From positions 148,863 through 212,862 of the forward strand of contig JBAYUF010000001.1 in the NCBI GenBank assembly GCA_041675205.1: a stretch of DNA of 64,000 nt, read 5' to 3'. The notes under the pieces were generated by a model. It was not told the DNA's origin. It saw only the letters and a list, made by a program, of their open reading frames with translations, and did no database searches. Shown here in pieces: positions 1-64,000 of this stretch. The first letter of the stretch is position 1. Each line of letters starts with the position of its first letter. The DNA is from Patescibacteria group bacterium (lineage in GTDB: Bacteria; Patescibacteriota; Patescibacteriia; GWA2-46-9). The translations under genes were made by a program, and so were the position numbers.

Positions 1-281
1 TTATCGCGACCCCTACCGCGCCACACGTCGCCTTTCCAATTGGTGAACAAAGTAATGACCCGCTGAAGATGTACTTGGAAGATATTTTTATGAGCCCAGC
101 GTCACTTGCCGGGTTGCCCGCCATTTCGCTGCCAATGGGACTTGTCGCAGGTGGTGATGGCGTTCGTTTGCCAATCGGGTTGCAGCTTATCAGTCGACGA
201 TTTGACGAAGCTGGATTATTTGCGGGGAGTGCGGTATTGGAAAAACAGTTGCCAGCCACCGGTCGTCCGACACTTGGCTAA
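1..281 (+). CDS. gatA: Glu-tRNA(Gln) amidotransferase subunit A, C-terminal fragment (5' end outside window)
   Basis: ORF open to the window edge in the frame of 69..281. C-terminal motif [10 protein letters not shown]...GLPIGLQLI is typical of GatA amidase C-termini. Confidence 0.55.
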
Positions 282-284
282 CGT

Positions 285-713
285 ATGCCAAAGGTCGCGA
301 TTGTAATCTTCGTACTTTTTGCCATAGCTTTCATATTTTTACTTTTCAAGCGGTGGCTGGTTCGAAAACTTCGTTCGCGAGAATTCTCACTTACTGACAA
401 AAAAGCCTGGGCAGAAAAATGGGCGAGCATTGAAGCACTTGTTGACCAGGGTGAAACGCATTGGTCAATCGCAGTGATTGAGGCAGATAAGTTGTTTGAC
501 CGAGTACTGAAAGCAAAGTCGCTGCCGGGAAAAGACATGGGGGAGCGTTTACGGTTTTTAACCCGCAGCAAGCCGCAACTACGTTATGTGTGGCCAGCTC
601 ATTTGACTCGAAATCGTTTAGTACACGAAGCGAACTACCAGCCTGACAGGGGAACAGCTCGCCGAGCTGTGCACACATTTGGTAAAGCGCTTCGCGAACT
701 CGGCGTGCTATAA
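285..713 (+). CDS. hypothetical protein with N-terminal TM helix and HEPN-like T-R-N-R-L-V-H-E motif
   Basis: 142-aa ORF with a hydrophobic N-terminus (VAIVIFVLFAIAFIFLLF). The C-terminal segment LTRNRLVHEANY matches the R-x4-H signature of Swt1-type HEPN domains. Confidence 0.45.
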   Translation: MPKVAIVIFVLFAIAFIFLLFKRWLVRKLRSREFSLTDKKAWAEKWASIEALVDQGETHWSIAVIEADKLFDRVLKAKSLPGKDMGERLRFLTRSKPQLRYVWPAHLTRNRLVHEANYQPDRGTARRAVHTFGKALRELGVL

Positions 714-720
714 TCAGGTA

Positions 721-1707
721 ATGGCAGTTATATACGACACTATAATCATTGGCGGTGGTCCGGCGGCGACGGGTGCTGGGGTGTATGCGGCTCGAAAGCG
801 TATGAAGACGTTACTGCTTACTGAGTCGTTCGGTGGTCAGTCGATTGTTTCGGACGATATTCAAAACTGGATTGGTGAGCCACACGTGTCTGGTATTGAG
901 CTGATGCAAAAGTTGAAAGCTCATCTCAGCGCCTACGCTGATGTTCTTGAAATTAAAGAAGGGGTGCGCGCCACCGAAGTTGTGAAAATAAAGTGTCGAG
1001 AGAATCGCATATGCGACTTTGTTGTTACGACGACGAATGGCACAAAGTACACAACAAAAACCGTCATTGTTACGACTGGTGCGAGGCGGCGGATGCTTGG
1101 GGTGCCGGGTGAAGCAAAACTGAACGGGAAGGGTGTGGCATACTGTTCAACGTGCGATGCGCCGCTCTTTAAAGGTAAAACCGTCGCTGTTGTTGGTGGC
1201 GGGAATGCTGGGTTAGAAGCGGTTGAGGATTTGTTTCCCTATGCGGAAAAAGTTTATTTACTCGTGCATGGCGATGCACCAACGGGCGACCCCGTAGTGT
1301 ACGCGAAAGTGAAGGGCAATGAGAAATTGAGTATTTTAACAAATGCTGAAATAAAAAAAGTGTCCGGTGATACATTTTTAACCTCGATTACCTATACCGT
1401 TGACGGTGCGAAAGAAGAACGTGAATTGCCCGTGTCCGGATTATTTATTGAAATTGGTTCTGTTCCGAATTCAGAGCCGGTGGCTAGTTTAGTTGACCTC
1501 GACAAGGCCAAACAAGTAGTGGTGAATCCTCGTACCTGCGCTACATCCCAAGCTGGTATTTTTTCGGCCGGAGACGTAACTGATGACCCATTCAAACAAA
1601 ATAATATTTCTGCCGGGGACGGCGTGAAAGCAGCACTTTCTGCCTACTATTACCTCATGGAGCAAGAACGGGCGAACCCGATGCTTGAAAGTGCTGACGC
1701 GAGGTAA
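721..1707 (+). CDS. trxB: thioredoxin-disulfide reductase
   Basis: FAD motif IIIGGGPAATGAGVYAARK, redox-active CSTCD, NAD(P) motif VAVVGGGNAGLEA and C-terminal GIFSAGDV. ATG at 721. Confidence 0.85.
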   Translation: MAVIYDTIIIGGGPAATGAGVYAARKRMKTLLLTESFGGQSIVSDDIQNWIGEPHVSGIELMQKLKAHLSAYADVLEIKEGVRATEVVKIKCRENRICDFVVTTTNGTKYTTKTVIVTTGARRRMLGVPGEAKLNGKGVAYCSTCDAPLFKGKTVAVVGGGNAGLEAVEDLFPYAEKVYLLVHGDAPTGDPVVYAKVKGNEKLSILTNAEIKKVSGDTFLTSITYTVDGAKEERELPVSGLFIEIGSVPNSEPVASLVDLDKAKQVVVNPRTCATSQAGIFSAGDVTDDPFKQNNISAGDGVKAALSAYYYLMEQERANPMLESADAR

Positions 1708-1814
1708 AGCTATTTGACACACCAGCTTACCCGCCGTTAAATAAAGAAGTCAGTTCCACAACTTCATCAAGGGGGAGGGCTTTTGGAGTCGCTCTTTCAC
1801 AGGAGGAACGAGTC

Positions 1815-2387
1815 ATGGATGGTTTGGAGCTTGTCGTGCGGTTGGACTACCAGTCGCCGCCGTTGGTGGCGCACTTGCGTGAGACGGGTATGACTGCCCA
1901 CATCATTCGTGGAGGTACGATTATTCATCTCGAGTCTGTGATTTCCGGATATCGAGTGCCTGAGCTTTTGGAGAGCCAGTTGCAGCGAGACACGGGGACC
2001 ATCCGGCTTCAAATCCCTGAACGGGGTGGCAAAGACGTTGGCTTCGGCACTATCGTCTGCGGCCTGAGCGGCTGCAAGATACGGCCGTATTGGTCGTCTG
2101 CGTTTCCCAAAGTGTGCGGTGAACACGCTCGCTTCACTGGTTCAAAGGGCCTCATCACCGTGACGTACCGGCCCAAAAGGAGGTGTTGGACAATCTCTCG
2201 TTACCTGGTGAAACGTACCGGAAATCTCGCCGAGGTGCTGCCCTCGATTCTCTGGCAGGGGTGCGAAGAGGTGATGCCAAGCCACGTGTGGGAACTTTTC
2301 GGTGCGGCATGTGTCGCAGCGCAACAGAAGGCGGAGTGCCCGCGTTGTGTGCACGCGCATTTCGCGCTTCCATTCCGGCACCATTGA
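1815..2387 (+). CDS. hypothetical Cys-rich protein (GC-rich)
   Basis: AGGAGG 7 nt upstream of ATG 1815. Followed by a strong hairpin at 2402-2431. No recognisable family. Confidence 0.4.
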   Translation: MDGLELVVRLDYQSPPLVAHLRETGMTAHIIRGGTIIHLESVISGYRVPELLESQLQRDTGTIRLQIPERGGKDVGFGTIVCGLSGCKIRPYWSSAFPKVCGEHARFTGSKGLITVTYRPKRRCWTISRYLVKRTGNLAEVLPSILWQGCEEVMPSHVWELFGAACVAAQQKAECPRCVHAHFALPFRHH

Positions 2388-2401
2388 GGTGAAATTTTCT
2401 C

Positions 2402-2431
2402 GTGGGGCGGTTGCAACAGCAGCCGCCCCAC
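2402..2431. terminator. bidirectional stem-loop terminator
   Basis: GTGGGGCGG-ttgcaacagcag-CCGCCCCAC, a perfect 9-bp GC stem between convergent genes. Confidence 0.5.
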
Positions 2432-2462
2432 GCCCGTTAATTTGATAAAGAAAAGCGCCGCC

Positions 2463-2739
2463 TCACGGTGGGAGAGGCGGCGACTTCTGGAAGTACTTGC
2501 TGCGGTCCACCCACATGAGAGCGGCGACCCCGAGAACGGCGATTGCGCCGTCAAGCAAGTACATTGTCTTGTAGCCGGCGATGGTGTAAGGAACCAGGCC
2601 GGCGAACGAAAGGATTAGGAGGACGAAGGCGACAAGTGCGCCTCCAACTGCGGCCTTTGATCGTCTGAGTGCCCTCCAGTTGATTCGAATCTTCTTGCGC
2701 CGCCGCCGAGGCCGAGCCGTACGTTTTTTGTTCTTCACG
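2463..2739 (-). CDS. small membrane protein with Arg/Lys-rich N-terminus
   Basis: GTG start preceded by GGAGG (reverse strand 2737-2752). Basic N-terminal stretch then two hydrophobic helices. Confidence 0.4.
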
Positions 2740-2931
2740 GTGAACCTCCAAGCCGTTGTGGCGAACAAACCTTACGCCTGGCAAAGGGGATGGGTCAAGC
2801 AGTGCCTTGCTTCATAAACCTTGAAAACGTATCCTTCGACTACGTTCAGGATAAATAGTGAGCAAGCATACCTCTCTGTTCACTGATTGTGCGTATTTCT
2901 GGTATGATGCGGCAGTCCCAATCTTGAGATT

Positions 2932-2996
2932 TTGGAGAGGTCGCATATCCCTTCACAGGGACTTCCTTGTTGGTCGGTGGTCTAGCGCACTCGATT
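2932..2996 (+). pseudogene. tRNA-Ser 5' fragment copy (degenerate, with ~30-nt insertion)
   Basis: ttttGGAGAGGTCGCATA is identical to the 5' acceptor/D-arm of the tRNA at 3066. It resumes GGTGGTCTAGCGCACTCG (tRNA has AGTGGTCTAGTGCGCTCG) after an inserted hairpin. No anticodon or T-arm follows. Confidence 0.4.
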
Positions 2997-3065
2997 GTTG
3001 AAAATCCTGTCATTCATAGTTATTAAATAATAAGGACGGGAGAAAGCGTTCATTGTATTTTTGGC

Positions 3066-3154
<89 letters not shown>

Positions 3155-3249
3155 AAATAGAATGCATACCGCAAGGTATCAGAGGTGGAGATTTATGGTG
3201 AGTGGGGTGAATCAGTTTCACTCTTGGCGTAAAAGTCGATATTTAAAAT

Positions 3250-4338
3250 ATGAAATTTGAAGGCGCGCCACAATTTAAGCCAGAAGAAAAATTACAGGAA
3301 CGCTTGCAGGCGCAAGTGGAAGTTTTTGCCGACAAAGGCGTAGAAAACTTTACAGAAGAGCAAGCTAAAATACTAAAATATTCTGCCGAACTTTCTAAAA
3401 TAAAAGATTTAAACAACTTACCACCGGATTTGCCGGAAGAGCTTGTTGCTCTAATTCAAAAACATAAAGACACTTATGTAAATTTCTTGCGCCAAGAAAG
3501 AAAATTGGAAACCTCTTTCATTGAAGAAAATATCAAAACGTATAAGGAGAAGTTTCAACCAGTAATCGCCGAATTGAAGGCAAAAATGGCGCATGGAAAT
3601 TTCAAAGAACTTCCTGAATATCTTGGTTCTGGAAGCAATGGCTCAGCCTTTCGAATTGAGGTGGATGGCAAAACGTACGCCGCGAAATTCTCAAAAAGTA
3701 TTACTCAAGTAAATTTTGAGATCAAGCCACTTCTTCGAGCAGAGGGTATTCCACACACTTCCCAGCTTGTCAGCTATTCTTTTGACGATGGCGTGGTGAT
3801 TATGGAGCTATTGGAAGGAACGGAGGTAGCAAATTTTACACCAGAAGAAGCACCAGAATATTCTGACGAACACATAATTCAACTCATTGACACGGTGCGA
3901 GAACTCGACGCGAAAGGACTTGTTATTGACCCGAAGGCGTCTAATTTTATGTATGACCCGGAGCAAGGGTTTTCTGTTTTGGACTACCATTTAAAAACTG
4001 CTGGTAGTAGATACGGACTTCCGCAAGAAATAATTAGCTTGAGAATTGCTCTTACGGCAAGAAAATTTGAAACACTTGACTACAAAGCTCCCGATTTCGA
4101 GGAAAAAGAAAAAGCACAGTCAATAGAACGAAATAAAATTTATTTGCCGTTAATGGTTCGTCTGTTCGGTATTCTAAAAGAAAAATATCCTGATATTCTT
4201 GCAGAGTGGCAAAGACAGCAGGATGAAGATAAGAAAAATCCGAATATGTCAGTTCCCGATTTGATTGACAGAAGATATATTTCACAAAATCCTGAGTTAG
4301 AACCTCATATTAAAAAATTAGAGGAAATGGGTTTTTAA
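3250..4338 (+). CDS. eukaryotic-like (atypical) protein kinase domain protein with N-terminal coiled-coil region
   Basis: Gly-rich loop LGSGSNGSAF, lysine in YAAKFSK, catalytic-loop-like IDPKASNF (D-x-K-x-x-N), and VLDY in the DFG position. AT-rich. Confidence 0.55.
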   Translation: MKFEGAPQFKPEEKLQERLQAQVEVFADKGVENFTEEQAKILKYSAELSKIKDLNNLPPDLPEELVALIQKHKDTYVNFLRQERKLETSFIEENIKTYKEKFQPVIAELKAKMAHGNFKELPEYLGSGSNGSAFRIEVDGKTYAAKFSKSITQVNFEIKPLLRAEGIPHTSQLVSYSFDDGVVIMELLEGTEVANFTPEEAPEYSDEHIIQLIDTVRELDAKGLVIDPKASNFMYDPEQGFSVLDYHLKTAGSRYGLPQEIISLRIALTARKFETLDYKAPDFEEKEKAQSIERNKIYLPLMVRLFGILKEKYPDILAEWQRQQDEDKKNPNMSVPDLIDRRYISQNPELEPHIKKLEEMGF

Positions 4339-4352
4339 GATGTTAGATTTAT

Positions 4353-4808
4353 ATGATTCTTTACCACGGCTCTCGACATAGAGTAGATAAGCTAGAAAGA
4401 CGTCAGGCGCAGGCTGCTGATGGTCTTACTGTTCCAGAGGGAGAACTACTCGAGGCAATATATCTCACCCCGGATCGTGGTTTTGCAATTGCTATGGCAG
4501 CGCGACCCGATGGGCTAACAGAGATTAATGATGAAGAACACAAGATTCATTTTGAGCATCCCGAATTGTTTAACCCAGAGCAAGAGATTTTTCTTTATGC
4601 TATTGCTGCTGAATCCTTAAACGGCGGAAGAATCGAGAAAATTGACGAAAGGCAATACGCAATACTGGATGCCAAAGAAATTATTCCGAGTGCAGTCGAA
4701 GAGCTTCGGGCAGGAGAAGTCGAGAAATACTACGAACTTACAAATTGGAAAAGAGAAAGCGAAAAGGATATAAATAGTGAGATGCGTAATAGTGATTCTC
4801 GAAGATAA
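4353..4808 (+). CDS. hypothetical 151-aa protein; possible minimal PARP/DarT-like ADP-ribosyltransferase fold
   Basis: N-terminal ILYHGSRHR (compare PARP LLWHGSR). AIYLTPD (compare GIYFAD). EIFLY (compare NEYIVY). Starts 15 nt after the kinase-like gene. Confidence 0.35.
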   Translation: MILYHGSRHRVDKLERRQAQAADGLTVPEGELLEAIYLTPDRGFAIAMAARPDGLTEINDEEHKIHFEHPELFNPEQEIFLYAIAAESLNGGRIEKIDERQYAILDAKEIIPSAVEELRAGEVEKYYELTNWKRESEKDINSEMRNSDSRR

Positions 4809-4934
4809 GATATTGACCCAGGTCCGCAAATTCTTGTTTGGCCCAATTGCTTGAAATTTCGTACAATATGCTTACTACAGTAATGCCCGACCTTGGTAGT
4901 CCGAGGAATTTCCTTACTAGCATGGAAAAAATAA

Positions 4935-5162
4935 ATGAAAACTATGGCAAAAAATCTAATAACAATATCGTATCTAACAAAAAATATCTCAACAGTAATC
5001 GGCTTAGTTTTGATTTGGCGCGGTATTTGGTATGTGCTAGATGAGCTAGATATGCTGTTTTTTGATGGTGGTCACATTTGGACCACGGTAGTGGGCATCA
5101 TTGTTGGTTTCCTCATTCTATATATACCAGATAAAGATTTGAAAGAAATTGAAAAAATGTAA
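4935..5162 (+). CDS. small membrane protein (2 TM)
   Basis: 75-aa ORF with two hydrophobic helices. AT-rich island. Confidence 0.4.
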   Translation: MKTMAKNLITISYLTKNISTVIGLVLIWRGIWYVLDELDMLFFDGGHIWTTVVGIIVGFLILYIPDKDLKEIEKM

Positions 5163-5204
5163 TGAAATTGCGAACGACATTGAAATAGAGGACTTGCAAG
5201 TTGC

Positions 5205-5558
5205 ATGATAGTGAATCAGAAAATTCGGGGTGGCATACTAACCACTATTGGCTATATACTTTCACCGCTCTCGTGGTGGAATGATTTGCTTATCAATATT
5301 CCGTTGGCGTATGCATTTGCATTTCCATTCGGACTTATATCGAGAGATTTATTTCTTCCAATGATGGTTTTGGGTTATTGGATAACAAACGTTGTTGGTT
5401 TTATCTTGATGCATCACGGGGTTAAGGACATCCTCTCGAAAGAGGAAGGCAGCTATACACGTAAGGAATTAGTAAAAGATTTTGCTTTTTCACTTGCCTA
5501 CACCGTACTCGTTGTTGCCCTTGTTGCAATAGGCTGGCTAAAATTTCCTTTGGAATAG
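5205..5558 (+). CDS. membrane protein (3-4 TM), unknown function
   Basis: 117-aa hydrophobic ORF. AT-rich island. Confidence 0.45.
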   Translation: MIVNQKIRGGILTTIGYILSPLSWWNDLLINIPLAYAFAFPFGLISRDLFLPMMVLGYWITNVVGFILMHHGVKDILSKEEGSYTRKELVKDFAFSLAYTVLVVALVAIGWLKFPLE

Positions 5559-5594
5559 GTTAGCTAGCAGTAATATGGTTTTGATTTAAACAGT

Positions 5595-6071
5595 ATGGCT
5601 GATAGTAAAAAGTTTGATGAACTCATAGACAATGAGAAATACCAAGTTTTTTTATTCACCAGTTCCGGTAATATACCATTTCATTTTGCGGCTCATCCTT
5701 GGTTTGTGATTAATAATCGTGGCTTAATTTCTAGATGGGAAGTTCTTTTCAGAAAAATGTATCACGAGACGAATGGGGGGCATTTGTATAAAAATTTCTT
5801 TCCGCTATTTCAAGGAATTGAGGTAGTTCATTTTTCGCGCAAGAGTGTTTGGAAGGCAAAGTTGCTTGGTAGCATAGAGGGTGATACTGCGAAAAAAATG
5901 GTGTCGTTTATAGAGAATTCTTATTCCACGTATCCTTTTCGAGATAGGTATTTTTTGACTGGTCCAAACAGTAACACCTATCCGCAGTGGGTTCTTGATC
6001 ATTTTCCTGAGTTTGCAGTGAAATTACCGTGGAATGCCTTTGGTAAGAACTATGCACGCATGGTAAAATAA
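5595..6071 (+). CDS. hypothetical protein
   Basis: 158-aa ORF in the AT-rich island. Motifs HPWFVINNRG and WEVLF. No confident family. Confidence 0.45.
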   Translation: MADSKKFDELIDNEKYQVFLFTSSGNIPFHFAAHPWFVINNRGLISRWEVLFRKMYHETNGGHLYKNFFPLFQGIEVVHFSRKSVWKAKLLGSIEGDTAKKMVSFIENSYSTYPFRDRYFLTGPNSNTYPQWVLDHFPEFAVKLPWNAFGKNYARMVK

Positions 6072-6174
6072 AAAAAGAAAAAAATATGCTGCATAGTCAT
6101 CAAACAACAACCTGGTCTAGCTTCGTTAGCAATAACACCTCCTTTTGATAGAAGCGGGGGTCTATGATGCATTG

Positions 6175-6197
6175 TCCCGCTAACAGGCGGGTTTTTT
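6175..6197 (+). terminator. rho-independent terminator
   Basis: CCCGC-taacag-GCGGG followed by TTTTTTATTTTT. Confidence 0.5.
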
Positions 6198-6225
6198 ATT
6201 TTTACCATTTTCAATAGTCAATACT

Positions 6226-6864
6226 ATGATTACTCTCAGTGAACAGTCGTTTAAAAAATTACTTATAGCGTTAGCGTTGTATCTAACGTCGCTTTTCGCC
6301 GCCAATACGCTGGGGCTTAAGATTATGCCCTTTATTTTTGGTTCTCACTTGTCGGTTGGCGTGTTCTCTTTTCCGGTCGTATTCTTGATGACTGACGTTG
6401 TTGGTGAAGTGTACGGTAAGCGAATTGCCAAACTATTCGTGCTGGCGGGTTTAGTCAGCACACTACTTTTTATTGCGTATTCATTTCTATCCTTAGCGCT
6501 CCCATGGTCTGCTGAAGGCGAGTGGGCGAAGGAGGGGTACAATTTGATATTTGGCATTTCAGCTCGCATTGCCATTGCCTCAGTTGTGGCCTTTGCTATT
6601 GCTGAGTATCAGGACGTGTTTTCTTTTTTCTTGTTACGCGAAAAGTTTGGGGTACGGTTTTTCTGGTTGCGTTCTATGTTGTCAAACCTTTGGTCGCAGT
6701 TACTAGACACGGTAGTATTTATGGTCATTGCATTCGCCGGTGTGTATTCGACGGCCACGCTCATAAGTATCATTATTTCCTGGTGGCTTTTTAAAGTTGC
6801 TATGGGGGTATTGTATACGCCGCTTTCTTACGTCGGCATTTATCTTCTTCGAGAGGCGGAATAA
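6226..6864 (+). CDS. yhhQ: YhhQ/Vut_1 family transporter (queuosine-precursor/vitamin uptake family, COG1738)
   Basis: Six TM helices. Conserved FPVVFLMTDVVGEVYGKR and the C-terminal FKVAMGVLYTPL pattern typical of the DUF165/YhhQ family. Confidence 0.7.
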   Translation: MITLSEQSFKKLLIALALYLTSLFAANTLGLKIMPFIFGSHLSVGVFSFPVVFLMTDVVGEVYGKRIAKLFVLAGLVSTLLFIAYSFLSLALPWSAEGEWAKEGYNLIFGISARIAIASVVAFAIAEYQDVFSFFLLREKFGVRFFWLRSMLSNLWSQLLDTVVFMVIAFAGVYSTATLISIIISWWLFKVAMGVLYTPLSYVGIYLLREAE

Positions 6865-6898
6865 TAAACTACTGTGTTAGCAGCACCATTGTTAATGT

Positions 6899-7612
6899 AT
6901 GAATGAAATGTTTGTTAAAGCAATAAAAACTGGAATTTTTGAAGAAGGGGAGGATTTACTTGCCTTTATAATTCGTTACGTCAAAAGTATTCAGGATCAG
7001 TCCATCATTGTTGTCACTTCGAAGATTGTCGCTTTATCTGAAAACAGAACAGCGATTGTTCCCAATAAGAAAGCAAAAGAAAAGTTAATTCTTGGCGAAA
7101 GCCAATTCGCACTACCAACGAAACACGTATGGCTTACCGTCAAAGACGGTTTATTGATGGCCAACGCTGGAATTGATGAATCAAACGCAAATGGGAAATT
7201 GATACTGCTACCAAAAGATAGTTTCAAAGCCGCGCGATTGCTTCGTAAGAAATTGCTAGTGAAGTACAAAGTGAAAGAGCTCGGCGTGCTCATTACCGAC
7301 AGCCGCACTAGTCCGCTTCGCGCTGGCGTAACGGGCGTGGCACTTGGTTATGCCGGCTTTCGGGGTGTGAAAGATTATCGGGGCAAGCGGGATATTTTTG
7401 GTAGAATCGCCAAATATTCTCGAACTAATGTGGCGGATTGTTTGGCAACTGCCGCGGTGCTTGTAATGGGAGAAGGCAACGAACAACAGCCATTAGCGGT
7501 CATTAAAAAAAGTGGTATAGAGTTTTGTGATACCGTGAATCGTAAAGAGTTAGAAATTGCTATAAAAGATGATATGTATCGGCCATTGTTTTCGAAATTA
7601 CGGAAGAAGTAG
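6899..7612 (+). CDS. CofE-like protein (F420-0:gamma-glutamyl ligase family fold)
   Basis: VVTSKIVALSENR, ANAGIDESNANG, GVLITDSRTSPLRAGVTGVALGYAG. These are characteristic of the CofE/FbiB N-terminal family. Confidence 0.65.
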   Translation: MNEMFVKAIKTGIFEEGEDLLAFIIRYVKSIQDQSIIVVTSKIVALSENRTAIVPNKKAKEKLILGESQFALPTKHVWLTVKDGLLMANAGIDESNANGKLILLPKDSFKAARLLRKKLLVKYKVKELGVLITDSRTSPLRAGVTGVALGYAGFRGVKDYRGKRDIFGRIAKYSRTNVADCLATAAVLVMGEGNEQQPLAVIKKSGIEFCDTVNRKELEIAIKDDMYRPLFSKLRKK

Positions 7613-7619
7613 TAACTAT

Positions 7620-8639
7620 ATGACAACGAAAAAACCATTTGCGCCGCTTCTCGGTCAGGTGTTGCAAAAAATTGCACCTCGCATTGGCGCAAAAGTTGTG
7701 ATGGAGCCCGAGTGGAATGTTGTTGGGCAAATTATCTTTAAGAATGGTCGAAAGCGGTATTTTCGTTATTCCAGTCTTGACTTGAATTCTTTAGGTTCGT
7801 CTGAAGTAGCCAAAGATAAAGACTACGCTAATTTTTTTATGAAACGCATGGGGTACAAAATTATACCTCACAGCAAAACGTTTTACAGAGATGATTGGGG
7901 TAAGGCAATTGGTCAACCACGGCGGAACATTGCGGCGGCGCACAGGCATGCGCAGAAAATTGGTTTTCCTGTTGTGGTTAAACCAAACAGTGGTAGCCAG
8001 GGGTCTGGTGTGTCACTCGCGCACAATAAACAAGAATTTTATCGAGCCGTAAAAGCGGCGTTTACAAATGACCGCATTGTTCTTGTGCAGCCACAAGTGA
8101 AAGGGAAGGACTACCGTCTGGTGGTTCTCGATAAGCGAGTCATTTCTGCTTATGAACGGGAACCTATAAGCGTCGTTGGCAATGGAAAGGCAACCATCAT
8201 GCAGCTTATAAAGCTAAAGCAGCAAGAGTTTATTCTTGCAGGCCGCGACACGCAACTAAGGCCACATGACCCACGTATAAAAGAAAAACTAAAGCGTGAC
8301 GGCCTTACGTTTCGTTCAATTGTGCCGCGCGGCGAGCGCATTTATTTACTCAACAATGCAAACCTTTCAACGGGTGGAGATTCGGTAGACGTTACTGCTA
8401 TTGTTCACCCGAGCTTCAAAAAGCTCGCAGTACAATTAACTAAAGACATGGGGCTCCGACTTTGTGGCGTTGACCTTATGGTACGAGGCGACATTACCCA
8501 AAAACCAAATGAGTATTGGATTCTAGAAATTAATTCTGCACCCGGCCTCGACCACTACGTGCAAACTGGTAAGGCTCAAGAAAAAATTGTTGAAGCGTTG
8601 TATCTCGAGGTTTTAAAAAGTATGGAAAAGAGTGGGTAA
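7620..8639 (+). CDS. ATP-grasp domain ligase (RimK/CofF/glutathione-synthetase-like)
   Basis: PVVVKPNSGSQGSGVSL, DYRLVVLD, and the C-terminal ILEINSAPGL ATP-grasp signature. ATG at 7620, just after the CofE-like stop. Confidence 0.7.
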   Translation: MTTKKPFAPLLGQVLQKIAPRIGAKVVMEPEWNVVGQIIFKNGRKRYFRYSSLDLNSLGSSEVAKDKDYANFFMKRMGYKIIPHSKTFYRDDWGKAIGQPRRNIAAAHRHAQKIGFPVVVKPNSGSQGSGVSLAHNKQEFYRAVKAAFTNDRIVLVQPQVKGKDYRLVVLDKRVISAYEREPISVVGNGKATIMQLIKLKQQEFILAGRDTQLRPHDPRIKEKLKRDGLTFRSIVPRGERIYLLNNANLSTGGDSVDVTAIVHPSFKKLAVQLTKDMGLRLCGVDLMVRGDITQKPNEYWILEINSAPGLDHYVQTGKAQEKIVEALYLEVLKSMEKSG

Positions 8640-8683
8640 TTTTTTAAACTTTCCAAGTTTTCACATTCGAGCCAGAATACAAT

Positions 8684-9310
8684 ATGTCTAAAAATATCAT
8701 TCGTCATATCTGGTTTGATTTTAGCGGCACGCTCGCTTTTTTGAAGCTCGAGCGGCACAACCGCTTACGCTATGAGTCATATGCAAACGTCATGGGTAAG
8801 CCTGTAACCGAGGGCTTGATGAATGACTACGAGAAGCTGTTTAAGCAATGCAATGGTAGTAACGCAAGCGTTTTTCGTTCCCTGGGCCAGTCGTCTAATT
8901 TTTGGTCAGAACAGGTAAATAAGGTAGACCCAGTTGAACTCTATGAGCTTTCGGCAAGCAATGTGCCAGCCATTCTCAAGCAAATCAAGGAACATAGGGC
9001 AATTTCTCTTTTCTCAAATATTGAGGTAGTAAATATTTTGCCCGCATTAGGTATTGACCCGTTACTGTTCACGAATATTTTAAGTGCGGGCATGGTGAAA
9101 GAACCGAAACCTGCTTTGGACGGGTTTCATAAGCTAGTGGAATTAAGTGGAGTACCGGCAAACGAAATTTTATATATTGGTGACAGCGAGGTAAAGGATA
9201 TTATGCCGGCGAAGGCAGTCGGAATGCAGACCGCTATGATGTGGCAGAAATCAGCTGCGGCGAATCATTCTTTTGAAAAATTTGAAGAGATTTTGGATTT
9301 CTTGGAGTAG
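8684..9310 (+). CDS. HAD-superfamily hydrolase
   Basis: Motif I WFDFSGTL. Motif IV YIGDSEVKDIMPA. Confidence 0.6.
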   Translation: MSKNIIRHIWFDFSGTLAFLKLERHNRLRYESYANVMGKPVTEGLMNDYEKLFKQCNGSNASVFRSLGQSSNFWSEQVNKVDPVELYELSASNVPAILKQIKEHRAISLFSNIEVVNILPALGIDPLLFTNILSAGMVKEPKPALDGFHKLVELSGVPANEILYIGDSEVKDIMPAKAVGMQTAMMWQKSAAANHSFEKFEEILDFLE

Positions 9311-9475
9311 CACCAGAAAGCATTAGTGTTGCTGCGACGAAGTATAGTACCTTGACGTTTTGAAGTTTTTTCATTAAGTTACCTTGTCCTTTTGCTAGGA
9401 CAAGGTCTTTGAGAATCGATTATATTCACGTTCGCGAACAGCCACAGTTGCTGGTTCAGCAACATGGAGGGTGTC

Positions 9476-9946
9476 ATGTCTGGATTCGAATGGCTTCTCG
9501 TTCTTTTGGTGGTCAAGCTGGTTGCGGTGACTTACTTCTTGGCGTCCGAGATGCTCAAGAAGTTCGGTTTCATGCAGCAGTTCATCGCGGTGTCGAACTG
9601 CGTCGTTACCTGGGAATGGCGGGCGGATGAGCCTGTTTTTGAGCCAGCAATGTGGAAGGTGATGATTTGCCATCCGGACTGTCGGCAATTCGGCGCCCTC
9701 ATCGGGTTCAAGCTCAACATCCTCGGCTACACCGGGTTTGATTACTACGGCTATGTTCAGTCAGATGAACAGGGCAGAGCCGTTTTTTCAACTTGGCTTG
9801 GTCGAAAGCCGTGCACGTTCCAGTTCTTGGTGGGCATGGACGCGTCTGAGTTTCAGGTCGCTTCGATCTGCGAAGAAACTATCGGCGAGCCAGCTACAGC
9901 CCGGTTCCCACCCCACTGGTGGCAGCGCTTCAGTTTCTTCGCCTGA
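9476..9946 (+). CDS. hypothetical protein (GC-rich, N-terminal TM)
   Basis: GGAGGG 5 nt upstream of ATG 9476. No family recognised. The region is GC-enriched relative to its flanks. Confidence 0.4.
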   Translation: MSGFEWLLVLLVVKLVAVTYFLASEMLKKFGFMQQFIAVSNCVVTWEWRADEPVFEPAMWKVMICHPDCRQFGALIGFKLNILGYTGFDYYGYVQSDEQGRAVFSTWLGRKPCTFQFLVGMDASEFQVASICEETIGEPATARFPPHWWQRFSFFA

Positions 9947-10200
9947 GACAGCGTCGAGACGAGGGCGATACAGTCGCAGAAGGCCCGGAGCTATCACGTT
10001 CCGGGCCTTCAATCGTTTTTAGGTCACAAATAAGGTGTCTTAACAAATAGCTAACGAAGGCTTACTATAAATGTACAAAGTTAGGGTGCCAAAATCTGTT
10101 ACCGTCATTGACGCGTAAGGCGCTTTCTGTAAAGAAAGTGTACTTCTTTTTTATAGATACTTATTTTGGTCGGTCGTTTTGTTTGTAATTAGCTAACACA

Positions 10201-11829
10201 ATGATAGAAATAATCAAAAAAAATTTAAAATCCGGCCTAACCGTTTCACTCATTTCTATTCCGCTCTCTGTGTCTCTGGCCGTTGCTTCAGGCGCGACAC
10301 CAATTATTGGTATCATCACTGCTATTTGGGCTGGTCTGGTGGCCGCTTTGTTTGGGGGAAGTCACTTTAATATTATTGGTCCCACGGGCGCGCTCTCTGG
10401 TGTGGTGGCGACATATGTCATTTTGCATGGGCTTGATGGGTTGCCAATGCTCACCATTCTTGCAGGTGCTTTTATTGTTGCTGCATACCTTCTCAAGTTA
10501 GAGCGATACCTCATTCTAATTCCGTCGAGCGTCATTCATGGCTTTACGTTGGGCGTTGCTTTTATCATTGGTCTTGGGCAATTAAATTTTGCTCTTGGAT
10601 TACGTGCAATTTCACAGCACGAGACTTTTTTTGCCAATATCACCGAATCGCTCCGTCATCTTGGCGACATTTCTTGGCCAACTTTCGGTGTCTTCTCGTT
10701 GTTTTTATTAGGGCTTTTACTTTTTAAAAAAATAACTCCAGCACTGCCGGGCGCTATTGTGCTGGCGCCGGTTGGCATTGTGCTGGGGTACTTAAGTCAG
10801 ACAGGCTTTGTTTCTATCCAGCTGCAAACGCTTGGTGAAAAATTTGGCGCTATCGGTTTTCATTTTTTTGAAATGCCACACCTCGCTTTTTCTTTTTTTA
10901 TGGTGCAAACGGCCGCTGTGGTTGCGCTTATTGCCATTTTGGAAACTATGCTGTCTGCCAAGATTGCCGATGGTATGACAGGAACGAAACACGACCAGCG
11001 GAAGGAAATGTTCGGTCTGGGGCTTGCTAATATCGTGTCTGGTCTTGTTGGTGGTATGCCAGCTACGGCAGCGTTAGCCAGAACTTCACTGAATATTAAA
11101 ACGGGCGCGACAAATCGAGCCTCGGCAATCATTAGTGTTGTCAGTGTTGCTATTATCTCGCTTTTATTTCTTGGGTACTTTAAGTACATTCCCTTAGCTG
11201 TCATTGCGGCAATTTTGGTGTTCGTTGCGATGCAGATGGTGGAGGCAGAGCATTATGAGAAGCTGTGGCGATACGAACGGTCTGGGTTTTATATTTCTTT
11301 TGCAGTTGCGACAGCAACAATCATTATTGACCCCATTGTAGGCATTCTTTTAGGCGCTTCAATTTCGTTACTACTGTTTGTAGATACAATTTCTCGGGGC
11401 CATTTTGATCTTTCTGTTGGTACAGCAGACGAGGGGCTAGTTGATTCAGATGCGGGGGTAACTTTGAAAGAAATTAAAGAGGACACCGGCGTTTTACTGT
11501 ATTCGTTTCGAGGAAAGTTATGCTACATCAACAGTAGCGCTCATGTGAGTCGTTTTGAACAGAATCTAAAAAAATATAAATCTGTCATTTTGCGATTACG
11601 GGAAGTTTACTTCATTGATACTGATGGGGTAGAAGCCTTGGATGAGATTATTTCAATTGTTGAGTCGAGAGGCCAGCAAGTGCTTATAGCAAGCGTTGAT
11701 CAGAGCGCGCTTTACTTACTTGAGCAATTATCGCAGGGATATCGATTGCTAAAAGCAAAAGGATTGGTTTTTAATAAAACAGAGCATGCTTTGCGTTTCT
11801 TGGGCATACCAACACATCATAAAGATTAA
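10201..11829 (+). CDS. SulP family anion (sulfate) permease with C-terminal STAS domain
   Basis: SulP N-terminal signature SLISIPLSVSLAVASGA...GPTGALSGV. About 10 TM helices. C-terminal STAS-like fold (VILRLREVYFIDTDGVEAL). Confidence 0.85.
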   Translation: MIEIIKKNLKSGLTVSLISIPLSVSLAVASGATPIIGIITAIWAGLVAALFGGSHFNIIGPTGALSGVVATYVILHGLDGLPMLTILAGAFIVAAYLLKLERYLILIPSSVIHGFTLGVAFIIGLGQLNFALGLRAISQHETFFANITESLRHLGDISWPTFGVFSLFLLGLLLFKKITPALPGAIVLAPVGIVLGYLSQTGFVSIQLQTLGEKFGAIGFHFFEMPHLAFSFFMVQTAAVVALIAILETMLSAKIADGMTGTKHDQRKEMFGLGLANIVSGLVGGMPATAALARTSLNIKTGATNRASAIISVVSVAIISLLFLGYFKYIPLAVIAAILVFVAMQMVEAEHYEKLWRYERSGFYISFAVATATIIIDPIVGILLGASISLLLFVDTISRGHFDLSVGTADEGLVDSDAGVTLKEIKEDTGVLLYSFRGKLCYINSSAHVSRFEQNLKKYKSVILRLREVYFIDTDGVEALDEIISIVESRGQQVLIASVDQSALYLLEQLSQGYRLLKAKGLVFNKTEHALRFLGIPTHHKD

Positions 11830-11875
11830 ATGAGATCGGTTATAGCGCTTGCTGTATTGGTAGCCAAACGGTATT

Positions 11876-12247
11876 TTGAAATATATGAACAATAGTATGG
11901 ATATATATAAAGGCCATTGTCATTGTGGCGCTGTTACGTTTACTGTCGAAGCTGATTTAGAAAAATCAATTACTTGCAATTGCTCGCGATGTGAGGCGTT
12001 GGGGTTAATCTTGACGTTTGTACCAGCGGCGCAATTCACGTTATTGTCCGGGGAAGAAAATTTAACAAAGTATCACTTCAATAAGAAAACAATCGACCAT
12101 TTGTTTTGTGCAACGTGCGGGGTTGAATCATTTGCAAGGGCTACAAATAAGGCCGGCGTCGCAACTGTTGCCATAAATATTCGCTGCCTTGATAATGTCG
12201 ACCTGTCGGCGTTAAAGCCCACAGCAGTAGACGGTAAAAATTGGTAG
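11876..12247 (+). CDS. GFA family (glutathione-dependent formaldehyde-activating/CENP-V-like) zinc protein
   Basis: CHCGAV...CNCSRC...CATCG cysteine pattern. Confidence 0.65.
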   Translation: MKYMNNSMDIYKGHCHCGAVTFTVEADLEKSITCNCSRCEALGLILTFVPAAQFTLLSGEENLTKYHFNKKTIDHLFCATCGVESFARATNKAGVATVAINIRCLDNVDLSALKPTAVDGKNW

Positions 12248-12259
12248 TCAGTTTTCTTC

Positions 12260-12299
12260 CCAACCCCTCTCTGTTAGCGTTGCTACTGAGAGGGGTTGG
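12260..12299. terminator. bidirectional terminator hairpin
   Basis: CCAACCCCTCTC-tgttagcgttgctact-GAGAGGGGTTGG, a perfect 12-bp stem between convergent genes. Confidence 0.55.
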
Positions 12300-12313
12300 A
12301 GTTCGGCGCTTTT

Positions 12314-12751
12314 TTATGTGATCATGGCCCTGATTTTCGCCGCCGTTATTGCGATCACAAATCGTGCCAGTTCCTTATGGTCATCGACGTCAAAGGGGAA
12401 GACTTGAATGATTCTTCCGCCGTTTACCAGGGTGACATCCAGAACGGTATAGCGACAGCGACGGTGAACTTCACGATAGATCACCGCACACAAAGCTATC
12501 CAACCGATTAACATCGCTAACGCTGCAGTGATTGCCCAGGTTTGGTAAGTCTCAAAGACAATCACTGCTCCAATCACCGCGATGGTAATCCTGTCTTCAG
12601 TGGATACCGTGGCGGAGCGGACTCCCAACCTGCCGCGTTCGATGTCTTCGGCGTAGAAGTTGACGGTGTTGCCGTCAGCAGTAATACTGGCACGTGTGTC
12701 GTTGAGCGAGATGGTCGCCCCGGCCTTGAGGGTAGAAGCGAAATTAGCCAT
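12314..12751 (-). CDS. hypothetical protein with central TM helix
   Basis: Strong RBS GGAGGAGG upstream of the ATG (reverse strand). 145 aa. Confidence 0.5.
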   Translation of the reverse strand: MANFASTLKAGATISLNDTRASITADGNTVNFYAEDIERGRLGVRSATVSTEDRITIAVIGAVIVFETYQTWAITAALAMLIGWIALCAVIYREVHRRCRYTVLDVTLVNGGRIIQVFPFDVDDHKELARFVIAITAAKIRAMIT

Positions 12752-12902
12752 GGCAGATACCTCCTCCTGCCTTTCAAATTTTCAAAGAGGGCCATAGTTT
12801 ATCGATGACAGAGAGGATTGTCAATTACGCATTTGTTCCATTAGTACTCTTCACGTATATTCAATTCACCATACTAAAATTCTTTTTTACATATTAGTTT
12901 CT

Positions 12903-13568
12903 ATGGATACTCGAGATGCTGCACGTGTTGATGTACTTACGAATTGTATTTGGAATTACCACTTGCTTCATCAGGAATTGCAGCCTGCCGATTGCATTAT
13001 AGTGCTCGGCAGTCACGATACGCGCGTTGCTGAATACGCTGCCAAACTTTTCCTCGATGGCTGGGCGCCGCTAATTGTTACCTCGGGTGGCTTCGGTCGT
13101 TTGACGAAAGATATTTGGAGTGTCAGCGAAGCAGAAACTTTTGCGGCTGTCATTCGTGGGTTGGGTGTGCCAAGTGACAACATTCTTATTGAAAACGATT
13201 CAACCAATACTGGTGAAAATATTTCTTTCAGCAGGGCACTCCTTCAATCGAAGGGCTTAATGCCCATGCGCGTTATCGCTGTGCAGAAACCTTATATGGA
13301 ACGACGTGCTTATGCGACGTTTCAAAAGATATGGCCAGAGGTAGAAGTTATAGTAACGTCGCCACCAATTGCATTTGCAGATTATCCGACGAAGTTTCGC
13401 TCTAAAGAAGAAATTATCAATATTGTGGTGGGGGACTTGCAGCGCATCAAAGTATACGCAAAGCGAGGATATGCAATTCCTCAGGAAATACCAGCTACTG
13501 TATGGGAGGCGTATGAAACGCTAGTGGCCATGGGGTACACAAGTCACCTTATTGCGGATGCTACTTAA
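12903..13568 (+). CDS. DUF218 (YdcF/ElyC/SanA-like) protein
   Basis: IIVLGSHD...VTSGGFG...NDSTNTGENI motifs. Confidence 0.65.
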   Translation: MDTRDAARVDVLTNCIWNYHLLHQELQPADCIIVLGSHDTRVAEYAAKLFLDGWAPLIVTSGGFGRLTKDIWSVSEAETFAAVIRGLGVPSDNILIENDSTNTGENISFSRALLQSKGLMPMRVIAVQKPYMERRAYATFQKIWPEVEVIVTSPPIAFADYPTKFRSKEEIINIVVGDLQRIKVYAKRGYAIPQEIPATVWEAYETLVAMGYTSHLIADAT

Positions 13569-14925
13569 TCCAAACCGTTTTGATATTTGTAAATTCCTTT
13601 AAGCCGTAACTAGAGAGTTCTCGTCCATAACCAGATGCGTTGGTGCCACCAAATGGCAGGCGCGCATCTGATTTTACAATGCCATTTATAAATACGGCTC
13701 CAGCGTTTATTTGCGCCGCTATTTTTTCAGCTGCAGCGGTGTCTTTGGTCCAGATACTGGCACCAAGGCCAAAACGGGTGTCGTTTGCAATACGCACTGC
13801 ATCGGCGGCGTCGGTGGCTCGAATGACGCTTGCCACTGGGCCAAAGAGTTCTTCGTCATATGCCGGCATACCTGGCGTTACCCGCGTGAGTATGGTTGGC
13901 GGAAAATAGTTACCAGGTTGGTTTAAAGGTTGTCCGCCCGTTACCAGAACAGCACCCTTTGCGACAGATTCATTTACTTGCCTAGTTAGTTCTTCTACTG
14001 CGCTAGCATTCACAAGAGGGCCAAGCGTTGTTTCGCTAAGCATCGGGTCCCCAATGACAGCATTTTTGACCGCAGTGGTGAAAGCCAAAAGAAACTGTTC
14101 ATACACCGCATCCACAACGATAAAGCGTTTGGCGGCAATACAACTTTGGCCGTTGTTGAGGAGTCGTGCTTTAGCGGCCCATGTTGCCGTTTCTTCAATC
14201 GGAGCGTCGGCCAGAACAATGAAGGCGTCACTGCCGCCAAGTTCGAGCACGCTTTTTTTAACAAGTGAGCTGGCTAGTGCCGCCACCTTGGTTCCAGCTA
14301 CCTCGCTACCAGTCAGTGTGATTGCTTTTACAGCCTCGTGCTGCACTACTCGCTCGACCATTGACGCTGGTATGGGAAGGTTTTGAAAAACACCTTTCGG
14401 AAATCCGGCCTCAATGAATAGTGCTTCAATAGCCGCCGCGCATTGCTGAACGTTTGAAGCGTGTTTTAATACCCCAACGTTGCCTGCCATGACTGCTGGC
14501 GCGGCAAAACGCATAACCTGCCAGTAGGGGAAATTCCAAGGCATAACAGCCAAAACAACACCGATTGCATCAAATCGCACATAGCTTTTGTCGGCGTCGG
14601 TCACGACAAGTTCGGTTTGCAAAATTCGCTCCCCCATGTCGGCGTAGTAATCGCACACCATGGCACATTTTTTAACTTCCGCTATAGCCTCACTAATTGG
14701 CTTTCCCATTTCACGGGTTGCGAGCGTAGCAAGCTCAGCAGCGTTTGTAATGAATAAGGCACCAAGTTTTTTTAGAAGTGCGGAGCGTTCCTGCAGTGTT
14801 GTTTTTTGCCAGCTTACGAAAGCGTCATTGGCACGTTGCAGTGAGTCGCTCAGCTCAGTTTGTGTGAGCTCGACGGTTTCGTGAAATACTTCTCCAGTGG
14901 CAGGATTAGTTGAGCGGAGTGTCAT
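13561..14925 (-). CDS. NAD(P)-dependent aldehyde dehydrogenase, succinate-semialdehyde-dehydrogenase-like
   Basis: N-terminal NPATGEV, catalytic ELGGSDAFIV, GQSCIAAKR (Cys), C-terminal EFTNIKTVWIK. Confidence 0.8.
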   Translation of the reverse strand: MTLRSTNPATGEVFHETVELTQTELSDSLQRANDAFVSWQKTTLQERSALLKKLGALFITNAAELATLATREMGKPISEAIAEVKKCAMVCDYYADMGERILQTELVVTDADKSYVRFDAIGVVLAVMPWNFPYWQVMRFAAPAVMAGNVGVLKHASNVQQCAAAIEALFIEAGFPKGVFQNLPIPASMVERVVQHEAVKAITLTGSEVAGTKVAALASSLVKKSVLELGGSDAFIVLADAPIEETATWAAKARLLNNGQSCIAAKRFIVVDAVYEQFLLAFTTAVKNAVIGDPMLSETTLGPLVNASAVEELTRQVNESVAKGAVLVTGGQPLNQPGNYFPPTILTRVTPGMPAYDEELFGPVASVIRATDAADAVRIANDTRFGLGASIWTKDTAAAEKIAAQINAGAVFINGIVKSDARLPFGGTNASGYGRELSSYGLKEFTNIKTVWIK

Positions 14926-14929
14926 AGTG

Positions 14930-16564
14930 TTAGCACGTCATTGAATAGAGTTCGTCGGTCAGCACTTTTTGATTGTGCGAATAGTCGATTGGCACCTCAA
15001 TTAAATGAACCCCGCCTGCTGCGAAAGCATTTGTAATTGCTACTTGAAGTGCTTCGGCACTTTCAACTTTGAGCCCAGTGGCACCAAAACTCGTTGCGAG
15101 AACAGGGAAGTCTGGGTTACTAAAACTGAGCCCAAAGTCTGGGAGCTGCATGCCGTGTTGTTTCCATTGAATCATCCCAAAGCCATTGTCGTTCAAAATA
15201 AGGATAACCAGGTTTAGTTTTAAGCGAACAGCTGTTTCCATTTCTTGGGCATTCATCATAAATCCACCATCGCCACATGCGGCCAACACTTTTTTTTCTG
15301 GGTTAAGGAGCGCGGCGGCAATGGCTGAAGGAAGGCCAGCGCCCATTGTGGCGAGTGCATTATCAAGCAGCAGCGTGTTTGGTGAGTACGTCGTGAAGGC
15401 ACGAGCAAACCATAATTTATACATACCGTTGTCGAGGCAGAGGATGCCGTCGTCAGGTAGCGCCTTTCGAACGTCGTGAACAATGCGCTGTGGCGCCAGT
15501 GGGAATGTGTCGATAGCAACGTCACGGGTAATATGTTCTTGAAGTTTATTTCGGGCTCGCTCGAAGCGGGTGAAATCCCACTGTGGTTGTGGCTGCAGCT
15601 TTTCTTTAATTTGCCAAATGGAATTTGCTATGTCGCCAATAACTTCGATTTGGGGAAAGTACACAGGGTCAATGGTGGCTGGGCTAAAGTTAATATGAAT
15701 AACTTTTGCGCCGTCCACAGTCATTAAGAATGGTGGCTTTTCAACAACATCGTGACCAACGTTAATGATAAGGTCGGCCGCGCTAACAGCGCAGTGCACA
15801 TGGTCGCCAGCTGATAGGGCAGCAGTGCCGATATATTTTTCGTGCCGTTCATCGACAACGCCTTTTCCGAGCTGCGTGCAAAGGAATGGAATACCAGTTG
15901 CATCAATAAATTCGCGCAACATTTTAGCGGTTAGTTTTCGGTTTGCTCCCGCTCCTATAAGCAGTAGCGGATGCTTGGCTTCGGCAATTGCCGCCACTGC
16001 ATTCTTGATTGCCTTTCCTTCGGCTATTGGTCGCCGAATAGGGTTTACTGGCAAAGGTTCTATTTGAACTGTTTCAGCTGCGATATCTTCCGGTAATTCT
16101 AAATGCACAGCCCCAGGTCGTTCCTCTTCTGCGGTTCGAAATGCTTGGCGTACTAATGCTGGAATAGTGGCACTATCAATTATTTGATGGGTGAATTTTG
16201 TAACCGGCTGCATGACAGAAACAGTATTGACCATTTGAAACGCACCCTGCTTGTTTTGCTTGACTGGTTTTTGACCAGTAATAAATAGCGCTGGCATGCC
16301 GCCAAGATTTGCGTAGGCCGCCGCGGTGATAAAGTTGGTAGCACCCGGCCCGAGGGTAGAGAGGGCTACACCTGATTTACCAGTTAGTCGGCCAATGGTT
16401 GCTGCCATGAAACCTGCAGCTTGTTCGTTTCGTGTTGGGATAAAAGTAACTTTTGCTGTACGAAGCGCTTCAAGCAAATGCAGATTTTCTTCACCAGGCA
16501 CACCAAAGACGTATTGCACGCCCTCATTCTCGAGGCACTTAATGAAGAGTTTAGCTGCGGTCAT
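14930..16564 (-). CDS. thiamine-diphosphate enzyme of the acetolactate synthase/2-oxoacid decarboxylase family
   Basis: N-terminal Pyr domain GVPGEENL...NEQAAGFMA. C-terminal TPP motif ACGDGGFMMNAQEMETAVRLKLNLVILILNDNGFGMI. Confidence 0.8.
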   Translation of the reverse strand: MTAAKLFIKCLENEGVQYVFGVPGEENLHLLEALRTAKVTFIPTRNEQAAGFMAATIGRLTGKSGVALSTLGPGATNFITAAAYANLGGMPALFITGQKPVKQNKQGAFQMVNTVSVMQPVTKFTHQIIDSATIPALVRQAFRTAEEERPGAVHLELPEDIAAETVQIEPLPVNPIRRPIAEGKAIKNAVAAIAEAKHPLLLIGAGANRKLTAKMLREFIDATGIPFLCTQLGKGVVDERHEKYIGTAALSAGDHVHCAVSAADLIINVGHDVVEKPPFLMTVDGAKVIHINFSPATIDPVYFPQIEVIGDIANSIWQIKEKLQPQPQWDFTRFERARNKLQEHITRDVAIDTFPLAPQRIVHDVRKALPDDGILCLDNGMYKLWFARAFTTYSPNTLLLDNALATMGAGLPSAIAAALLNPEKKVLAACGDGGFMMNAQEMETAVRLKLNLVILILNDNGFGMIQWKQHGMQLPDFGLSFSNPDFPVLATSFGATGLKVESAEALQVAITNAFAAGGVHLIEVPIDYSHNQKVLTDELYSMTC

Positions 16565-16724
16565 AGGTGCCTCCTATAATACGGCTTTTTTGCCATTAGC
16601 GGCTAGTATTAAAAGGAGTGTTGCCCGAGTCAGTTACCTTGACGTTGGAGCTCATTGAGGAGTAAGTTTCGTGCGATCCGCGAGAAGCGGAAATTGAAAA
16701 CTTGACGGTTCGGAGGCAAGAACA

Positions 16725-17750
16725 ATGTTAAGTCTAGCAATGCGGGTATGGGATGACTTCCATGTCCATCTTCGATACATCAATGGGCTGCTTCCTGTGG
16801 TGCTGCCTTATACGGCAGCCTACTGCCAGAGAGGTCTGGTGATGCCGAACACCGACCCAGCCATAGCAGACCATCTCATGGCGGCACGCTATGGAAAGGC
16901 CATTCGTGACCTGGCACCCGGGTTTACGCCGCTCTTATCGTTGAAGCTGCTGCCGACGACCACGTGGGAGACCATTTCGTACGCAGCACGGGCTGGCGTT
17001 ACGGCGGTAAAGCTTTACCCTAAAGGTCCGGGTGGAACGACCGGTGCACAAGCTTCGGGGGTCGACATTAACGACCTTGAGGCCTACGACTCGGTTTTTG
17101 AGGCCATGCAGCAGTTCGATCTGGTTCTCTGCGTGCACGGTGAAGTGCCGTGGGTAGAACCGGAATTCGGCGAGCGAGCATTCTTGCCGATTATGGACTA
17201 TCTTGTCGAGCGCTATCCGCGCCTGCGGATTGTGTTCGAGCACGTCTCGAGTGAAGATGGTGTTCGTTGGGTGGAGCGGGCGCCAAAAACGGTTGCGGCA
17301 ACAGTAACGCCGCATCACCCCATTCTGACGGCTGCGGACATCCTCGACGGACCGCACCACTGCTGTAAGCCGCCGCTCAAAGGGGCGGAGCATCGCGCGG
17401 CAATTCGTGGGGCGATGTTTTCGGGTAACCCGAAGTTCTTTTTCGGGTCAGACTCGGCGCCACATCCTGACGAGGCAAAGAAGGCCATTCCACCGGCGAA
17501 TGGCCAGTTCAATGCACCGGTGGCACCTGGACTTCTCATGGAAGAATTCGTCCGCGAGTTCGGGGACGTTCGGGTAGCTATTGGACGCCTCGAGTCGTTC
17601 ACGTCCGAGTTCGGAGCCGATTTCTATAGGCTTGAACGAAATACCGGTAAGATCTGGTTGAAAAACGAGCCATGGGTGGTGCCCATGAACTATCACGGCA
17701 TCACGCCGATGTGTCCTGGTCGGACGGTTGGCTGGCAGTTGGCGGCGTAG
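16725..17750 (+). CDS. pyrC: dihydroorotase (class II, homodimeric type)
   Basis: DDFHVHLRY (HxH), VMPNT, AVKLYP (carboxylated Lys), VLCVHGE, FFFGSDSAPH. Collinear with E. coli PyrC. GC-rich. Confidence 0.8.
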   Translation: MLSLAMRVWDDFHVHLRYINGLLPVVLPYTAAYCQRGLVMPNTDPAIADHLMAARYGKAIRDLAPGFTPLLSLKLLPTTTWETISYAARAGVTAVKLYPKGPGGTTGAQASGVDINDLEAYDSVFEAMQQFDLVLCVHGEVPWVEPEFGERAFLPIMDYLVERYPRLRIVFEHVSSEDGVRWVERAPKTVAATVTPHHPILTAADILDGPHHCCKPPLKGAEHRAAIRGAMFSGNPKFFFGSDSAPHPDEAKKAIPPANGQFNAPVAPGLLMEEFVREFGDVRVAIGRLESFTSEFGADFYRLERNTGKIWLKNEPWVVPMNYHGITPMCPGRTVGWQLAA

Positions 17751-17888
17751 GTTGCGAGGCGAATGGTCGGTGCTGCAAAAGGGGATGCAGCACCGACCAA
17801 AAGACTTGAAATTCTTTTTTAATTTTTTTGTAGTAATATAGAAGTGTACAAATTGGGCATATGCCCAATTTATTTAATAGGATTATTT

Positions 17889-18401
17889 ATGAATAAGAAA
17901 ATCTGGCTTGGTGTGGGGCTTGTTACTCTCGTGTTAGCAGGGGGTCTGGCAGTGGTAAAGCAACGGCAAATGGCATACCGAGGAGAAGATGCAGTTGCAA
18001 CAGATGACGTTCGAGTGGGTAAACCTTTCGACGACGAAAACGAACCATTTGAAGTGTCTGATGAGGATGAAGAGCAAGGTGAGGATAGCGAAAAGGAGAC
18101 AGGGGAAGGGTCTACCACGCCTGTTGACACCACTATTCCTCCAGACCAAGCATCTGCTCCGAAGGTTGCTGGCTACACTTTGACAGACGTAGCCACACAC
18201 AGCACAAAGGAAAATTGCTGGTCAGCAGTTAATGGCAACGTGTACGACCTTACCAGTTGGGTTCCGAAGCACCCGGGTGGTGATGCTGCTATAGCGCAAA
18301 TTTGTGGAAAAGATGGTTCCGCTTTATTCGCTGGTCAACATGGCGGCGCAGCAAAGCAGGCTTCAATTCTCGCAACATTTAAAATCGGCGTTCTTCAGTA
18401 A
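17889..18401 (+). CDS. cytochrome b5-like heme-binding domain protein with N-terminal TM anchor and acidic linker
   Basis: HPGG motif with flanking HST...CW...Y pattern. Confidence 0.6.
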   Translation: MNKKIWLGVGLVTLVLAGGLAVVKQRQMAYRGEDAVATDDVRVGKPFDDENEPFEVSDEDEEQGEDSEKETGEGSTTPVDTTIPPDQASAPKVAGYTLTDVATHSTKENCWSAVNGNVYDLTSWVPKHPGGDAAIAQICGKDGSALFAGQHGGAAKQASILATFKIGVLQ

Positions 18402-18417
18402 GTAACGGCGTAGTTAT

Positions 18418-18455
18418 AAAACCATCCCGCCGTGTGTCGGGGTGGTTTTATTTTC
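18418..18455 (+). terminator. rho-independent terminator
   Basis: AAAACCATCCCG-ccgtgtgt-CGGGGTGGTTTT then TATTTTCT. Confidence 0.55.
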
Positions 18456-18480
18456 TGAGTGGCAGCGGTAGAATCTATGT

Positions 18481-18873
18481 ATGGATACAAAGCCAACAAC
18501 GAACGCAACCGGCTTACCTTCGCGTGAACAAACGGAAGCAGCCGCCAAACGAGCTGCGGCCATGCCGCCAAAGCCCATAGCACCACCAGTTATTCTTCCT
18601 GTCGTTGTACCTGTTCCAGCAACACCGAAACCTACACTACTCAAGCGACTCATCACCATTGTTCAGTTTCGGAAACAGCAGCGGAAAGAGCGAATGGTAC
18701 TATTGGCAGAAGAATTAAAATCGATAACAACCGAAGACGTTCGCCGACGTATTCGTATTACTAAAGTGACTGCTCGAAAATATCTTGAAGAGCTGGTACG
18801 AGAAGGTCGCCTAACGCGTCAAGGGAAGAAAGGTTCGTATACGTATTATTCCGTGACGGTAGGGAATAGTTGA
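18481..18873 (+). CDS. Pro-rich protein with C-terminal winged-helix DNA-binding-like domain
   Basis: C-terminal ITTEDVRRRIRITKVTARKYLEELVREGRLTRQGKKGSYTYYS resembles a wHTH. Confidence 0.4.
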   Translation: MDTKPTTNATGLPSREQTEAAAKRAAAMPPKPIAPPVILPVVVPVPATPKPTLLKRLITIVQFRKQQRKERMVLLAEELKSITTEDVRRRIRITKVTARKYLEELVREGRLTRQGKKGSYTYYSVTVGNS

Positions 18874-18883
18874 GGTGATTTGA

Positions 18884-20116
18884 TTAAAGCTGTTTGGTGA
18901 GCTGAGTTAAAATAGTATTTCGTTCGGTCATGCTTCGGGCGTGCATGATGACAATGATGCTGCCGTTAACTTTCAAAGAAACACAACGCTGGGCTTCAAC
19001 AAGAAAGCCTGTTTTTGCGGCTTCTGCGCCGTACGTACGCAGACTGTAATTTCTGTCAGCAACTGTAATTTTTCGTGACGGTGCATTTTGGGTATTGATG
19101 ATGTACGTGCCGGTGTTGCTCGGTGCGGCAATGTCGGCATTCGCAAATGCCGCCTCAGCAATGAGTGCCATTTCATACGGGGTTGTTACATTTTCTGCGC
19201 TGAGTCCTGTTGGGTCGAAAAATTCACTTTGGGTTAACCCTAGCTGTTTGATTTTTGCATTCATGGCGGCAATAAATTCATTCCGCGTCAGGCCGGAGCT
19301 GTCAACGAGCGCAATGGTGGCTTGGTTTGATGAAGCAATCAGCATGGCCCACCATAAATCACGCTTGGTAAGAACGTCACCAACCTTTAAATTCACTTCG
19401 CTTGTTGTGTCGTCGCCAACAACAGAGATTGGATAGCTGAGGTGAAACTGCGTTACTGCCACTGTGTCGTCCCACTTACTTGCAATGCCGTGGTCTATTA
19501 AAACAAGGGCTGTTAGCAACTTTGTCATTGAAGCCGGCGGCAAGCGGTGCTGCGCGTCGCTGCCAGTCAGAAGTGTCCCGTTTACCACCTTTGCATACGC
19601 AACACTGTTGAACGCTGTGTCAGGCACGAGTTGATTCGGTGAGGTTGGGATAGTAGCGAGGTCAGTGTTTTTAATACCTAATGCTTTGGCACGCATGAGC
19701 TCGTACGCCGCTGTGCCGTCTTTGAGATAGGTGCGGCGACCATCCAGCGGGTTTACGTACCACGCTTCGCCGTTCTGCTCGACGTCTAAAAGTATTCGCC
19801 CAGCCAAGCGCGAGCCGAGGATAGTTTGGCGTGTGGGTTCTGTGTCTGTTGGGATAGTTGCGAGGTTACTGGACGAAATGCCAAGGCCAAGTGTACGCAT
19901 TAATTGGTAGGCGGTTTCGCCATTTTTTAGGTAGTAGCGAGTGCTCGTAAGCGGTTCTATGTACCACGCACGGCCGTAGCTTTCGACCTGCAACACAATT
20001 CGACCAGCGAGGCGGACGTTGAGCGGTACACTAGATGGTGCGGCCGCATGGACAGAGGTGGCAGGAAAAGTTAAAAAAAGTAGTACGCTTAAAAATAGAA
20101 GTTTCTTTTTCATCAT
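18884..20116 (-). CDS. D-alanyl-D-alanine carboxypeptidase (S11/PBP5-like) with two N-terminal GEAWY repeat modules
   Basis: Signal peptide. SxxK PPASMTKLLT, SxN SSNQAT, KTG AKTGF. Two ~55-aa repeats ...GRAWYIEP.../...GEAWYVNP... at the N-terminus. Confidence 0.8.
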   Translation of the reverse strand: MMKKKLLFLSVLLFLTFPATSVHAAAPSSVPLNVRLAGRIVLQVESYGRAWYIEPLTSTRYYLKNGETAYQLMRTLGLGISSSNLATIPTDTEPTRQTILGSRLAGRILLDVEQNGEAWYVNPLDGRRTYLKDGTAAYELMRAKALGIKNTDLATIPTSPNQLVPDTAFNSVAYAKVVNGTLLTGSDAQHRLPPASMTKLLTALVLIDHGIASKWDDTVAVTQFHLSYPISVVGDDTTSEVNLKVGDVLTKRDLWWAMLIASSNQATIALVDSSGLTRNEFIAAMNAKIKQLGLTQSEFFDPTGLSAENVTTPYEMALIAEAAFANADIAAPSNTGTYIINTQNAPSRKITVADRNYSLRTYGAEAAKTGFLVEAQRCVSLKVNGSIIVIMHARSMTERNTILTQLTKQL

Positions 20117-20179
20117 AGGAATACAGTATACTGCTGTAAGTAAGCAATACGCTATACGCTGTATGCTATACGGAATAAA

Positions 20180-21022
20180 TTGAACGTTGAGCATATGAAA
20201 GCATACAAAAAAGAGTTAGAAGTGTGTTTTAGTTTGGTGCCATATTTGCACCGAACACTGCTCAGGCATTACAAACGTGGTGTACGAGGATTAGCATATA
20301 AACCGAATGGCAGCGAAGTAACGGCAACTGATCACGCCCTTGAGCGAACGGTTACGAAAGTGTTGCGGCAGCACTTTCCAAAGGATCAAATAAACGGTGA
20401 AGAATTTGGCGTTACTGGCGGCAATTCAAAAAGGGTGTGGGTGATTGACCCCTTAGACGGCACGGCACAGTTCGTGGCCGGTACGGGAAATTTTTGCAGC
20501 ATGATTGGACTGGTTGAGAATGGTCAGCCAGTGCTTGGGTTCATTCATTTACCAAACAGCAACGAAACGTATTATGCCACCCGTGGCGGCGGGGCATACA
20601 TGCGAAAGAGGGGAGTAACAAGAAAATTGGCTCTGCGACAGGTGCCCGACATAGAGGTAGCAAGATTTAGCGGGCCGAGTGACTGGAATAAAGCCACTAT
20701 ACTTCGGCAAAAGGTTGCAAAAGCGATAGGGTTACCACAGTCACATTATCGTGCCATTGGGAGCATTGGGGTTGAGCACTGTATGGTGGCCAGCCATCAA
20801 CTGGACGTTGTTCTTACAACTCACCCACAGCTTGGCCCGTGGGACGTTGTGCCGTGTGAGGTAATTATTACTGAAGCGGGTGGAACGGTAACTGATTTGT
20901 CGGGCAAGGTAGTGCGGCCCAACGGAACAGCGCGTGTATATAATCGCGGCATTCTTTCCACTTCGACTATAGTACATAAACAAATTTTGAAACGATTACG
21001 AAAAGCAGGCTATAAGCAGTAG
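20180..21022 (+). CDS. inositol monophosphatase family protein (SuhB/CysQ/HisN-like)
   Basis: WVIDPLDGT and GTGNF motifs, WDVVPCEVIITEAGG. Alternative start ATG 20195. Confidence 0.8.
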   Translation: MNVEHMKAYKKELEVCFSLVPYLHRTLLRHYKRGVRGLAYKPNGSEVTATDHALERTVTKVLRQHFPKDQINGEEFGVTGGNSKRVWVIDPLDGTAQFVAGTGNFCSMIGLVENGQPVLGFIHLPNSNETYYATRGGGAYMRKRGVTRKLALRQVPDIEVARFSGPSDWNKATILRQKVAKAIGLPQSHYRAIGSIGVEHCMVASHQLDVVLTTHPQLGPWDVVPCEVIITEAGGTVTDLSGKVVRPNGTARVYNRGILSTSTIVHKQILKRLRKAGYKQ

Positions 21023-21149
21023 TTTGTTTTAATGCTTGACCACTTCAAGCAGGAGCAGTAAGGTTTGCACGATTCGAAATATAACTACGCCTTGCAGTTG
21101 CAGCGTAGAGATGCCGCTCTAACGAGAGCGTTCAATGGAGGACGGATCA

Positions 21150-22243
21150 TGGATCGTTTACAAATCGGTGACTGGCTATGGCGAAGGGTGGTGCAGCCGA
21201 GGTTGTTCGCATGTGACGCGGAAGAAGCACACGCGCGAACCATTGAGTTGCTGCAGCGAATGCAAGATTCGCGTCAGCTTTGGCTGCTCCGTGCACTCTA
21301 CCAGAGTCCGCACGTGGACCAACCGGTAAACATCGGCGGCGCGCAGTGGCGGTGTCCGGTCGGCGTTGCCGCTGGGTTAGACAAGCAGGGTGAAGTCGTC
21401 CCGGCGCTTGATGCGCTGGGGGTTGGTGCCATCGAGGTCGGCACTGTCGTGCCAGAGCAACAAGACGGCAACCCGAGGCCGCGGGTGTTTCGCTACCCGC
21501 AGTTTCGGGCGTTGACAAACAGGTACGGCTTCAACTCCGTGGGTGTGGAGCAGTTCGCGTTGAATCTGCAGAAGGGAATGCGTTGCAATCCCAAGGCTTC
21601 AATTGGGGTGTCGATTGGGAAGAACAAGGCGACGCCCGATGATCGAGCCATTGACGACTATGTCAAAGTTCTGGCTCATATCTTGCCGCTGCTGCGCGAG
21701 GGCGACTACATCGTTGTGAACATTTCGAGCCCGAACACGCCTGGGCTGCGAGATATCTTCTTGCGCTTGTATTCATTTCTCGGTCAGTTCATGGACCAGG
21801 CCGAGCAAGTTGCATTTCAGTTGGGGGTACGTATGCCGCCGGTGCACTTGAAACTACCACCTGACTGGGCTGGCGACATGGCGGCTGATGTCGAGGCGGC
21901 AGTGATGGCAGCGGCCAAGTCGGGGATTCGTGCTATTCAGGCAACCAACACGACCACAGACGAAGCCATGAAGCGGCGGTTGGGTATCATCGAAGCTGGT
22001 GGCCTATCGGGGGCACCACTGCTCGAGCCTTCGAATCGCGTGCTCGAGGTTTGCGCCTATGTCAGGCGGAGGCACGCCCTGGATATTGGGCTGGTCGGGA
22101 TTGGCGGCGTTGAATCGGGGAGCATCGCGCTTGCCAAGATTGGGCTCGGTGCGGACGCTGTGCAGCTTTACAGCGGGTTGGTCTACCGTGGTCCGGGCTT
22201 GGTGCATGAGATTCTGAAGGCTTTCGCTCGTCGGGTAGGCTAG
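21150..22243 (+). CDS. pyrD: dihydroorotate dehydrogenase (quinone), class 2
   Basis: GGAGGA-N6-ATG at 21150. N-terminal membrane-association helix. GVAAGLDK, NRYGFNSVG, NISSPNTPGLR, GIGGV. GC-rich. Confidence 0.85.
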
Positions 22244-22260
22244 TTTGGGTGTGGTATGCG

Positions 22261-22335
22261 GGGGCGGTCGTTTGGAGGAACGACTGCCCCTAGTTTTTTT
22301 AAAATAAAAAAACCGCCCATCGGCGGATTTGTAGC
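22261..22335. terminator. two back-to-back terminators (one per strand)
   Basis: GGGGCGGTCG...CGACTGCCCC plus TAGTTTTTTT for pyrD. AAAAAAACCGCC-catc-GGCGGATTT read from the minus strand for the cold-shock gene. Confidence 0.5.
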
Positions 22336-22411
22336 AAAATTTTTTAGGTAGTGGGGAAGGCGGTAAGACCTTCCCGCGGAAAACTTTTTCCTGCTTACCC
22401 AGGTTTTTGAT

Positions 22412-22912
22412 TCACCTCCTGCGGATGCTGATTCCGGTCGGTATCGGGCCTTTGCCGGGAATCTCCGGCTGTTCGCTGCCAGTTTCGCCTTCGTGACATT
22501 CGACCCTGAAGAGCTCCCCCGTACTTTCACGGAAGACGACAACAATCCAGTTGCCGTAGTTCTCGCTGTTGAAGTCGCACGCGTAGCAGTCATCGGCCTG
22601 GACGCTGTGGGGGTTAATCCACGGAATGTCTTCCAGGTCGACGATCAGTTCCTCGCCTTTCTTGAACCGTGGCGGAACTTCCGTGGCGTAGGCCCACCGT
22701 TTGGCCTTCTGCCGGCCGCCGTGCCCGTTTGCGACCGTGAACGCGATACGGTCGTCCTTCATGGGCACCTTCATCGACCGAGCGCGCGGGGCTTCGGGGT
22801 GCCGGTAATCGTTCTCGTGGAAGAAGATTTGTTCCACTTCTCCCGTGACCCGCACGAACCCGAAGCGTTTGTCGGTGCGGTCGTCAAAGCGCACAATGGT
22901 GCCGTACCTCAT
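22412..22912 (-). CDS. cold-shock-domain protein with C-terminal extension of unknown function
   Basis: AAGGAGAG upstream of ATG (complement of 22910-22912). N-terminus GTIVRFDDRTDKRFGFVRV...IFFHEND resembles a CSD. Confidence 0.5.
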   Translation of the reverse strand: MRYGTIVRFDDRTDKRFGFVRVTGEVEQIFFHENDYRHPEAPRARSMKVPMKDDRIAFTVANGHGGRQKAKRWAYATEVPPRFKKGEELIVDLEDIPWINPHSVQADDCYACDFNSENYGNWIVVVFRESTGELFRVECHEGETGSEQPEIPGKGPIPTGISIRRR

Positions 22913-23404
22913 TTCACTCTCCTTGTCCTGGTTGGTTGTGGTTTGCCTTCCTGTTCCTCTAATACTCCCCAAAAAGGACTCAGCAATGTAGCAATAAATT
23001 GCTGCCATGTCAATGGTTCCTCGTTTGACAATTACTCAGTAAACCTGTACCTTTCTTCTATCGAAACGCCCCAACCGGCGTTTTCGTGTATTTCCGAGAG
23101 AAGGAGAAAGATAACGGATGGATGAGTTGGATGGAGTCGTTGACGAAGACGACAGTGTGAGTCTGCTTGATGAAGTAACTGAGGCGCATTTGCGGCACCC
23201 CCTCGCTCGCGAGGTTTTCGACAGGTGCCACATGCGCATTGCAGTTGGCCCCGGCAGGTGGCGGATACCGCGCCCGGTGGCAGAGACCATCAAGGCCTGC
23301 GGCCAGTAGCTGACCACAGTCAATGGTAACATGGGGGTCCGCACGCAATGCCGTCGCGGACCCTCACTTCTTCTGCTATACTTTCTGAAACTTATAGAAA
23401 AGCC

Positions 23405-24391
23405 ATGATTTATTTTTGGATACTCGTGTTTGTGCTGTCAGTAGGTGCGCTCATAAAAGGTGCTGACTGGTTTACGGTGAGCGCTGAGCGAATCGGACTT
23501 GCGCTGGGGCTCACCCCGTTTATTGTTGGTGTTACAATTGTCGGCGCCGGAACATCGTTTCCAGAACTCATTTCATCTATGGCCGGTGCGCTGCGCGGTG
23601 TAACTGATATTGTTGCCGCAAATGTGATTGGTTCAAATATTGCTAACATTTTGCTCATTGTTGGATTGGCGTCTGTCTTTGCCAAGAAATTGACTGTCTC
23701 AAAAAATCTCATTGATTTAGATATACCGCTTTTGGCAGCCAGCACCGCCTTGCTGTTAGGCGTGGTCTGGGACCAAACAGTAACGTTTGGCGAGGGAGTG
23801 CTGCTTGTGATTGTCTACTGTGTATACTTAACGTATACCGTTGTTCACGTTGATGACGAGGTAGAGGTGGCAGTGCTGCCGTCGAGAGTGACCCGACGGG
23901 AACACATTGTGCAGCCGCAGCAACTTGTTACAGTCCGCCCGACATTACGGTTTTTTGATATCGGGATGCTCGTTCTTGGCCTGCTTGTACTTATTGTGAG
24001 CGCCAAGTACTTAATCGATTCACTTATTGCGCTTTCGTCTCTCACTGGCATTGCGGTTGGTGTTATTTCAATTACGGCTGTGGCGGTAGGCACATCACTT
24101 CCAGAGCTCATCGTTTCGTTGCGTGCGGCGATGCGTGGTAAAACAGAGGTTGCCCTTGGTAATATTTTTGGTTCAAACGTATTTAATGGGCTTATTGTTC
24201 TTGGATTCCCTGGTTTGTTCCGTCAGCTACACGTTGATGATCAGACGTTTATGATTGGTGTGCCGACGTTAATCGTTGCGACACTGCTTTTTGTTATTTC
24301 CGGTATCTCACGCAGAATTCATATGTGGGAAGGTGCCTTTTTTGTTGCTATCTACGTGCTTTTTGTGTCAAAACTCTTTGGCTGGCTGTAA
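23405..24391 (+). CDS. Ca2+/cation antiporter (CaCA, YrbG-like)
   Basis: Two alpha-repeats GTSFPELISSMAGALRG and GTSLPELIVSLRAAMRG. About 10 TM helices. Confidence 0.8.
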   Translation: MIYFWILVFVLSVGALIKGADWFTVSAERIGLALGLTPFIVGVTIVGAGTSFPELISSMAGALRGVTDIVAANVIGSNIANILLIVGLASVFAKKLTVSKNLIDLDIPLLAASTALLLGVVWDQTVTFGEGVLLVIVYCVYLTYTVVHVDDEVEVAVLPSRVTRREHIVQPQQLVTVRPTLRFFDIGMLVLGLLVLIVSAKYLIDSLIALSSLTGIAVGVISITAVAVGTSLPELIVSLRAAMRGKTEVALGNIFGSNVFNGLIVLGFPGLFRQLHVDDQTFMIGVPTLIVATLLFVISGISRRIHMWEGAFFVAIYVLFVSKLFGWL

Positions 24392-24400
24392 AAGAAACGA

Positions 24401-24955
24401 ATGTTTTTTCACCGGTATCACTGGCAGTATAAAAATACAACATTGCTTGTGGCAAGTTTAGTGCTTCTGTTCCTCTTTATCGACACACCTGCAGTAACGG
24501 TATTTATACAGCGATTGAATTCATACGGTGAGCTTGGTGCGTTCATCACCGGCATTTTTTTTGTTTCTACATTTACCGTGGCGCCAGCAGTGATTGTTCT
24601 CTATAACCTTCTCGATGTTTTGCAGCCACTAGAAGTCGCCCTCTTTGCGGGCATAGGCAGCGTTGTCGGGGATTACATAATTTTTCGTTTCTTTAAAGAT
24701 CACATTCTTGAAGAGTTGGCACCACTTTTCCTCCGTTTCGGCGGTACTCATTTTTCTCGACTCATGGCAACGCCGTACTTCGGTTGGCTCGCCCCTGTGG
24801 TTGGTGCACTCGTCATTGCCTCACCCTTGCCAGATGAACTGGGCATTACGTTACTTGGCATAGCTCGACTACGGAATTGGCAGTTCGTTGTATTGTCGTT
24901 CATCTTCAATTTTGCTGGTATTTTTGCTATAGTAAGTCTGCACGAACTTATTTAA
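24401..24955 (+). CDS. membrane protein, unknown function
   Basis: 184 aa, 4-5 TM helices. Confidence 0.5.
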   Translation: MFFHRYHWQYKNTTLLVASLVLLFLFIDTPAVTVFIQRLNSYGELGAFITGIFFVSTFTVAPAVIVLYNLLDVLQPLEVALFAGIGSVVGDYIIFRFFKDHILEELAPLFLRFGGTHFSRLMATPYFGWLAPVVGALVIASPLPDELGITLLGIARLRNWQFVVLSFIFNFAGIFAIVSLHELI

Positions 24956-24970
24956 TGTTACTTTGAATAC

Positions 24971-25357
24971 ATGGAGATGCTTGTTGTTGCTGGTCGCGTT
25001 CTGTTTGGTGGCTACTTTCTCATGATGGCGCTCAATCATTTTAAGAATCGAGCTATGATGGTGGGCTACGCCGCTTCAAAGGGTGTGCCACAAGCCAGCG
25101 TCGCAGTTGTAGGAAGTGGCATATTACTATTACTCGGCGGTATCTACATCGTGTTTGGTTTCTACATTCCAGCCGCAGTTCTGTTTTTAACGTTGTTCCT
25201 TGTGCCGGTATCGTTCAAGATGCATGCTTTCTGGGCAGTAACTGACCCACAAATGAAAATGGCAGAGCAGGTGAACTTTATGAAGAATATGGCGCTTCTT
25301 GGCGCAGTGTGGATGATGTTGGCGATTCCACAGCCGTGGGTGCCGGGCATCATGTAA
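24971..25357 (+). CDS. DoxX family membrane protein
   Basis: RVLFGGYFLMMALNHF... four TM helices, DoxX-like. Confidence 0.6.
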   Translation: MEMLVVAGRVLFGGYFLMMALNHFKNRAMMVGYAASKGVPQASVAVVGSGILLLLGGIYIVFGFYIPAAVLFLTLFLVPVSFKMHAFWAVTDPQMKMAEQVNFMKNMALLGAVWMMLAIPQPWVPGIM

Positions 25358-25375
25358 GATTGTTTCTGTTATGAA

Positions 25376-25409
25376 GAAGCGTCCGCCATACGGCGGACGC
25401 TTTTATTTT
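25376..25409 (+). terminator. rho-independent terminator
   Basis: AGCGTCCGCC-atac-GGCGGACGCT then TTTTATTTT. Confidence 0.6.
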
Positions 25410-25444
25410 GCTATACTGTACGTATAAATTATTAACGTGAACGT

Positions 25445-25951
25445 ATGAAAATTCCTTCTCAGTTCCCGCAGTTTACTGATGTAGCAGCATTACTCATTGT
25501 AACAGGGAAACAAGGAGCGGAATTTTATCTGGGTCACAGTGGTGAACTTGTGGAAGCTGGTGCTTTCGATGTTCCTGCCGCGAAGTATTCAGACAAGGAA
25601 GGATTTTTTGCCGGTCGGGGTGGGGCAAGTGGTTCTGTGAAAGAGGTCGACAAGGCTGGCCACACGAAAGAATTTTTGAAACGGCTGGAAACGGAATTAA
25701 AGAAAATGATTAGCAGTCGCCGCAAAATGAGTGTGTATGTATACGCACCGGAATATCTCATGCGTCAGGTGAAGACCTTGGTGAAGAAATTGGCAGGGGA
25801 GAGTTACGCTATGTCGTTTACTGGTAACTATTTAAAAACGCACCCCAAGAAGCTTCTTGAGATGCTTGAAGTGCGAGTTGAACGGAAGGCGGCAAAGAAA
25901 AAAGTTGTTAGCACGAGCAAAGAAGCGGCGAAGATGTTGAAGAAGCGGTAG
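25445..25951 (+). CDS. hypothetical protein with Lys-rich C-terminus
   Basis: 168-aa ORF. No family recognised. Confidence 0.45.
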   Translation: MKIPSQFPQFTDVAALLIVTGKQGAEFYLGHSGELVEAGAFDVPAAKYSDKEGFFAGRGGASGSVKEVDKAGHTKEFLKRLETELKKMISSRRKMSVYVYAPEYLMRQVKTLVKKLAGESYAMSFTGNYLKTHPKKLLEMLEVRVERKAAKKKVVSTSKEAAKMLKKR

Positions 25952-26028
25952 GTTAGTTTTGGGGTCGAGGGGCGAACGTCGGTTGACGCTCGCCCCTCGC
26001 TTCGTTCGAACCGACTCGGTGTTTCCGC

Positions 26029-26397
26029 TTAGGCTGCCAGGGCTTGGCAGGAGAGCAGGAGATTGTACGGGTGTCGCTGTTTGTAGAGGTGCGCGGCAAC
26101 GTAGCTAGCCGCTTCTGCTGCAGGGGCTTTCACCCGAATCGTTTGTGTGTGTGCCTCTCCTTCATCGGAGAATACGAGCAGTACATCAAACGTCGGACGT
26201 GAAGGATCCACCTTCATTGTTGTCACCGCTACGTGTGCTTGAGCCGGAAGCTCGCACTCTGCGAGGAGCCAGAGCTCTGCTTCTGCATCGGCACCACCTG
26301 CGTTTTCGGCATAGACCAGGTAGGTGTGGCCGACTGTCACTTGTCCTTGGCACCTGGCCGAGGCCACAACTATGAATTGTTGGTATATTCTGTCCAT
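26029..26397 (-). CDS. hypothetical protein (GC-rich)
   Basis: AAGGAGG-N7-ATG on the minus strand. Second gene of a two-gene GC-rich unit. Confidence 0.45.
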   Translation of the reverse strand: MDRIYQQFIVVASARCQGQVTVGHTYLVYAENAGGADAEAELWLLAECELPAQAHVAVTTMKVDPSRPTFDVLLVFSDEGEAHTQTIRVKAPAAEAASYVAAHLYKQRHPYNLLLSCQALAA

Positions 26398-26428
26398 CGC
26401 GTTGCCTCCTTTGGCGTTCGTCCGCAAG

Positions 26429-26695
26429 CTAGTCTAGCTGTCTTGCCGGTTCCATTTCTACGAACAGGTGCTCATGCCTCCCCATGAGTCGATTGTAACG
26501 CACTCGAGCGTTGCGTTCGGCATTCACGGCACTTACAGCCGTCGTTTGGAAGGTAATTGCCTTGCCCGCGTGGCGACATGGCTCTGTAACTTTCACCTCG
26601 AAGCGGTGTCTTTCTCGTTTGGCCTTTTCTGTGGCCGTGGTTGTAGTTGTTGCTGCCTTGAGCGGCAGCGTGAGTTGCAAAACTTGTGCTGCCAT
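26429..26695 (-). CDS. hypothetical small protein (GC-rich)
   Basis: AAGGAGG-N5-ATG on the minus strand. Lies 31 nt upstream of the next minus-strand gene. Confidence 0.4.
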   Translation of the reverse strand: MAAQVLQLTLPLKAATTTTTATEKAKRERHRFEVKVTEPCRHAGKAITFQTTAVSAVNAERNARVRYNRLMGRHEHLFVEMEPARQLD

Positions 26696-27101
26696 TGGTC
26701 CTCCTTCGGCACCCACGCCAAGTTGTCAAAGATACCGAAAACGTATTCCTTTTGCGGTTTGGTGGCAAGTGGTTGACGGAATGATTGGGAGAATAATAAT
26801 TGGGTTCAGTCCCATCAACCGATAGTGGTTGTCTCTAATCAGGAGGAACATTTTTTTCTACGAGTTTTGAATAATCTTACTTCATGTTGGATAAGACCGT
26901 TGGCTATTAGAAATCGCCAAAAAATCTAACCCGATGCGGGTGGGTAAGCTACTGGGGGCGTTGGTTTTGTTCGGAAGCCGAGGCCTTAGCTGCAGGTTGG
27001 CGGAAAGCAAAAAATTGTCCGTAGTAATTGATCTTTTTGCAGTTGTCTCTTTGAGTTAGTTGAGTTTTGCACATGAAACGGTATGGAGGTAAACTATCCA
27101 G

Positions 27102-27392
27102 ATGGACGATCAAAAGAAAGACGAAGGCACGGAGGGCAAGCTCATGTTTATTAAAGAAATCGCTAAATATTTTAGGGATTTTCTTGAGACAGATTTTTAT
27201 AAATATAAATTTCAAAAACGCGCCGGCCAGCTGAAAAATGAGGACGGTGTGCTTATGGGTTTCAATCTTCAAAAGTATCTATCGTTTAGGGCTTCAATAT
27301 CGCAGCTCGTTAACGCGGATTGTGATAAAAACTTTTTTAATAAACTGGAAAAAGTAGTTTATAAAACAAATGAGGGCTACTTTATTTTTTGA
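27102..27392 (+). CDS. small hypothetical protein, first ORF of the AT-rich defense-like cassette
   Basis: 96-aa AT-rich ORF ending about 24 nt before the OLD-family gene. Confidence 0.4.
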   Translation: MDDQKKDEGTEGKLMFIKEIAKYFRDFLETDFYKYKFQKRAGQLKNEDGVLMGFNLQKYLSFRASISQLVNADCDKNFFNKLEKVVYKTNEGYFIF

Positions 27393-27415
27393 GACTGCAT
27401 TCTGAATTAATTTTT

Positions 27416-29488
27416 ATGAAAATTAGATCAATAAAAATATCAAACATTCTAAGTTTTGAGTACAAAGATGATATTGACCTCTGTGAATCGATCGTTTTTA
27501 ATAAGAACGTTAATATTCTGATAGGTCCAAACGGAGTCGGGAAAAGTAATTTTTTGGAAATTATCAATCAAATTTTTAAAAGAATTTTATTTAAGCAGCC
27601 TGATTTCGATTTCGATACTATTTCAAAGCACGAGAACAATCCGGCCGATACTTCTTTGAATCAAACTTTGGATTTGACGCGTCGCTCCGTGAGTCATTTA
27701 AAAAAAAATAAATACAGTAGTTCAAAAATTAAAAAAATTAAAATAGAAATTCTGCTTAATGATAACGATGTTAGCAATTTGAAATTTATTCATTCAAATG
27801 CGGATAAGATAAATGATATTTTGAATAAATATTCACGTATAAAGCTAAATTTTGATGGTAAAATTATTTTTGACGACATTGAAAAGATCAAGTCCCTCAC
27901 CCTTATTTTGGAAGATAAAGAGGATACTAACATTTTTTCTATTTCAGAGTTGTCCGGTAGCACGGCTGGAACTTTTATAACAAAATATTTCGAGTATTTC
28001 GAGTTTGTTCAGAAAATTATTTTCATTGCAAATGAACGAGAAGGTGAAAGTTGGTCAGAGCTTAAAACAAGCTTCGTTTTAATAGGTTGCTACCGTAACT
28101 ATAATAGTTTTTCTAACTCTTATAGTCTTAGTGGTTATCTTGTTAATGCCATCAGGGATGTTGAGAACAAACGAAAAGAAGAAAATACTAAGAGCGCCGA
28201 TGTTGCGGAACCACTAGTTTTCGAGATGGTAAAAAAGATTTTATCATATCGACATTCTCAGCTCCTTTTTTCAGAACAGTTAAACGCTGAAGGAGTATCA
28301 AAAAAAATAAAAGAGGAGCCGTTGCTGACGAATATTAACAATTTATTAAAGCAACTCCCTCTTCAATTAGAATTGAATATTGTAAAGAAGAATCCTCACG
28401 ATATCGTTCATCAAATTTTTTTTATTGACCTCAGGGATCAAAAGAGAATCGAAGTTGAAGAATTGAGCGCTGGACAAAAGAGTGTCCTGCATTTTTTCTT
28501 CAGCATATTTGGATACGATTTAAGTAATGGTCTGCTCATTATTGATGAACCGGAACTTCATCTACATCCACAAATTCAAGAGCAGTACATGTTGTTAATT
28601 GAAAAAGTAGCCCTCGATAATGACATGCAGTTTATTCTGGCGACTCATTCTCCAATTTTTGTATCACGAGAAACAATTAATAATGTCTTCAGATTTAGTA
28701 AGGCTACTCACTTCACGCACGTATCCCATCCTCCCATAGCAGCTTCTGACCAAGAATTGGTCAGAATATTAAATTATACTAATAGCTCAAAAATTTTCTT
28801 TTCTAAAAAAGTTGTACTTGTCGAAGGCGAGTCCGATGAATTTTTTTACCGAAGATTTTATGAGCACTTACAAAAGCAGAATAGAGGAGATGATAATATC
28901 GAATTTCTTGCAATAAAAGGGAAGGGCGCAAAGGAGCTATGGTTTGATTTTTTACAAAAATTTGACGTAATGACCTTCTTTATTGGCGACTGGGATAATA
29001 TTATTGAGTCAGGTCTGCTAAGTAATTCAGAGTTAGAGAAATATAAAAATAATTTTAGACAACAGGCCTTTAAGGGAATTGATAGTGGTGTTTTTTTGCA
29101 AAAAAACAGTAAGGATCGAATAATTTTATTAGAAAATTTGAAAAAATATCTCGAAAAAAATGACCCAAATCTCTTGTCTAGTTTGAGGGATCTTATTGAT
29201 TACTTAACGATAAGACACTTGCCCTGCAGAGAGATTGTTGAGTTTATAAATTTAAACGATCGATCAACTTTAGCCAGCCTCAATGTTCAGATAGAAAGTT
29301 TATATGCTCAGAATCGCTATTATCTTAAACGGGGCGAATTGGAAGATTATCTAGGATTACGAACGAAAAGCTTGCAAGATGTTATCTATTTCATTGAGAA
29401 TGATTTTAATTCCTGGTTAGCGAATACTTCCTTCAAATCGGAAGTTGAAGAGATTACTCAAATATTCTCTGACATTATTAGAAAATGA
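27416..29488 (+). CDS. OLD-family ATP-dependent nuclease: ABC-type ATPase fused to a C-terminal Toprim domain
   Basis: Walker A GPNGVGKSN. ABC signature LSAGQKS. Walker B LLIIDEPELHLHP. H-loop LATHSP. Toprim Glu in VVLVEGESDEF and DxD in FFIGDWDN. About 30% GC. Confidence 0.8.
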   Translation: MKIRSIKISNILSFEYKDDIDLCESIVFNKNVNILIGPNGVGKSNFLEIINQIFKRILFKQPDFDFDTISKHENNPADTSLNQTLDLTRRSVSHLKKNKYSSSKIKKIKIEILLNDNDVSNLKFIHSNADKINDILNKYSRIKLNFDGKIIFDDIEKIKSLTLILEDKEDTNIFSISELSGSTAGTFITKYFEYFEFVQKIIFIANEREGESWSELKTSFVLIGCYRNYNSFSNSYSLSGYLVNAIRDVENKRKEENTKSADVAEPLVFEMVKKILSYRHSQLLFSEQLNAEGVSKKIKEEPLLTNINNLLKQLPLQLELNIVKKNPHDIVHQIFFIDLRDQKRIEVEELSAGQKSVLHFFFSIFGYDLSNGLLIIDEPELHLHPQIQEQYMLLIEKVALDNDMQFILATHSPIFVSRETINNVFRFSKATHFTHVSHPPIAASDQELVRILNYTNSSKIFFSKKVVLVEGESDEFFYRRFYEHLQKQNRGDDNIEFLAIKGKGAKELWFDFLQKFDVMTFFIGDWDNIIESGLLSNSELEKYKNNFRQQAFKGIDSGVFLQKNSKDRIILLENLKKYLEKNDPNLLSSLRDLIDYLTIRHLPCREIVEFINLNDRSTLASLNVQIESLYAQNRYYLKRGELEDYLGLRTKSLQDVIYFIENDFNSWLANTSFKSEVEEITQIFSDIIRK

Positions 29489-30603
29489 CGCACGATCCAT
29501 TAGAACAAATTGAGAAAAATTTGCGCGTTCTTGTGGATGATATATTGACTGATAAATTCGGACCTCTGTGGACTGAAGTTGCCGGTTTGGGTCCCGATTG
29601 GATCAAAAAGATGCAAGAAAAAACTATTGCAGATAAGACAGCGCAAGGAAACACCATCCTGTATGAAAAATTAATTTCATATGCTGAATTTGGAGATTTA
29701 ACTAAGCTTTTGCAGTTACACCAAATACTATTCAAGCCAGTTTTTTCTAAATGGGAGAAGTACTTCACCCTTATTAAGATCGCGGAAGAATTAAGAAATA
29801 CCGTAAAGCATCATCGCGATATAAGCCCCGCTCAAGAGAAATTGCTATTCGGTATTGCCGGTGAGATTGATGATGCTATAAATCTGTGGAGAATTGGTGC
29901 AAGATTAAATATAAAAAGGCTGGTATTTGGCTTTTCTGATTATATACCAACACAACATAAATCTGACGAAGAAATATTAAGAGAATCAGAAAGAAGCATT
30001 CTCGATTGGCAAAAACTGTTTTTAAATTTCTTTGAGGCCAAGGGGCTTGATATAAGTAGAATAGAAAATGTTTATAATTCTCTTAATTTAAAAATAAAGG
30101 GTTATGGTCTTTATCTTCAAACCTCGACCTCTTCACAGCCCAATCCAAACTCTGAAATAAATGGTGTCGAATGTAAGCATATATATACTCAATTGTTGCG
30201 CAACGAAGGTTCTCATATTTCTTTGGATGAATTATTTGCATTTATAAAGAAACAGTATTGGAATATTTCATATGATTTAAGAGATACTATAAATATAGAT
30301 GCCCTTAAAGAATGGTCTAGTGATAGTGCTGGTCGAGAACCTTCTAGTTCAAGCAGATCAAATGGAGTTTACACGGGCATAGAGTATGCTTTGCTGCATG
30401 GAAAAATAAGGATCGGAGCGACAAATTATTCAGACGAAGAAGGCCACGGTGGTAGGTTGCAGATATTCAATGAACAAAATAGCCATGGATGGTTTCCGCA
30501 CAAGATTATAACCCCTCAGCATCTTTTGGGTTTTATTACGGGCAGTGTTACACCCCGATCTATACAATATCTTTTACTCATGTCGTGCAATACCAACGAA
30601 TAA
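29485..30603 (+). CDS. HEPN-domain protein (Swt1-like R-x4-H) with uncharacterised C-terminal domain
   Basis: ATGA overlap with the upstream stop. N-terminal domain carries IAEELRNTVKHHRD (R-x4-H-H), the Swt1-type HEPN signature. Confidence 0.55.
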   Translation: MTHDPLEQIEKNLRVLVDDILTDKFGPLWTEVAGLGPDWIKKMQEKTIADKTAQGNTILYEKLISYAEFGDLTKLLQLHQILFKPVFSKWEKYFTLIKIAEELRNTVKHHRDISPAQEKLLFGIAGEIDDAINLWRIGARLNIKRLVFGFSDYIPTQHKSDEEILRESERSILDWQKLFLNFFEAKGLDISRIENVYNSLNLKIKGYGLYLQTSTSSQPNPNSEINGVECKHIYTQLLRNEGSHISLDELFAFIKKQYWNISYDLRDTINIDALKEWSSDSAGREPSSSSRSNGVYTGIEYALLHGKIRIGATNYSDEEGHGGRLQIFNEQNSHGWFPHKIITPQHLLGFITGSVTPRSIQYLLLMSCNTNE

Positions 30604-30679
30604 CCAATCCAAATTTATTGAGCGAAGTATAATTAATAAGCGTAACAATTTTACCCAAGTCATTTATGGTTAGTGAATT

Positions 30680-30787
30680 AGGACTTTTGTATATTTTTGT
30701 TCGTACTTATTTACATTCTTCAATTTCTCATTTTGGCGATTCATCCAGCGTTGCCTTGATTGACCACGAGGCACGAGAAGGGTACGG
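30680..30787 (+). repeat. ~110-nt intergenic element, copy A (second copy at 33940-34048)
   Basis: AGGACTTTTGTATATTTTTGTTCGTACTT...TTCTTCAATTTCTC...GGCGATTC...GCACGAGAAGGGT, about 70% identical to copy B. Confidence 0.55.
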
Positions 30788-30814
30788 TTACAATGTGATT
30801 TATACGATTTCATT

Positions 30815-33244
30815 ATGAAAAGAACATTCATCAGCGCCTGTTTAGCAGTTTTCATCATTCTTCCTTTTGGGGCGAGTGCTGCAACGCTTTCAAAAAATCC
30901 ATTCTCAGTGATTGATCAGACCGTTTCCATTTATGCGAGTTCGGGGGAGAATTTTGATACACTATCGTCATACAGTTCCGTTTGCTTCAACGATACTAAT
31001 CATTGTTTCCTTAGCACCAGCTTTAGTAGTTCAAGCGTAAAATGGTTATGGACTTCCACCAAAATAACTATCCCCATTCCTTCGGATCTCAACCCAATCG
31101 GGGACATTATCGTCTACAACCAAGGCTCGCGGCAGGTCTGCTATGGGGGAGACTATTGTTATAGCGAAACCTATGCACAAGAGAAGGCTCGAATTAGTTA
31201 TCAGATTCAGCCCGTGATCGTTTCAGTGTCTCCGTTAGTGCCCAAGCAAAATGAACAGGTCGTGATTAATGGTTACGGTTTTGGGCCCACATCGGGTCAG
31301 GTGCTCTTCGATGATTCGGGTGCCTCGGTTATCAACTGGAGCGACCGATCAATTACGGTCATCGCATCGCAGGGGGTAGGCGTGGCAAAAAAAATAAAGG
31401 TAAGCAGTTCAGCCGGAACAAGCACAACCTTCGGACTTTTTGAATATTTAGACCAGATATCTGCACCCCAAGCCTGGCAGACTGTGGGCACTGCCCCCGT
31501 AGTAGTGGCCGTCATCGATGATGGTGTCTATATTAATCATCCGGATCTTTCACCCTATATATGGCGTAATCCTGGTGAGGTGGTGGGTAACGGAATCGAT
31601 GACGATCATAATGGGTACATCGATGATGTGTTGGGCTATAATTTTGTCGATAATTCATCCCGAGTGGATCCTAAGGGCAGTCACGGTACGTTGGTCGCAA
31701 GCACGGTTTTGGCGACCACCGGTCGCGGGGTGATGGGCAATGCTTCAAAGATGAACATTCGCATTATGCCTGTTATCGTGAGTGATGTTCAAGGAAACTC
31801 TTCCTTTCAATCTCTGGCGGCAGGCATTCGCTACGCTGCTGACAATGGTGCGGATGTAATAAATATCAGTCTGGGTAGTCGCGGCACCATTGGTTACACC
31901 GATTCTCTGACGCCCGCAATTCAATATGCTTTTGATCACGGGAAGGTAGTGGTGGTTGCGGGAGGGAACGGGGATTTGCAAGCTAATAATGGTGAGAACC
32001 TTAATTTTACACCCCAGAGCCCAGTCTGCAACAACAATGGGTCACAATTGGCGCTTGGTGTAGGGGCGCTCGATAATACAGACGTGCAAACAAATGGTAG
32101 GGTACGCACGGGTTGGTCAAACCATGGCAGTAATTGTATCAATATTTCTGCGCCCGGAGTGGGTATAGTTGGAGCATCAGTTCCCAGTTTTAATAGCGGT
32201 TCATTTTACAGCCAGGAGGACGGGACTTCTTATTCGAGCCCCATCGTTGCGGGTGTAGCCGCTATGGTGAAAGGGACGACTCCCAAAATGAAAAACTGGG
32301 AAATAATGAATCGTGTTATTGGAACGGCTGATAATATCGATAATGTTAATCTTGGTTTTGCGGGTCAGATCGGAGGGAGAGTAAACGCATACAAAGCTAT
32401 TGGCAATCAATCCACCTCTGGCTCCATTGTGTCTGTCAGCCCTAACGAAGCATTTGCAGGTACTCCGGTGGTAGTTACCATCAAAAATTTTTCTTCGGAT
32501 TATACGCTGCGTATTTCCGGGCAAGGGACACCAGGTGGTAGTACGACTGACTCTCCAATTTCTTGGTCGAGTATCGCACCATTGGCGGCCGATAAGTTCT
32601 CGGTAGTTATTCCAGCAAGCCTGCCGACGGGGACGTATTCTTTCCGTCTAGTTTCTCCGACTGGTAATGAATATGGTACGGGTGAAAATAGTCTACATGT
32701 CACAAATGACGGTCGTTCTGTTCCTAAAAATCCGAGCCCCGAACAAAGCATTCCAACAACGCCTTCAAGTCAGGTGACAGCACCGACTCAAGGCACTCCT
32801 GTGGTAACGCCTAGCACTAAGTCGTTATTGGCCAGGCTGCTAGGTTATATTGTCCTCCAGGTGCAGCAGCATGGGGAAGCGTGGTATATACATCCAGACA
32901 CAGGATTGCGCTACTATATGCAGGATGGTTCAGTGGCTTATCAAATGATGCGGTCATTTGGCCTAGGAATTACAGATACTGATTTGGGCAAAATTCCGAC
33001 TGTGGGTAGTGAGCAAGCGATGAAAGATAGCACGAGCGTTTGTAACGCTAACTCAACCGCTAATAAATTAAAAGGTAAAATTCTTCTGCAGGTTCAACAG
33101 CATGGCGAAGCTTGGTATGTCCACCCAGATAAGTGTCGTAGAATATATATGAAAGATGGGGGTGTTGCTTATCAGATAATGCGATTCTTGAGCCTGGGCA
33201 TCACGAATACTGATTTGACTAAGATACCTGAGGGGAGTTTATGA
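30815..33244 (+). CDS. secreted subtilisin-like serine protease (S8) with Ig/IPT-like domains and two C-terminal GEAWY modules
   Basis: Signal peptide. Catalytic Asp VAVIDDGVYINHPD, His GSHGTLVAST, Ser GTSYSSPIVAG. C-terminal repeats ...QQHGEAWYIHP.../...QQHGEAWYVHP... Confidence 0.85.
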   Translation: MKRTFISACLAVFIILPFGASAATLSKNPFSVIDQTVSIYASSGENFDTLSSYSSVCFNDTNHCFLSTSFSSSSVKWLWTSTKITIPIPSDLNPIGDIIVYNQGSRQVCYGGDYCYSETYAQEKARISYQIQPVIVSVSPLVPKQNEQVVINGYGFGPTSGQVLFDDSGASVINWSDRSITVIASQGVGVAKKIKVSSSAGTSTTFGLFEYLDQISAPQAWQTVGTAPVVVAVIDDGVYINHPDLSPYIWRNPGEVVGNGIDDDHNGYIDDVLGYNFVDNSSRVDPKGSHGTLVASTVLATTGRGVMGNASKMNIRIMPVIVSDVQGNSSFQSLAAGIRYAADNGADVINISLGSRGTIGYTDSLTPAIQYAFDHGKVVVVAGGNGDLQANNGENLNFTPQSPVCNNNGSQLALGVGALDNTDVQTNGRVRTGWSNHGSNCINISAPGVGIVGASVPSFNSGSFYSQEDGTSYSSPIVAGVAAMVKGTTPKMKNWEIMNRVIGTADNIDNVNLGFAGQIGGRVNAYKAIGNQSTSGSIVSVSPNEAFAGTPVVVTIKNFSSDYTLRISGQGTPGGSTTDSPISWSSIAPLAADKFSVVIPASLPTGTYSFRLVSPTGNEYGTGENSLHVTNDGRSVPKNPSPEQSIPTTPSSQVTAPTQGTPVVTPSTKSLLARLLGYIVLQVQQHGEAWYIHPDTGLRYYMQDGSVAYQMMRSFGLGITDTDLGKIPTVGSEQAMKDSTSVCNANSTANKLKGKILLQVQQHGEAWYVHPDKCRRIYMKDGGVAYQIMRFLSLGITNTDLTKIPEGSL

Positions 33245-33762
33245 ATAAATTAATCTTACCAGCAGCCATACTACTATCCAGTATTATTTTGGGCGGATTT
33301 TATTACGCTGCTGAAATTAATGAGCAGAGTTCAATTGAAAGACAACAAGAAGTAACAATTAAAAAAGAAAAAAGCATTGAAGAAACTAGACCGCAATTAC
33401 AACAGAAAGTTGAGGATCAGGAGGAAATTATGAACGAAAAACCAGTCGATATTTACCCGCAAAATAATAATGACCAGATTCTCATTAACTATAGATTGGA
33501 TGTCCAAAATGGAGATGATATGAGAAATAGTTTATTAGAGACTGCCTTTAATTCGCCAGAACAAATGTGTCCCAGTGTCATTGCCACTATGGCTACACGG
33601 CAACATGCCTATTATTATGTTTTAGACGATATTGCCAAACTTACATTAAAGTATGGTCAATATCGTGGATCGATTAACTATATAAAAAACAATCTTGATG
33701 GTTTGGATAATGTAATTTCAATTGTTAAAGATCAATGTGCTTCGTTGGGCTACTCATTCTAA
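33241..33762 (+). CDS. hypothetical membrane-anchored/secreted protein
   Basis: ATGA overlap with the protease stop. N-terminal hydrophobic helix. 173 aa. Confidence 0.45.
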   Translation: MNKLILPAAILLSSIILGGFYYAAEINEQSSIERQQEVTIKKEKSIEETRPQLQQKVEDQEEIMNEKPVDIYPQNNNDQILINYRLDVQNGDDMRNSLLETAFNSPEQMCPSVIATMATRQHAYYYVLDDIAKLTLKYGQYRGSINYIKNNLDGLDNVISIVKDQCASLGYSF

Positions 33763-33939
33763 GGTAAGCAAATTAAACCTATTATATTTGAATAATAAGT
33801 TTGGGTCTCATATACCGTTAATCATCACCTCCCCAGTTGCTGCCCAACTGCTGCCCAAAAAGTGACTAAAGTGGATTAGCTTTGACTATGTCTGAGTACG
33901 TTTGAGACAAACCATAAAGTAGATTTCAATCAATGAATC

Positions 33940-34048
33940 AGGACGTTTATTTATTTTTGTTCGCACTTTTTTGTTTTCTTCAATTTCTCTCTGGGGCGAT
34001 TCGATTCCTACCGCCCCTGGCAAGTTGAGCTAGCACGAGAAGCGTTGT
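33940..34048 (+). repeat. ~110-nt intergenic element, copy B
   Basis: AGGACGTTTATTTATTTTTGTTCGCACTT...TTCTTCAATTTCTC...GGGGCGATTC...GCACGAGAAGCGT. It contains the hairpin GGGGCG-N13-CGCCCC. Confidence 0.55.
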
Positions 34049-34146
34049 TTCAAGACGACACTCTTTAGAGATCGCCCCACGATTTTAGGTTGCGAAAACA
34101 TTCCCTTTCTGTTGTCGCAGCTACGTTGTGGTGCTATATTTAATGC

Positions 34147-34629
34147 ATGTCAGTTAAAAAATTTGGTTGGTATTACGTTGTCATTCCGCTTGCTACGTTC
34201 TTTGTTGCTGCCTTAGGCAGCTTGATAACGAGTGATGGAATGCCTTGGTATGCCACGCTCACGTTGCCATCGTGGACGCCACCTGGGCAGGCAATTGGCG
34301 TGGCCTGGACTGCTATTTATATTCTGACCGCCCTTTCGGCGATTTTGGTGTGGCAACATTTTCCAAGAGACAGAACGCTCGCACTCATCACCGGTGCCTA
34401 CGTTGTGAATGCGCTACTCAACATTTTGTGGAGCGCAGTGTTTTTTGGCCAGCATAATTTGGCACGGGCGGTTGATGTTGCCATGCTGCTGAGCTTGTCT
34501 GTGCTCGTCCTCATCATTCTTATCTCAAAGCATTCAAGATTTGCCGCAACGTTACTCGCGCCGTACTTTCTGTGGGCGTCTTTTGCGTCATACCTGTCCT
34601 ATGCAGTTTGGCGGTTGAACGGGGGATAA
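34147..34629 (+). CDS. tspO: TspO/MBR family (tryptophan-rich sensory protein)
   Basis: Five TM helices. W-rich motifs WYATLTLPSWTPPG and WTAIY typical of TspO. Confidence 0.75.
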   Translation: MSVKKFGWYYVVIPLATFFVAALGSLITSDGMPWYATLTLPSWTPPGQAIGVAWTAIYILTALSAILVWQHFPRDRTLALITGAYVVNALLNILWSAVFFGQHNLARAVDVAMLLSLSVLVLIILISKHSRFAATLLAPYFLWASFASYLSYAVWRLNGG

Positions 34630-34653
34630 GGAGTTTCTCCAAAATAAAAACCA

Positions 34654-35103
34654 ATGACGAAGCATCCGCAACAATTATTTTTTAAAGTAGCCGCTCAAAT
34701 AATGCGGTTTAGTTTTGTCATCATTTTTGCGGTTGCAGGTGCGCGTGCCGCCATGGTTGGCATTGGTGCTTTTGCAGACGACCTTGCGCTCACTGGCAGC
34801 CTAGCCGCTATGCCGTATCGCGATGTTGTTACGCACGTCTATACAGCCATGACCGCGCTTGTTTTTACGTTGGCCAGCATCATTCTACTCATGAACCGAC
34901 ATATTTTGGCCGTGTACGCTGTGGTGGCAGGCTTATATGTTACATTTACTGTTTGGCAAGTAGCGGCCGCACCAGATCTTCGAACGAATGTGGCGCAGTA
35001 TGTTCCGACGCTCTTCGCCCTACTATTCGCTTCTGTTTTTGAACATTTGTCACTTCCTTTCGTACAGAAGGAAAAACGAGACATACAACACGTTGATTTC
35101 TAG
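34654..35103 (+). CDS. membrane protein, unknown function
   Basis: 149 aa, four TM helices. Confidence 0.5.
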   Translation: MTKHPQQLFFKVAAQIMRFSFVIIFAVAGARAAMVGIGAFADDLALTGSLAAMPYRDVVTHVYTAMTALVFTLASIILLMNRHILAVYAVVAGLYVTFTVWQVAAAPDLRTNVAQYVPTLFALLFASVFEHLSLPFVQKEKRDIQHVDF

Positions 35104-35137
35104 TGTTTCTAAGGCTATCCTTCACACACTCTGCACT

Positions 35138-35593
35138 ATGAAACCTGACGAACAGCCAGTTACGCTGGAATTTAGCAAAATCACTGACAATATATACATT
35201 GGCAGCAATGCGTGCTGCCAAATTCGTTTTGCTGAGCCATTACTAAAAGAGGGCATTACTGCAGATTTGTCGTTAGAGGAAGACCACGTTGATATGCCGT
35301 TTGGCGTTTCGTTTTATCTGTGGTTGCCAGTCCCAGACATGTTGCCCCCAACCATTGATCAGCTTGAAGTGGGGGTGGCGTATATGACGAAAGTCATCGA
35401 GCTCGGTCACAAGGTACTGGTGCATTGCCGATGGGGCCATGGCCGCGGGCCCACAATGGTGGCGGCGTATTTGGTGCGTACCGGCATGAGTGTTGACGCG
35501 GCTATCCAACTCATGACTGAAAAACGACCGGTCGTTCATATAGAGGTTGAACAGGTTGCCGCACTTCGACAATTTGCGTTGCGAAAGGTATGA
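35138..35593 (+). CDS. dual-specificity (Cys-based) protein phosphatase
   Basis: Active-site P-loop VHCRWGHGRGPT (HCxxGxxR). Confidence 0.7.
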   Translation: MKPDEQPVTLEFSKITDNIYIGSNACCQIRFAEPLLKEGITADLSLEEDHVDMPFGVSFYLWLPVPDMLPPTIDQLEVGVAYMTKVIELGHKVLVHCRWGHGRGPTMVAAYLVRTGMSVDAAIQLMTEKRPVVHIEVEQVAALRQFALRKV

Positions 35594-36885
35594 GTTTTAA
35601 AGAACGTCGTCGTCAATTTGTGCAGACCGTTCGCGTGGGATGGTTTTTGGCATACCGCACATTAAAACGCTCTAGCCGCGCCACGACTGGTCTCATCATA
35701 TTTATTATGGTGCTGACGTTTCTGAACTTGGTGGTGGTGTCAGGGCTCCTCATCGGGCTTATTAGTGGTTCCTTTCAACAGTTTCGTGATGGGTATTCGG
35801 GAGAAATAATGATTACTGCTTCACCAGGGAGAAACTTTATTGAAAATTCACCGGCGCTTGTTAACTATATTGCTGCTCACCCAGACGTGAAGGCAATGTC
35901 TGTTCGGCATACCTCTGGCGTTCAGGTGCTTGGTACGTTGACTGACTTACCGCGGAACGGAGAACGACCAAATCGTATTAGCGTTCGGTTGGTTGGGCTC
36001 AACGTCAAAGATGAAGAATCAGTTACCGGTTTTTCTCGGTTTCTTGTGAAAGGGAACATGTTGGTTGATGGTCAAGAAGGTGGCATCTTAGTTGGTGCCA
36101 ACATGTTGCGGAAATATTCTTCGTTTGCGGACGCTAATATTCCAGGGCTTGATTTGCTCGACGACGTTGACGTTGGTAGCCGGGTACGGGTGAGCCTGAC
36201 GACAGCCGGCGGGGAAAAGGTATCGCAAGAATTTACCGTGCGCGGCATTGTGAAAAGTAAGGTTGATGAAATATCAACGAGATTTTTCGTCACCGATCCA
36301 GAGCTGAAACGAATGCTGCCGGTAAACAAAGAACAGGTGCAAGAAATAGCCATTCGTATGGACTACGCCGAGGCACCGGCGCTTGTAAGCGAGTTACAGG
36401 GGTTTATGGGTGAACATGATGCGCTTATCCAAACGTACGAAGATGCTATTCCGTCTTTTCTTCGTGACATTGAAACCACTATGGGTGTTCTGGGTAACGC
36501 GCTCTCTTCCATAGCGCTCGTAGTTGCTTCCATCACCATCTTTATTGTCATCTTCATTAACGCCATTACTCGAAGGAAGTATATCGGTATTATGAAGGGT
36601 ATCGGTATTAGCCCGCAGGCTATTCAACTCTCATATGTGTTTCAAGCATTTTTCTATGGCATGGTTGGTTCGGTGGTGGGTATTGCGGTGACGTTTGGTT
36701 TTTTAAAGCCATACTTTGCGGCGCACCCCATTAACTTTCCATTTTCTGACGGCATTCTCGTGGCCACACCAGAAGGAGCCGCATTGCGCATCGCTATTTT
36801 GCTGGCTGTTACGTTGGCGGCTGGCTATATTCCGGCTAGACTCATTGTCCGCCGAAATACTTTAGACGCTATTCTTGGTCGCTAA
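35590..36885 (+). CDS. ABC transporter permease, FtsX/MacB/LolCE-like
   Basis: ATGA overlap with the phosphatase stop. N-terminal TM, large periplasmic domain, C-terminal three-TM FtsX domain. Confidence 0.8.
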   Translation: MSFKERRRQFVQTVRVGWFLAYRTLKRSSRATTGLIIFIMVLTFLNLVVVSGLLIGLISGSFQQFRDGYSGEIMITASPGRNFIENSPALVNYIAAHPDVKAMSVRHTSGVQVLGTLTDLPRNGERPNRISVRLVGLNVKDEESVTGFSRFLVKGNMLVDGQEGGILVGANMLRKYSSFADANIPGLDLLDDVDVGSRVRVSLTTAGGEKVSQEFTVRGIVKSKVDEISTRFFVTDPELKRMLPVNKEQVQEIAIRMDYAEAPALVSELQGFMGEHDALIQTYEDAIPSFLRDIETTMGVLGNALSSIALVVASITIFIVIFINAITRRKYIGIMKGIGISPQAIQLSYVFQAFFYGMVGSVVGIAVTFGFLKPYFAAHPINFPFSDGILVATPEGAALRIAILLAVTLAAGYIPARLIVRRNTLDAILGR

Positions 36886-36889
36886 CACT

Positions 36890-37570
36890 ATGATTCGGGC
36901 AATAGAACTAACAAAAACATTTGGGGAAGGTGAACTTGAGGTGAAGGTTTTAAAAAAAATAACCTTAGAGATTGCCGATGGTGAATTCGTAGCCATCATT
37001 GGCCCGTCGGGTGCCGGTAAGTCGACGTTGATGTATCAGCTTTCACTCCTCGATGAGCCGACGTCGGGTCAAATATTCTTAGATGCTGTTGATACGTCTA
37101 CCTTGGACGTTGCTGAAAAAACGTCAGTGCGATTACGTTCGCTCGGGTACGTGTTTCAAGATTACGCCTTGCTGCCAGAGTTAACGGCTGCCGAAAATGT
37201 GGCCTTACCAATTCTTATGGCTGGCGTGCCTTTTGCCGAAGCAATGCAAAAAGGAGTTACCGCCTTAGAGCGAATTGGTTTAGCGGATAAGCAGCAGAAT
37301 TTACCAAGCCAACTTTCTGGTGGTCAACAACAGCGCGTTTCGATTGCTCGCGCCATCGCGCATAACCCTCACATTTTGTTTGCCGATGAACCAACAGCGA
37401 ACCTCGACACCGACAACGGGCACGTGGTGATGGAAGTTTTTCGCACCTTGCACGAAGCTGGTCAAACGATAATTATGGTGACGCACGAGGATGAGTATGC
37501 GCGTTACGCAGACCGCATTATCACCATGAAGGACGGCGTAATTGTTACGGACGAACGACGAAAGCGGTAA
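36890..37570 (+). CDS. ABC transporter ATP-binding protein (MacB/LolD-like)
   Basis: Walker A GPSGAGKST, signature LSGGQQQR, Walker B ILFADEPTANLD. Confidence 0.85.
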   Translation: MIRAIELTKTFGEGELEVKVLKKITLEIADGEFVAIIGPSGAGKSTLMYQLSLLDEPTSGQIFLDAVDTSTLDVAEKTSVRLRSLGYVFQDYALLPELTAAENVALPILMAGVPFAEAMQKGVTALERIGLADKQQNLPSQLSGGQQQRVSIARAIAHNPHILFADEPTANLDTDNGHVVMEVFRTLHEAGQTIIMVTHEDEYARYADRIITMKDGVIVTDERRKR

Positions 37571-37574
37571 GCCT

Positions 37575-38342
37575 ATGCTGTCGACGACCGCACTGTTACT
37601 TCCTGCCTTCATTGCAGGTTTCATTACCTTCCTTGCACCTTGTACCTTGCCACTCGTTCCGGCGTACCTCGCGTTTATTGGTGGTGTTTCTTTTGGCGAC
37701 ATGGCAGATCCGCTGCGGGCGCCGTTCGTTCGGCGACGTATTTTTTTGAATGGGCTTTTTTACGTTATTGGTTTTAGCACTGTTTTTGTGCTGCTTGGCA
37801 CGTTGTTTGGTTTGGGTGGTGGGGCGCTCGTTCATTATCGAATACCACTGGCGCGCCTCGGTGGGGCGATGATTGTGCTCTTTGGTCTTGCAATCATGGG
37901 TGTGTTTGGTGGACGAATAATGCTTTTTGAACGGTCATGGCATCCGGCATTACCGGCGTGGCTACACCCAGGTACACCGCTTTCCTCGTTTGTATTCGGC
38001 GCAACATTCGCTTTTGGTTGGACGCCCTGCATTGGCCCTATTCTTGCTTCTATTTTGCTACTCGCCTCAAACGTTGGTTCGCTATGGGAGGGCGGTATGT
38101 TACTAGCCGTTTTCGCCGCTGGTCTTGGCGTGCCATTTCTTTTGGTTGCTCTCCTTTTTAGTTCCGTAACGCCGTGGTTGCGCTCGATTAGTAAGTTTAC
38201 CGCGATTGCTTCAAAAATAGCGGGAGGATTTTTGGTGCTGCTTGGTTTCCTTATTTTATTCAATAGTTTTTCAGAGTGGACTTCATTTCTTTTCCGCATT
38301 TTTGGCATGTTTAACTATAACCAAATTCTTCGCTATCTCTAG
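37575..38342 (+). CDS. ccdA: cytochrome c-type biogenesis/thiol-disulfide transporter CcdA (DsbD core) family
   Basis: Conserved Cys in LAPCTLPLVPAYL and WTPCIGPIL. Six TM helices. Confidence 0.7.
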   Translation: MLSTTALLLPAFIAGFITFLAPCTLPLVPAYLAFIGGVSFGDMADPLRAPFVRRRIFLNGLFYVIGFSTVFVLLGTLFGLGGGALVHYRIPLARLGGAMIVLFGLAIMGVFGGRIMLFERSWHPALPAWLHPGTPLSSFVFGATFAFGWTPCIGPILASILLLASNVGSLWEGGMLLAVFAAGLGVPFLLVALLFSSVTPWLRSISKFTAIASKIAGGFLVLLGFLILFNSFSEWTSFLFRIFGMFNYNQILRYL

Positions 38343-38368
38343 CGTAAGCCCCCTGGTATACTCGCTTC

Positions 38369-38920
38369 ATGACTTCACCGCTTTCTATTCCTGTGCTCCT
38401 TGGCACTGTTCGCCAAGGTCGACAGAGTGAGCACATCGCACGATACTTGCACGCAAAGCTCGTTGCTCGTGGGGTGCGTACGACCTTCGTTGACCCACGC
38501 AACTTAACGCTACCCATGACTGACGAAGGTGAAGATTTGAAAGTGCATAACCCGGACTATGTGGCGACCATTACCACAGCGGATGCGCTACTACTCGTTG
38601 TGCCTGAGTACAATCGGGGGTATCCGGGAAGCCTCAAGCGGATGCTTGATATTTGCTATGATGAGTATAGAAATAAACCAGTTGGTTTAGTCGGCGTTTC
38701 TTCGGGCATCTATGGCGGCACCCGGGCGCTCGCGGCACTACTGCCGGTGTTAAAGATACTGGGGCTTATAGCCATGCGACGAGACCTCAATGTTGGGCCA
38801 GTGAGCACCATTTTTTCTGAAGTTGACGGTAAGTTACTTGAACCAGCATTTGAAAAACAAGCCGACCAGTTTCTTGATGAGTTATTAGCGTTTGCGAAAG
38901 CCTTACAAGTCCTCAAGTAA
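38369..38920 (+). CDS. NADPH-dependent FMN reductase family flavoprotein
   Basis: LGTVRQGRQSE...VVPEYNRGYPGSLK motif pattern (PF03358-like). Confidence 0.7.
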   Translation: MTSPLSIPVLLGTVRQGRQSEHIARYLHAKLVARGVRTTFVDPRNLTLPMTDEGEDLKVHNPDYVATITTADALLLVVPEYNRGYPGSLKRMLDICYDEYRNKPVGLVGVSSGIYGGTRALAALLPVLKILGLIAMRRDLNVGPVSTIFSEVDGKLLEPAFEKQADQFLDELLAFAKALQVLK

Positions 38921-38928
38921 AAAAATAT

Positions 38929-39903
38929 ATGTCGATGGAACATGCCCTTCAAAATTTTCCTGAGCAGTTCAATTTTCAGCCAGTTGTTGTTGGTAGTGTG
39001 AATATGTCACAAATAAAACGCATTGTGGTTTGCGGCATGGGTGGTTCACACTTGGCGGCTGATGTACTTTCTGCTTGCTATCCCGAACGGCACATCATCA
39101 TACATAGCGACTACGGTTTGCCGTTTATCCGTGAAGATGAGGAAGCCGACACATTGATAATCGCCTCATCATATTCTGGAAATACCGAGGAAGTACTCGA
39201 TGCGTACGAATTAGCGAAGCGTCGTGGATTGCTACTAGCGGCTGTAGCAGTTGGTGGGGAACTTATCCGTCGCGCCACTGCGGACGGTGTCGCCCATGTG
39301 GTGTTACCAGACGTTGGCATACAGCCGCGGATTGGGCTTGGTTATAATTTACGAGGGTTGTTGGTGTTGCTTGGGGATGAAGCAGGGTTGGCCGAGACGG
39401 CCACACTTGCGACTATACTCGATGTAGCAGCGGCTCAGAAGCAGGGTGAAGCATTGGCGAAAATTATTCGCGGCAAAGTGCCGCTTATTTACGCCTCGAA
39501 TACCAACCGGGCGATCGCAAATATTTGGAAAATTAAATTTAATGAAAACGCAAAGATTCCGGCGTTCATGAATGTGTTGCCAGAGCTTAACCACAATGAA
39601 ATGACTGGCTTTGACGTGGCTCCTGCTGCTGTAAGTCTCAAAGAGCCATTTCATGTAGTTTTCCTCAGTGACAGTACAGATCATCCGAAAATAAAGCGGC
39701 GCATGGATGTTTGCAAAGCCCTTTATGATGAGCGTGGTGTAGGGACTAGTGTCGTGCCGATTGTGGGTGAGACTTTTTGGCAACGTACATTTTCAAACTT
39801 GCTCATTGCTGATTGGACGTCATGGCACTATGGTACGACGATTGGTGCCGAAACTGAGCAGGTCCCTATGGTAGAAACATTTAAGCGTCTTATTGAGTCG
39901 TAA
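38929..39903 (+). CDS. bifunctional phosphoglucose/phosphomannose isomerase (SIS domain)
   Basis: VVCGMGGSHLAADVL and SYSGNTEE SIS motifs. Overall PGI/PMI-family architecture. Confidence 0.75.
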   Translation: MSMEHALQNFPEQFNFQPVVVGSVNMSQIKRIVVCGMGGSHLAADVLSACYPERHIIIHSDYGLPFIREDEEADTLIIASSYSGNTEEVLDAYELAKRRGLLLAAVAVGGELIRRATADGVAHVVLPDVGIQPRIGLGYNLRGLLVLLGDEAGLAETATLATILDVAAAQKQGEALAKIIRGKVPLIYASNTNRAIANIWKIKFNENAKIPAFMNVLPELNHNEMTGFDVAPAAVSLKEPFHVVFLSDSTDHPKIKRRMDVCKALYDERGVGTSVVPIVGETFWQRTFSNLLIADWTSWHYGTTIGAETEQVPMVETFKRLIES

Positions 39904-40721
39904 TGTACCTAGTACTTGATATTGGCGGCACCAACATTCGTATCGCTGCAGCGAACGACACAACTGCGTTGCAAAAAATTGTTGTATTACCGACTCCTCA
40001 GGATTATAAAGAAGCTCTGCAAAAAATTTCCGAGGCAGCTAGGGCACTCGTTGGTGATAGCGTGATTGTGGCGGTGGCAGCCGGGGTGAGGGCATTGAAC
40101 CGTCACACTGGAACAATGCGGGTAAATAAGCACATACCGTTGTGGGACAACGAATCAATTTTGGATGGCTTGAAAGGAGTTTTTGGCGTCCCGGTGTATT
40201 TAGAAAATGACGCCGCAATGGCCGCGCTCGGTGAAGCGGTGTATGGCGCCGGCAAAGGTAAGCGCATTGTTGGCTACATTACCTTAAGCACCGGTTTAGG
40301 TGGGGCGCGTGTGACGAATGGTAAGCTCGATGAAACAGCCTCTGGTTTTGAGCCGGGGTATCAACTCATTACCAGTGGAGACACGGTTGTGCGATTATCG
40401 GAAATAATTTCTGGCGCGTCACTGGCGCGTCGTTATGGTATGCCGGCTAAAGATATTACTGACGTAGTGGTCTGGAATAGTGTGGCAGATGATTTTGCTC
40501 TTGGGTTAGTGAGTACAGTCGTGCATTGGTCGCCAAATATTTTGGTAATCGGTGGGGGTATTGGGTGCAGTGAAAAATTACCCTTCGAACGACTTGTGTC
40601 GCGCGTTGCTGTACTGCAGACAGCTTTTACAACGCCGGAAATTAAGCGGGCGGCCTTAGGCGACGAAGCCGGCTTATACGGTGCTTTGGCGCACCTTAAA
40701 GCGGTCGGCGTGGCAGTTTAG
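39903..40721 (+). CDS. ROK family sugar kinase (glucokinase-like)
   Basis: LVLDIGGTNIRIA N-terminal motif. ENDAAMAALGE. TAATG overlap with the upstream gene. Confidence 0.75.
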   Translation: MYLVLDIGGTNIRIAAANDTTALQKIVVLPTPQDYKEALQKISEAARALVGDSVIVAVAAGVRALNRHTGTMRVNKHIPLWDNESILDGLKGVFGVPVYLENDAAMAALGEAVYGAGKGKRIVGYITLSTGLGGARVTNGKLDETASGFEPGYQLITSGDTVVRLSEIISGASLARRYGMPAKDITDVVVWNSVADDFALGLVSTVVHWSPNILVIGGGIGCSEKLPFERLVSRVAVLQTAFTTPEIKRAALGDEAGLYGALAHLKAVGVAV

Positions 40722-40766
40722 TAATTTTTAAAGACAAAAGGACATCTCGTCCGCTATAGTGTAGGT

Positions 40767-41582
40767 ATGACAACACAAAGAAAAACAGTTGGCCTGGCAC
40801 TGGGTAGTGGAGGCGTTCGCGGCATGGCGCACGTCGGCGTTATTCGGACATTTTTGAAACACGGCATACCAATGGATTTTTTCGCCGGCAGCTCGGTTGG
40901 CGCTTGGGTGGGTGCGCACTACGCGTTATATCAAGACATTGATCGGTTAATTGACGACACGGTTGGGAAGCGGAGAGAAAAAATGAAGGCTCTTTTTGAG
41001 CCGACACTGAAAGGCGGTTTAGTGAAAGGTAGAAAAGTAGAAAAACTGCTCACCTTATTTTTGGCAGACAGCGATTTTTCTGCACTGCGGGCGCCGCTGG
41101 CGGTGGTCGCCACCGATTTACGAACCGGTATGCCGGTGGTGTTTCGTGAGGGGAAATTAGCGCCAGCAGTTCGAGCCAGCATTGCTATCCCAACTTTTTT
41201 TCAGCCAGTGCTGTATGAAGGTCAACTGCTGGTGGATGGCGGTATATCTGACCCAGTGCCGAGCGACCTGGTGCGTAGCATGGGGGCGGACATTGTGGTG
41301 GCCATCAACTTAAACGTTTTACCACCACAAACTGATCGCTTGGCAAATGGTGATTTAAAATTGACGGGTGTCAGCACTCGGACGCTCGATATTATGCGTC
41401 ACTGGCTAGCTGAACAGGCGGTGAGAAATGCCGATGTGGTAATTGCGCCAAGTATTGTGTACGCCGGTTTAAAAACGTGGGGAAAGTATTTTACGAGTGA
41501 AGTGGGGCGACAAATTATGGAGCAAGGCGCTGACGCCGCTGAAGCGGCTGTGCCGGAAATTTTGCAATTACTCCGAGACTAA
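40767..41582 (+). CDS. patatin-like phospholipase
   Basis: GLALGSGGVRGMAHVG oxyanion motif. GSSVG nucleophile (GxSxG). DGG catalytic Asp in VDGGISD. Confidence 0.8.
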   Translation: MTTQRKTVGLALGSGGVRGMAHVGVIRTFLKHGIPMDFFAGSSVGAWVGAHYALYQDIDRLIDDTVGKRREKMKALFEPTLKGGLVKGRKVEKLLTLFLADSDFSALRAPLAVVATDLRTGMPVVFREGKLAPAVRASIAIPTFFQPVLYEGQLLVDGGISDPVPSDLVRSMGADIVVAINLNVLPPQTDRLANGDLKLTGVSTRTLDIMRHWLAEQAVRNADVVIAPSIVYAGLKTWGKYFTSEVGRQIMEQGADAAEAAVPEILQLLRD

Positions 41583-42604
41583 GATTTGTTCGTGTGTTCG
41601 AGTAGTATTTCTGCAAGGCCGTCGCGAAGCGAGATGGTGGGGGTGATGCCGAGCACTTGCTCGAGGCGGTCAATATTGGCCTGACTTTTCCGTGGTTCGG
41701 TAATGGCTGGGCCGAAGGTTGGCTCGACTGATGCACTGGTGAGTTCACGAAGCAGAGTAACAAAATCATTAACCGATATTGGTTTGCCAGTACCAACGTT
41801 AATAGGCATGTCGCACTTTTCGATTGGTGCGGTAAGTGCCGCTATATTGGCGGCAGCGACGTCGCGTACAAAAATAAAATCGCGCGTTTGATTGCCGTCG
41901 CCGTAAATAATAGGGGAGGTATTACTGTGCAGCAGTTCAATGAATTTTGGAATGAGACCAGCGTAGTCGCTCGATGCGTCCATTCGTGGGCCATAGACGT
42001 TGAAGTAGCGGAGGACGACGGTTTCTAGCCCATAGAGTTTTTGATACAACGTGCAGTAGAGTTCACCCACCCGTTTTTGGAGGGCATACGGAGAGAGTGG
42101 GTCAATGGCGGCTACTTCGGGTGTTGGTAAGGTGACGGGGCTGCCGTAGACTGCGGCACTGGAAGAAAAAATGAATCGTTTAACGTTGGCATTGCGGCAT
42201 GCTTCGAGCATGTGCAGCGTACCGCCGACGTTTATCTCGTTTGTTACTTCGGGGTGTTCAATAGATTCACGAACTCGTGGTATAGCCGCCAAGTGGAAGA
42301 CCGCGTCAAAGCGGTTTGGTGGGATAACTTTTGAAAGGTCAGACGTAATGCTTTGCTCGACAATCGTCAATTTTGAATTTTTTTTATGCTGCTCGAGGTT
42401 TTCTGGCTTACCAGAAGAAAAATCATCAAGCACTACCACCTCGGCACCAGTGCTGAGGAGCGCGTCGACAACGTGGCTACCAATAAACCCAGCACCGCCG
42501 GTAACGAGGTATCGGTGTTCGGGAGTTACTGCCGCAACCTTTTTTCGTCGTGGACGAGTACTTTTTGGGGCTATGGGGGTATTTTCTACGGCTGTTATTT
42601 CCAT
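41579..42604 (-). CDS. NAD-dependent nucleotide-sugar epimerase (UDP-glucose/UDP-GlcNAc 4-epimerase family)
   Basis: Rossmann VTGGAGFIGSH, catalytic YxxxK in YALQKRVGE. Shorter start (M22 of the ORF) preferred over 42667. Confidence 0.8.
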   Translation of the reverse strand: MEITAVENTPIAPKSTRPRRKKVAAVTPEHRYLVTGGAGFIGSHVVDALLSTGAEVVVLDDFSSGKPENLEQHKKNSKLTIVEQSITSDLSKVIPPNRFDAVFHLAAIPRVRESIEHPEVTNEINVGGTLHMLEACRNANVKRFIFSSSAAVYGSPVTLPTPEVAAIDPLSPYALQKRVGELYCTLYQKLYGLETVVLRYFNVYGPRMDASSDYAGLIPKFIELLHSNTSPIIYGDGNQTRDFIFVRDVAAANIAALTAPIEKCDMPINVGTGKPISVNDFVTLLRELTSASVEPTFGPAITEPRKSQANIDRLEQVLGITPTISLRDGLAEILLEHTNKS

Positions 42605-42693
42605 ACATTGCTTAAAAAACCAGAAACATCGCAAGACAGCATTATACCATGTGGATTGACCCGTCAAGCGTAGACGGCTACGCTTCGCCTTAT

Positions 42694-43083
42694 ATGCCCC
42701 GCATTTCTCAAAAAATATTGTCAGACGTACGAGGATTCGTTATTCATGGCGCCCACACGGGTCGAACATTGGGTTATCCGACGGCCAACCTCAGTACACA
42801 CTACTTTCGGAATCACAACGTGCCGAAAGGTGTGTACGCTGGGTGGGCAACCATTGGTAATAAGACGTACATGGCGGCGGTTGTCATTGGAGTGGATGAG
42901 AAGCTGGAAGTTCACCTGATTGGTTTTCAATCTCAAATTTATGGCAGATGGCTTCGGGTGAAGCTAGTTGTTCGTTTACGAAATTTGACCCGTTTCACTA
43001 GTCGTCAGGCTTTGATTAACCAAATTGCCCGTGACGTTAAGGGTGCCAGACGACACCTTGCCACAAGCCGAGCCGCCAAGTAA
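42694..43083 (+). CDS. riboflavin kinase (monofunctional, RibF C-terminal-domain type)
   Basis: GRTLGYPTANL flavokinase motif. 129 aa. Confidence 0.65.
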   Translation: MPRISQKILSDVRGFVIHGAHTGRTLGYPTANLSTHYFRNHNVPKGVYAGWATIGNKTYMAAVVIGVDEKLEVHLIGFQSQIYGRWLRVKLVVRLRNLTRFTSRQALINQIARDVKGARRHLATSRAAK

Positions 43084-43092
43084 ATTGCGAGT

Positions 43093-44940
43093 ATGACTCC
43101 AGTCGAAGAAATAAAATCGAGACTCGACATAGTGGACGTACTTTCGGAGTACATTCCTCTAAAGCCGGCTGGGGCAAATTGGCGGGGGCGTTGCCCGTTT
43201 CATGAAGAAAAGACGCCGTCATTCATGGTGAGTAAGCCGAAGCAGATTTGGCACTGTTTTGGCTGCGGCGAAGGGGGCGATATGTTCTCGTTCATTATGA
43301 AACTGGAAGGCTTGGAGTTTCCTGATGCCTTGCGACTCCTTGGTGTGAAAGCTGGCGTTGTTGTTAAGACAGAAGCGCCAGAACGCCGAACCGAACGCGA
43401 GCGGATTGGTCGGGTGATGGCGATGAGCGTTGCGTTTTGGCAGCAGCAACTGTGGGACGCAGCTGAAGCGCGAACAGCCCGTGAGTATTTGCAAAATGAG
43501 CGACATATTTTACCAAACACTATTCGTGAGTGGCACTTAGGATTTGCCGTAAACAGTTGGGACGCTTTGACAAGCTATCTAGCTTCGCAAGGAGTGAGCA
43601 AGGGAGATATGGTAAGCGCTGGCGTCGCTGTGCGAAAAGCGGCAGCGGCTGGTCGCAGCGTCTATGACCGCTTTCGTAATCGCATTATGTTCCCGCTCAT
43701 GAATGCTCATGGGCAAGTGGTTGGTGCCACCGGGAGAATTTTACCAGGCACAGAGGTAAGTGAAACTGGGGTGACCGAGGCAAAATACGTGAACACACCC
43801 GAAACCTTATTATATAAAAAAGGTGAGGTGCTCTATGGCTTGGATCAAGCGAAGCAAGCCATTCGGCAGCAGCAGGTGGCGGTTATCGTTGAGGGAAACG
43901 TGGACGTTGTAACATCGCATCAGGCCGGTATTCGGCATGTGATTGCGGCGTCGGGTACGGCACTAACCGCAGAACACGTGCGCCTGCTTAAGCGCTATAC
44001 GAATCGGGTGGCTTTTGCGTTTGATAGTGACGTGGCAGGGGAGTCGGCGAGCTTGCGAGGTGTAATTACGGCACTTGAGGGTGGACTAGACGTACTTCGG
44101 ATAGTGCTACCTAAACGAAGCGACGGCTCAGCATACAAAGATCCCGATGAGTGCATACGAGACAACCCGCAACTATGGGTTGCTGCAACAGCAGCGGCGC
44201 GCCCGTTCCTCGATGACCTCATGGAGCGAGCCACGACACTTCGTGATTTGCGGGATGTAAACGAAAAGCGAGCGGTGATTGCCGAGTTCATGGCGTTACT
44301 AAAACGTATACCTGATTCGGTCGTGGTGGCGCATTATCGTCAGGAGCTTGCTCAACGAGTCGGTGTTTCAGATGCCGAACTTACCGCCGAGCTGCGGCAA
44401 GCGAAGACCGTGCGAGACAGACCGCAGTTCGCTACTCATGCGCAACCAAAAGCAGCGGCTGATCCAAAACGGCGACTGTCGGAACGACTATTGGCCGGTA
44501 TTATTGCCGCACCAGAGCTGTCGAGCTATGCCTTTGACGTCCTGGCACCCGAGTATTTAGACGAAGTCGTGCAGACGCTGTACAAGGAGATGACCCTCTT
44601 CTATACTACGAATAGCAACCAGCCTATTATTTGGCTTGGACAATCATTTGCAAAATATCTTGCCGAGTTACAGGGTGGCGCCGCCCTCGCTGAGCAACTC
44701 GACGTTTTATCGCTCCTTTTCGATCACTCCATGGGCGACGGAGAGCCAGATGCAATTCGCCGCGATATAACCGAGGCGGTTCGTTTGTTGAAGCGTCATT
44801 TTTTACGCGAACGGTCTGAAGAGCTTGCTCGACGGATTGCCGCCTTAGAACGTCTGCCAGACAAAGATGAGCAGACGCTGAACGATTTACTTACTGAGTT
44901 TCAAAGAGTCAGCTCTTCTCTTACGCATCTAGAATCATAA
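43093..44940 (+). CDS. dnaG: DNA primase
   Basis: Zinc ribbon [11 protein letters not shown]...CFGCG, Toprim EGNVDVV...DSDVAG. Precedes rpoD as in the canonical dnaG-rpoD arrangement. Confidence 0.9.
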
Positions 44941-44942
44941 GC

Positions 44943-46199
44943 ATGACCAAGAAGATAGTGAAGAAGGTGAAGAAACCAATAAAGGCAGTTAAGAAATTGA
45001 AGAAGGTTGTTAAAAAGGCATCGCTGAAAGCGCCTAAGAAGCCTTTGAAGAAAATCGTTCAACCAAAAACTGCTGGCGTAAAAACGGCTGAACGAGCAGT
45101 TAAGGTGCAGGCAGATGAATTACGTATTCAGACACTGCTGACAAAAGGACGGTCACGAGGATTCGTGACCGAAACTGAAGTACTGTATACGTTTCCTGAG
45201 GTCGAAGAATATCTGGATCGTTATGAAGAATTTTTGGATACCCTGGAAGACATTGGTATTCAAAACATTAGCACCGGCACCGGCATTCTCGACATGCATA
45301 GTGCTGCCAAGAAGACTGAAATGGCGCAGCGCATGGGGTCGTCATCTGACAAGCGACGGTTGGATTTGACGGATATTTCCGCGGACTCAATTCAAATGTA
45401 TCTTCGTGAGATTGGTAAGGTGCCGCTCCTTCACGCTGAGGAAGAAATATCCCTCGCCAAGCGGAAAGAGCGGGGCGACGAGGAAGCGAAGAAGAAACTG
45501 ATTGAAGCAAACCTTCGATTGGTCGTTTCTATTGCGAAGAAGTTCACTGGTAAACGACTTTCACTTTTGGACCTCATTCAAGAAGGCAACATTGGTTTGT
45601 TTCGTGCCGTGGAGAAATTTGAGTACCGCAAAGGTTTTAAATTTTCAACGTACGCGACGTGGTGGATTCGCCAAGCCATTACCCGCGCTTTGGCTGATCA
45701 ATCTCGAACCATTCGTATTCCCGTGCACATGGTTGAGACAATTAATAAATTTCAGCAAATTGAACGGCAACTCATTCAAGACTTAGGTCGTGAGCCGTAC
45801 CCTGAAGAAATCGCGGCTGAAATGGGGGAGACGTTAGAGAAAATTCGGCACATCATGAAAATTTCTCAGGACACGATTTCACTAGAAACGTCTGTCGGCG
45901 AAGATGATGAAGATTCAACTTTGGAAGACTTCATTGAGGACGTGAAGAACGTTACGCCCGATAGGGCGGCGGCGCTGCAGCTATTGAAAGACTACGTGAA
46001 AAATATTATTCAAGAGCTGACGCCGCGAGAGCAGAAAATTTTAGAGATGCGGTTTGGTTTGGAAGACGGCGTAGCTCATACCCTGGAAGAAGTGGGGAGT
46101 GAGTTCGGTGTTACCAGAGAGCGTATTCGACAAATTGAGGCTAAAGCTTTGGAAAAAATTAAGAAGCACGAACTCATCGATCGGCTTAGAGATTACTAA
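44943..46199 (+). CDS. rpoD: RNA polymerase sigma-70 (primary) factor with Lys-rich N-terminal repeat region
   Basis: Regions 1.2 to 4.2 present: YLREIG, 2.x [16 protein letters not shown], 4.2 [21 protein letters not shown]. Confidence 0.9.
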
Positions 46200-46218
46200 C
46201 GAAAAGTATTTGAACGTG

Positions 46219-46254
46219 AAAACAGACAGGGGCCTCCGGGTCCTGTCTGTTTTA
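46219..46254. terminator. bidirectional terminator
   Basis: AAAACAGACAGG-ggcctccgggtc-CTGTCTGTTTT, a perfect 12-bp stem between convergent rpoD and the second sigma gene. Confidence 0.6.
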
Positions 46255-47163
46255 CTGCTCGTTTTCAAGTAGTATTTCTAGCGCTCGTTTCTGCCGGAGG
46301 ATGTTCTCCAGCCATGCTTCTGTGTACACGGCGTTTGCAGTTTGCAAGCAGCGCCAAAGCCGCTTGATTGTCTGGTTGACCATTTGACGAGAGACGCCGT
46401 GTTTCTTGCCGACTTCTTCCAAGGCTATTCCATCGTCATTCCAGATGCCGTGACGATCGATGAGGAACGAAGCATTTCGTTCTCGCAGTGCCTTGCGCCC
46501 CCTGGCGTCAGCACGGTAAACGTCGGCGACGAACTGCTCTAGTCGAAGCGTAACGTCGACAAGTTCACCTTTTGCCATTCGTATCGTTTCTGGCGCTGGT
46601 GCACCAGCAGCCATAACGTCGTGAAGTGTGCGACTTTCGCCATCCTCGGTCATTAGCGGTGCATCGAGCGATCGTCCACGTTTCGGAAGCACCGGCTCTG
46701 ATGCGGCATCAATAGCGGCACCAGTTACATCAGCGTGCTTCATAATTTCATCTCGTGTTGGTTTCCTCCCTAACGCAACTTCGAGAATCAACGTGGCTGC
46801 TTTGATGCGCTTGGACGCAGCGTAGAGATAGCTGGGGTAGTGAACAGCAGTATTTGCTGTAGCGTTGGCACTATTTAAGGCGCCGAGTATGTACCAACTA
46901 GCGTACCCTCGAAAATTTCCGCCTTTCCGTTCGTCGAAGCGTATGGTGGCTTCAACGAGGCTGCAGTATGCGATTTGCTCTCGCTCCTCAGCTGTCAGTT
47001 GGCGACCCATGTTCGTAATTCTGGCAGACCACCGTGCGAACCATAGGTTCCTTTCAACGAGCTCGTTTCGGGCGGCGAGATCACGATTTTCTCGCCATCG
47101 TCGCGCTAGCTCTCGTTCGAGTTCTGCGTCTTCACTTTTCGATTTCACTGTATCCTCCTGCAC
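46252..47163 (-). CDS. alternative sigma-70-family sigma factor
   Basis: Region 2 FRGYASWYILGALNSA. Region 4 HTH LEEVGKKHGVSRQMVNQTIKRL. Confidence 0.65.
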   Translation of the reverse strand: MQEDTVKSKSEDAELERELARRWRENRDLAARNELVERNLWFARWSARITNMGRQLTAEEREQIAYCSLVEATIRFDERKGGNFRGYASWYILGALNSANATANTAVHYPSYLYAASKRIKAATLILEVALGRKPTRDEIMKHADVTGAAIDAASEPVLPKRGRSLDAPLMTEDGESRTLHDVMAAGAPAPETIRMAKGELVDVTLRLEQFVADVYRADARGRKALRERNASFLIDRHGIWNDDGIALEEVGKKHGVSRQMVNQTIKRLWRCLQTANAVYTEAWLENILRQKRALEILLENEQ

Positions 47164-47226
47164 CCTATGTTTTGAACTGGGTGCGACGTCGCTACACTAC
47201 CGACAACAGCTGTATAACGTCAAGTT

Positions 47227-47637
47227 TTAAAGAAGCATTTTTAGCGCAAGGAGCGCGATAGCTGTGCAAATGCTGGCAGACAGTAAACACCACGTGCACC
47301 ATTCACGTAAAATGAAAGCCTGAATGGCAGTGAGATAGAGCGAGAAGCAAAAGGCAAATAGTGAAAGGATGAACGTTGCAGTGATGAGCAGCGTGCTTTC
47401 AAGGCCACTAATAATAGCCACTATATGTGCTACTGCGGTAAAGCCATAGTAGGCCATACCCAGGAACTCAAGTGGAATACCGAATAATTTTGAATATCGA
47501 CTGTGCACCACGGTCTCGCACTTGTGTTTCGTTATGGGGCAAAGCAGTGGTACTGGGCCATGTTTGTGCCGGTAGACATAAAGTGCAATGGCAAAGCCGG
47601 AGCTCGCGAGAAGAATTATGGCAAGATGAAATAACAT
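47227..47637 (-). CDS. vitamin K epoxide reductase (VKOR) family membrane protein
   Basis: C-terminal CTWC redox motif plus an earlier CPITKHKC loop cysteine pair. Four TM helices. Confidence 0.65.
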   Translation of the reverse strand: MLFHLAIILLASSGFAIALYVYRHKHGPVPLLCPITKHKCETVVHSRYSKLFGIPLEFLGMAYYGFTAVAHIVAIISGLESTLLITATFILSLFAFCFSLYLTAIQAFILREWCTWCLLSASICTAIALLALKMLL

Positions 47638-47688
47638 AGTTGCGCCATAGTAACGTATGCAGAAGAAACTGCCTAGTCATTCCATCGC

Positions 47689-47716
47689 TTGACATACCCC
47701 CAGGGGGGTATATAGT
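47689..47716 (+). promoter_or_regulatory. sigma-70-like promoter with embedded CsoR-type operator palindrome
   Basis: TTGACA-N16-TATAGT. The spacer is the palindrome ATACCCCC-A-GGGGGGTAT, matching the known CsoR operator pattern TACCC-N-GGGTA. Confidence 0.55.
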
Positions 47717-47722
47717 GTCGGT

Positions 47723-47989
47723 ATGGAATCATCCAATACTAAAAAACTTGTTCGTCGGCTGAAGATAATTGAAGGTCAAATTCGTGGTCTGCAAACTATG
47801 GTTGCAGATGGCACGTATTGTATTGATGTAATTACGCAAACGTCTGCTGTGAAGCAGGCGTTGTCGAACGTAGAAGATATTTTGCTCGAAAATCATCTTG
47901 GATCTTGTGCCATAAAGCAGGTGCAGTCTGGGCAAGTGGAGAAAGCGAAGCGTGAAATACTTCGAGTTTATAAATTAAAACGACGCTAA
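47723..47989 (+). CDS. csoR: CsoR/RcnR family metal-sensing transcriptional repressor
   Basis: DUF156 fold. Metal ligands in YCIDV ... H ... C (GSCAI) arrangement. First gene of the cop operon. Confidence 0.7.
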
Positions 47990-47990
47990 T

Positions 47991-50252
47991 ATGCGCTCAG
48001 AAACGCTTCGTGTTGTTGGTATGCATTGCGCATCCTGTGCGTTTAATATTGAAAAGGCCATTAAAAATAAGCCTGGCGTTGGTACCGTCGCGGTTAATTA
48101 CGCTATGGAGTCTGCGGAAATTACTTATGACGAAAAGGCGACAACTATAGCCGACCTGTCTAAAGAAATTGCGCCACTTGGCTATTCGTTTGCGACTCAA
48201 GATGCGGCAATGGAACATCACGCCGGTGCTGATATGAAAGCTGACGAGCTTACGACGCTTCGCCACAAAGTTGTGGTCGCTATTCCGCTTGTGGTCATTA
48301 GTGTTTTTATAATGGTACTGGAATTTTTGGTGTATCCATTTGCGGTTATTCCTGAATTGCCAGTTGCGGCAGAAGAGTTTATGCACCATCTTATGCCAGT
48401 GCTCGCCACGGTGGCTCTCTTTTTGGTTGGTGACCAGTATATAAAAGGCGTATGGGTATTTTTGCGCCACGGTGTTGCCAATATGGATACGCTCGTTGGC
48501 ATAGGCACGATGACGGCTTTTGCATATAGCTTTATTATCGCTGCTTTTGAGCAGCAGCTCGCACCATACATAGACGTGACCCACAGTTATTATGATGTTG
48601 TCGTCGTGGTCATTGGCCTTATTACGCTCGGCAAGTATTTAGAGGCGAACGCCAAGCGTAGAACTGGAGATGCCATTCGCGCCTTGCTCGGACTGCAGGT
48701 CAAGACGGCGCTCGTCGTGCGTGATGGCGTCGAGCAAGAGCTAGCAGTTGACCAAGTAAAACATGGCGACATTATTATGATTAAGCCGGGCATGCGTATA
48801 CCGGTTGACGGTACGGTACTGTCTGGTAGTTCATACGTTGACGAAGCAATGGTGACCGGTGAACCTATGCCAGTAGAGAAGCGTGTTGGTGAAAACGTCG
48901 TGGCGGGAACGGTAAACACAACTGGTAATTTTACATTCACAGCCACAGGCGTTGGTGAGGAAACCTTGCTGGCAAGTATTGTGAAGCTAGTAGCAGCGGC
49001 GCAAGGATCGCGTGCGCCAATTCAGCGTTTGGCAGATGCCATCTCTCAAGTATTTGTACCGACCGTTATTGGAATTTCTTTTGTAACTTTAGGTCTTTGG
49101 CTTACCGTTGGGCCACAGTATTTGCCTTTTGCTACCGCCCTTTCACTTGGCTTGACGTGTTTTGTTGGCGTACTGGTCATTGCCTGTCCTTGCGCCTTGG
49201 GTTTAGCGACACCAACAGCAATTATTGTGGGGGTAGGAAAGGCGGCGCAAGATGGCATTTTAATTAAGAACGCAGAAGTATTGGAACGATTACACAAAGT
49301 AACAACACTCGTCATTGATAAGACTGGCACGCTCACCGAAGGTAAACCTCGCGTGACAAGTGTGATTCCTTTGGGAGGTCATAGTGAGGACGAAGTACTC
49401 TCGTATGCAGCCGCTCTTGAATCGTTGTCTGAGCATCCCATTGCCACAAGCATTGTGGCTGCGGCAGAAGCAAAACACGTAACAAAAGTACTCGTGAGTA
49501 ATTTTGAAAATATGCCGGGTGTTGGTGTGAGGGGTGATATTGCTGGTGAAGTGTATTACATAGGTGGCCCAGCACTACTCACAAAACTCACTCTTCCTGT
49601 GCCAGCGGAACTTACTGTAATTGCTAACCAAGGTGCGACCGCTGTGGTGCTCGTAGCGAAGCAGCAAATTCTGGGTGTCATTGCTGTGGGAGATGAAGTG
49701 AAGGCCGGTGCGAAACAGGCAGTTCAAGAGCTGCAACACCTTGGTGTCAATGTGATTATGGCTACAGGAGATCATGTTATGTCGGCAAAATTTGTGGCGG
49801 CTGCGGTGGGCATTGAGCCAGAAAATATTATTGCTGGATTACTTCCAGCAGATAAACTGACGTTGGTGCGTGAATGGCAAGCGAAAGGTGCGATTGTGGC
49901 GGTTGCTGGAGATGGCGTGAACGACGCGCCGGCGCTTGCGCAGGCGAACGTTGGAATTGCCATGGCAACCGGCACAGATGTTTCTATTGAGGCAAGCGAT
50001 GTAACGTTGCTTCATGGCGACATAACGAAAGTTGCCAAAGCTATTCTGTTATCGCGCCGTACTATGAGAACCATTCGGCAAAATCTTTTCTGGGCATTCG
50101 CGTACAATGTCATTGGTATACCGCTCGCGGCTGGTCTCTTTTATCCAGTGTTTGGGTGGCTGCTTTCACCGGTTTTCGCTGGGTTTGCTATGGCGTTCTC
50201 TAGTGTGTCTGTATTAGGTAACTCCCTACGCTTGAAATTAATACGTTTATAA
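47991..50252 (+). CDS. copA: copper-translocating P1B-type ATPase
   Basis: [21 protein letters not shown] ([11 protein letters not shown]), [17 protein letters not shown]. Confidence 0.9.
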
Positions 50253-50255
50253 ACT

Positions 50256-51281
50256 ATGGCATCTACCACAAAAACTTTTTCCGTTCACGGTATGCACTGT
50301 GCGTCGTGCGTTGTAGTTATTAACGATACGCTGAAGGCAATGCCAGGTGTGGCGGCGGTTGATACTAATCTTGCGAAGCAATCAGTTACCGTAACTGGTG
50401 AATTTGAACAAAGCGACAACGAACTTGCCGAGCGTTTTACGGAAGGTGTAAAGCATCACGGCTACACCATAACTGAACTCGGTGTTGTTCCGTTGAAAGC
50501 CGTGCTGTGGCGAGATTTTGCAATTGGCGGGATTATTGCTTTTTTGATAGTTGCGGGATTTCTCGCGCTACAGAAAATGGGCATCGGTAACATTTTAGGC
50601 GGCACTGGAATGAGTTACCTCACCGCATTTCTTGTGGGTATTGTTGCTTCACTATCTACATGCCTTGCTATTGTTGGCGGCTTGGTCCTCACGTTGTCGT
50701 CAACGTATGCGCAGAGCGGGAAGAGTTGGCGACCACATGCTGCATTCCATGTAGGTCGACTTGTGGGCTTCTTTATTTTGGGTGGGCTTATTGGTATTGC
50801 GGGTAGCACGTTTCAAATAGCCACCAGTTGGACTGCGGGCATAAGTATTGCTGTTGGTGTTGTTATGTTCCTACTGGGCCTTAGTCTTCTTGAGATAATG
50901 CCTGCGGCAAGTCGGTTGTTACCGCGTTTACCAAGCACGCTGCACAAGCGACTTTCTACTCAAGGGAGTGGCGGTGCAGCTGCACCATTCTTTATTGGTG
51001 CCGCAACATTTTTCTTACCCTGTGGATTTACGCAGTCAATGCAGCTATATGCGCTTTCAACAGGAAGCTTCATAACCGGTGCGCTTACTATGTTCATATT
51101 TACCCTTGGAACGTTGCCAGTACTCCTGTTACTTTCGTTTGGAGCATTTGAGGTGCGTAATAGGTCTTGGCGCGGTATCTTTTTTAAAGCAGCCGGTCTT
51201 CTGGTAATTATACTGGCGCTCTTTAATGTTTATAATGCACTAGCTGTGTTAGGATTTGTGCAGCCAGTAAACATTTTTTAG
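50256..51281 (+). CDS. HMA-domain (GMHCASC) fused to a polytopic membrane protein
   Basis: N-terminal metal-binding HGMHCASCVVVI. C-terminal about 8 TM helices, TauE/SafE- or CcdA-like. Confidence 0.55.
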   Translation: MASTTKTFSVHGMHCASCVVVINDTLKAMPGVAAVDTNLAKQSVTVTGEFEQSDNELAERFTEGVKHHGYTITELGVVPLKAVLWRDFAIGGIIAFLIVAGFLALQKMGIGNILGGTGMSYLTAFLVGIVASLSTCLAIVGGLVLTLSSTYAQSGKSWRPHAAFHVGRLVGFFILGGLIGIAGSTFQIATSWTAGISIAVGVVMFLLGLSLLEIMPAASRLLPRLPSTLHKRLSTQGSGGAAAPFFIGAATFFLPCGFTQSMQLYALSTGSFITGALTMFIFTLGTLPVLLLLSFGAFEVRNRSWRGIFFKAAGLLVIILALFNVYNALAVLGFVQPVNIF

Positions 51282-51287
51282 GAAAAT

Positions 51288-51689
51288 ATGAGAGGTTTTA
51301 TTCTTGTCTTTGGCGTTGGTATGGGGGCTGCTTTAATAATGGCGGTACTATGGTTTGCTGTGCCGGACAATAACGTAGATGTGGCAACTACTGGAGACGC
51401 CGTGACAGTTCTCGAAGATGGTAGTCAGCGCATTACCATATTGGCCCGGGGAGGTTACTCGCCACGGCAGGTAACAGCAAAGGCTGGTATTCCTACGACG
51501 CTGCGTATGAAGACAAATGGTACGTACGATTGCTCGGCCAGTCTTGTTATACCGTCCTTAGGCTACGAAGCGACGTTACCCTCGACAGGTGAAAAAGATA
51601 TTCAGATTTCGGCCAGTCAAGCTAAAGGAACGTTGGATGGCCTCTGTAGTATGGGCATGTACAGTTTTCGTATAAGCTTTGTTAATTAG
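51288..51689 (+). CDS. membrane-anchored cupredoxin-like domain protein
   Basis: N-terminal TM. ITILARGGYSP...C...C..GM pattern common to small cupredoxin-like proteins in copper operons. Confidence 0.5.
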   Translation: MRGFILVFGVGMGAALIMAVLWFAVPDNNVDVATTGDAVTVLEDGSQRITILARGGYSPRQVTAKAGIPTTLRMKTNGTYDCSASLVIPSLGYEATLPSTGEKDIQISASQAKGTLDGLCSMGMYSFRISFVN

Positions 51690-51776
51690 AGTGTTGAATA
51701 TTTTGGAGGGTCGTGTATGATTGGCTTCATTACCTATCAGAGGGTGATTTTTTAAAAAATGTATTCTCGGTAAAGC

Positions 51777-51848
51777 TCCGGGGTAGCTCAGCGGTAGAGC
51801 AGTGCGCTGTTAACGCATTGGTCGTGGGTTCGAGTCCCACCCCCGGAG
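51777..51848 (+). tRNA. tRNA-Asn (anticodon GTT), CCA not encoded
   Basis: Acceptor TCCGGGG/CCCCGGA. D-arm GCTC-AGCGGTA-GAGC. Anticodon stem GTGCG/CGCAT with loop CTGTTAA. T-arm GTGGG-TTCGAGT-CCCAC. Confidence 0.9.
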
Positions 51849-52202
51849 CTTTGGAGAGAATACGACAAAGAGAAGGGGGAGCGAATGAACTGCTTCATTC
51901 GCGTTGGGGCGAGAAAGCCGGAACGATGTCTGAGGAGTACTGCTGACGACGAAGACCGTGAGGCGGGGTCGCGACCAAGGAGGCGGAAGCCGACGAGAGT
52001 TGTGACCGAGTCCCACCCCCGGAGCTTTGGAGAGAATACGACAAAGAGAAGGGGGAGCGAATGAACTGCTTCATTCGCGTTGGGGCGAGAAGCGCGCAGC
52101 GATGTTCGACGAGGATTGCCGCCGAGGCGAACCGCGAGCGGCGGCCTGCGAACGCTGAGGTGGAAACCGAAGCGATTTGTAGGAGAGTCCCACCCCCGGA
52201 GC
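51831..52202 (+). repeat. three direct copies of the tRNA-Asn 3' end (19-20 nt) bounding two ~175-nt tandem units; the first 86 nt of each unit are identical
   Basis: CGAGTCCCACCCCCGGAGCT at 51831, 52007 and 52183. The 66 nt following (TTGGAGAGAATACGACAAAGAGAAGGGGGAGCGAATGAACTGCTTCATTCGCGTTGGGGCGAGAA) is perfectly repeated at 51851 and 52027. Confidence 0.75.
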
Positions 52203-52251
52203 TATCAAAGGACGTCTGTTACTAGCAGGTGTTTTTTGTTACCCTCTACGC

Positions 52252-52560
52252 ATGGCGCCGTATCAATCGTTTAAAATATTCTTGATTGACACGGTTGGAT
52301 TATCTAAAAATGGCTTTCATTTCCTCTTGGGTATTTTTGTCTATTTGGGGGCAGCAAAGGTCTTTAAGATTAAGCTTTCCTCAGCGAAGTCCTTGATCGC
52401 GCCAGCTGTTTTCGCTTTGCTAATGGAAGTGATGGATTTTCGTGACGCAACAGCATACGGTTCGCATTTAAATTGGGTCGATAGTGCAAATGATAGCTTA
52501 TTAACTATTTCACTGCCGTTAACTATCTGGATATACATAAAGCTGCGTAACAGGTTCTGA
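52252..52560 (+). CDS. small membrane protein (AT-rich islet after tRNA-Asn)
   Basis: 102 aa, three TM helices. Confidence 0.4.
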   Translation: MAPYQSFKIFLIDTVGLSKNGFHFLLGIFVYLGAAKVFKIKLSSAKSLIAPAVFALLMEVMDFRDATAYGSHLNWVDSANDSLLTISLPLTIWIYIKLRNRF

Positions 52561-52595
52561 TATCGTCCGCGATTCGGAGTTTTGGTAAAAATATT

Positions 52596-53018
52596 TTGTG
52601 CCACTACAAATCTACATTAGATATGCCAAACGGTAAGGAAGAAAATTTTTCTGAAGGTCACGAGCCGTCAGTTGCTGATGGTGATATGAATACGGAAAGA
52701 GAAAGAACTGAAGCGAGTTCTTCGGGTGAGTTTTCATTTCGCGACGAGGGTAATGTAGCTGAAATACGAATTGATGACCCGGACCGCCTTTGGCGAGTGT
52801 GCCGATCCATTTGTGCAGTCTTGGGAAATGAAATAGCAGATAATCGGCGAGATTATTTTTTCAATAAAGAAATGGGCGGCGAGTTGCGGCCTGGTGGGGT
52901 ATTCTGTGTAACTTTGACAAGCCCAGGTGTTATTTGGGCCTCCGTTCGAAATAATAAAGGAAATCCCGAATACGTTGCCTTGCTACGAAGAGCTGTTGAG
53001 GAAGCGTGCGCATCATGA
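52596..53018 (+). CDS. hypothetical protein
   Basis: 140-aa ORF. No family recognised. Confidence 0.4.
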   Translation: MCHYKSTLDMPNGKEENFSEGHEPSVADGDMNTERERTEASSSGEFSFRDEGNVAEIRIDDPDRLWRVCRSICAVLGNEIADNRRDYFFNKEMGGELRPGGVFCVTLTSPGVIWASVRNNKGNPEYVALLRRAVEEACAS

Positions 53019-53102
53019 ATCGGAATGTATCAAATGCCCAGCTTTTAATCTCAAGCGCATGCTAGTTATTGCGGCAACGGTAGTAAAAAATGTAGAGCAA
53101 CA

Positions 53103-53537
53103 ATGAAAATAATAATTTCTAAATCGGTTAAAAAAGCATCGGAGACCAAAGTACCTGCTGATCTTCGGAAAGCCCTTGCGGCTACTCCTAAGGTAGGAAG
53201 GCTTTGGGAAAATCTCACACCAATCGCTCGCAGAGACTTTATTAGCTGGATTGTTTCAGCCAAACAGCCAGAGACGCGGCAGCGCCGAATCGAGCGAGTT
53301 CCAGACATGCTTATGTCCGGGAAGCGTCGCCCTTGCTGCTATGCGCTTGTGCCAATGGATTTATATAGGGTTGTTGGGGCGAGTGCAAAGGCGAAGGCTA
53401 AGTGGCACGAGCTTACTTCGAATCAACGTAGAGATTTTATTGATTGGGTAGAATCAGCAAAGGAGTCGGAGACGCACAAGAAAAGAATTCAGAAAATTTG
53501 CAGTACGTTGGCAGCTGGAAAGACATTAAAAATTTAG
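53103..53537 (+). CDS. YdeI/OmpD-associated (DUF1801-like) protein, internally duplicated
   Basis: Two copies of the LTPIARRDFISWI..AKQPETRQRRIE / LTSNQRRDFIDWV..AKESETHKKRIQ module. Confidence 0.6.
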   Translation: MKIIISKSVKKASETKVPADLRKALAATPKVGRLWENLTPIARRDFISWIVSAKQPETRQRRIERVPDMLMSGKRRPCCYALVPMDLYRVVGASAKAKAKWHELTSNQRRDFIDWVESAKESETHKKRIQKICSTLAAGKTLKI

Positions 53538-53587
53538 AAGGTAAAATTGTTAAAGTGTTGAGCGTATAAAAAGATTTTAAAATTGAC

Positions 53588-53622
53588 GAGGGGCGGGAAG
53601 ATGCGATGATCTTCCCGCCCCG
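53588..53622. terminator. bidirectional terminator
   Basis: GGGGCGGGAAGAT-gcgatg-ATCTTCCCGCCCC, a perfect 13-bp stem between convergent genes. Confidence 0.65.
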
Positions 53623-53645
53623 TCGAACTTGCCCCCCGGGGTCTC

Positions 53646-54758
53646 CTACTTTGGGGGGTAGGTCTTCAGGAACGTGGTCCTGAAGGTTTCGAAAACATCT
53701 TTGCCTCTCCGCCGCCACCAAAGGCGGGCGTAGGCGTCGTCTCGGTTCATGCCAGCCCGCTTCTGGAACAGTTCGTCGGCCTCCTCCACTACCAGCCGGA
53801 ACTCATTGATCTCGAGAAGGGTGGGGTCGGTGGCGGCGACCTCATCCCACGTGAGGTTTGTGAGGTATCGCCCCACGACCTCGTTCGAGATTTGCATCTC
53901 CTTTGCCATCCGCACGAGGATGGCGGCGGCCTGTTCTCGCAGCAGTAGCCGGATTGGATTCGGACTCGTGACGTAGAACTCCCATGCCCAGTGCATGGGC
54001 CACGATACGTGGTGCAGTGCCAACTTCCATTGCTCCTCCGGCAGGTCCTCTTCCTCCGATACAGCGGTCAGAGACGATTGCAGCCTCTGAAGCTGTTCGG
54101 TCAGGCCGCTCTGGTCGAGCGCCGCTCTGATACCTGTGTTCAAGTCGTCGCCTGCCGCCTTGACGGTGTCCAGCGGTCGTGGGACCGCGAAGAACCGTTT
54201 CTCGATGTCGTCGACGTTCACCGTCCAGGCCATTTTCCCGTCGACAATTTGTCCGTACGAGAGAAAAACGACTTTGTTCTCCTCGTAGCGGTCGCTGACG
54301 AGGATGGGCGTGTTTCTCGGTAGGGGTCTCGGGACCCAGTTGATCTTGACGAGGGGGTTTCCGGGGTCCTTCCATCCAACCTCGTAGTCAAACCCTTCGC
54401 AGTTGGACACAAGGCCACTGCTGTCCAGGTCGATGAGCGAGAAGGTGTCGGCGGATGAAACCACCTTCCAGCATTCACTCCCGACGATGTTTCTCCCCCT
54501 GACGACGTTCCAGATGCGGAGCACCTGGCTGGCCACCGAAAGCCGGTAGAGGCCGTCGGTCATCTCAGGTTGGTTCTCCGTGTTGCACTCGATCTCGGCA
54601 CCCGTCACCTTGCAGAGATCGAAGTTGTTTTTGCCCTGGATCTCCACCGCCGGCTGGTAGAACGGCTCGACCATCTGCGCAGGCGATGCCGTTGCCGTGA
54701 ACGTGAATACGACGACGAGCGCAGCCAGCAGCCGCGCCAATGAAAACAAACTGGCCAT
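53646..54758 (-). CDS. secreted hypothetical protein (GC-rich)
   Basis: GGGAGGA-N6-ATG on the minus strand. Signal peptide MASLFSLARLLAALVVVFTFTATASPA. 370 aa. Confidence 0.6.
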   Translation of the reverse strand: MASLFSLARLLAALVVVFTFTATASPAQMVEPFYQPAVEIQGKNNFDLCKVTGAEIECNTENQPEMTDGLYRLSVASQVLRIWNVVRGRNIVGSECWKVVSSADTFSLIDLDSSGLVSNCEGFDYEVGWKDPGNPLVKINWVPRPLPRNTPILVSDRYEENKVVFLSYGQIVDGKMAWTVNVDDIEKRFFAVPRPLDTVKAAGDDLNTGIRAALDQSGLTEQLQRLQSSLTAVSEEEDLPEEQWKLALHHVSWPMHWAWEFYVTSPNPIRLLLREQAAAILVRMAKEMQISNEVVGRYLTNLTWDEVAATDPTLLEINEFRLVVEEADELFQKRAGMNRDDAYARLWWRRRGKDVFETFRTTFLKTYPPK

Positions 54759-55059
54759 GGTATTTCCTCCCTGGCTTTTCTTTGGAAAGAGCAGTGAATG
54801 TTCGTCCTTGCTCCCTCCTGTTAATCGGTACAGAACGAACCCAATTTTTTACACTAATTTTATTCATTTGTCAATGGTATATGAATAAAATTCTTCCTTT
54901 TTAAATTTATTGACGTTCGATAGTTTTTAGAACAAGATGAGGTGCTCTTTGACAATGTAAGAGTTGGGTATTCTGGGTAGCTTTTTGCCGCTTAGGGTAT
55001 CCAGCTCTTGCAAAAAGAGATGGAAATACGAACTGCAGAGAACCAGAAGGAGATTTGAG

Positions 55060-56028
55060 ATGGAATCCATTTTGATTTTTGGACCCAACGTGGCAGAAAC
55101 CCTGGTGGAGGATATCACCACAGAGCTTCGTCGGCGATACGGCCACGACGTGGTGTCGGTGCCGGTTACGTGGAGAGCGTTCACAGACGGTGAATCAACA
55201 CTGCGACTAGATGGCAATGTTCGTGGGCGAGATACGTACGTCATCCAGTCAACGAATGCTCCTGGTAACTTGATGGCGATGAAGTTGCTCCTTCAGGCAG
55301 CCAACCTTGCTTCGGCAGGACGGTTGACTGCAGTCATTCCGTACTTTGGGTACGGACGACAAGACCGTAAGGATCAGCCACGTACGCCGATTACGGCAAA
55401 GCTTGTGGCTCGTGAGATCGAAGCCGCAATGGGTGTTTCGCAACCACGACACGTGGTTCTCGTTCATCCTCACTTTTCGCAGTTGCAAGGTTTTTTCGAT
55501 ATTCCTTCAGACGTGCTTTTCCCGACGGAGGAGTTCGTTGGTGTGATCTCAAAGCTCGACACTGGTGGTAAGCCGTTGGTGTTCGTCGCGGCTGACATTG
55601 GTGGCGTCAAGCAGGCAGACGTGTTCGCTAAACGGCTTAAAACTCCAATGGCTATCGTTCACAAACGCCGCGACCCAACAACTGGCGAACTTGGTGAGGC
55701 AACGGTTATCGGTGATGTTCGTGGATATGCCTGCATCGTCGTTGACGATATGTTCGACACGTGCGGGACTCTGCGTCATGCGGCGGTCGCATTGTGCGAA
55801 GCTGGAGCAGCGTCGGTGTATGCTTGTGCGACGCACGGTATATTCTCCGGCCCTGCCGTCGAGAGAATTGCTGCTGCGCCTGTGCAGCAGATTATCGTCA
55901 CCGATACGTTGCCGCAAGTAGATGGTGGTTTTTCTGGTCGTGTTCGAACAATCGGTTGCGGAAAGCTCATTGCGACGGCAATTTGGTGCGATAACACTGA
56001 CAACAGTTTGTCGAGCCTAACCGTTTAG
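55060..56028 (+). CDS. prs: ribose-phosphate pyrophosphokinase (PRPP synthetase)
   Basis: AAGGAG-N7-ATG. PRPP-binding VVDDMFDTCGT, IPYFGYGRQDRK, FVAADIGGVK. Confidence 0.85.
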   Translation: MESILIFGPNVAETLVEDITTELRRRYGHDVVSVPVTWRAFTDGESTLRLDGNVRGRDTYVIQSTNAPGNLMAMKLLLQAANLASAGRLTAVIPYFGYGRQDRKDQPRTPITAKLVAREIEAAMGVSQPRHVVLVHPHFSQLQGFFDIPSDVLFPTEEFVGVISKLDTGGKPLVFVAADIGGVKQADVFAKRLKTPMAIVHKRRDPTTGELGEATVIGDVRGYACIVVDDMFDTCGTLRHAAVALCEAGAASVYACATHGIFSGPAVERIAAAPVQQIIVTDTLPQVDGGFSGRVRTIGCGKLIATAIWCDNTDNSLSSLTV

Positions 56029-56073
56029 CAAGGAATTGTTGAGTTACGCCAACACAGAGAAGGAGGAACTGGA

Positions 56074-56271
56074 ATGGTCAAAGGAAGGCCGCAAGTGGCG
56101 ATCCGTCGCTCTCTCAAGCGTTTGGCTGCGAACGCAATCGGCTGCACTGTCGCGTCGCTCGGGTGGCGCGATGCCCAACTCGTCGATGTCGCTACGGGGG
56201 TGCCGATTCCCGGCATTCCTAGGGTACCGAAGTATCCTGCGCCGACGAGTGCATCGAAACGTCGGCAGTAG
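56074..56271 (+). CDS. small hypothetical protein (65 aa)
   Basis: AAGGAGGA-N6-ATG upstream and a perfect terminator hairpin downstream. No homology recognised. Confidence 0.35.
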   Translation: MVKGRPQVAIRRSLKRLAANAIGCTVASLGWRDAQLVDVATGVPIPGIPRVPKYPAPTSASKRRQ

Positions 56272-56330
56272 TCGACTATAACCCAGGGCACATCTGGGAA
56301 CAACGAGGGGAAGAACTATAAGGAAATCAA

Positions 56331-56362
56331 AAAGAGGGAACATGTGCCGTTCCCTCTTTTAT
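56331..56362. terminator. bidirectional terminator
   Basis: AAAAGAGGGAAC-atgtgcc-GTTCCCTCTTTT, a perfect 12-bp stem with A/T tracts on both sides. Confidence 0.65.
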
Positions 56363-56469
56363 AGTGATTGAAAACGTAGAAGGTGAATTACTGTTTGCAA
56401 GTAGTACCACCGAGCTCAGAGCGGACGAGTTAATGGAGAAAGCGTACCTGAGTTGAGGTTCTTGGTGCG

Positions 56470-57144
56470 TTAGCGTGGTTCGGTAAACAAGACGCGTTTA
56501 GGGCCAGCAGTATACTCTTTGTTTGCAAGGTAATCGTGCAAAGCTGAAAGGAGAACATCGTATGCATAGCGGTAGTTTTTACCTGCTTCAGTACCTGGGT
56601 CGTTGGTAATAAATTCGTTGGTTGCGTCGTCGTAACCAGTGATGACAATAACATGATAGTCTGGGCCGCTACCGGTATAGTTTGGGTTGTTAAGCAGCGG
56701 GGCATAAACGGGAGCAATAATTGGGTGATTACTCGTTAGCTCAGTTTTGATGTCCTCTAGACTGGGGTCGTTCACTACACGCGCTTTCCAAATAAGGTCA
56801 CCGCTATTAATAATTTCTGCGATGCGCTCAAGTGATTCGTCTTTTGATGCGGGGGCAGTGTCTTTTTTCAATTGAAAGACAGCAAGTATTTGTTGGCGTG
56901 CTTTTTCAACCGTCAGCCCCTCGTCTTTGTAAAAGTTTTGAATCATGACAATCGAAGCTTCCTCACAAGCATTTTGCCATGGCTCTTGCCATTTGCCTTC
57001 TGGTGCTTGACTCGTGAACGGTACGTCGATCTCTTTGGCGACTGGTGAAAAATTTTGAAACCTTACTATTGCTGCTACGGCGAGCAGCGCACATAGGGCA
57101 ATGAAGCCAAATAGTCCGGTAACCACTTTTTTAGAAAAATGCAT
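56470..57144 (-). CDS. secreted/membrane-anchored papain-like cysteine peptidase (C39-like family)
   Basis: FTSQAPEGKWQEPWQNACEEAS (Cys) and PDYHVIVITGYDD (His, Asp) arrangement typical of the Peptidase_C39_2 group. Confidence 0.55.
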   Translation of the reverse strand: MHFSKKVVTGLFGFIALCALLAVAAIVRFQNFSPVAKEIDVPFTSQAPEGKWQEPWQNACEEASIVMIQNFYKDEGLTVEKARQQILAVFQLKKDTAPASKDESLERIAEIINSGDLIWKARVVNDPSLEDIKTELTSNHPIIAPVYAPLLNNPNYTGSGPDYHVIVITGYDDATNEFITNDPGTEAGKNYRYAYDVLLSALHDYLANKEYTAGPKRVLFTEPR

Positions 57145-57184
57145 GCTGTAAGTCTAGCATTGATTGTTCTGTTATACTTTATAT

Positions 57185-58300
57185 ATGCACCTCAGCTCTG
57201 CCAAGATTGTTAGTATAGTGTTCGTGCTCGCTTTATTATTGAGTGGCGTGTATTCGTTTGGATCAAGATATTTTTCAATGTCAATTGAGCAACCAATAGC
57301 AGTACAAACAGAACAAGAGGTCAGTGATAAAGAAGAAAAATTAGGAACTGTTCAAACAATTTATTTTCCGGTAGACGGCTATCTCAGTCGGCGAACATTT
57401 AAATCATTTGGTGAGTATATTGAAGATCGATTTACCGGTTATCATGTAGCTGACGACATAGAATTTACAGATGTTACGGATGATGTGCCGGTCGTGTCAA
57501 TCGCCGAAGGAACAGTTCGCCGTGCGGAGCACATATCTGGATATGGTGGCTTAGTTATCATTCGGCACACGCTTCCGACTGGCGAAGTGAATGCGCTCTA
57601 TGGTCATTTGGATTTAGCGAACACAAAACTGCAGGTTGGAGACGTTGTTGCTGCAGGGTCGCGCGTTGGCGTTCTTGGACAAGGGGGAAGTACTGCCACG
57701 GATGGCGAGCGTAAGCATTTGCATTTCGGGCTTTATAGTGGCGAAGATGTGCGGTTACAGGGGTATGAAAAGATTGCCTCACGTGTTGCTAGCTGGATAA
57801 ACCCAACAGATTTTTTCACAGACAACGGTGTGGTGCTTGAAGAACAGGGTAGAATGTTTGACCAAAAGAGTGAGCGTGACGGGGAGGAGTTTCCTATTCA
57901 ATTTTGGTTACCTCGCGGTGCTGAGGTTGAGTATGTGCCGCAAATAAAAGCGTTGAATGTTTTTTCTCTCAGTGGCAGTGGTACGGCTCGTGAACGGTCA
58001 CTTTTCTTTATTCGCTTTTTTGATGCTGATTCTTTCCAGACACTGAGTACGGTTATGGTGCATTCTAAAGAAAATACAGTTGTCGGCGCGGAGCAATATA
58101 GCGCCCGGCGTTATGACATTGAGAAAAAAGACAGTGCGACAGATTTCCCTTTTCAGCCACTATGGCGGAACGAGCGGCATATTGTCACAGACGTTACGAC
58201 AGGCTCGGGTTTTCGTCGGTATTATGTTGTCGCAAAGAATCCTACGATTTCAGAGGATACGTATAAAGATTTTTTAAAAAGTTTGGTGATTTTGAAGTAA
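57185..58300 (+). CDS. M23 family metallopeptidase (LytM domain)
   Basis: HVADDIEF (HxxxD) and HLHFGLY (HxH) zinc motifs. N-terminal TM/signal. Confidence 0.8.
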   Translation: MHLSSAKIVSIVFVLALLLSGVYSFGSRYFSMSIEQPIAVQTEQEVSDKEEKLGTVQTIYFPVDGYLSRRTFKSFGEYIEDRFTGYHVADDIEFTDVTDDVPVVSIAEGTVRRAEHISGYGGLVIIRHTLPTGEVNALYGHLDLANTKLQVGDVVAAGSRVGVLGQGGSTATDGERKHLHFGLYSGEDVRLQGYEKIASRVASWINPTDFFTDNGVVLEEQGRMFDQKSERDGEEFPIQFWLPRGAEVEYVPQIKALNVFSLSGSGTARERSLFFIRFFDADSFQTLSTVMVHSKENTVVGAEQYSARRYDIEKKDSATDFPFQPLWRNERHIVTDVTTGSGFRRYYVVAKNPTISEDTYKDFLKSLVILK

Positions 58301-58345
58301 CGAATATTCAACAAGATTTACTTTGCTTTTTTGGGTCGATTTCAG

Positions 58346-58421
58346 TAAGGTGCATTCGTTCTTGAATCATTCATCGGTCACTTGGTCATTGAAATGTACT
58401 CGCCACATGGCGGGGAATAAC
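58346..58421 (+). promoter_or_regulatory. conserved promoter/leader element, copy 1 (upstream of the purC/purE fusion gene)
   Basis: TTGCTT-N17-TAAGGT then GCATTCGTTC...GGTCATTGAAATGTACTCGCCACATGGCGGGGAATAACG. It is paralogous to 60017-60091. Confidence 0.45.
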
Positions 58422-58439
58422 GTAGGTAGGAGTATAACG

Positions 58440-59912
58440 ATGGCTGTACTGTCACCAGCGCGGGCCGCATGGCCTGTGCTTAAAGGATTGAAACTCGTCA
58501 GTCGTGGGAAGACCCGCGACGTCTACGATATAGGAAGAGGATTTCTGCTGATTGTTGTCACAGATGCAATCAGCATTTTCGACATCATCCTGAATGCGAT
58601 GGTGCCCGGCAAGGGGACCATCCTGAACGTGATGACCGTATTCTGGATGCGGCTGCTCGAAGCTGAGCTCGAGACGAAGACGCATCTCGTTGCGGTCGGT
58701 TCACAGGTTGATTCGCTTTTGCCTGAACCGTTGCGTGGCGACGTTGAGCTCCAGTCTCGGGCCGTCGTGGTACGTCGTGTCGACATGGACCCAATCGAGT
58801 ACATCGCCCGTGGCAATTTAACGGGCACTGGCCTCGAAGCGTATCAAACAACGCGTGCGGTGTGTGGCCAGCGGTTACCCGCCGGGCTACAGGATGGTGA
58901 CGAGTTGCCATTCCCACTCTTCACACCGACCACCAAGGCTGAGGCGGGACATGATGAGCATATCAACGCCGTTACTGTCACTGGCGGGCATCCTATGGCT
59001 GCGCTTTCGACACTCGGCATCTACGGCTTTGCGAGGGCATACGCCGCATCGCGAGGCATCGTCATCGCCGACACCAAGTTCGAGTTCGGGCGCGATGACG
59101 ATGGTAGGGTGGTACTTGCTGACGAGGTCTTGACGCCGGACTCGAGTCGCTACTGGGCGTATTCGGCGTGGCAGGTGAGTCAGCGGCAGATGGTGCGAAC
59201 GTCGCCAGCCAGTTTCGACAAGCAATTGGTTCGCAACTGGGGAAGCAGGGTAGGGGTGAAAGGGCCGCTAACGGCAGAACACATTGCGCGAGTGCATGGC
59301 ATTAAGGTGCCGCAGAGGATTCTGAAGGCAACCGCGCAGGCCTATCGCTACATCTTCTGGCGCCTCACCGAACAGCGCGTGGAGGGGTACCTCAATGACT
59401 ACATGAAGGTACGGGTACCATCGGTGAAGCAACGTGTCGCCGTTCTGCTGGGTAGCAGGTCCGATCTCGAGAGCGTGCGCGCGGCGCTGAGCCAGGCGGA
59501 TGCGGTAAACGACTTCGCGAGGCTTGACGTTCATGTGGTGAGTTGTCACCGGAATCACGATGCACTTCGGCAGTTCGTCGCTTCAAACTGTGATGGTGCT
59601 GACACTATCATCGCAGCTGGTGGTAAGGCGTTCGCTTTGCCGGGGGTGGTTGAGACACTGGTGCACGATGCCGGTAGGGAGCAACGGGTGATTGGTGTGG
59701 CACTTGGCGAACTCGGCAGCGAAGGGTTGCGAGCGGCGGAACTTTCGATTACGGAGTTGCCGGGGCAAACGGTCGTGATCGACGAAATCGCCGGTAGAGC
59801 CTATAGCGGTTTCAAGGGTATGCAGGCCGCATTACATCGTGTTGCCAACGGTGAACTGCCACCGCCGCCTGATCGGAAGGAGGCTCCGGCAGAGTTCAAC
59901 ATTTCGTTCTAG
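58440..59912 (+). CDS. purC: bifunctional SAICAR synthetase (PurC) / PurE-like AIR carboxylase-mutase fusion
   Basis: N-terminal GKTRDVYDI...LLIVVTDAISIFD (PurC). C-terminal VAVLLGSRSDLESV...IIAAGGKAFALPG (PurE GSxSD fold). Confidence 0.75.
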   Translation: MAVLSPARAAWPVLKGLKLVSRGKTRDVYDIGRGFLLIVVTDAISIFDIILNAMVPGKGTILNVMTVFWMRLLEAELETKTHLVAVGSQVDSLLPEPLRGDVELQSRAVVVRRVDMDPIEYIARGNLTGTGLEAYQTTRAVCGQRLPAGLQDGDELPFPLFTPTTKAEAGHDEHINAVTVTGGHPMAALSTLGIYGFARAYAASRGIVIADTKFEFGRDDDGRVVLADEVLTPDSSRYWAYSAWQVSQRQMVRTSPASFDKQLVRNWGSRVGVKGPLTAEHIARVHGIKVPQRILKATAQAYRYIFWRLTEQRVEGYLNDYMKVRVPSVKQRVAVLLGSRSDLESVRAALSQADAVNDFARLDVHVVSCHRNHDALRQFVASNCDGADTIIAAGGKAFALPGVVETLVHDAGREQRVIGVALGELGSEGLRAAELSITELPGQTVVIDEIAGRAYSGFKGMQAALHRVANGELPPPPDRKEAPAEFNISF

Positions 59913-60016
59913 TCGGCGGAGGACCGACAGGACAAGTGAAAGTGGGGTGTGCGGAAGGCTCAACTGAGCAACCGTACACCCCCTTTTCGTTCCTTGCTTT
60001 TGGCTTACTTTTCTAA

Positions 60017-60091
60017 TAAGGTGCATTCGTTCCAGGAAAATTGTTTCGTGGTCATTAAAAAAATGTACCCGCCGCTTTGGTGGGGAATAGC
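60017..60091 (+). promoter_or_regulatory. conserved promoter/leader element, copy 2 (upstream of the PurM-family gene)
   Basis: TTGCTT-N17-TAAGGT then GCATTCGTTC...GGTCATTAAAAAAATGTACCCGCCGCTTTGGTGGGGAATAGC. Compensatory stems CGCC/GGCG versus CCGCC/GGUGG. Confidence 0.45.
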
Positions 60092-60118
60092 TTCAAGTTT
60101 GTTGGCAAGGAGAAAGTC

Positions 60119-61249
60119 ATGACCGATAAGTCACATGGCGAATACGCCAAAGCGGGCGTTGATTACGGGAATATTCGGAACTGGAAAGCGATGATCAAGC
60201 AGATGGGGCGTCAAACCCTGACGTTCCCGAATGCTCGGCATGTGTTCGTCGAGTCAGACGCGCACGCCGCCTCGTATGAGTATCGAGGCGGCAGACCGCA
60301 CCGGTGGGGCAAGACGCTGGAAGGTCTTGGTAATAAGGAGTGGATTGCCGAGCTGATGTACTCGCTGACTGGCGATACAAAGTACTTCAGCGGAATTGGT
60401 GTTGACGCCGTGCTCATGAGTGCCAACGATGTCGTTGCTCATGGCTATATGCCGGTCGTCGGATTGGATGAAATCGCTGCTGGTGACGATGCCTGGTTTG
60501 CGGATTCATTTCGCGCAGAGGCCTTGATTGGCGGGTTCTTTGATGCCTGCCAAATGCTTGGAATGGCGTTGGCTGCTGGAGAATCCCCAGCGTACAAGTA
60601 TCTCATCAAAGCAGAACCGCCGGTGGTAAGCGCGCCGACCTTCAGTGCATGTGTTACTGGGATCGTCATCGATCCGGAACGGCGTTACATCACTGGGAAG
60701 AAGCTTGCCGTGGGTGACGTCATCATCGGCGCGACTTCATCCGGCGGTCACGCAAACGGTGCTTCGCTTCTCATCAAACGAGGTATGGCCTTACCGGAAG
60801 GGTTCCTTACCAAACTGCCAAACGGTGAAACGCTCGGTGCAGAGGCGCTCATTCCGACCCGGTCGTATGTCGCCTTGGTGGAGGCGCTGCTCGACGCCGA
60901 AATCGACGTGCACAAGTTTCTGCCGGTAACAGGTGGTGGGGTCGCCAAGGCGGCTGCAGATTCTCGGCTGTTCAATTATCGAATCCACACCTGGTGTGAT
61001 GATGTGCCACCGTTGTTCCGTTTCATGGCTGAGCTCGGTGTCAGTCGTGAAGATCTGCTGACGACCTTCAACTGGGGAATCGGATGGCTGACATTCGTTC
61101 CCCGTTCTGAGGCCGTTCGAACGATCCAGGTTGGCACCAAGGCCGGCTACGAGATGTTCGTGATCGGACGAGTCGAAGAGGGCGACCGCAGGGTCATTTT
61201 TCAGCCGGATGGTGAAGAACGAATCGATTTGCGGCCGCCGGGTGAGTAG
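60119..61249 (+). CDS. purM: AIR synthase (PurM) family protein
   Basis: AAGGAG RBS. N-terminal YAKAGVDYGN. GIGVDAVLMSANDVV. GESPAYKY... PurM-type N- and C-domains. Confidence 0.65.
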   Translation: MTDKSHGEYAKAGVDYGNIRNWKAMIKQMGRQTLTFPNARHVFVESDAHAASYEYRGGRPHRWGKTLEGLGNKEWIAELMYSLTGDTKYFSGIGVDAVLMSANDVVAHGYMPVVGLDEIAAGDDAWFADSFRAEALIGGFFDACQMLGMALAAGESPAYKYLIKAEPPVVSAPTFSACVTGIVIDPERRYITGKKLAVGDVIIGATSSGGHANGASLLIKRGMALPEGFLTKLPNGETLGAEALIPTRSYVALVEALLDAEIDVHKFLPVTGGGVAKAAADSRLFNYRIHTWCDDVPPLFRFMAELGVSREDLLTTFNWGIGWLTFVPRSEAVRTIQVGTKAGYEMFVIGRVEEGDRRVIFQPDGEERIDLRPPGE

Positions 61250-61348
61250 ATGGTAGTTTCCAACTAGCCGATGAACTGACGGGAGGCAGTCATTGACACA
61301 GTGCAGGTGCGGGGGTCGACGTGAAAACGTTTACCCCCGCACAGCCTT

Positions 61349-61858
61349 TTAGCGGACTTCCAGAATTTCAAAAGTAATCTGTGCGTCGTTAATTTTTAAA
61401 CTAAATGTGTCGCCTTTCTTTTTTCCAATGAGTGCTGAACCAACAGGGGAATGATGAGAGATGCGACCCTGCGAGGGTTTTGTTTCTTGTGGGCCAACCA
61501 GTTGATACGTTACGGTTCGACCATTCTGTTTTAGTGTTACTGTTGTTCCTAAAGTAATTTTGCCAAACGCGTCTGGACCAGCTGCAATGGGTATGGCGTT
61601 ATTTATGCGAGCACGGAGCGAGAGCACACGGTTGTTCATTCGGCGTAGGGTATCTTTGGCGTGCTGGTAGGCGGCGTTTTCTGATAGGTCACCCATTTCG
61701 GCTGTTCGTCTGAGTTCAGCTGCTGCCGGAGGCAGCAAGTTTTTTTCCAGGTCTTCCAGGTCTTTCTCTAAGCGAGCAATTTTTTCAGGGGTGAGGTGGT
61801 TATCAAATACACGTTTTTGCTGTGATTCAATTTCTCCTCGTCTTTTAGGAATACGCAT
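61349..61858 (-). CDS. greA: transcription elongation factor GreA
   Basis: N-terminal coiled coil with GDLSENAAYQHAKD. C-terminal FKBP-like fold. Confidence 0.85.
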   Translation of the reverse strand: MRIPKRRGEIESQQKRVFDNHLTPEKIARLEKDLEDLEKNLLPPAAAELRRTAEMGDLSENAAYQHAKDTLRRMNNRVLSLRARINNAIPIAAGPDAFGKITLGTTVTLKQNGRTVTYQLVGPQETKPSQGRISHHSPVGSALIGKKKGDTFSLKINDAQITFEILEVR

Positions 61859-61934
61859 GCGAATAGCATACCTAGGCTTGCCGCACGGCGCAATTTATCT
61901 TGTTACTACTGTACGCAAGGTATAGGATAAAAAT

Positions 61935-62357
61935 ATGCAGTGGGTAACGTATGCAATTTTGTCAGCCTTTTTCGCCTCACTTGTTGCCATATTTGGGAAG
62001 ATTGGCGTTAAGGGGGTTGATAGCAATTTGATGGTGGCAATTCGCACCGCCATTATCGTGGTTTTTGCTTGGGGAATTGTATTTGTGCAGGGGAATAGTA
62101 GTGAACTTTTTCGAATCTCGCGTCATACCTATGTGTTTATTGTGCTCTCGGCGATTGCCACGGGTTTGTCATGGCTGTTCTACTATAAGGCACTGCAAAT
62201 GGGTGAAGCTTCGCGCGTAGCACCGATTGATAAATTAAGTGTCGCTCTCACCATACTTTTAGCTTTTCTATTTTTAGGGGAGCGACCAACGGTTGGCAAT
62301 GTGTTCGCTGGAGTTTTAGTTACGGCTGGCGTCCTTGTAGCGGCATTTGTTAAATAA
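61935..62357 (+). CDS. EamA-like (DMT superfamily) small transporter
   Basis: Four TM helices. LSAFFASLVAIFGKIG. The C-terminal TM ends GERPT. Confidence 0.6.
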   Translation: MQWVTYAILSAFFASLVAIFGKIGVKGVDSNLMVAIRTAIIVVFAWGIVFVQGNSSELFRISRHTYVFIVLSAIATGLSWLFYYKALQMGEASRVAPIDKLSVALTILLAFLFLGERPTVGNVFAGVLVTAGVLVAAFVK

Positions 62358-62371
62358 TTTAATTTATTCCT

Positions 62372-62770
62372 ATGAAAGGATACATTGGTCACATAGAGCG
62401 TCTTACGCAGGAGAATACATCATTTCGTCAGGTGCTCCATACGACCAAGCACATGCAGCTTGTGCTGATGGTGCTTCAACCAAGTGAAGCAATTGGTGAA
62501 GAAGTACATAGCGATGGGGACCAGTTTTTTAGGTTTGAAAAAGGAAATGGGAAAGTAGTTATTGACGGCGTTGAACACACGGTTACAGATGGCGATGCAG
62601 TAGTTGTGCCAGCGGGGGCAAAGCACAATGTTATAAATACCTCGACTTTAGAATCGTTGTTCCTTTACACCATTTATGCACCACCACATCACCGCGATAA
62701 AGTTGTACACGAAACAAAAGCTGAAGCGGAGGCAGACAACGAATCTTTTGACGGTGTAGTAAGCGAGTAA
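62372..62770 (+). CDS. cupin domain protein
   Basis: Cupin_2 two-motif pattern (G..H.H....E...G .. G....P.G..H). Confidence 0.6.
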   Translation: MKGYIGHIERLTQENTSFRQVLHTTKHMQLVLMVLQPSEAIGEEVHSDGDQFFRFEKGNGKVVIDGVEHTVTDGDAVVVPAGAKHNVINTSTLESLFLYTIYAPPHHRDKVVHETKAEAEADNESFDGVVSE

Positions 62771-62780
62771 AGTTAGTCGT

Positions 62781-63188
62781 ATGATCCGTAACTTTATCGT
62801 TTACTTGCTATCGCTCGCTAGTCTAATAATCGTTGATGCGACCTGGCTCCGCGTGATGGCACCGCGATTTTATGCCCCTCGATTGGGGTCACTTATGCGC
62901 CATTCTCCTGATTGGATTGCAGCCGGATTTTTCTACATACTATATGCGCTTGGCGTCGCTGTTTTTGTTATACAGCCAGCACTTCACTATGGTTGGAGCT
63001 TTCCCAAGATCGCGCTCCTAGGTGGTCTATTTGGTCTCGTGGCATATGCTACGTACGACCTAACGAATCAAGCCACCGTTCAAGGTTGGCCAGTGATAGT
63101 CACTGTCGTGGATCTTATCTGGGGTGCTGTGCTTACCGTACTCGTTTCTGTATGTGTCGTAGGCTTAAGTCGTTGGTGGTCAGTATGA
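62781..63188 (+). CDS. DUF2177-like membrane protein
   Basis: Four TM helices. Commonly paired with the DUF1295 gene that follows (ATGA overlap). Confidence 0.5.
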   Translation: MIRNFIVYLLSLASLIIVDATWLRVMAPRFYAPRLGSLMRHSPDWIAAGFFYILYALGVAVFVIQPALHYGWSFPKIALLGGLFGLVAYATYDLTNQATVQGWPVIVTVVDLIWGAVLTVLVSVCVVGLSRWWSV

Positions 63189-63961
63189 GCATTTTTCTTT
63201 TAACTTTTTCTCTCGCATCACTCGCTATATTCGTTTTTATGACGGCAGCTTTTGGACTGTCGCTTATTTTTAAGCGAAACGACAGTGCTGACGTGGCCTG
63301 GGGCCTCGGCTTTATCGTTGTGGCTATAACAGGAATAGTGGTGAACGGTACTTCACGTTTGAGTTGGTTAGTTTTGCTTTTGGTAAGCGTTTGGGGAATT
63401 CGATTGTCGCTCCATATTTTTTCTCGCTTGTTACGAAGTCCAGAAGACAAACGGTACGCAGCCTGGCGCGTGGCTTGGGGAAAGTGGTTCATGCCTCGGA
63501 GCTACGGCCAAATTTTCTTACTGCAGGGGGCACTTCTCCTCATTGTTTCACTCCCGGTAACTATCGCTCTTTTGTTTGGCTACCGACCGCCAGTACTGCT
63601 GGTGTTCGTGGCAGTGCTATTGTGGGTCTTTGGTTTTGTGTTTGAAGCTGTGGCCGACTGGCAGCTTAAAAAATTTTTAGCGAGTAGGGTCACGGTTGGT
63701 GGCGTTATGCAGCACGGACTTTGGCACTACAGTCGGCACCCAAATTATTTTGGCGAAGTTACACAGTGGTGGGGGCTGTGGCTAATGACTGCTGCTTCAC
63801 CGTTGTGGTTTTTGTCGATTTTAGGACCGCTCCTCATTACGTTCCTCATCCTTCGGATTTCTGGTGTGCCAATGCTGGAGGCTAGCTACGTCGGCAATCA
63901 GGAGTATGATGCGTATAAGCGACGCACAAGCATGTTTATTCCATTACCACCGCGGTCATAG
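63185..63961 (+). CDS. DUF1295 / steroid-5-alpha-reductase-like membrane methyltransferase-fold protein
   Basis: YSRHPNYFGE signature near the C-terminus. Polytopic membrane protein. ATG at 63185 preferred over the long overlapping 62912 start. Confidence 0.65.
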   Translation: MSIFLLTFSLASLAIFVFMTAAFGLSLIFKRNDSADVAWGLGFIVVAITGIVVNGTSRLSWLVLLLVSVWGIRLSLHIFSRLLRSPEDKRYAAWRVAWGKWFMPRSYGQIFLLQGALLLIVSLPVTIALLFGYRPPVLLVFVAVLLWVFGFVFEAVADWQLKKFLASRVTVGGVMQHGLWHYSRHPNYFGEVTQWWGLWLMTAASPLWFLSILGPLLITFLILRISGVPMLEASYVGNQEYDAYKRRTSMFIPLPPRS

Positions 63962-64000
63962 TATTTACCATATGATAGTAAGAAGATTTATTGCAGCTTT

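Follow-up and report, generated by a model that had tools for sequence, protein, structure and literature searches.

The low-GC patch on the 3′ side of a tRNA-Ser(GGA) gene in a Patescibacteria (CPR) genome is best explained as a small group of accessory genes, in which an atypical protein-kinase-like enzyme and a stand-alone protein of ADP-ribosyltransferase (ART) fold are two independent genes whose adjacency here is coincidental. We assign this explanation, taken as a whole, a probability of about 0.6. Both proteins are new members of known enzyme superfamilies. Positions below are those of the window, the whole stretch of 64,000 nucleotides that was analyzed.

The tRNA-Ser gene, with anticodon GGA, lies at 3066..3153 on the + strand (ARAGORN; Rfam tRNA, 59.8 bits). 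Five open reading frames (ORFs) follow on its 3′ side and on the same strand, an arrangement that a prior sequence-only reading had described and that ARAGORN, Rfam and the ORF calls bear out. They encode the 362-aa kinase-like protein (3250..4338), the 151-aa ART-like protein (4353..4808, after a gap of 14 nt), a 75-aa small membrane protein with hydrophobic stretches read from the sequence (4935..5162), a 117-aa multi-pass membrane protein (5205..5558) and a 158-aa protein (5595..6071). The two small membrane proteins and the 158-aa ORF had also been listed before; the last is now assigned by Pfam to the DUF3750 family (PF12570, 1.7e-17; score 64.8 bits, cut-off 25). The 75-aa protein has weak Pfam matches (Fuseless, 4.9e-4; LiaF-TM, 0.025), and in another locus (L052) a homologue of the 117-aa protein with 65% identity precedes an ART homologue by 1.2 kb. 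A pattern scan and reading of the sequence identified a terminator-like hairpin, CCCGCTAACAGGCGGG followed by TTTTTTATTT, at 6176..6201 on the + strand. This hairpin likely ends a five-gene transcription unit, and the genes are probably co-transcribed from about position 3200 to this point.

The drop in GC content after the tRNA is real, though it is moderate where it had been called sharp. In 400-nt segments, GC is 0.35-0.44 across 3200-6200 compared to 0.48-0.60 directly upstream. When the composition of 3250-6100 is set against the window, the GC3 of both the kinase gene and the 151-aa gene is low, at 0.33 versus a mean of 0.474 (sd 0.097), which is a departure of only ~1.5 sd, and patches as GC-poor occur at 27.4-30.6 kb and 33.2-33.8 kb.

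Judged from its model, its homologues and profile alignment, the 362-aa protein is of protein-kinase-like fold with intact Lys/Asp/Asn/Asp catalytic residues, and is predicted to be active. The AF2 model (pLDDT 92) comprises an N-terminal region (residues 16-114) that is confidently modelled as helical and had earlier been read as coiled-coil, a kinase core (about 120-270) and C-terminal helices (283-359). Foldseek against the PDB returned 952 matches at E<=1e-3, with Rio2, MSK1 and CK2 at the top. The motifs named in the sequence-only reading are all present, and the translation places them exactly on the + strand: the Gly-rich ATP loop LGSGSNGSAF (residues 125-134) at 3622..3651, the AAK motif at 3679-3687 with its lysine K146 at 3685-3687, the catalytic loop IDPKASNF (D227, K229, N232) at 3925..3948, and the DFG-equivalent D245-Y246 (DY) at 3982..3987; E157 is at 3718-3720. 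Across 64 homologues L125, G128, G131, K146, E157, D227, N232 and D245 are invariant and K229 is kept in at least 90%. Q22 and E24 are likewise invariant, within a strongly conserved helical N-terminal region of 115 aa. Alignment of the family profile to JNK (MAPK8) sets IDPKPSNF and LDY onto RDLKPSN and LDFG, with D227, K229 and N232 on the RD-K-N positions and D245 on the DFG position. The protein would thus be an ATP-dependent phosphotransferase, using the Gly loop, a K146-E157 pair, a Ser/Thr-type D227-x-K229-x-x-N232 loop and D245 as the metal-binding Asp.

The proposed eukaryotic-like kinase identity holds for the fold and for the catalytic residues, but the enzyme is atypical. A Hanks-type identity was rejected, as no Pfam model reaches its cut-off on the 362-aa protein (ABC1 at 12.6 bits versus 22.9; no match to Pkinase). 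Pfam searches of the 64 family members gave only weak votes below cut-off, for ABC1 (57/64), FTA2 (52/64) and Pkinase (28/64). The kinase fold is common to RIO kinases (Rio2, PDB 1ZAR), ABC1/UbiB (PF03109) and Pkinase (PF00069), as are the Gly loop, the Lys-Glu pair, the D-x-K-x-x-N loop and the metal-binding Asp of D-[FY]. The short core, with no recognizable activation segment, resembles RIO kinases, and the D-P-x-x-x-N form of the loop resembles ABC1. UbiB proteins carry an Ala-rich loop and a KxGQ motif in place of the canonical Gly-rich loop, whereas the loop of the 362-aa kinase is canonical. No counterpart of its 115-aa helical N-terminal region was identified. With more than 147 homologues at 50-85% identity, this is an unannotated family found in a range of CPR bacteria and in some DPANN archaea.

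For the 151-aa protein, structure prediction and profile comparison support an ART fold at the level of the superfamily. The AF2 model (pLDDT 85) has the strand and helix order beta-beta-alpha-beta-beta-beta, and its top Foldseek matches in the PDB are all Tpt1/KptA (8TG3, 1WFX, 9LD3 and others; probability 1.0, E 0.011), with which it has the NAD+-binding ART lobe in common. In absolute terms, with a TM score of only 0.39, the structural match to solved ARTs is weak. Lower-ranking matches are Arr, exotoxin A and viral PARPs (the latter at probability 0.2-0.4). The N-terminal RNA-binding lobe of Tpt1/KptA carries an Arg-His-Arg-Arg catalytic tetrad, and this lobe is missing from the 151-aa protein, which begins directly at strand 1. 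Strand 2 contains a Tyr, as in the H-Y clade, and not the His of the H-H-h clade (clades as defined in PMC7955679). Sequence-profile searches of the PDB found nothing. The family is rare, with 99 cluster representatives in 1.84 billion proteins and 35 close homologues, and its named members are all Patescibacteria.

Among recognizable relatives, the family comes closest, by sequence comparison, to ART domains in the giant polyvalent proteins of phages. On viral contigs, relatives with 33% identity form part of ORFs that are 2,830 aa or longer, and their domain is a bona fide ART-PolyVal (PF18760; 71.4 bits versus a cut-off of 31.2), a group of Tox-ART-HYD2-like domains with H-Y-D configuration, described from polyvalent proteins of phages and conjugative elements (Iyer et al. 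2017, PMC5512222). An hhalign comparison of the family profile with this domain gave 95% probability (E 4e-8) over 72 columns of the N-terminal half only. The HGS motif aligns to LYHGT and the Y37 region to AIYLTPD, in keeping with M-x-L-Y-H-G-[ST] in strand 1 and A-I-Y-L-T-P-D-x-G-F-A in strand 2. Where ART-PolyVal domains sit within virion-delivered giant proteins, the 151-aa type stands alone, at about 150 aa, and is encoded by the cellular genomes of Patescibacteria. Its C-terminal half does not align, its acidic residue in strand 5 is not fixed, and PF18760 does not match the window protein at E<=1, the best value among family members being only E 0.0018. Across 74 family members, the two commonest Pfam matches are DUF3990 (24/74, best 0.0011) and ART-PolyVal (19/74), both sub-threshold and colinear with their profiles. 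DUF3990 (PF13151), an ART-clan family that also occurs as a C-terminal domain of Rhs toxins (PMC7955679; PMC4524185), is the one Pfam family that the window protein matches (its residues 1-22 on profile positions 1-22, E 0.099); both start with YHGS and both are about 150 aa. At 12.8 bits, however, the protein scores far under the cut-off of 32.2, and the family's loci lack both an Rhs or polymorphic-toxin context and an immunity gene. These comparisons indicate that the 151-aa protein is an unannotated Patescibacteria branch related to ART-PolyVal and DUF3990.

The protein had been likened to PARP and DarT. The superfamily assignment stands, on Foldseek, Pfam votes and hhalign, but the protein is not a member of the PARP, DarT or Tpt1 families: neither the window protein nor the 74 family members gave a Pfam match to DarT or PARP, a DarG-like macrodomain neighbour such as that of DarTG was absent from 54 non-redundant ART loci, and PADLOC gave no match. 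The earlier comparison to PARP1 pointed to a shared order of HGS, Y and E-x-x-x-Y (the HGS/YFA/YNE motifs are given in PMC7955679), and the first two elements hold up well. H5-G6-S7, at the end of strand 1 (4365..4373), is the predicted contact to the nicotinamide side of NAD+, and I-Y37-L-T-P in strand 2 (4458..4472) provides the predicted NAD+-stacking tyrosine. H5 is kept in 70/74 relatives, G6 in 65/74, S7 in 67/74 and Y37 in 68/74, the last being invariant in the 35 close relatives. This conservation, like that of the kinase motifs, speaks against chance matches. Candidates for the third catalytic position are found in E76-Q-E78 and the strand 5 that follows (EIFLYAIA; 4578..4607, with EQE/EIFLY at 4578-4598, all + strand), and here the assignment is uncertain: E78 is variable, with E in 23/74 and E, D or N in 45/74. 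The protein would be a minimal stand-alone ART of the H-Y-[D/E] clade, binding NAD+ via H5-G6-S7 and Y37 and either transferring ADP-ribose to a cytoplasmic target or merely hydrolysing, and it would act without an antitoxin or immunity partner.

It is possible, though doubtful, that the ART fold here does not transfer ADP-ribose at all, and that the protein is an NAD+ or ADP-ribose binder, an NAD+ glycohydrolase or a copy in decay. Position 85 in strand 5 is D in 54, N in 7 and E in 5 of 74 relatives (66/74 together) and Ala only in the window protein, so this copy could be inactive; in the ARTs of polyvalent proteins the configuration is given as H/Y/D, with strand 5 supplying the Asp (PMC5512222). 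PARP-family members without the Glu (H-Y-I, H-Y-L, H-Y-Y), many of which are listed as mono-ARTs, and others whose active sites stray further from the triad (PMC7955679) illustrate such departures. Against this, the strong conservation of H-G-S and Y37, along with Q18, A19, P28, A45, G54, F67 and the nearly invariant Y82, argues for a selected ligand-binding function. E76 and E78 are kept where strand 5 begins, which in the earlier alignment is the place of the catalytic Glu of PARP1, and the ORF is intact, with a 100% identical protein recorded on two contigs. The sequence-only reading had further taken the kinase and the ART, in their tRNA-adjacent islet, for an effector, toxin or signalling module. 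In such a module, carried on a tRNA-integrated island, the kinase could for instance regulate or neutralize the ART, or both could act on one host target. The genes are close, co-oriented and perhaps co-transcribed, they have the same GC3, both families tend toward tRNA 3′ flanks, and the polyvalent proteins of phages combine ARTs and kinases among their effector domains (PMC5512222). Yet among about 100 related loci, tblastn found an ART homologue in none of 28 kinase loci and a kinase in none of about 70 ART loci. Even the nearest homologues, at 71-72% identity for the ART and 80-84% for the kinase, lack the other gene. The adjacency is unique to the window lineage. Among the loci compared, neither family has a recurrent neighbour, antitoxin, macrodomain or immunity gene, PADLOC and PHROGs searches gave no significant match, and a signal peptide is not evident in either sequence. 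The lack of co-occurrence argues that the two are not a toxin or signalling pair and largely refutes the module, which we regard as very improbable.

The position of the kinase beside a tRNA gene recurs in other genomes. Kinase flanks carry a tRNA within 100 nt in 5/54 cases, as against 2/384 for the remaining genes of these loci (p 4e-4), and within 300 nt in 6/51 versus 3/369 (p 1.5e-4). In every such case the kinase lies 3′ of the tRNA, by 6 to 0 in the strict count and by 10 to 0 with the window, L010, L097 and L098 included. In related loci the final 17-24 nt of the tRNA recur as direct repeats that flank or adjoin the kinase. The L010 repeat, 23 nt from the tRNA-Leu 3′ end, encloses nothing but the kinase ORF, which is 1.1 kb long and has no recombinase of its own. 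In L018 the kinase sits in a segment of 2.6 kb delimited by a 23-nt repeat of the tRNA-Thr 3′ end, and this segment has GC 0.50 versus 0.59-0.63 in the flanks. The one-sided association together with the 23-nt repeats in two genomes suggests that the kinase, a lone gene in other genomes, may travel as cargo of tRNA-targeted insertions. The window resembles such islands in its place immediately 3′ of a tRNA and its GC below the surroundings, and the view of it as a tRNA-adjacent islet is borne out to that extent; it differs in having neither an integrase nor a repeat of the tRNA-Ser 3′ end. The kinase lies within a repeat-bounded segment in only 2/28 kinase loci, and known phages, plasmids and IMG/VR contigs yielded no kinase homologue. 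The family is also unlike tRNA-targeted islands in its use of many tRNAs (Ser, Ala, Leu, Asn, Thr, Asp), to the point that kinases of 80-84% identity adjoin Ser-GGA, Ala-TGC and Leu-CAA.

Two other accounts of this position are each unlikely. The first holds that it is functional, through read-through from the tRNA promoter or a role linked to tRNA or translation, on the model of the small RIO-like kinase Bud32 in KEOPS. In six co-oriented cases the tRNA lies 5-250 nt upstream of the kinase start codon, Rio2 is the best single structural match, the family is as highly conserved as expected for a core function (50-85% identity), and kinase GC mostly follows that of the host genome. In four convergent cases, however, the tRNA is downstream on the opposite strand, which makes co-transcription impossible, and the kinase is still on its 3′ side. 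The variety of tRNAs, the att-like repeats in L010 and L018, the lack of a conserved leader sequence upstream and the roughly 60% of kinase loci with no nearby tRNA also speak against function. The remaining account, which we find about as hard to favour, is that these are ordinary vertically inherited hypothetical genes, with the tRNA a chance neighbour and the GC dip a product of Lys/Glu-rich and membrane proteins. The patchy composition of the window and its lack of integrase and repeat agree with this, as do the mostly housekeeping neighbours of the ART gene (AlaRS, IF-1, Pth, QueA, TRM5) and its non-significant proximity to tRNAs (p 0.1-0.27). Chance neighbourhood nevertheless accounts poorly for the significant, one-sided association of the kinase and for its repeat-bounded segments, and GC3, which is independent of amino-acid composition, is low as well. 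A further point against this account is that the kinase shares 84% identity with its L009 counterpart, while a syntenic housekeeping pair, a PGI-like gene and its neighbour, reaches only 40-45% between these two genomes.

The G+C-poor stretch that follows the tRNA-Ser gene (anticodon GGA; 3066-3153, forward strand; called by both ARAGORN and Rfam) carries five forward-strand ORFs. They encode a kinase-like protein of 362 aa (3250-4338), a 151-aa protein (4353-4808) whose start lies 14 nt past the kinase ORF, a small membrane protein of 75 aa (4935-5162), a membrane protein of 117 aa (5205-5558) and a protein of 158 aa (5595-6071) that Pfam identifies as DUF3750 (1.7e-17). The region's best terminator-like site, a G+C-rich hairpin followed by a T-run, lies at 6176-6201; a single transcription unit is therefore plausible, and we infer that the five ORFs are co-transcribed. 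The motifs on which a sequence-only reading had based its proposal of a eukaryotic-like kinase beside a PARP/DarT-like ADP-ribosyltransferase (ART) are present, each at the expected codons. A hypothetical protein from a metagenome-assembled genome (MAG) labelled 'Patescibacteria group bacterium' is 100% identical to the 151-aa protein, which places the window in a CPR bacterium. On the 3′ side of the islet Pfam finds genes that look like ordinary metabolism, namely a Vut_1 transporter, an F420-0:gamma-glutamyl-ligase-like protein, a RimK-type ATP-grasp protein and a HAD hydrolase. The last three form a cluster at 6899-9310, in which the ligase-like and RimK-type ORFs overlap over 7569-7612, and could constitute a small peptide- or cofactor-tailing pathway.

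More than 147 homologues of the 362-aa protein were found, at 50-85% identity. In an alignment of 64 sequences, G128, G131, K146, E157, D227, N232 and D245 are invariant, among them the Lys and Asp residues on which the sequence-only reading had made its kinase call depend (K146, D227 and D245), and K229 is kept in at least 90%. A profile of the family aligns IDPKPSNF...LDY onto RDLKPSN...LDFG of MAPK8, which bears out the residue assignments proposed earlier. The AF2 model (pLDDT 92) matches 952 PDB chains at E<=1e-3 in Foldseek, the top 50 all being kinases; the leading matches are Rio2, MSK1, CK2 and IRAK4, with Rio2 the best of them (E 4.9e-7, TM 0.34-0.44). The protein thus has the bilobal fold, Gly-rich loop, Lys-Glu pair, catalytic Asp/Asn and metal-binding Asp of the protein-kinase-like superfamily. 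Residues 1-115 form a strongly conserved helical region in which Q22 and E24 are invariant. The enzyme would be an active phosphotransferase with Ser/Thr-type chemistry.

Placing the kinase in a named family is another matter. No curated Pfam or NCBIfam model passes its threshold for the protein, and NCBIfam returns a weak PrkT match and nothing else. Across the 64 aligned members, weak Pfam matches go to ABC1 (57/64, best 2.5e-6), FTA2 (52/64), Pkinase (28/64, best 1.8e-5) and APH (6/64), so that ABC1 is the nearest family by sequence, though short of membership: the kinase scores 12.6 bits against ABC1/UbiB (PF03109), for which the gathering threshold is 22.9, and it differs in having a canonical Gly-rich loop, GSGSNGS. 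UbiB proteins carry an Ala-rich loop in place of the Gly loop, together with an N-terminal KxGQ motif. Rio2 is the best match by structure, and no RIO model is among the Pfam matches of the 64 members. From Hanks-type kinases (Pkinase, PF00069) the protein differs both in giving no Pkinase match and in lacking an activation segment that ends in an APE-like motif. Past D245 the model has a short strand and runs straight into helices, with no recognisable activation segment, and no APE-like motif is visible in the sequence. Of the earlier description as an ePK-like kinase, the fold and the catalytic residues hold. The enzyme is intact, yet as a kinase it is atypical and belongs to none of the curated RIO, ABC1 and Pkinase families.

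The MAGs that encode its homologues bear the labels Parcubacteria, Paceibacteria, Magasanikbacteria, Peribacteria, Gracilibacteria, Saccharibacteria and Altimarinota, and one homologue, at 38% identity, is from Pacearchaeota. Related loci, each bearing a kinase or ART homologue (L handles), were collected for comparison; automated TPA MAG records give six of the kinase contigs among them (L013, L014, L015, L022, L024 and L032) the titles Gammaproteobacteria, Pseudomonadales, Methanosarcinales or Bacteroidales. Such titles may reflect mis-binned CPR/DPANN contigs and not true hosts.

The 151-aa protein has 35 relatives in a search of 5.8 billion proteins. The family is rare: of 1.84 billion cluster representatives, searched exhaustively with a profile, only 99 match at E<=1e-3. 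Its named members are all Patescibacteria. H5 in strand 1 is kept in 70/74 relatives, followed by G6 (65/74) and S7 (67/74), and Y37 in strand 2, within IYLTP, is invariant in the 35 close relatives and present in 68/74 of the wider set; Y82 is kept in 64/74, while A45 and G54 are nearly invariant. The AF2 model (pLDDT 85) has strands at 2-7 and 34-39, a helix at 42-50, strands at 56-59, 64-67 and 78-85 and further strands beyond, which is the ART-fold order of two strands, a helix, then strands 3, 4, 5, 6 and onward; the fold is defined by a split beta-sheet whose helix comes after strand 2. The top PDB fold matches are all Tpt1/KptA (probability 1.0), a weak likeness at E 0.011 and a TM of only 0.39, and further down come Arr, exotoxin A and, in a viral library, PARPs. 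A profile search of PDB sequences with the ART family gave chance-level matches alone.

The third catalytic position, a Glu, Asp or Gln of strand 5 in the H-Y-[EDQ] clade (Pfam clan ADP-ribosyl), is less settled. E78 starts strand 5, at the position of the PARP1 Glu and paired as E76-x-E78, and its column holds E in 23, D in 15 and N in 7 of 74 members, with other residues in the remainder. Position 85, at the end of the same strand, is D in 54, N in 7 and E in 5 of 74, and is Ala in the window protein alone. The ART family that emerges below as closest is described by Iyer et al. as having H in strand 1, Y in strand 2 and D in strand 5, and is grouped by them with the Tox-ART-HYD2 toxins (PMC5512222). 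The 151-aa family is homologous to H-Y-[D/E] ARTs and would work like them: NAD+ would be bound through H-G-S and the Tyr, and ADP-ribose passed to a cytoplasmic target. NAD+ binding or hydrolysis alone would be the alternative, especially for this copy with its Ala85. In a few homologues the mini-ART domain is fused to something else: a HAD phosphatase at the C-terminus in P0326 (358 aa), LRV/HEAT repeats at the N-terminus in P0250 (334 aa) and a hydrophobic segment at the C-terminus in P0158 (251 aa). Together with NUDIX neighbours, these fusions are weak hints of a nucleotide- or ADP-ribose-linked role. As a pointer to the ART substrate, NUDIX and HAD were rejected as too weak, with NUDIX adjoining in 3/54 non-redundant loci and a single HAD fusion.

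The bridge from this family to a described one came from viral contigs, where scanning recovered relatives at 33% identity over residues 1-93, embedded from about residue 745 in ORFs of at least 2,830 aa. The 5.8-billion-protein profile search with the wider alignment offered no such bridge, as it returned no protein with a precomputed ART-family Pfam domain, and tblastn of the ART consensus against phage and plasmid collections gave nothing meaningful. The viral-ORF domain passes the ART-PolyVal cut-off of 31.2 with 71.4 bits (E 1.7e-19), and hhalign aligns the 35-sequence family to it with 95% probability (E 4e-8), matching the columns MxLYHG[ST] and AIYLTPDxGFA. In locus L093 (5766-14411) the giant ORF encodes 2,882 aa, with the ART-PolyVal domain from about residue 745 and LPD22 near the N-terminus; two IMG/VR contigs, L102 and L103, carry similar giant ORFs, and that of L094 is at least 1,608 aa, reaching the contig end. 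These four are phage polyvalent proteins and contain the closest recognisable relatives of the 151-aa family.

The 151-aa protein nevertheless falls outside each of the named ART systems. It has no match to ART-PolyVal (PF18760; cut-off 31.2 bits) at E<=1, the best family member reaching E 0.0018 and the family consensus 14.6 bits. ART-PolyVal is a domain inside a large polyvalent protein of phages or conjugative elements, whereas the 151-aa ORF stands alone; its homologues are of 121-211 aa and in cellular contexts, and only distant ones (33% identity) lie inside ORFs of at least 2,830 aa. The sole Pfam match of the window protein is to DUF3990 (PF13151) over residues 1-22, at E 0.099 and 12.8 bits against a cut-off of 32.2. 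Over 74 members the most frequent Pfam matches are DUF3990 (24/74) and ART-PolyVal (19/74), both colinear with the profiles. DUF3990 belongs to the ART clan in Pfam, and ART-PolyVal is among the known ART domains that have been collected (PMC7955679). The comparison to DarT did not survive, since neither Pfam nor PADLOC gives a DarT match and no DarG-type macrodomain occurs among 84 immediate neighbours at 54 non-redundant ART loci; what stands of the PARP/DarT-like claim is the ART fold, the H-G-S and the Tyr. Tpt1/KptA enzymes have an N-terminal RNA-binding lobe with a catalytic Arg-His-Arg-Arg tetrad ahead of the ART lobe. That RNA lobe is missing here, as the protein starts at strand 1 of the ART lobe (M1-I-L-Y-H5). 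Both proteins fail the curated thresholds (Pfam and NCBIfam in the case of the kinase), and the ART lacks the DarT, Tpt1 and polyvalent-protein features; they are therefore new members of known superfamilies. A full-text literature search on DUF3990, ART-PolyVal and Patescibacteria ARTs found no published description of the 151-aa family.

Patescibacteria have tiny genomes in which about half of the genes are without assigned function, and for two unannotated families a fold, and an active site open to testing, can now be given. One of them, the kinase-like enzyme, is widespread in the group; the other, the stand-alone ART, is rare and is kin to effector domains that phages inject. In a bacterium that depends on a host, an ART lacking an antitoxin could point to a new endogenous target of ADP-ribosylation, or to a tool directed at the host cell.

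The adjacency of the two genes had suggested an effector, toxin or signalling module. We compared 28 loci of the kinase and about 70 of the ART gene; for most of them the flanks extend over several kb. By tblastn with all window ORFs, none of the 28 kinase loci has an ART homologue and none of the roughly 70 ART loci has a kinase. The closest kinases (L009, 84%; L097, 83%; L010, 80% identity) are without an ART gene, and the closest ART homologues (P0004, 72%; P0002, 71%) are without a kinase. All-against-all clustering of neighbours recovered synteny between near-identical contigs and nothing else, and neither this clustering nor Pfam tallies gave a conserved partner gene for either enzyme. 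Recurrent neighbours of the ART-like gene are MscL (three times), NUDIX (three times) and ASCH (twice), with singletons such as AlaRS, IF-1, Pth, QueA and TRM5; those of the kinase are Fic and HSP70 (twice each), the rest being singletons. Neither a macrodomain nor an immunity-like gene is found beside the ART, and PADLOC and PHROGs give no significant match for any of the five islet ORFs. The two genes are not a module and their pairing in the window is incidental; the tempting annotation 'kinase plus ART toxin module' is unsupported and has been removed. At locus L101 a 291-aa gene upstream of the ART homologue was considered as a truncated kinase, and is an unrelated P-loop NTPase-like gene. 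Just one further locus, L052 (1141-3107), repeats any two of the five window genes in company: there a homologue (65% identity) of the 117-aa membrane protein precedes an ART homologue by 1.2 kb.

Composition and position agree with an acquired islet to a degree. In 400-nt windows the GC content is 0.35-0.44 over 3200-6200, against 0.48-0.60 directly upstream. The kinase and the 151-aa gene each have a GC3 of 0.33, and two other islet genes have 0.37-0.40, where the 68 long ORFs of the window have a mean of 0.474 (sd 0.097); the drop in GC after tRNA-Ser is thus real but moderate, at about 1-1.5 sd. Equally low patches occur elsewhere, at 27.4-30.6 kb and 33.2-33.8 kb, as do some high-GC patches. 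The two low patches hold ORFs of 699, 372 and 173 aa (27389-30603 and 33241-33762) with GC 0.32-0.36, below that of the 3200-6200 region, and GC3 0.28-0.32, and may be further acquired segments. The islet combines a tRNA 3′ end (3153) with deviant composition and a first ORF at 3250. No direct repeat of the tRNA-Ser 3′ end is present in the entire window, even at E<5, nor was one seen on inspection by eye of the kinase-ART junction and the stretch past DUF3750, and Pfam finds no integrase or recombinase among the nine ORFs of 3250-9310. The proposal of a tRNA-adjacent islet is supported in part, by position, by low GC and by its relatives, while in the window itself the integrase and far-boundary repeat are wanting.

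The most unusual result is the behaviour of the kinase gene at tRNA flanks. A tRNA lies directly upstream of the kinase and co-oriented with it in the window and L097 (Ser-GGA in both), L009 (Ala-TGC, 32 nt), L010 (Leu-CAA, 5 nt), L012 (Asn, 85 nt) and L095 (Ser-GCT, 250 nt); directly downstream and convergent are those of L014 (Ser-TGA), L018 (Thr), L027 (Asp) and L098 (Asn). All these tRNAs have the kinase on their 3′ side (6 to 0 in a strict automatic tally). Against a background of flanks of the other genes at those loci, a tRNA within 100 nt is found in 5/54 kinase flanks against 2/384 (p 4e-4), and within 300 nt in 6/51 against 3/369 (p 1.5e-4). Aligning the sequence ahead of the kinase from seven genomes reveals no conserved leader. 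A significant direct repeat of the last 16-24 nt is found for 6/35 tRNAs over all loci, each being the tRNA nearest the target gene; around the kinase gene (L010, L018, L097 and L023) the repeats copy the last 17-24 nt of the tRNA. In L010 (6572-7776) the 23-nt sequence ATTCTCTCCTCCGGCACATATAT at the end of tRNA-Leu recurs 6 nt past the kinase stop codon, so that the repeat pair brackets the kinase ORF alone in a 1.1-kb unit. In L018 (6445-9105) the kinase and one other ORF share a 2.6-kb segment, at GC 0.50 against 0.59-0.63 in the flanks, which is delimited by a 22/23 repeat of the end of tRNA-Thr. In L097 (3074-3363) and L023 (1464-3722) the tRNA-end repeat sits between tRNA and kinase, the latter in L023 being a chimeric remnant that retains only the C-terminal 153 aa and has a new N-terminus.

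For the ART gene as a tRNA-associated gene the enrichment is not significant (p 0.1-0.27), and it lies on the 5′ side in one lineage. At L057 (2545-3232, Gln) and L072 (3516-5981, Asn) the ART starts 23 and 77 nt past a 16-nt tRNA 3′-end repeat, and the gene therefore lies just outside an att-like site.

Taken together, there is evidence that the kinase, and perhaps the ART too, is accessory cargo gathering in tRNA 3′ flanks, and at the window site the kinase would have arrived by insertion at the tRNA 3′ end. The kinases of the window and L009 share 84% identity, while a syntenic housekeeping pair (a PGI-like gene with the gene beside it) reaches only 40-45% between these two genomes. A bolder reading is that the kinase is a self-contained single-ORF mobile cassette entering the 3′ ends of many different tRNA genes in CPR bacteria and DPANN archaea, moved in trans by a tRNA-end-recognising recombinase or a target-duplicating mechanism, with the mini-ART as a second such cargo from phage polyvalent proteins and the window as two successive landings. 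We consider this doubtful, with a probability of about 0.2. Kinase GC mostly follows host GC, which counts against mobility; no integrase travels with the kinase, tblastn finds nothing meaningful for it in phage and plasmid collections, and it is absent from IMG/VR. As an observation, the position of the kinase, repeated, one-sided at tRNA 3′ ends and sometimes repeat-bracketed, is a checkable lead on gene movement. To our knowledge few mobile elements are known in Patescibacteria lineages, so this position bears on how accessory genes move between genomes.

Directly upstream of tRNA-Ser, the stretch at 1800-2800 has a GC content of 0.57-0.60 and overlapping, unconvincing ORFs, one of which (190 aa, 1815-2387) has a GC3 of 0.65 and is without a Pfam match; Rfam finds no family in this stretch and nothing beyond two tRNAs over the window. 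At 2934-2995, called as a tRNA by neither ARAGORN nor Rfam, there is what looks like a partial, degenerate copy of a tRNA that contains an insertion: 132 nt upstream of tRNA-Ser an exact 14-nt copy of its 5′ end, GGAGAGGTCGCATA (E 0.015), runs on to a D-arm-like stretch, GGTGGTCTAGCGCACTCG.

Follow-up and report, generated by a model that had tools for sequence, protein, structure and literature searches.

A low-GC islet in the window (the whole 64,000-nucleotide stretch of Patescibacteria DNA that was analysed) encodes an OLD-family ABC ATPase with a predicted Toprim nuclease and, immediately downstream, a HEPN-domain protein, here termed protein 3 (Table 1). We think it fairly likely that these genes are two self-sufficient, single-gene defence modules that were acquired together, are co-transcribed, and act independently of each other. 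Relatives of each gene never adjoin elsewhere among the loci sampled, and two stacked modules are therefore more likely than a new two-gene system.

Table 1. Features of the islet and of its three ORFs, in window coordinates
Feature	Position	Strand	Remarks
Low-GC islet	27000..30814	.	Holds three ORFs (orf1, OLD, protein 3)
orf1	27102..27392	+	96-aa orphan ORF, MFA7286193.1 (NCBI hypothetical protein)
OLD	27416..29488	+	OLD-family ABC ATPase + Toprim nuclease (predicted), MFA7286194.1, 690 aa
Walker A / P-loop	27524..27550	+	GPNGVGKSN, aa 37-45; G37, N39, G42, K43, S44, N45 invariant in 27
ABC signature	28463..28477	+	LSAGQ, aa 350-354; S351, G353 invariant
Walker B	28532..28555	+	LLIIDEPE, aa 373-380; D377, E378, P379, E380 invariant
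H-loop	28640..28654	+	ATHSP, aa 409-413; H411, S412 invariant
Toprim catalytic Glu motif	28811..28843	+	VVLVEGESDEF, aa 466-476; E470, G471, D474 invariant
Toprim DxD motif	28985..28999	+	GDWDN, aa 524-528; D525, D527, N528 nearly invariant
Stop/start overlap, OLD/protein 3	29485..29488	+	ATGA, read straight from sequence
Protein 3	29485..30603	+	372 aa, HEPN + alpha/beta C-terminal domain, MFA7286195.1 (NCBI hypothetical protein)
HEPN domain	29485..29904	+	aa ~1-140, Swt1/Abi2-like
Rx4H catalytic motif	29794..29811	+	R104-N-T-V-K-H109; R104, H109 nearly invariant in 37 relatives
C-terminal alpha/beta domain	29905..30600	+	aa ~141-372, predicted with high confidence; candidate sensor/regulatory module

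The islet is foreign by composition and was probably acquired horizontally. GC content between 27000 and 31000 is 0.29-0.38 against 0.475 for the whole window, in keeping with the original prediction of a ~30% GC block in a ~48% GC chromosome. GC3 is 0.317 in OLD, 0.314 in protein 3 and 0.381 in orf1, against 0.44-0.48 in the flanking host genes. The borders are not marked by an integrase, a tRNA or flanking repeats: the edges carry no significant direct or inverted repeats, and the only two tRNAs that Rfam finds in the window are both distant, at 3066 and 51777. Around the islet lie housekeeping or membrane genes, such as those for DoxX, a baeRF-like protein and an S8 peptidase, and no other defence genes. 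Inside the islet, the three ORFs are as tightly packed as had been claimed, and the 4-nt ATGA shared by the OLD stop and the protein 3 start is present. This overlap and the near-identical foreign GC3 values indicate that OLD and protein 3 arrived as one unit, and the two are surely co-expressed. As evidence of coupling between them the overlap is weak, because 3 of the 45 same-strand gene pairs in the window share it (OLD/protein 3 and two others) and because an OLD relative overlaps unrelated genes. Such 4-nt overlaps are generic in the compact host genome.

The identity of the OLD protein and the intactness of its catalytic motifs are established at the level of sequence, and its nuclease activity is predicted. 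An N-terminal ABC ATPase with all four motifs precedes a C-terminal Toprim domain with its Glu and DxD motifs. Every ATPase and Toprim motif first quoted for this protein is there, with the key residues invariant or nearly so in an alignment of 27 sequences (where the numbering is higher by one). The proposed Pfam check placed all three families above the gathering score: AAA_15 at 2.9e-23, AAA_21 at 3.7e-20 and OLD-like_TOPRIM at 1.2e-12 (48.6 bits vs a cut-off of 23.2, spanning residues 462-528 of the scanned sequence). Taken as sequence matches, these lie far beyond chance. The length, given earlier as 691 aa, needs correction, since translation from the first ATG gives 690 aa, in agreement with the NCBI entry; starting instead from the TTG at 27389 would give 699 aa. 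More than 562 homologs were found, and most of the clade belongs to Patescibacteria and Thaumarchaeota. The ~280-aa insert in the ATPase matches no PADLOC model.

Its best matches make it most likely that the OLD protein is class-1-like. The top PADLOC model is Old (7.4e-33), and the Toprim and C-terminal region follows this P2-type model up to the protein end. The closest solved structure is 6p74, a Thermus class 1 OLD (E=2.8e-9 over ~180 residues). The gene stands alone in variable neighbourhoods, with no conserved partner among 12 close relatives, and the class 1 proteins P2 Old, Thermus scotoductus OLD (6P74) and Vibrio cholerae Vc OLD likewise have none. Sequence kinship to these proteins is distant, however; the window protein is longer (690 aa vs 528 in the 6p74 chain), and its gene is followed by a HEPN gene with a 4-nt overlap. 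Class 2 (Gabija) was rejected, with no UvrD/PcrA/Rep-like helicase (GajB) ORF within about 5 kb, as was class 3 (retron I-B), with no reverse transcriptase among the neighbours and, in Rfam, only the two distant tRNAs in place of an msr/msd ncRNA. Class 4 (PARIS) was set aside since a single protein holds both ATPase and Toprim, which PARIS splits into AriA and AriB (DUF4435); the AriB model gives a marginal match only (0.0087). Class 5 (Cran1) was discarded too, with no conserved membrane-protein partner and with the gene in a foreign islet of a bacterial MAG.

Protein 3 carries an Rx4-6H motif in a predicted all-alpha helical bundle, the hallmarks of a HEPN domain. The motif ELRNTVKHH lies at aa 102-110, as had been reported, and the 13 closest relatives share R104, N105, K108, H109, H110 and R111 without exception. 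The AF2 model reaches a pLDDT of 93.3 and a pTM of 0.79; one built from a 2-sequence alignment had a pLDDT of 43 and was unusable. The original prediction of a Swt1-type HEPN holds for the domain and its motif and falls short for the type: HEPN_Swt1 (PF18731) scores 17.6 bits (E=0.0047), below the 27.5-bit gathering threshold that marks formal Pfam membership. The same profile matches 17 of 37 relatives at E<=0.01 (best 7.3e-7), and kinship to the HEPN_Swt1 clade is likely. DUF4145, also proposed earlier, does not match protein 3, and a profile search against PDB sequences returned nothing meaningful.

The large uncharacterised domain said to follow the HEPN domain is indeed there: ~230 aa with no match in Pfam or PADLOC and no significant structural match in PDB or BFVD when Foldseek was queried with the full two-domain model. 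Within it, only Y258 and H339 are nearly invariant. In family member P0148 an HNH domain replaces HEPN on the same C-terminal domain, a swap that suggests an effector-plus-regulator design within a single polypeptide. Compared with the single-protein HEPN effectors of abortive infection in the Abi2/AbiD/AbiF/Swt1 clade and with other defence proteins that combine HEPN with a variable domain, such as HEC-08, protein 3 differs in its sub-gathering HEPN_Swt1 score, its unmatched 230-aa C-terminal domain and the great rarity of its family.

The protein 3 family is rare and previously undescribed. Only exhaustive HMMER found it, with 432 matches at E<=1e-3 among 1.84 billion representatives, about 35 of them full length. 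An indexed homolog search recovered protein 3 itself and one relative, whose contig ends 11 nt upstream and offers no context, and a repeat with the 37-sequence alignment returned 5 proteins only. An alignment of closer relatives had no match in genome contigs; its one match in viral contigs, to the N-domain, was rejected as spurious.

In PADLOC, run as a further check, Old is the best model for the OLD protein, and the HEPN domain matches PDC-M34B, part of a candidate that is not a named system. The match to PDC-M34B is at 6.3e-9, with residues 8-115 of protein 3 aligned to profile positions 67-173 of 192 in the best model (PDLC04592). PDC-M34B models match 36 of 37 family members (best 1.4e-18); relative to these models, protein 3 bears the extra 230-aa domain. 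PDC-M34 is a candidate proposed through guilt-by-embedding and unvalidated by experiment (Payne et al. 2024, preprint). Its cassette has two genes, FAM_01148>>FAM_01657, and the A family differs from FAM_00005, the common family of ABC ATPases. The preprint supplement gives PDC-M34A as a family code only. Among the islet genes, orf1 has no PADLOC match and so none to PDC-M34A, and PDC-M34A matches none of the OLD fragments aa 61-340, 455-690 and 529-690. Short HEPN-only relatives also occur on plasmids, surrounded entirely by genes for hypothetical proteins.

Comparison of gene neighbourhoods speaks against the dedicated OLD plus HEPN cassette that had been proposed, as the adjacency recurs in no sampled relative. 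The 11 loci with full-length protein 3 relatives contain no OLD gene. A protein 3-like ORF is missing beside all 12 close full-length OLD relatives and at all 16 more distant OLD/AAA_15-type loci, where neighbouring ORFs were tested with whole-protein, HEPN-domain and C-domain HMMs. Identity to these relatives is low (46% at most for OLD, 41% for protein 3), and the sample includes none of the close lineage of the pair itself, in which the pairing could be conserved. Members of the OLD clade sit solo among housekeeping genes (L046, L049, L024-L027), beside an SLFN_AlbA_2 (Schlafen-like) gene and an integrase (L047), or beside a type I HsdM gene (L002). At L048, the OLD gene is wedged into an RM operon, between N6_N4_Mtase (Mod-like) and ResIII (Res-like) genes, which it overlaps by an ATGA and by 8 nt, and its foreign GC3 of 0.281 contrasts with 0.436 and 0.424 in the flanking genes. 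No neighbour family recurs around the OLD relatives except a small XRE-type HTH gene, at two loci. Matches at L017, L018 and L019 were discarded as antisense to a methyltransferase gene. Relatives of protein 3 stand alone in mobile contexts or defence islands, next to integrases, transposases, a Ppl-like ATPase with a recombinase, a PDC-S37/Hhe-like helicase-REase, or an REase-ARP with DUF6946, and have neither a recurring neighbour family nor a conserved small neighbour.

These neighbourhoods also bear on a true two-component system, which would amount to a new OLD class and in which OLD would sense infection and activate the HEPN protein, possibly via its C-terminal domain, thereby coupling DNA nicking to RNA cleavage in an abortive-infection response. 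We regard this as unlikely. The ATGA overlap and the matching foreign GC3, which implies joint acquisition, fit it, protein 3 could use its C-terminal domain for docking, and elsewhere OLD-type ABC ATPases share operons with nucleases of the HNH, REase, PIN or Toprim kind (PMC12839542). Against it stand the empty neighbourhood counts, the solo occurrence of both families, and the overlaps with unrelated genes in the same OLD clade and elsewhere in the window. PARIS AriA/AriB, Septu PtuA/PtuB, HEC-01 to HEC-03 and the Aravind-lab OLD-ABC + HNH/REase/PIN dyads do resemble the islet in that an ATPase adjoins a nuclease of another superfamily. Their pairing is conserved across many taxa, however, whereas that in the window is absent from all sampled relatives, and their ATPase usually lacks a nuclease of its own, whereas the window OLD keeps its Toprim intact, unlike the ATPase-only partners of PARIS- and Septu-type pairs. 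Neither the 2013 HEPN census nor recent literature mentions an operon of OLD with a Swt1-type HEPN. A sixth OLD class, in which a nuclease-competent OLD would license an RNase effector via the C-terminal domain for a double attack on DNA and RNA, and the pairing would be restricted to an unsampled Patescibacteria lineage, is distinctly unlikely.

The small upstream gene had been suggested as a possible third component or modulator, a role left unsupported because orf1 is an orphan singleton without homolog or family match. It has no significant match in Pfam, PADLOC, NCBIfam or PHROGs and no tblastn match in phages, forms a singleton cluster among about 15 billion proteins, and has no homolog at any related OLD or protein 3 locus examined. 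With it recedes the idea of a toxin-antitoxin-like module, in which the HEPN protein would be a toxin neutralised by orf1 or OLD and the locus would mainly stabilise the islet. Many type II TA pairs include a HEPN toxin (PMC3710099), and the tight packing and the small upstream ORF would suit such a module. We nevertheless hold it to be very improbable: neither orf1 nor the neighbours contain an MNT/nucleotidyltransferase or other known antitoxin domain, orf1 is missing from every relative's locus, and the protein 3 relatives stand alone. Since these relatives have no conserved small neighbour, regulation is more likely to occur in cis, via the C-terminal domain.

It is very improbable that the genes have no part in defence and serve a housekeeping nucleic-acid role or persist as decaying passengers. 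Non-defence roles are possible for OLD proteins, as the archaeal class 5 OLD Cran1 shows: it acts in the cell cycle, forms an operon with a membrane protein, is conserved in Sulfolobales and is essential (PMC12796447). The housekeeping surroundings of the islet and the lack of nearby defence genes would agree with such a role. Its foreign composition does not, nor do the patchy, sporadic distribution of both families and their mobile-element, RM or defence-island neighbours. Both ORFs and all catalytic motifs are intact, and a conserved membrane-protein partner, typical of class 5, is absent here.

Two independent modules remain our preferred reading, and single class 1 OLD genes suffice for defence (PMC12392090, PMC12445682). 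Old_Tin at the P2 hotspot and defence genes embedded in RM operons offer a parallel, as distinct defence genes adjoin there without mechanistic dependence; the islet differs in being isolated among housekeeping genes, away from recognised hotspots and RM operons. If P2 Old, Vibrio Vc OLD and Thermus OLD are a guide, the ABC ATPase of the first module would act as a sensor or licensing domain, whose ATP binding and hydrolysis would activate the fused Toprim nuclease. The resulting DNA nicking or tRNA cutting may block phage replication or abort infection. In the second module, the HEPN RNase probably dimerises to form a composite active site, as in other HEPN effectors, and the ~230-aa C-terminal domain probably holds the nuclease off until a phage cue appears.

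A dedicated pair would establish a further OLD class, one partnered by an RNase, and the comparative evidence argues against this. What is new is a rare family whose unmatched C-terminal domain is joined to HEPN or, in one member, to HNH. With its high-confidence predicted fold and swappable effector, this domain is a clean candidate for a new phage-sensing domain. The OLD clade is documented here as a solo, mobile module that inserts into other operons and shares codons with the genes there. These insertions counsel caution in taking a tight overlap for functional coupling, above all in the compact genomes of CPR bacteria. The islet provides an example of candidate defence genes in Patescibacteria, where immunity has been little studied.

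The islet is probably best read as two self-contained modules, a class-1-type OLD nuclease and a solo HEPN protein, and not as the dedicated OLD + HEPN anti-phage cassette of the original prediction. It lies in a Patescibacteria MAG. Its three ORFs (orf1, OLD and protein 3) are co-directional, and their predicted positions and the ATGA overlap between the last two can be read directly in the sequence. The OLD ORF was also correctly called, but its ATG is not at 27413 and its product is one residue shorter than the 691 aa claimed, as in the deposited protein; an in-frame TTG at 27389 offers an alternative start giving 699 aa.

Features of the islet and its surroundings (window positions)
Feature	Position	Strand	Product	Annotation or source
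baeRF-like gene	25445-25951		168 aa	
ORFs at left edge of islet	26029-26716	-	132 aa and 95 aa	
orf1	27102-27392	+	96 aa	NCBI: hypothetical
OLD	27416 (first ATG) to 29488	+	690 aa	NCBI: AAA family ATPase; MFA7286194.1
ATGA stop/start overlap, OLD-protein 3	29485-29488	+		direct sequence reading
Protein 3	29485-30603	+	372 aa	NCBI: hypothetical
S8 subtilase	30815-33244		809 aa	
ORF in second low-GC patch	33241-33762		173 aa	

The block, noted earlier as a ~30% GC tract in a ~48% GC chromosome, is compositionally foreign. GC is 0.29-0.38 across 27000-31000, compared with 0.475 in the window, and GC3 is 0.317 in OLD, 0.314 in protein 3 and 0.381 in orf1, against 0.44-0.48 in flanking genes. The overlap itself weighs little, because 4-nt overlaps join 3 of the 45 same-strand gene pairs in the window and 18 of the 45 are spaced by 20 nt or less. 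A role for orf1 as third component or modulator found no support: it has no significant family match in any profile library searched, forms a singleton cluster without a phage match, and is without a counterpart at the related loci examined.

Several other features lie near the islet. About 1.1 kb upstream, a gene of host-like GC encodes a protein with a sub-threshold match (E=1.3e-5, 26 bits versus a cut-off of 31.5) to baeRF_family3, which comprises bacterial proteins resembling archaeo-eukaryotic release factors; a connection with the RNase/tRNase-type genes close by is speculative. Two ORFs abut the left edge in a region with many overlapping ORFs on both strands and no Rfam match; the larger has no Pfam match, and positions 26000-26499 are unusually GC-rich (0.56). 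To the right, the S8 subtilase, which has a TIG domain, carries at its end a ~50-aa repeat (…LQVQQHGEAWY[IV]HPD…GITxTDLxKIP) present twice in tandem; this may serve to anchor the protein at the cell surface, or for binding. A second low-GC patch (33000-34000, 0.35-0.38) holds an ORF without a Pfam match, which shares 4 nt with the S8 peptidase gene at that gene's stop.

Neighbourhood conservation, that is, the HEPN protein beside OLD homologs in other genomes, was checked from both sides, and no pair was found outside the window. The HEPN-side sample comprised nine metagenome loci (L008-L016) with relatives 29-47% identical to protein 3, plus two loci contributed by the homolog P0239 (L020 and L021) whose neighbouring genes are the same; L015 and L016 end at contig edges, leaving about nine informative loci. 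None of these eleven loci contains an OLD or orf1 homolog. L020 does carry an AAA_15/AAA_21 ATPase with no detected Toprim, ~4.6 kb away on the opposite strand and past integrase genes. Several relatives look solitary. Elsewhere the neighbours are an ATPase of Ppl type together with a serine recombinase, a helicase-REase resembling PDC-S37/Hhe, REase-ARP and DUF6946, or genes for integrases and transposases. For example, at L010:2794-5622 the relative is preceded, two small unannotated ORFs away, by a gene for a 942-aa protein with C-terminal matches to PADLOC Ppl (1.2e-17) and AAA_21, and a serine recombinase follows, a defence-island-like setting. An all-versus-all comparison of flanking ORFs revealed no recurrent partner.

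On the OLD side, 12 close full-length relatives (L002, L003, L005, L006, L024-L027, L046-L049) and 16 more distant OLD/AAA_15 loci were examined. HMMs built from the whole protein 3 family, and separately from its HEPN and C-terminal domains, matched the window alone, with no protein-3-like ORF near any OLD relative. The relatives are found in four kinds of setting. Some stand solo amid housekeeping genes (L046, L049 and L024-L027); purE/purK genes and a purE-like fragment lie close to that of L046. At L047:2890-6064 the relative (37% identity) follows a 350-aa SLFN_AlbA_2 (Schlafen-like) gene after a 58-nt gap, with an integrase nearby; this gene is possibly another OLD neighbour. At L048:2223-8555 the relative (40% identity) lies inside a type III RM-like operon, flanked by an N6_N4 methyltransferase and a ResIII helicase, and overlaps these neighbours by ATGA upstream and by 8 nt downstream. 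Its GC3 is 0.281, against 0.436 and 0.424 for those neighbours, and the arrangement looks like a clear 'embedded' defence gene. This OLD clade therefore behaves as a mobile solo gene that acquires translational coupling to the genes next to which it inserts. A further homolog, P0114 (1004 aa, annotated HsdR), has HSDR_N, SWI2_SNF2 and ResIII domains in addition to OLD-like_TOPRIM and AAA_15, and is either a true OLD-HsdR fusion or a gene-call merger. With the L002 relative, which adjoins a type I HsdM, it suggests that the clade is often associated with RM systems.

A genuine OLD-HEPN two-component system is thus unlikely. The almost identical foreign GC3 of OLD and protein 3 does argue for a joint arrival, and, as the sampled relatives are all distant, the pair's own lineage lies outside the sample. 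Diverse nucleases are also known partners of OLD-type ABC ATPases (PMC12839542). However, the ATPases of those pairs typically lack a nuclease of their own and the pairings are conserved, whereas here the Toprim is intact and the pairing unique. No OLD + Swt1-type HEPN operon was found described in the literature searched. Most likely, the apparent new two-gene cassette is a class-1-type OLD juxtaposed with a solo HEPN protein in one acquired islet.

The OLD assignment itself was upheld, with every quoted motif present and matches to AAA_15 (2.9e-23), AAA_21 (3.7e-20) and OLD-like_TOPRIM (1.2e-12) all above Pfam's curated cut-offs. In a 27-sequence alignment of relatives, Walker A (G37/K43/S44), the signature (S351/G353), Walker B (D377/E378), the H-loop (H411) and the Toprim residues (E470/D474 and D525/D527) are invariant or almost invariant. 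Among PADLOC models, P2-type 'Old' scores best (7.4e-33), and the Toprim and C-terminal region by itself matches it through to the end of the protein; the nearest solved structure is 6p74, a class 1 OLD from Thermus scotoductus. More than 560 homologs (30-46% identity) occur chiefly in Patescibacteria and Thaumarchaeota. Under published class definitions (PMC10568477, PMC12796447), the protein has the ABC ATPase and Toprim of the family and, like class 1, no conserved partner; the neighbourhood features defining classes 2-5 are absent here. By analogy with class 1 OLDs, the ABC ATPase sensor would license the fused Toprim nuclease, which might then nick DNA like Vc OLD (PMC12392090) or cut tRNA anticodon stems like P2 Old (PMC12445682).

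Protein 3 belongs to a real but rare family. A word-indexed search returned itself and one relative only; exhaustive HMMER over 1.84 billion representatives gave 432 matches at E<=1e-3, about 35 of them full-length (~370-400 aa) and the remainder mostly ~260-280 aa, sharing only the N-terminal ~140 residues. Aligning 37 sequences shows R104 and H109 of the RNxxxH (Rx4H) HEPN motif to be nearly invariant, as are E10, W29, G123, G126 and E127. The predicted Swt1-type HEPN therefore stands in part: the conserved motif, with HEPN_Swt1 matches in 17 of the 37 relatives, makes the sequence-based HEPN call sound and a Swt1/Abi2 affinity likely, but protein 3 itself scores 17.6 bits with Pfam HEPN_Swt1, below the threshold of 27.5, and so falls outside formal membership. 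The HEPN domain also matches PADLOC PDC-M34B. PDC-M34 is an unvalidated guilt-by-embedding candidate of two genes (FAM_01148>>FAM_01657); its A component was not matched by orf1 or the OLD fragments scanned, and the best-matching B model (PDLC04592) is short, at 192 positions, and lacks the C-terminal domain of protein 3. Proteins of ~272-279 aa on large Streptomyces and Rhodococcus plasmids (L044, L045), all annotated hypothetical, have only the HEPN domain in common with protein 3 (26-31% identity) and may be PDC-M34B proper.

No Pfam, PADLOC or significant structural match was obtained for the alpha/beta domain at the C-terminus (aa ~141-372), in which Y258 and H339 are the sole nearly invariant positions. 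One aligned relative, P0148, keeps this domain with an HNH (HNH_3 3e-5, ZorE-like in PADLOC) in place of the HEPN, which argues for a swappable nuclease effector joined to a constant C-terminal module, probably regulatory or sensory. Protein 3 would be an RNase of the single-chain HEPN kind, gated by its C-terminal domain until a phage cue, as in other HEPN + variable-domain effectors. Like that for OLD, this scheme draws on family knowledge; what was observed directly is limited to the identity of the domains, the conservation of their motifs, the fold, the base composition and the neighbourhood statistics. The more interesting remainder of the locus is this rare, uncharacterised family, in which a HEPN (or HNH) nuclease is combined with an unmatched C-terminal domain.

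Follow-up and report, generated by a model that had tools for sequence, protein, structure and literature searches.

Tandem structured repeats behind tRNA-Asn in a Patescibacteria genome share the layout of the Escherichia coli RtT repeats

Why should the 3' end of a tRNA gene occur three times in a row in a Patescibacteria genome? The question is raised by a stretch of 64,000 nt, here referred to as the window, in which a tRNA-Asn gene is followed by two further copies of its own 3' end. A first-pass annotation had taken these repeats for the attL/attR pattern left behind by tRNA-targeting integrative elements, probably decayed or excised, and had added, as a secondary suggestion, that the repeated sequence could be a small structured RNA. 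We found that the triple repeat is a pair of tandem, structured, noncoding units of ~176 nt that follow tRNA-Asn, and that the layout of this array is that of the classical E. coli RtT/tyrT repeats. That layout is known from E. coli; the novelty lies in its presence in a candidate-phylum (Patescibacteria) genome, after tRNA-Asn.

The tRNA-Asn gene (anticodon GTT) occupies positions 51777 to 51849 of the plus strand (ARAGORN; Rfam RF00005, 72 bits). It ends in ..GGAGCTTT, and CCA is not encoded. The 18-mer GAGTCCCACCCCCGGAGC has three exact occurrences in the window, starting at 51832, 52008, and 52185, compared with 0.01 expected by chance; three were reached in none of 100 shuffles, and the window holds no fourth site at up to three mismatches. 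These exact copies bear out the identification of the repeated motif as the tRNA-Asn 3' end. Copy 1 (51831 to 51850, plus strand) comprises the 3' part of the T-loop, the 3' strands of the T-stem and the acceptor stem, and the discriminator, plus CT; copies 2 (52007 to 52026) and 3 (52184 to 52203), on the same strand, are the ends of the first and second units, and the copies are spaced by 176 and 177 nt. The annotated 20-nt recurrence is exact at 51831 and 52007, but the third copy starts at 52184 rather than 52183 and has a changed first base (AGAGT..), with 19 nt exact from 52185. Similarly, the perfect repeat is real but 85 nt long (51831 to 51915 equals 52007 to 52091) rather than 86 nt, and within it lies the hairpin that had been pointed out, GCGAATGAA-CTGC-TTCATTCGC, at 51881 to 51902 in unit 1 and 52057 to 52078 in unit 2 (plus strand; P2 in what follows).

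The copies had also been described as diverging for ~70 nt, but the tandem repeat extends over the entire 176/177-nt interval. Unit 1 (51850 to 52026) and its paralogue, unit 2 (52027 to 52203), both 177 nt and on the plus strand, run from trailer through a structured core to the copy of the tRNA 3' end, and at ~61% GC they stand out from the surrounding stretch. Both fold far better than shuffled sequence (−67.2 kcal/mol, z = −4.3 for unit 1; −70.6 kcal/mol, z = −3.3 for unit 2), and both are matched by our covariance model R1 (51873 to 52027, 162 bits, and 52049 to 52204, 166 bits, respectively). Their first 65 nt are identical and the next ~91 nt are 64% identical, with differences that are largely compensatory: these touch 15 of 49 consensus pairs, among which are 10 double changes that preserve pairing and no one-sided change. 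The units are not neutral scars, because a middle that is only 64% identical has nevertheless kept 10 base pairs through changes on both sides.

In the modeled fold, the closing helix of each unit would pair two G-rich stretches on the 5' side, GGGG(G) and UGGGGC, with GUCCCA-CCCC(C), the 3' strand that derives from the tRNA. Both pairings are predicted to make one continuous helix from which the tail GGAGCU would emerge single-stranded, much like the stack of acceptor and T-arm in a tRNA. Within this helix the model places hairpin P2, a three-way domain with P4 and P5, and P6, a long hairpin ending in a GGAA tetraloop. The two closing helices (helices 1 and 3 of the five-unit alignment A2, described below) are 85 to 100% paired. 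The tRNA of the window has GAGU in its T-loop, compared with GAAU in relatives, and the 3' end of the unit follows its own tRNA; the 5' strand of the unit has gone from GGGAU to GGGGC, thus keeping its pairing with the altered GAGU-type 3' end.

Three other metagenome contigs from Patescibacteria (L051, L053, and L070) carry homologous units after their tRNA-Asn, and together with the two units of the window these gave an alignment of five units from four distinct genomes, the only four with this unit type. Its 49 predicted pairs are paired in 93.8% of cells, and 26 of them have changes on both sides, compared with 9.5 ± 2.3 in shuffles (0 of 500 reached 26), a count made on the same five sequences from which the structure was derived. 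When partners were slid out of register, only 3 to 6 pairs had changes on both sides. The covariation score of the alignment was 0.52 versus 0.19. In P2, six of nine stem pairs covary across genomes. The loop regions AACUGCUU (P2) and GGAA are invariant and their stems have been replaced completely, as in L053, where P6 reads AAAAUUUUUC-GGAA-GAAAAAUUU. G-U pairs outnumber A-C pairs, 10 to 4, on the plus strand. Overall, these comparative data back the earlier secondary suggestion of a small structured RNA.

The layout is conserved more widely across Patescibacteria than the unit type. A metagenome pattern scan, which selected loci by the spacing of a second tRNA-end copy 165 to 225 nt downstream, recovered ~25 tRNA-Asn loci, ~17 of them distinct, with other unit types in the same layout. 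Most of these tRNAs sit right after dnaG-rpoD, the gene order dnaG-rpoD-tRNA-Asn being common to 13 of the scanned loci, and units are also present at loci fetched independently via RpoD (L043 and L103). Unit length ranges from ~110 to 290 nt among loci, with a variable interior and retained structure. The copied end agrees with each genome's own tRNA: the free dinucleotide of the T-stem occurs in six to seven variants and, in all but one case, is the same in tRNA and copy. Nearly all relatives encode CCA (..GGAGCCA), whereas the tRNA of the window and its copies end in ..GGAGCT. In one further group of units, type C, the 5' strand is constantly GAGGG, but some 3' ends read CCCUC and others CCCAC, as in the host; the middle of the type C alignment is too unreliable for covariation counting. 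The only known RNA families matched at the window and related loci are tRNA and group I intron. A scan of a genome collection with the narrow pattern GAGTCC..GGAGC returned only coding repeats.

The closest known parallel is in E. coli, where RtT RNA is a trailer processed from the tyrT transcript and, as far as works citing Bosl & Kersten 1991 relate, has been known for decades without an established function (PMC4986893; 10.1101/2024.07.17.603846, both citing Bosl & Kersten 1991). At tyrT/tyrV of E. coli K-12 there is one 175-nt unit between tyrT and tyrV and then three 178-nt units, annotated rttR, and the units end in the 19-nt tRNA-Tyr 3' end AATCCTTCCCCCACCACCA (six occurrences); behind proK there is an "RtT sRNA" whose terminal sequence is the 3' end of tRNA-Pro. 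As in RtT (RF00391), the units of the window follow a tRNA gene without a gap and in the same orientation, starting at the base after tRNA-Asn, and close with the ~19 nt that form the 3' terminus of the tRNA before them, beginning in the T-loop (an exact 19-nt copy, three times in the window). The copied end changes with the tRNA (Tyr and Pro in E. coli, Asn in the window), and the tandem spacing is 176 and 177 nt in the window and 175, 178, 178, and 178 nt in E. coli K-12. The RtT consensus and the fold predicted for the window both have a closing helix, whose 5' strand is antisense to the 3' strands of T-stem and acceptor, enclosing hairpins. The motif GAUGAGAA follows the 5' strand of the closing helix in the E. 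coli RtT consensus and in the window-type units L070 and L051, and RtT and window-type units share a GA-rich hairpin interior.

There are also differences. The window unit type has an additional hairpin, P2, that interrupts the closing helix, and its three-way interior is larger; its copies, unlike those of RtT, come without encoded CCA, and the host is a Patescibacteria metagenome-assembled genome. Furthermore, unlike RtT, Patescibacteria have several unrelated-looking unit types at one site. The Rfam RtT family has gammaproteobacterial members. Its model (gathering threshold, 45 bits) scored 100 bits on a positive control (L047) and had no match to the window or to 18 + 6 related Patescibacteria loci, even at an E value of ≤10; R1, searched against the E. 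coli RtT units, gave chance-level matches, none of them on an RtT unit. As neither model scores the other group, the link to RtT rests on layout and a short motif, not on demonstrable homology.

We therefore interpret the window array as an RtT-type tRNA-trailer repeat that is probably transcribed together with the tRNA and cleaved wherever a tRNA-like end occurs, an interpretation that we hold to be reasonably likely. From sequence we infer the common transcript, the cleavage at tRNA-like ends, and whatever function the units may have. The tRNA and both units would form one transcript, running from a promoter near 51700 to a weak terminator at 52206 to 52238. The promoter candidate, TTGAAT-16-TATGAT (51694 to 51721, plus strand, ~55 nt upstream of the tRNA), is a sigma-70-like consensus match, and since one match was found compared with 1.0 expected in shuffles, it is weak evidence. 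A leader arm (51761 to 51783, plus strand) pairs with 51841 to 51863 in a 23-nt leader/trailer helix, 87% complementary, that would enclose the tRNA, and the trailer strand recurs at 52017 to 52039; the fold of 51755 to 51870 reaches −55.8 kcal/mol (z = −6.9). The terminator-like hairpin at 52206 to 52238 (plus strand; A-tract, stem, and T6) closes the array at −12.2 kcal/mol (z = −2.0), and a strict terminator scan made no call there; in L051, L053, and L070, the units are followed by strong hairpins of this kind. Between the tRNA and the units of the window there is no terminator, as at E. coli tyrT and unlike proK, which has one. The leader/trailer helix, the single terminal hairpin, and the lack of an internal terminator together fit a single transcript. 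In most relatives, a strong terminator hairpin stands between tRNA and unit, which is awkward for co-transcription there.

On this transcript, the tRNA 3'-end machinery would cut after each discriminator G. Because CCA is not encoded, we propose cleavage by RNase Z followed by CCA addition at each end. The cuts would release the tRNA and two RNAs of ~176 nt with tRNA-like 3' ends, by analogy with what has been reported for E. coli rtT RNA. Given the turnover of unit families between lineages, recombination at the tRNA end that they have in common may also spread units or swap them.

Could the array instead record integration? The copies would then be attL/attR-type duplications made by tandem tRNA-Asn-targeting integrative elements that have decayed to ~157 nt each or, in a variant, miniature cassettes without genes that a recombinase supplied in trans would mobilize at the T-loop and the 3' end. 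We consider this unlikely, though a real possibility. The duplicated block spans the T-loop to the 3' end, which Williams reportedly described in 2002 as a classical integrase sublocation. In relatives, every tRNA-end copy has its own terminator, like the tRNA ends borne by elements, and the 3' end of type C units suggests an exchange separate from the body. Unit types are patchy relative to RpoD relatedness: the closest relatives (88%) differ from the window, L043 in its unit types and L044 and L045 in a serine recombinase gene that comes immediately after tRNA-Asn, whereas a relative at ~80% has the type of the window, a distribution that, on the sequences compared, fits mobility better than a vertically inherited RNA gene. 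What lies beyond tRNA-Asn varies among loci and includes Fic, restriction-modification, Abi, and YdeI genes, and in L070 defense-type cargo sits between copies (a helicase flanked by two of them, then an Abi gene after a further degenerate copy). The patchy types, the recombinase in L044 and L045, and the cargo in L070 make an integrative or recombinational origin of the units possible. Arrays of partial tRNAs are known at island hot spots (Islander, PMC4383910; tycheposon preprint 10.1101/2020.12.28.424599), and islands of this kind share with the window several direct repeats of a tRNA 3' part in a row downstream of an intact gene and, with its relatives, a variable, defense-rich neighborhood and recombinases at the same tRNA.

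The window differs from such islands in its covarying, noncoding 157-nt intervals without integrase or gene debris and in its unenclosed downstream genes. The attL/attR reading is borne out in part, by the direct tRNA-end repeats. The annotated absence of an integrase was correct: there is none, nor a remnant or conserved open reading frame (ORF), in the 157 nt between copies or next to the units, no recombinase domain among the neighboring genes, and no recurrent recombinase among 24 loci. Nor do the units look like independently decayed elements; they are collinear homologues with a kept structure, and two elements decaying independently would not have left 177-nt remnants that are collinear, share invariant loops, and differ by 10 compensatory pair changes. 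All the small units seen, in a scan that selected for spacing, have a clean terminator-plus-body layout without gene debris, and a search of phage, plasmid, and viral collections, which had been proposed as a check, found no match. The finding named in advance as one that would refute a scar was also made: L043, 88% identical in RpoD and lacking both the copper-resistance (cop) cluster of the window and the downstream genes, has tRNA-Asn plus two further 3'-end copies at 183 and 245 nt, and the ~17 other distinct tRNA-Asn loci likewise repeat the tRNA end. Synteny through the cupredoxin gene yielded no orthologous loci, because the cop cluster is unlinked to tRNA-Asn in relatives.

The genes downstream of the array had been called a small AT-rich set. 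The ORFs are as described (52252 to 52560 and 52596 to 53018, no family; 53103 to 53537, YdeI/OmdA), followed by a perfect 13-bp hairpin, an inverted repeat at 53590 to 53621, but at 40 to 48% GC they are not distinct from most of the profiled stretch. No further tRNA-end copy follows 52252 to 53540, even with 5 mismatches in 20; with none beyond the last copy of the array, this set is not an island delimited by repeats. The gene at 53646 to 54758 stands out in GC content (~58 to 61%) as the repeats do. As a candidate for a hidden recombinase we rejected it, since its product (370 amino acids [aa]; gene GC, 60%) belongs to no family and has a signal-peptide-like N terminus.

The RtT-type interpretation and mobility need not be separate, and a broader idea, which we offer as speculative and rather doubtful, would join them. 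RtT-type units may be a phylum-spanning class of RNA cassettes, each a small structured RNA with a copy of the 3' end of its cognate tRNA. Recombination at this common end would bring about their gain, loss, and exchange, so that E. coli RtT and the Patescibacteria types would reflect one mechanism. Such cassettes would seed the variable, defense-rich region, and their RNA fold would be needed for maintenance or movement.

It is improbable, in our judgment, that the units are nonfunctional tandem duplicates or pseudogenes of tRNA-Asn, generated by slippage or unequal crossing-over and homogenized by gene conversion. Some copies do look like intermediates between tRNA and unit: in L082, a 111-nt tRNA-Asn-like sequence with its GUU anticodon arm retained stands four times in tandem, and the tRNA-like copies in L077 and L084 carry hairpin insertions. 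Window-type units also keep GGGG-N-AGC and GUGGG at positions corresponding to the tRNA, and the 85 nt identical between the copies in the window are what gene conversion would give. However, beyond the last ~20 nt there is no demonstrable similarity to the tRNA in the window (61% over 56 nt), and the compensatory changes and invariant loops in four genomes imply selection on the fold of the non-tRNA part.

More improbable still are folded single-stranded DNA recombination sites, such as integron attC or IS200/IS605-type ends, in place of an RNA. An imperfect inverted repeat bounds each unit (GGGAUUCGAAC-like at the 5' side, GAAUCCC at the 3' side), structure is kept across variable interiors and lengths (~110 to 290 nt), and arrays can hold cargo between units, all as such sites might. 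Yet the strand-specific features point to RNA: a GNRA-type GGAA tetraloop is retained over unrelated stems, G-U exceeds A-C on the tRNA-sense strand, and terminators follow units on that strand. No locus has an IntI-, Y1-, or TnpB-like gene, and a TnpB-type guide would, we reason, target the intact tRNA gene itself.

Very little speaks for the tandem ORFs within the units, 51885 to 52064 (59 aa) and 52061 to 52225 (54 aa), as genes for arginine-rich peptides like E. coli Tpr. They do lie head to tail with ATG starts, the first would give ..RPRRRKPTR.., and the E. coli unit is annotated with a 29-aa "protamine-like" tpr whose ATG lies inside the GGAUGAGAAG motif. Coding is not conserved, however. 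The two window peptides are unrelated after residue 10 because an indel shifts the frame, and the ORFs of homologous units are read in different frames, so that the conserved DNA CCAAGGAGGCGGAAGCCGACGAGAG gives RPRRRKPTR in window unit 1 and L051 and ATEEAEADE in L070; the window is without the motif ATG present in L051 and L070, and substitutions track base pairing, not codons. A collapsed or chimeric assembly, for which one could cite the Logan contig (L002) that ends in repeated sequence ~10 nt past the tRNA end, can be practically dismissed: such a break is what a true repeat predicts, a separately recorded ENA assembly contig of the same strain as the window and L002 (L001; 213 kb, k141) agrees base for base over the entire array, with 1 mismatch in 20.4 kb of the region, the differing unit middles make the array resolvable in assembly, and the same layout occurs on many unrelated contigs.

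Several known RNA classes were considered and rejected. YrlA, transfer-messenger RNA (tmRNA), and riboswitches gave no match or chance-level matches, and ARAGORN called no tmRNA. A tmRNA-like reading of the type C units (GGAUUCGAAC-GGGCAG...CUGCCC-AGGAC) failed on the lack of an acceptor 5' strand, a tRNA-Asn-type 3' end, and no ARAGORN call. Guide RNAs (TnpB omega RNA, IS110 bridge RNA, and CAST homing spacer) were discounted because no such genes lie nearby, the supposed "guide" is base-paired within its own unit, and its target would be the intact tRNA gene. The template/variable repeat of a diversity-generating retroelement is excluded by unit differences that are not adenine specific and by the lack of a reverse transcriptase. 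At the MALAT1/mascRNA junction and in viral tRNA-like structures, a mimic of the acceptor/T-arm ends a non-tRNA transcript and could recruit tRNA end-processing enzymes. Those modules differ from the window in being eukaryotic or viral and in mimicking a whole tRNA fold, rather than being copies of a neighboring tRNA end.

An RtT layout with a covarying fold in reduced Patescibacteria genomes, on a different tRNA whose sequence it tracks, argues for a selected layout and provides a second, very distant sequence set for defining a conserved core. It also carries a warning for annotation: where repeated tRNA 3' ends are taken for attL/attR, false islands will be called at such loci. The variation of minimal genomes is poorly understood, and the site behind dnaG-rpoD-tRNA-Asn is therefore worth following. 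Across the loci compared, that site is a variable hot spot, with several unit types, defense genes, serine recombinases, and tRNAs interrupted by group I introns.

The DNA behind tRNA-Asn(GTT) (51777-51849, + strand) is an RtT-like tRNA-trailer repeat array. Elements of this kind have been known since early work on Escherichia coli. The first-pass annotation had recorded a triple direct repeat of the tRNA 3' end, which we confirm: the 18-mer GAGTCCCACCCCCGGAGC occurs exactly three times in the window, at 51832, 52008, and 52185, a number reached in 0 of 100 shuffles. There was no other GAGTCCCACCCCCGGAGC site in the window with up to three mismatches allowed, nor a fourth copy, direct or inverted, of the 20-mer of the tRNA 3' end at five mismatches. 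The perfect repeat reported for the first two copies stands, with its hairpin GCGAATGAA-CTGC-TTCATTCGC, at a corrected length of 85 nt (51831-51915 = 52007-52091) instead of 86 nt. The units do not, as had been proposed, merely diverge between the repeats. A repeat finder detected tandem repetition across the entire interval, at spacings of 176 and 177 nt, and the middle 91 nt are 64% identical between the two units. The array is therefore best described as the tRNA, then unit 1 (51850-52026), then unit 2 (52027-52203), each ending in the tRNA 3' end. GC content is ∼61% in the repeat region versus mostly 40 to 53% in the flanks. A 23-nt leader/trailer helix (51761-51783 with 51841-51863; z = −6.9) encloses the tRNA and extends its acceptor stem; its trailer arm recurs after unit 1 at 52017-52039, which would give the leader two alternative trailer partners. 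CCA is encoded neither in the window's tRNA-Asn gene nor in any copy; most relatives encode it. The window has no terminator between tRNA-Asn and the units and one weak hairpin after the last copy.

This layout recurs widely across Patescibacteria. When metagenome contigs were scanned for paired copies of TCCNNCCCCCGGAG 165 to 225 nt apart, 53 loci were returned, among which ∼25 (∼17 of them distinct) have tRNA-Asn followed by a copy of the tRNA end; scan loci are preselected for this spacing, whereas the RpoD-linked sample below is unselected. Two free pattern positions in the T-stem agree between tRNA and copy across six to seven variants, with one exception; thus, the copied end tracks each genome's own tRNA. 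Thirteen loci share dnaG-rpoD upstream of the tRNA, and their RpoD proteins are 55 to 88% identical to that of the window. In the RpoD-linked sample, collected by way of RpoD homologues, tRNA-Asn is followed by two units in the window and in its relative L043, one unit in L103, a short partial tRNA copy in L102, and a serine recombinase gene in L044 and L045, while the L100 contig ends 53 nt past the tRNA. The copies in L043 (RpoD 88% identical) lie at 183 and 245 nt, and its unit bodies are unlike those of the window. Most relatives carry a strong terminator hairpin after both tRNA and unit.

The first-pass annotation interpreted the repeats as an attL/attR scar of tandem tRNA-targeting integrative elements, and this reading is partly supported, as a possible origin or parallel process but not as a description of the window. 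The duplicated block starts in the T-loop, where many att sites begin. Unit types are patchily distributed, the window's type being absent from relatives with 88% identical RpoD and present in one at ∼80%. In type C units, which begin GGGAUUCGAAC-GGGCAG, the 5' strand is still GAGGG when the host's CCCAC forms the 3' end. In L070, a contig with window-type units, a helicase gene lies between two tRNA-end copies, with an Abi gene past another, degenerate copy. In the closest relatives, L044 (12500-13004) and L045 (11990-13540), the site directly behind tRNA-Asn holds a gene for a large serine recombinase; the L045 open reading frame (ORF) is at ∼12165-13370, on the strand opposite to the tRNA. 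The L045 gene is flanked by ∼130-bp inverted repeats, 97 to 100% identical. Within these repeats are GC-rich palindromes and, in reverse complement, the final 8 nt of the tRNA, suggesting that the segment is invertible or recently inverted. The L045 recombinase ORF was missed by the gene caller. Against a scar in the window itself, the sequence between copies, 157 nt per interval, is constrained, the downstream genes are not bracketed by any repeat, and the array contains no integrase, as the first-pass annotation had observed; no recombinase occurs among the genes around it, and none was found to recur among the tRNA-Asn loci.

What we favor for the window, an RtT-like array, draws on a close parallel in E. 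coli. Eight scan matches were a non-Patescibacteria tRNA-Pro locus of the same layout, identified by searching complete E. coli genomes as proK (L047 7620-7990), where the unit is annotated “RtT sRNA” and scores 100 bits with Rfam RF00391 (RtT). At the type locus, tyrT-tyrV of E. coli K-12, a 175-nt unit lies between two tRNA genes and three 178-nt units follow tyrV, each ending in the 19-nt tRNA-Tyr 3' end and annotated rttR and tpr. The RtT consensus has the closing helix seen in the window units; in RtT its 5' strand, GgGaaGGAU, is antisense to AUCCuuCcC and is followed by GAGAA. Among window-type units, those of L070 and L051 also contain the RtT motif GGAUGAGAAG. The Rfam RtT model gave no match on the window or any Patescibacteria locus, even at an E value of ≤10, and R1, a covariance model built from window-type units, found none of the E. 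coli RtT units. We therefore limit the claim to a shared architecture and, probably, a shared mode of operation, not membership of RF00391; the likeness may reflect either homology or convergence. Two papers (PMC4986893; bioRxiv 10.1101/2024.07.17.603846), both citing Bosl & Kersten 1991, describe rtT RNA as freed from the tyrT transcript during processing and linked to the amino acid limitation response, with its mode of action unknown. Relative to E. coli RtT, the window units represent a new phylum, a different tRNA, and a distinct and more elaborate covarying fold. Within E. coli, 2,507 of 5,423 genomes covered at least 80% of a proK query that ran from tRNA-Pro through one complete RtT unit into the beginning of a second; many of the remainder match it in two pieces, with tRNA-Pro the sole annotated feature, and these incomplete matches may reflect variation in RtT copy number or presence/absence within the species.

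The window units are under structural constraint. Folding was much more favorable than in shuffled controls, with z = −4.3 for unit 1 and −3.3 for unit 2. Fifteen of 49 consensus pairs differ between the units: 10 have changed on both sides with pairing retained, none on one side only, and 5 are register problems at the base of one helix. Three other metagenome contigs, L051, L053, and L070 (L061 duplicates L070), have clear homologues behind tRNA-Asn; their tRNA sequences and neighbors differ. RNAalifold on the five-sequence alignment predicted 49 pairs, 26 with compensatory changes. In an explicit count, 93.8% of cells were paired and 26 pairs covaried, versus 9.5 ± 2.3 when columns were shuffled (none of 500 shuffles reaching 26) and 3 to 6 when partners were slid by 1 to 3 columns. 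G-U outnumber A-C pairs on the tRNA-sense strand by 10 to 4. AACUGCUU at the tip of hairpin P2 and the GGAA tetraloop of hairpin P6 do not vary, even though the stems beneath them are replaced completely, P6 being an A/U helix in L053. In the predicted fold, two G-rich 5' segments pair with the tRNA-derived 3' strand (GGGG with acceptor CCCC, and GUGGGAU with AUCCCAC of the T-stem and T-loop) as one continuous closing helix that leaves the 3' tail free. The window's tRNA has a GAGU rather than GAAU T-loop, which the unit's 3' end matches, and the unit's 5' strand has changed from GGGAU to GGGGC, a window-specific compensation that keeps the pairing. A peptide encoded by two small ORFs within the units is unlikely, since their frame is not conserved among homologues: L051 and L070 read the equivalent DNA in different frames. 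An assembly artefact, which the first-pass annotation had named as refuting its claim, is dismissed because the region is identical in a separately recorded ENA assembly contig and a Logan contig breaks off ∼10 nt beyond the tRNA end, within repeated sequence.

Proteins neighboring the array place the contig in Patescibacteria, with Candidatus Uhrbacteria as the closest named relatives. Upstream are dnaG and rpoD and then, between rpoD and tRNA-Asn (46252-51689), a second sigma-70-like gene, a VKOR gene, and a copper resistance (cop) cluster of a CsoR-like repressor, CopA, an HMA-DsbD_2 protein, and a cupredoxin. In L043, tRNA-Asn directly follows rpoD, and in contig L004 a homologous cluster adjoins a recombinase fragment; the cop cluster therefore looks inserted. 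On the downstream side are two small ORFs of no assigned family, a YdeI/OmdA gene, and a predicted secreted-protein gene (53646-54758, − strand; 370 amino acids) of ∼60% GC amid 40 to 50% GC. The product of this last gene starts with a signal-peptide-like segment and matches nothing in Pfam or NCBIfam, and one gene caller split the ORF into 305- and 100-residue products.

Unit bodies fall into several types; strong R1 matches were window-type members only, with other types at E values of 0.003 to 0.2. Many of the other types open with sequence resembling GGGAUUCGAAC that is antisense to the T-loop and T-stem, and some are recognizably tRNA-like. Contig L082 carries four tandem 111-nt tRNA-Asn-like copies (5020-5500, − strand), plus another, partial one at ∼3920-3990. 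The four retain the GUU anticodon arm, but hairpins (UCCGUCGGUUGACGGA, UCCGCCAGCUGGCGGA) stand where the D-arm and T-loop would be. Their UCCGCC..GGCGGA hairpin also occurs in L084, in L077, and as helix P5 of window-type units. In several related contigs, a group I intron interrupts tRNA-Asn in the anticodon loop (CTGT / TAAC): at L070 385-684 and L056 2973-3220 (Rfam RF00028, 70 and 52 bits), and in split genes at L053 ∼4400-4790, L072 1-90, and L103 ∼10750-11030. ARAGORN did not call these intron-split genes, and the introns of L053 and L056 contain an HNH-type ORF. The tRNA before the L051 unit (1013-1087), called tRNA-Asn with anticodon ATT by ARAGORN, has an altered T-loop (GGGGTCGAA) and may be a decaying or unusual tRNA. 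In L102, a 30-nt copy of the tRNA-Asn 3' half (11510-11545, − strand), 45 nt behind the tRNA, runs from the anticodon stem as far as the beginning of the acceptor strand, a shorter and different kind of partial duplication at the same site.
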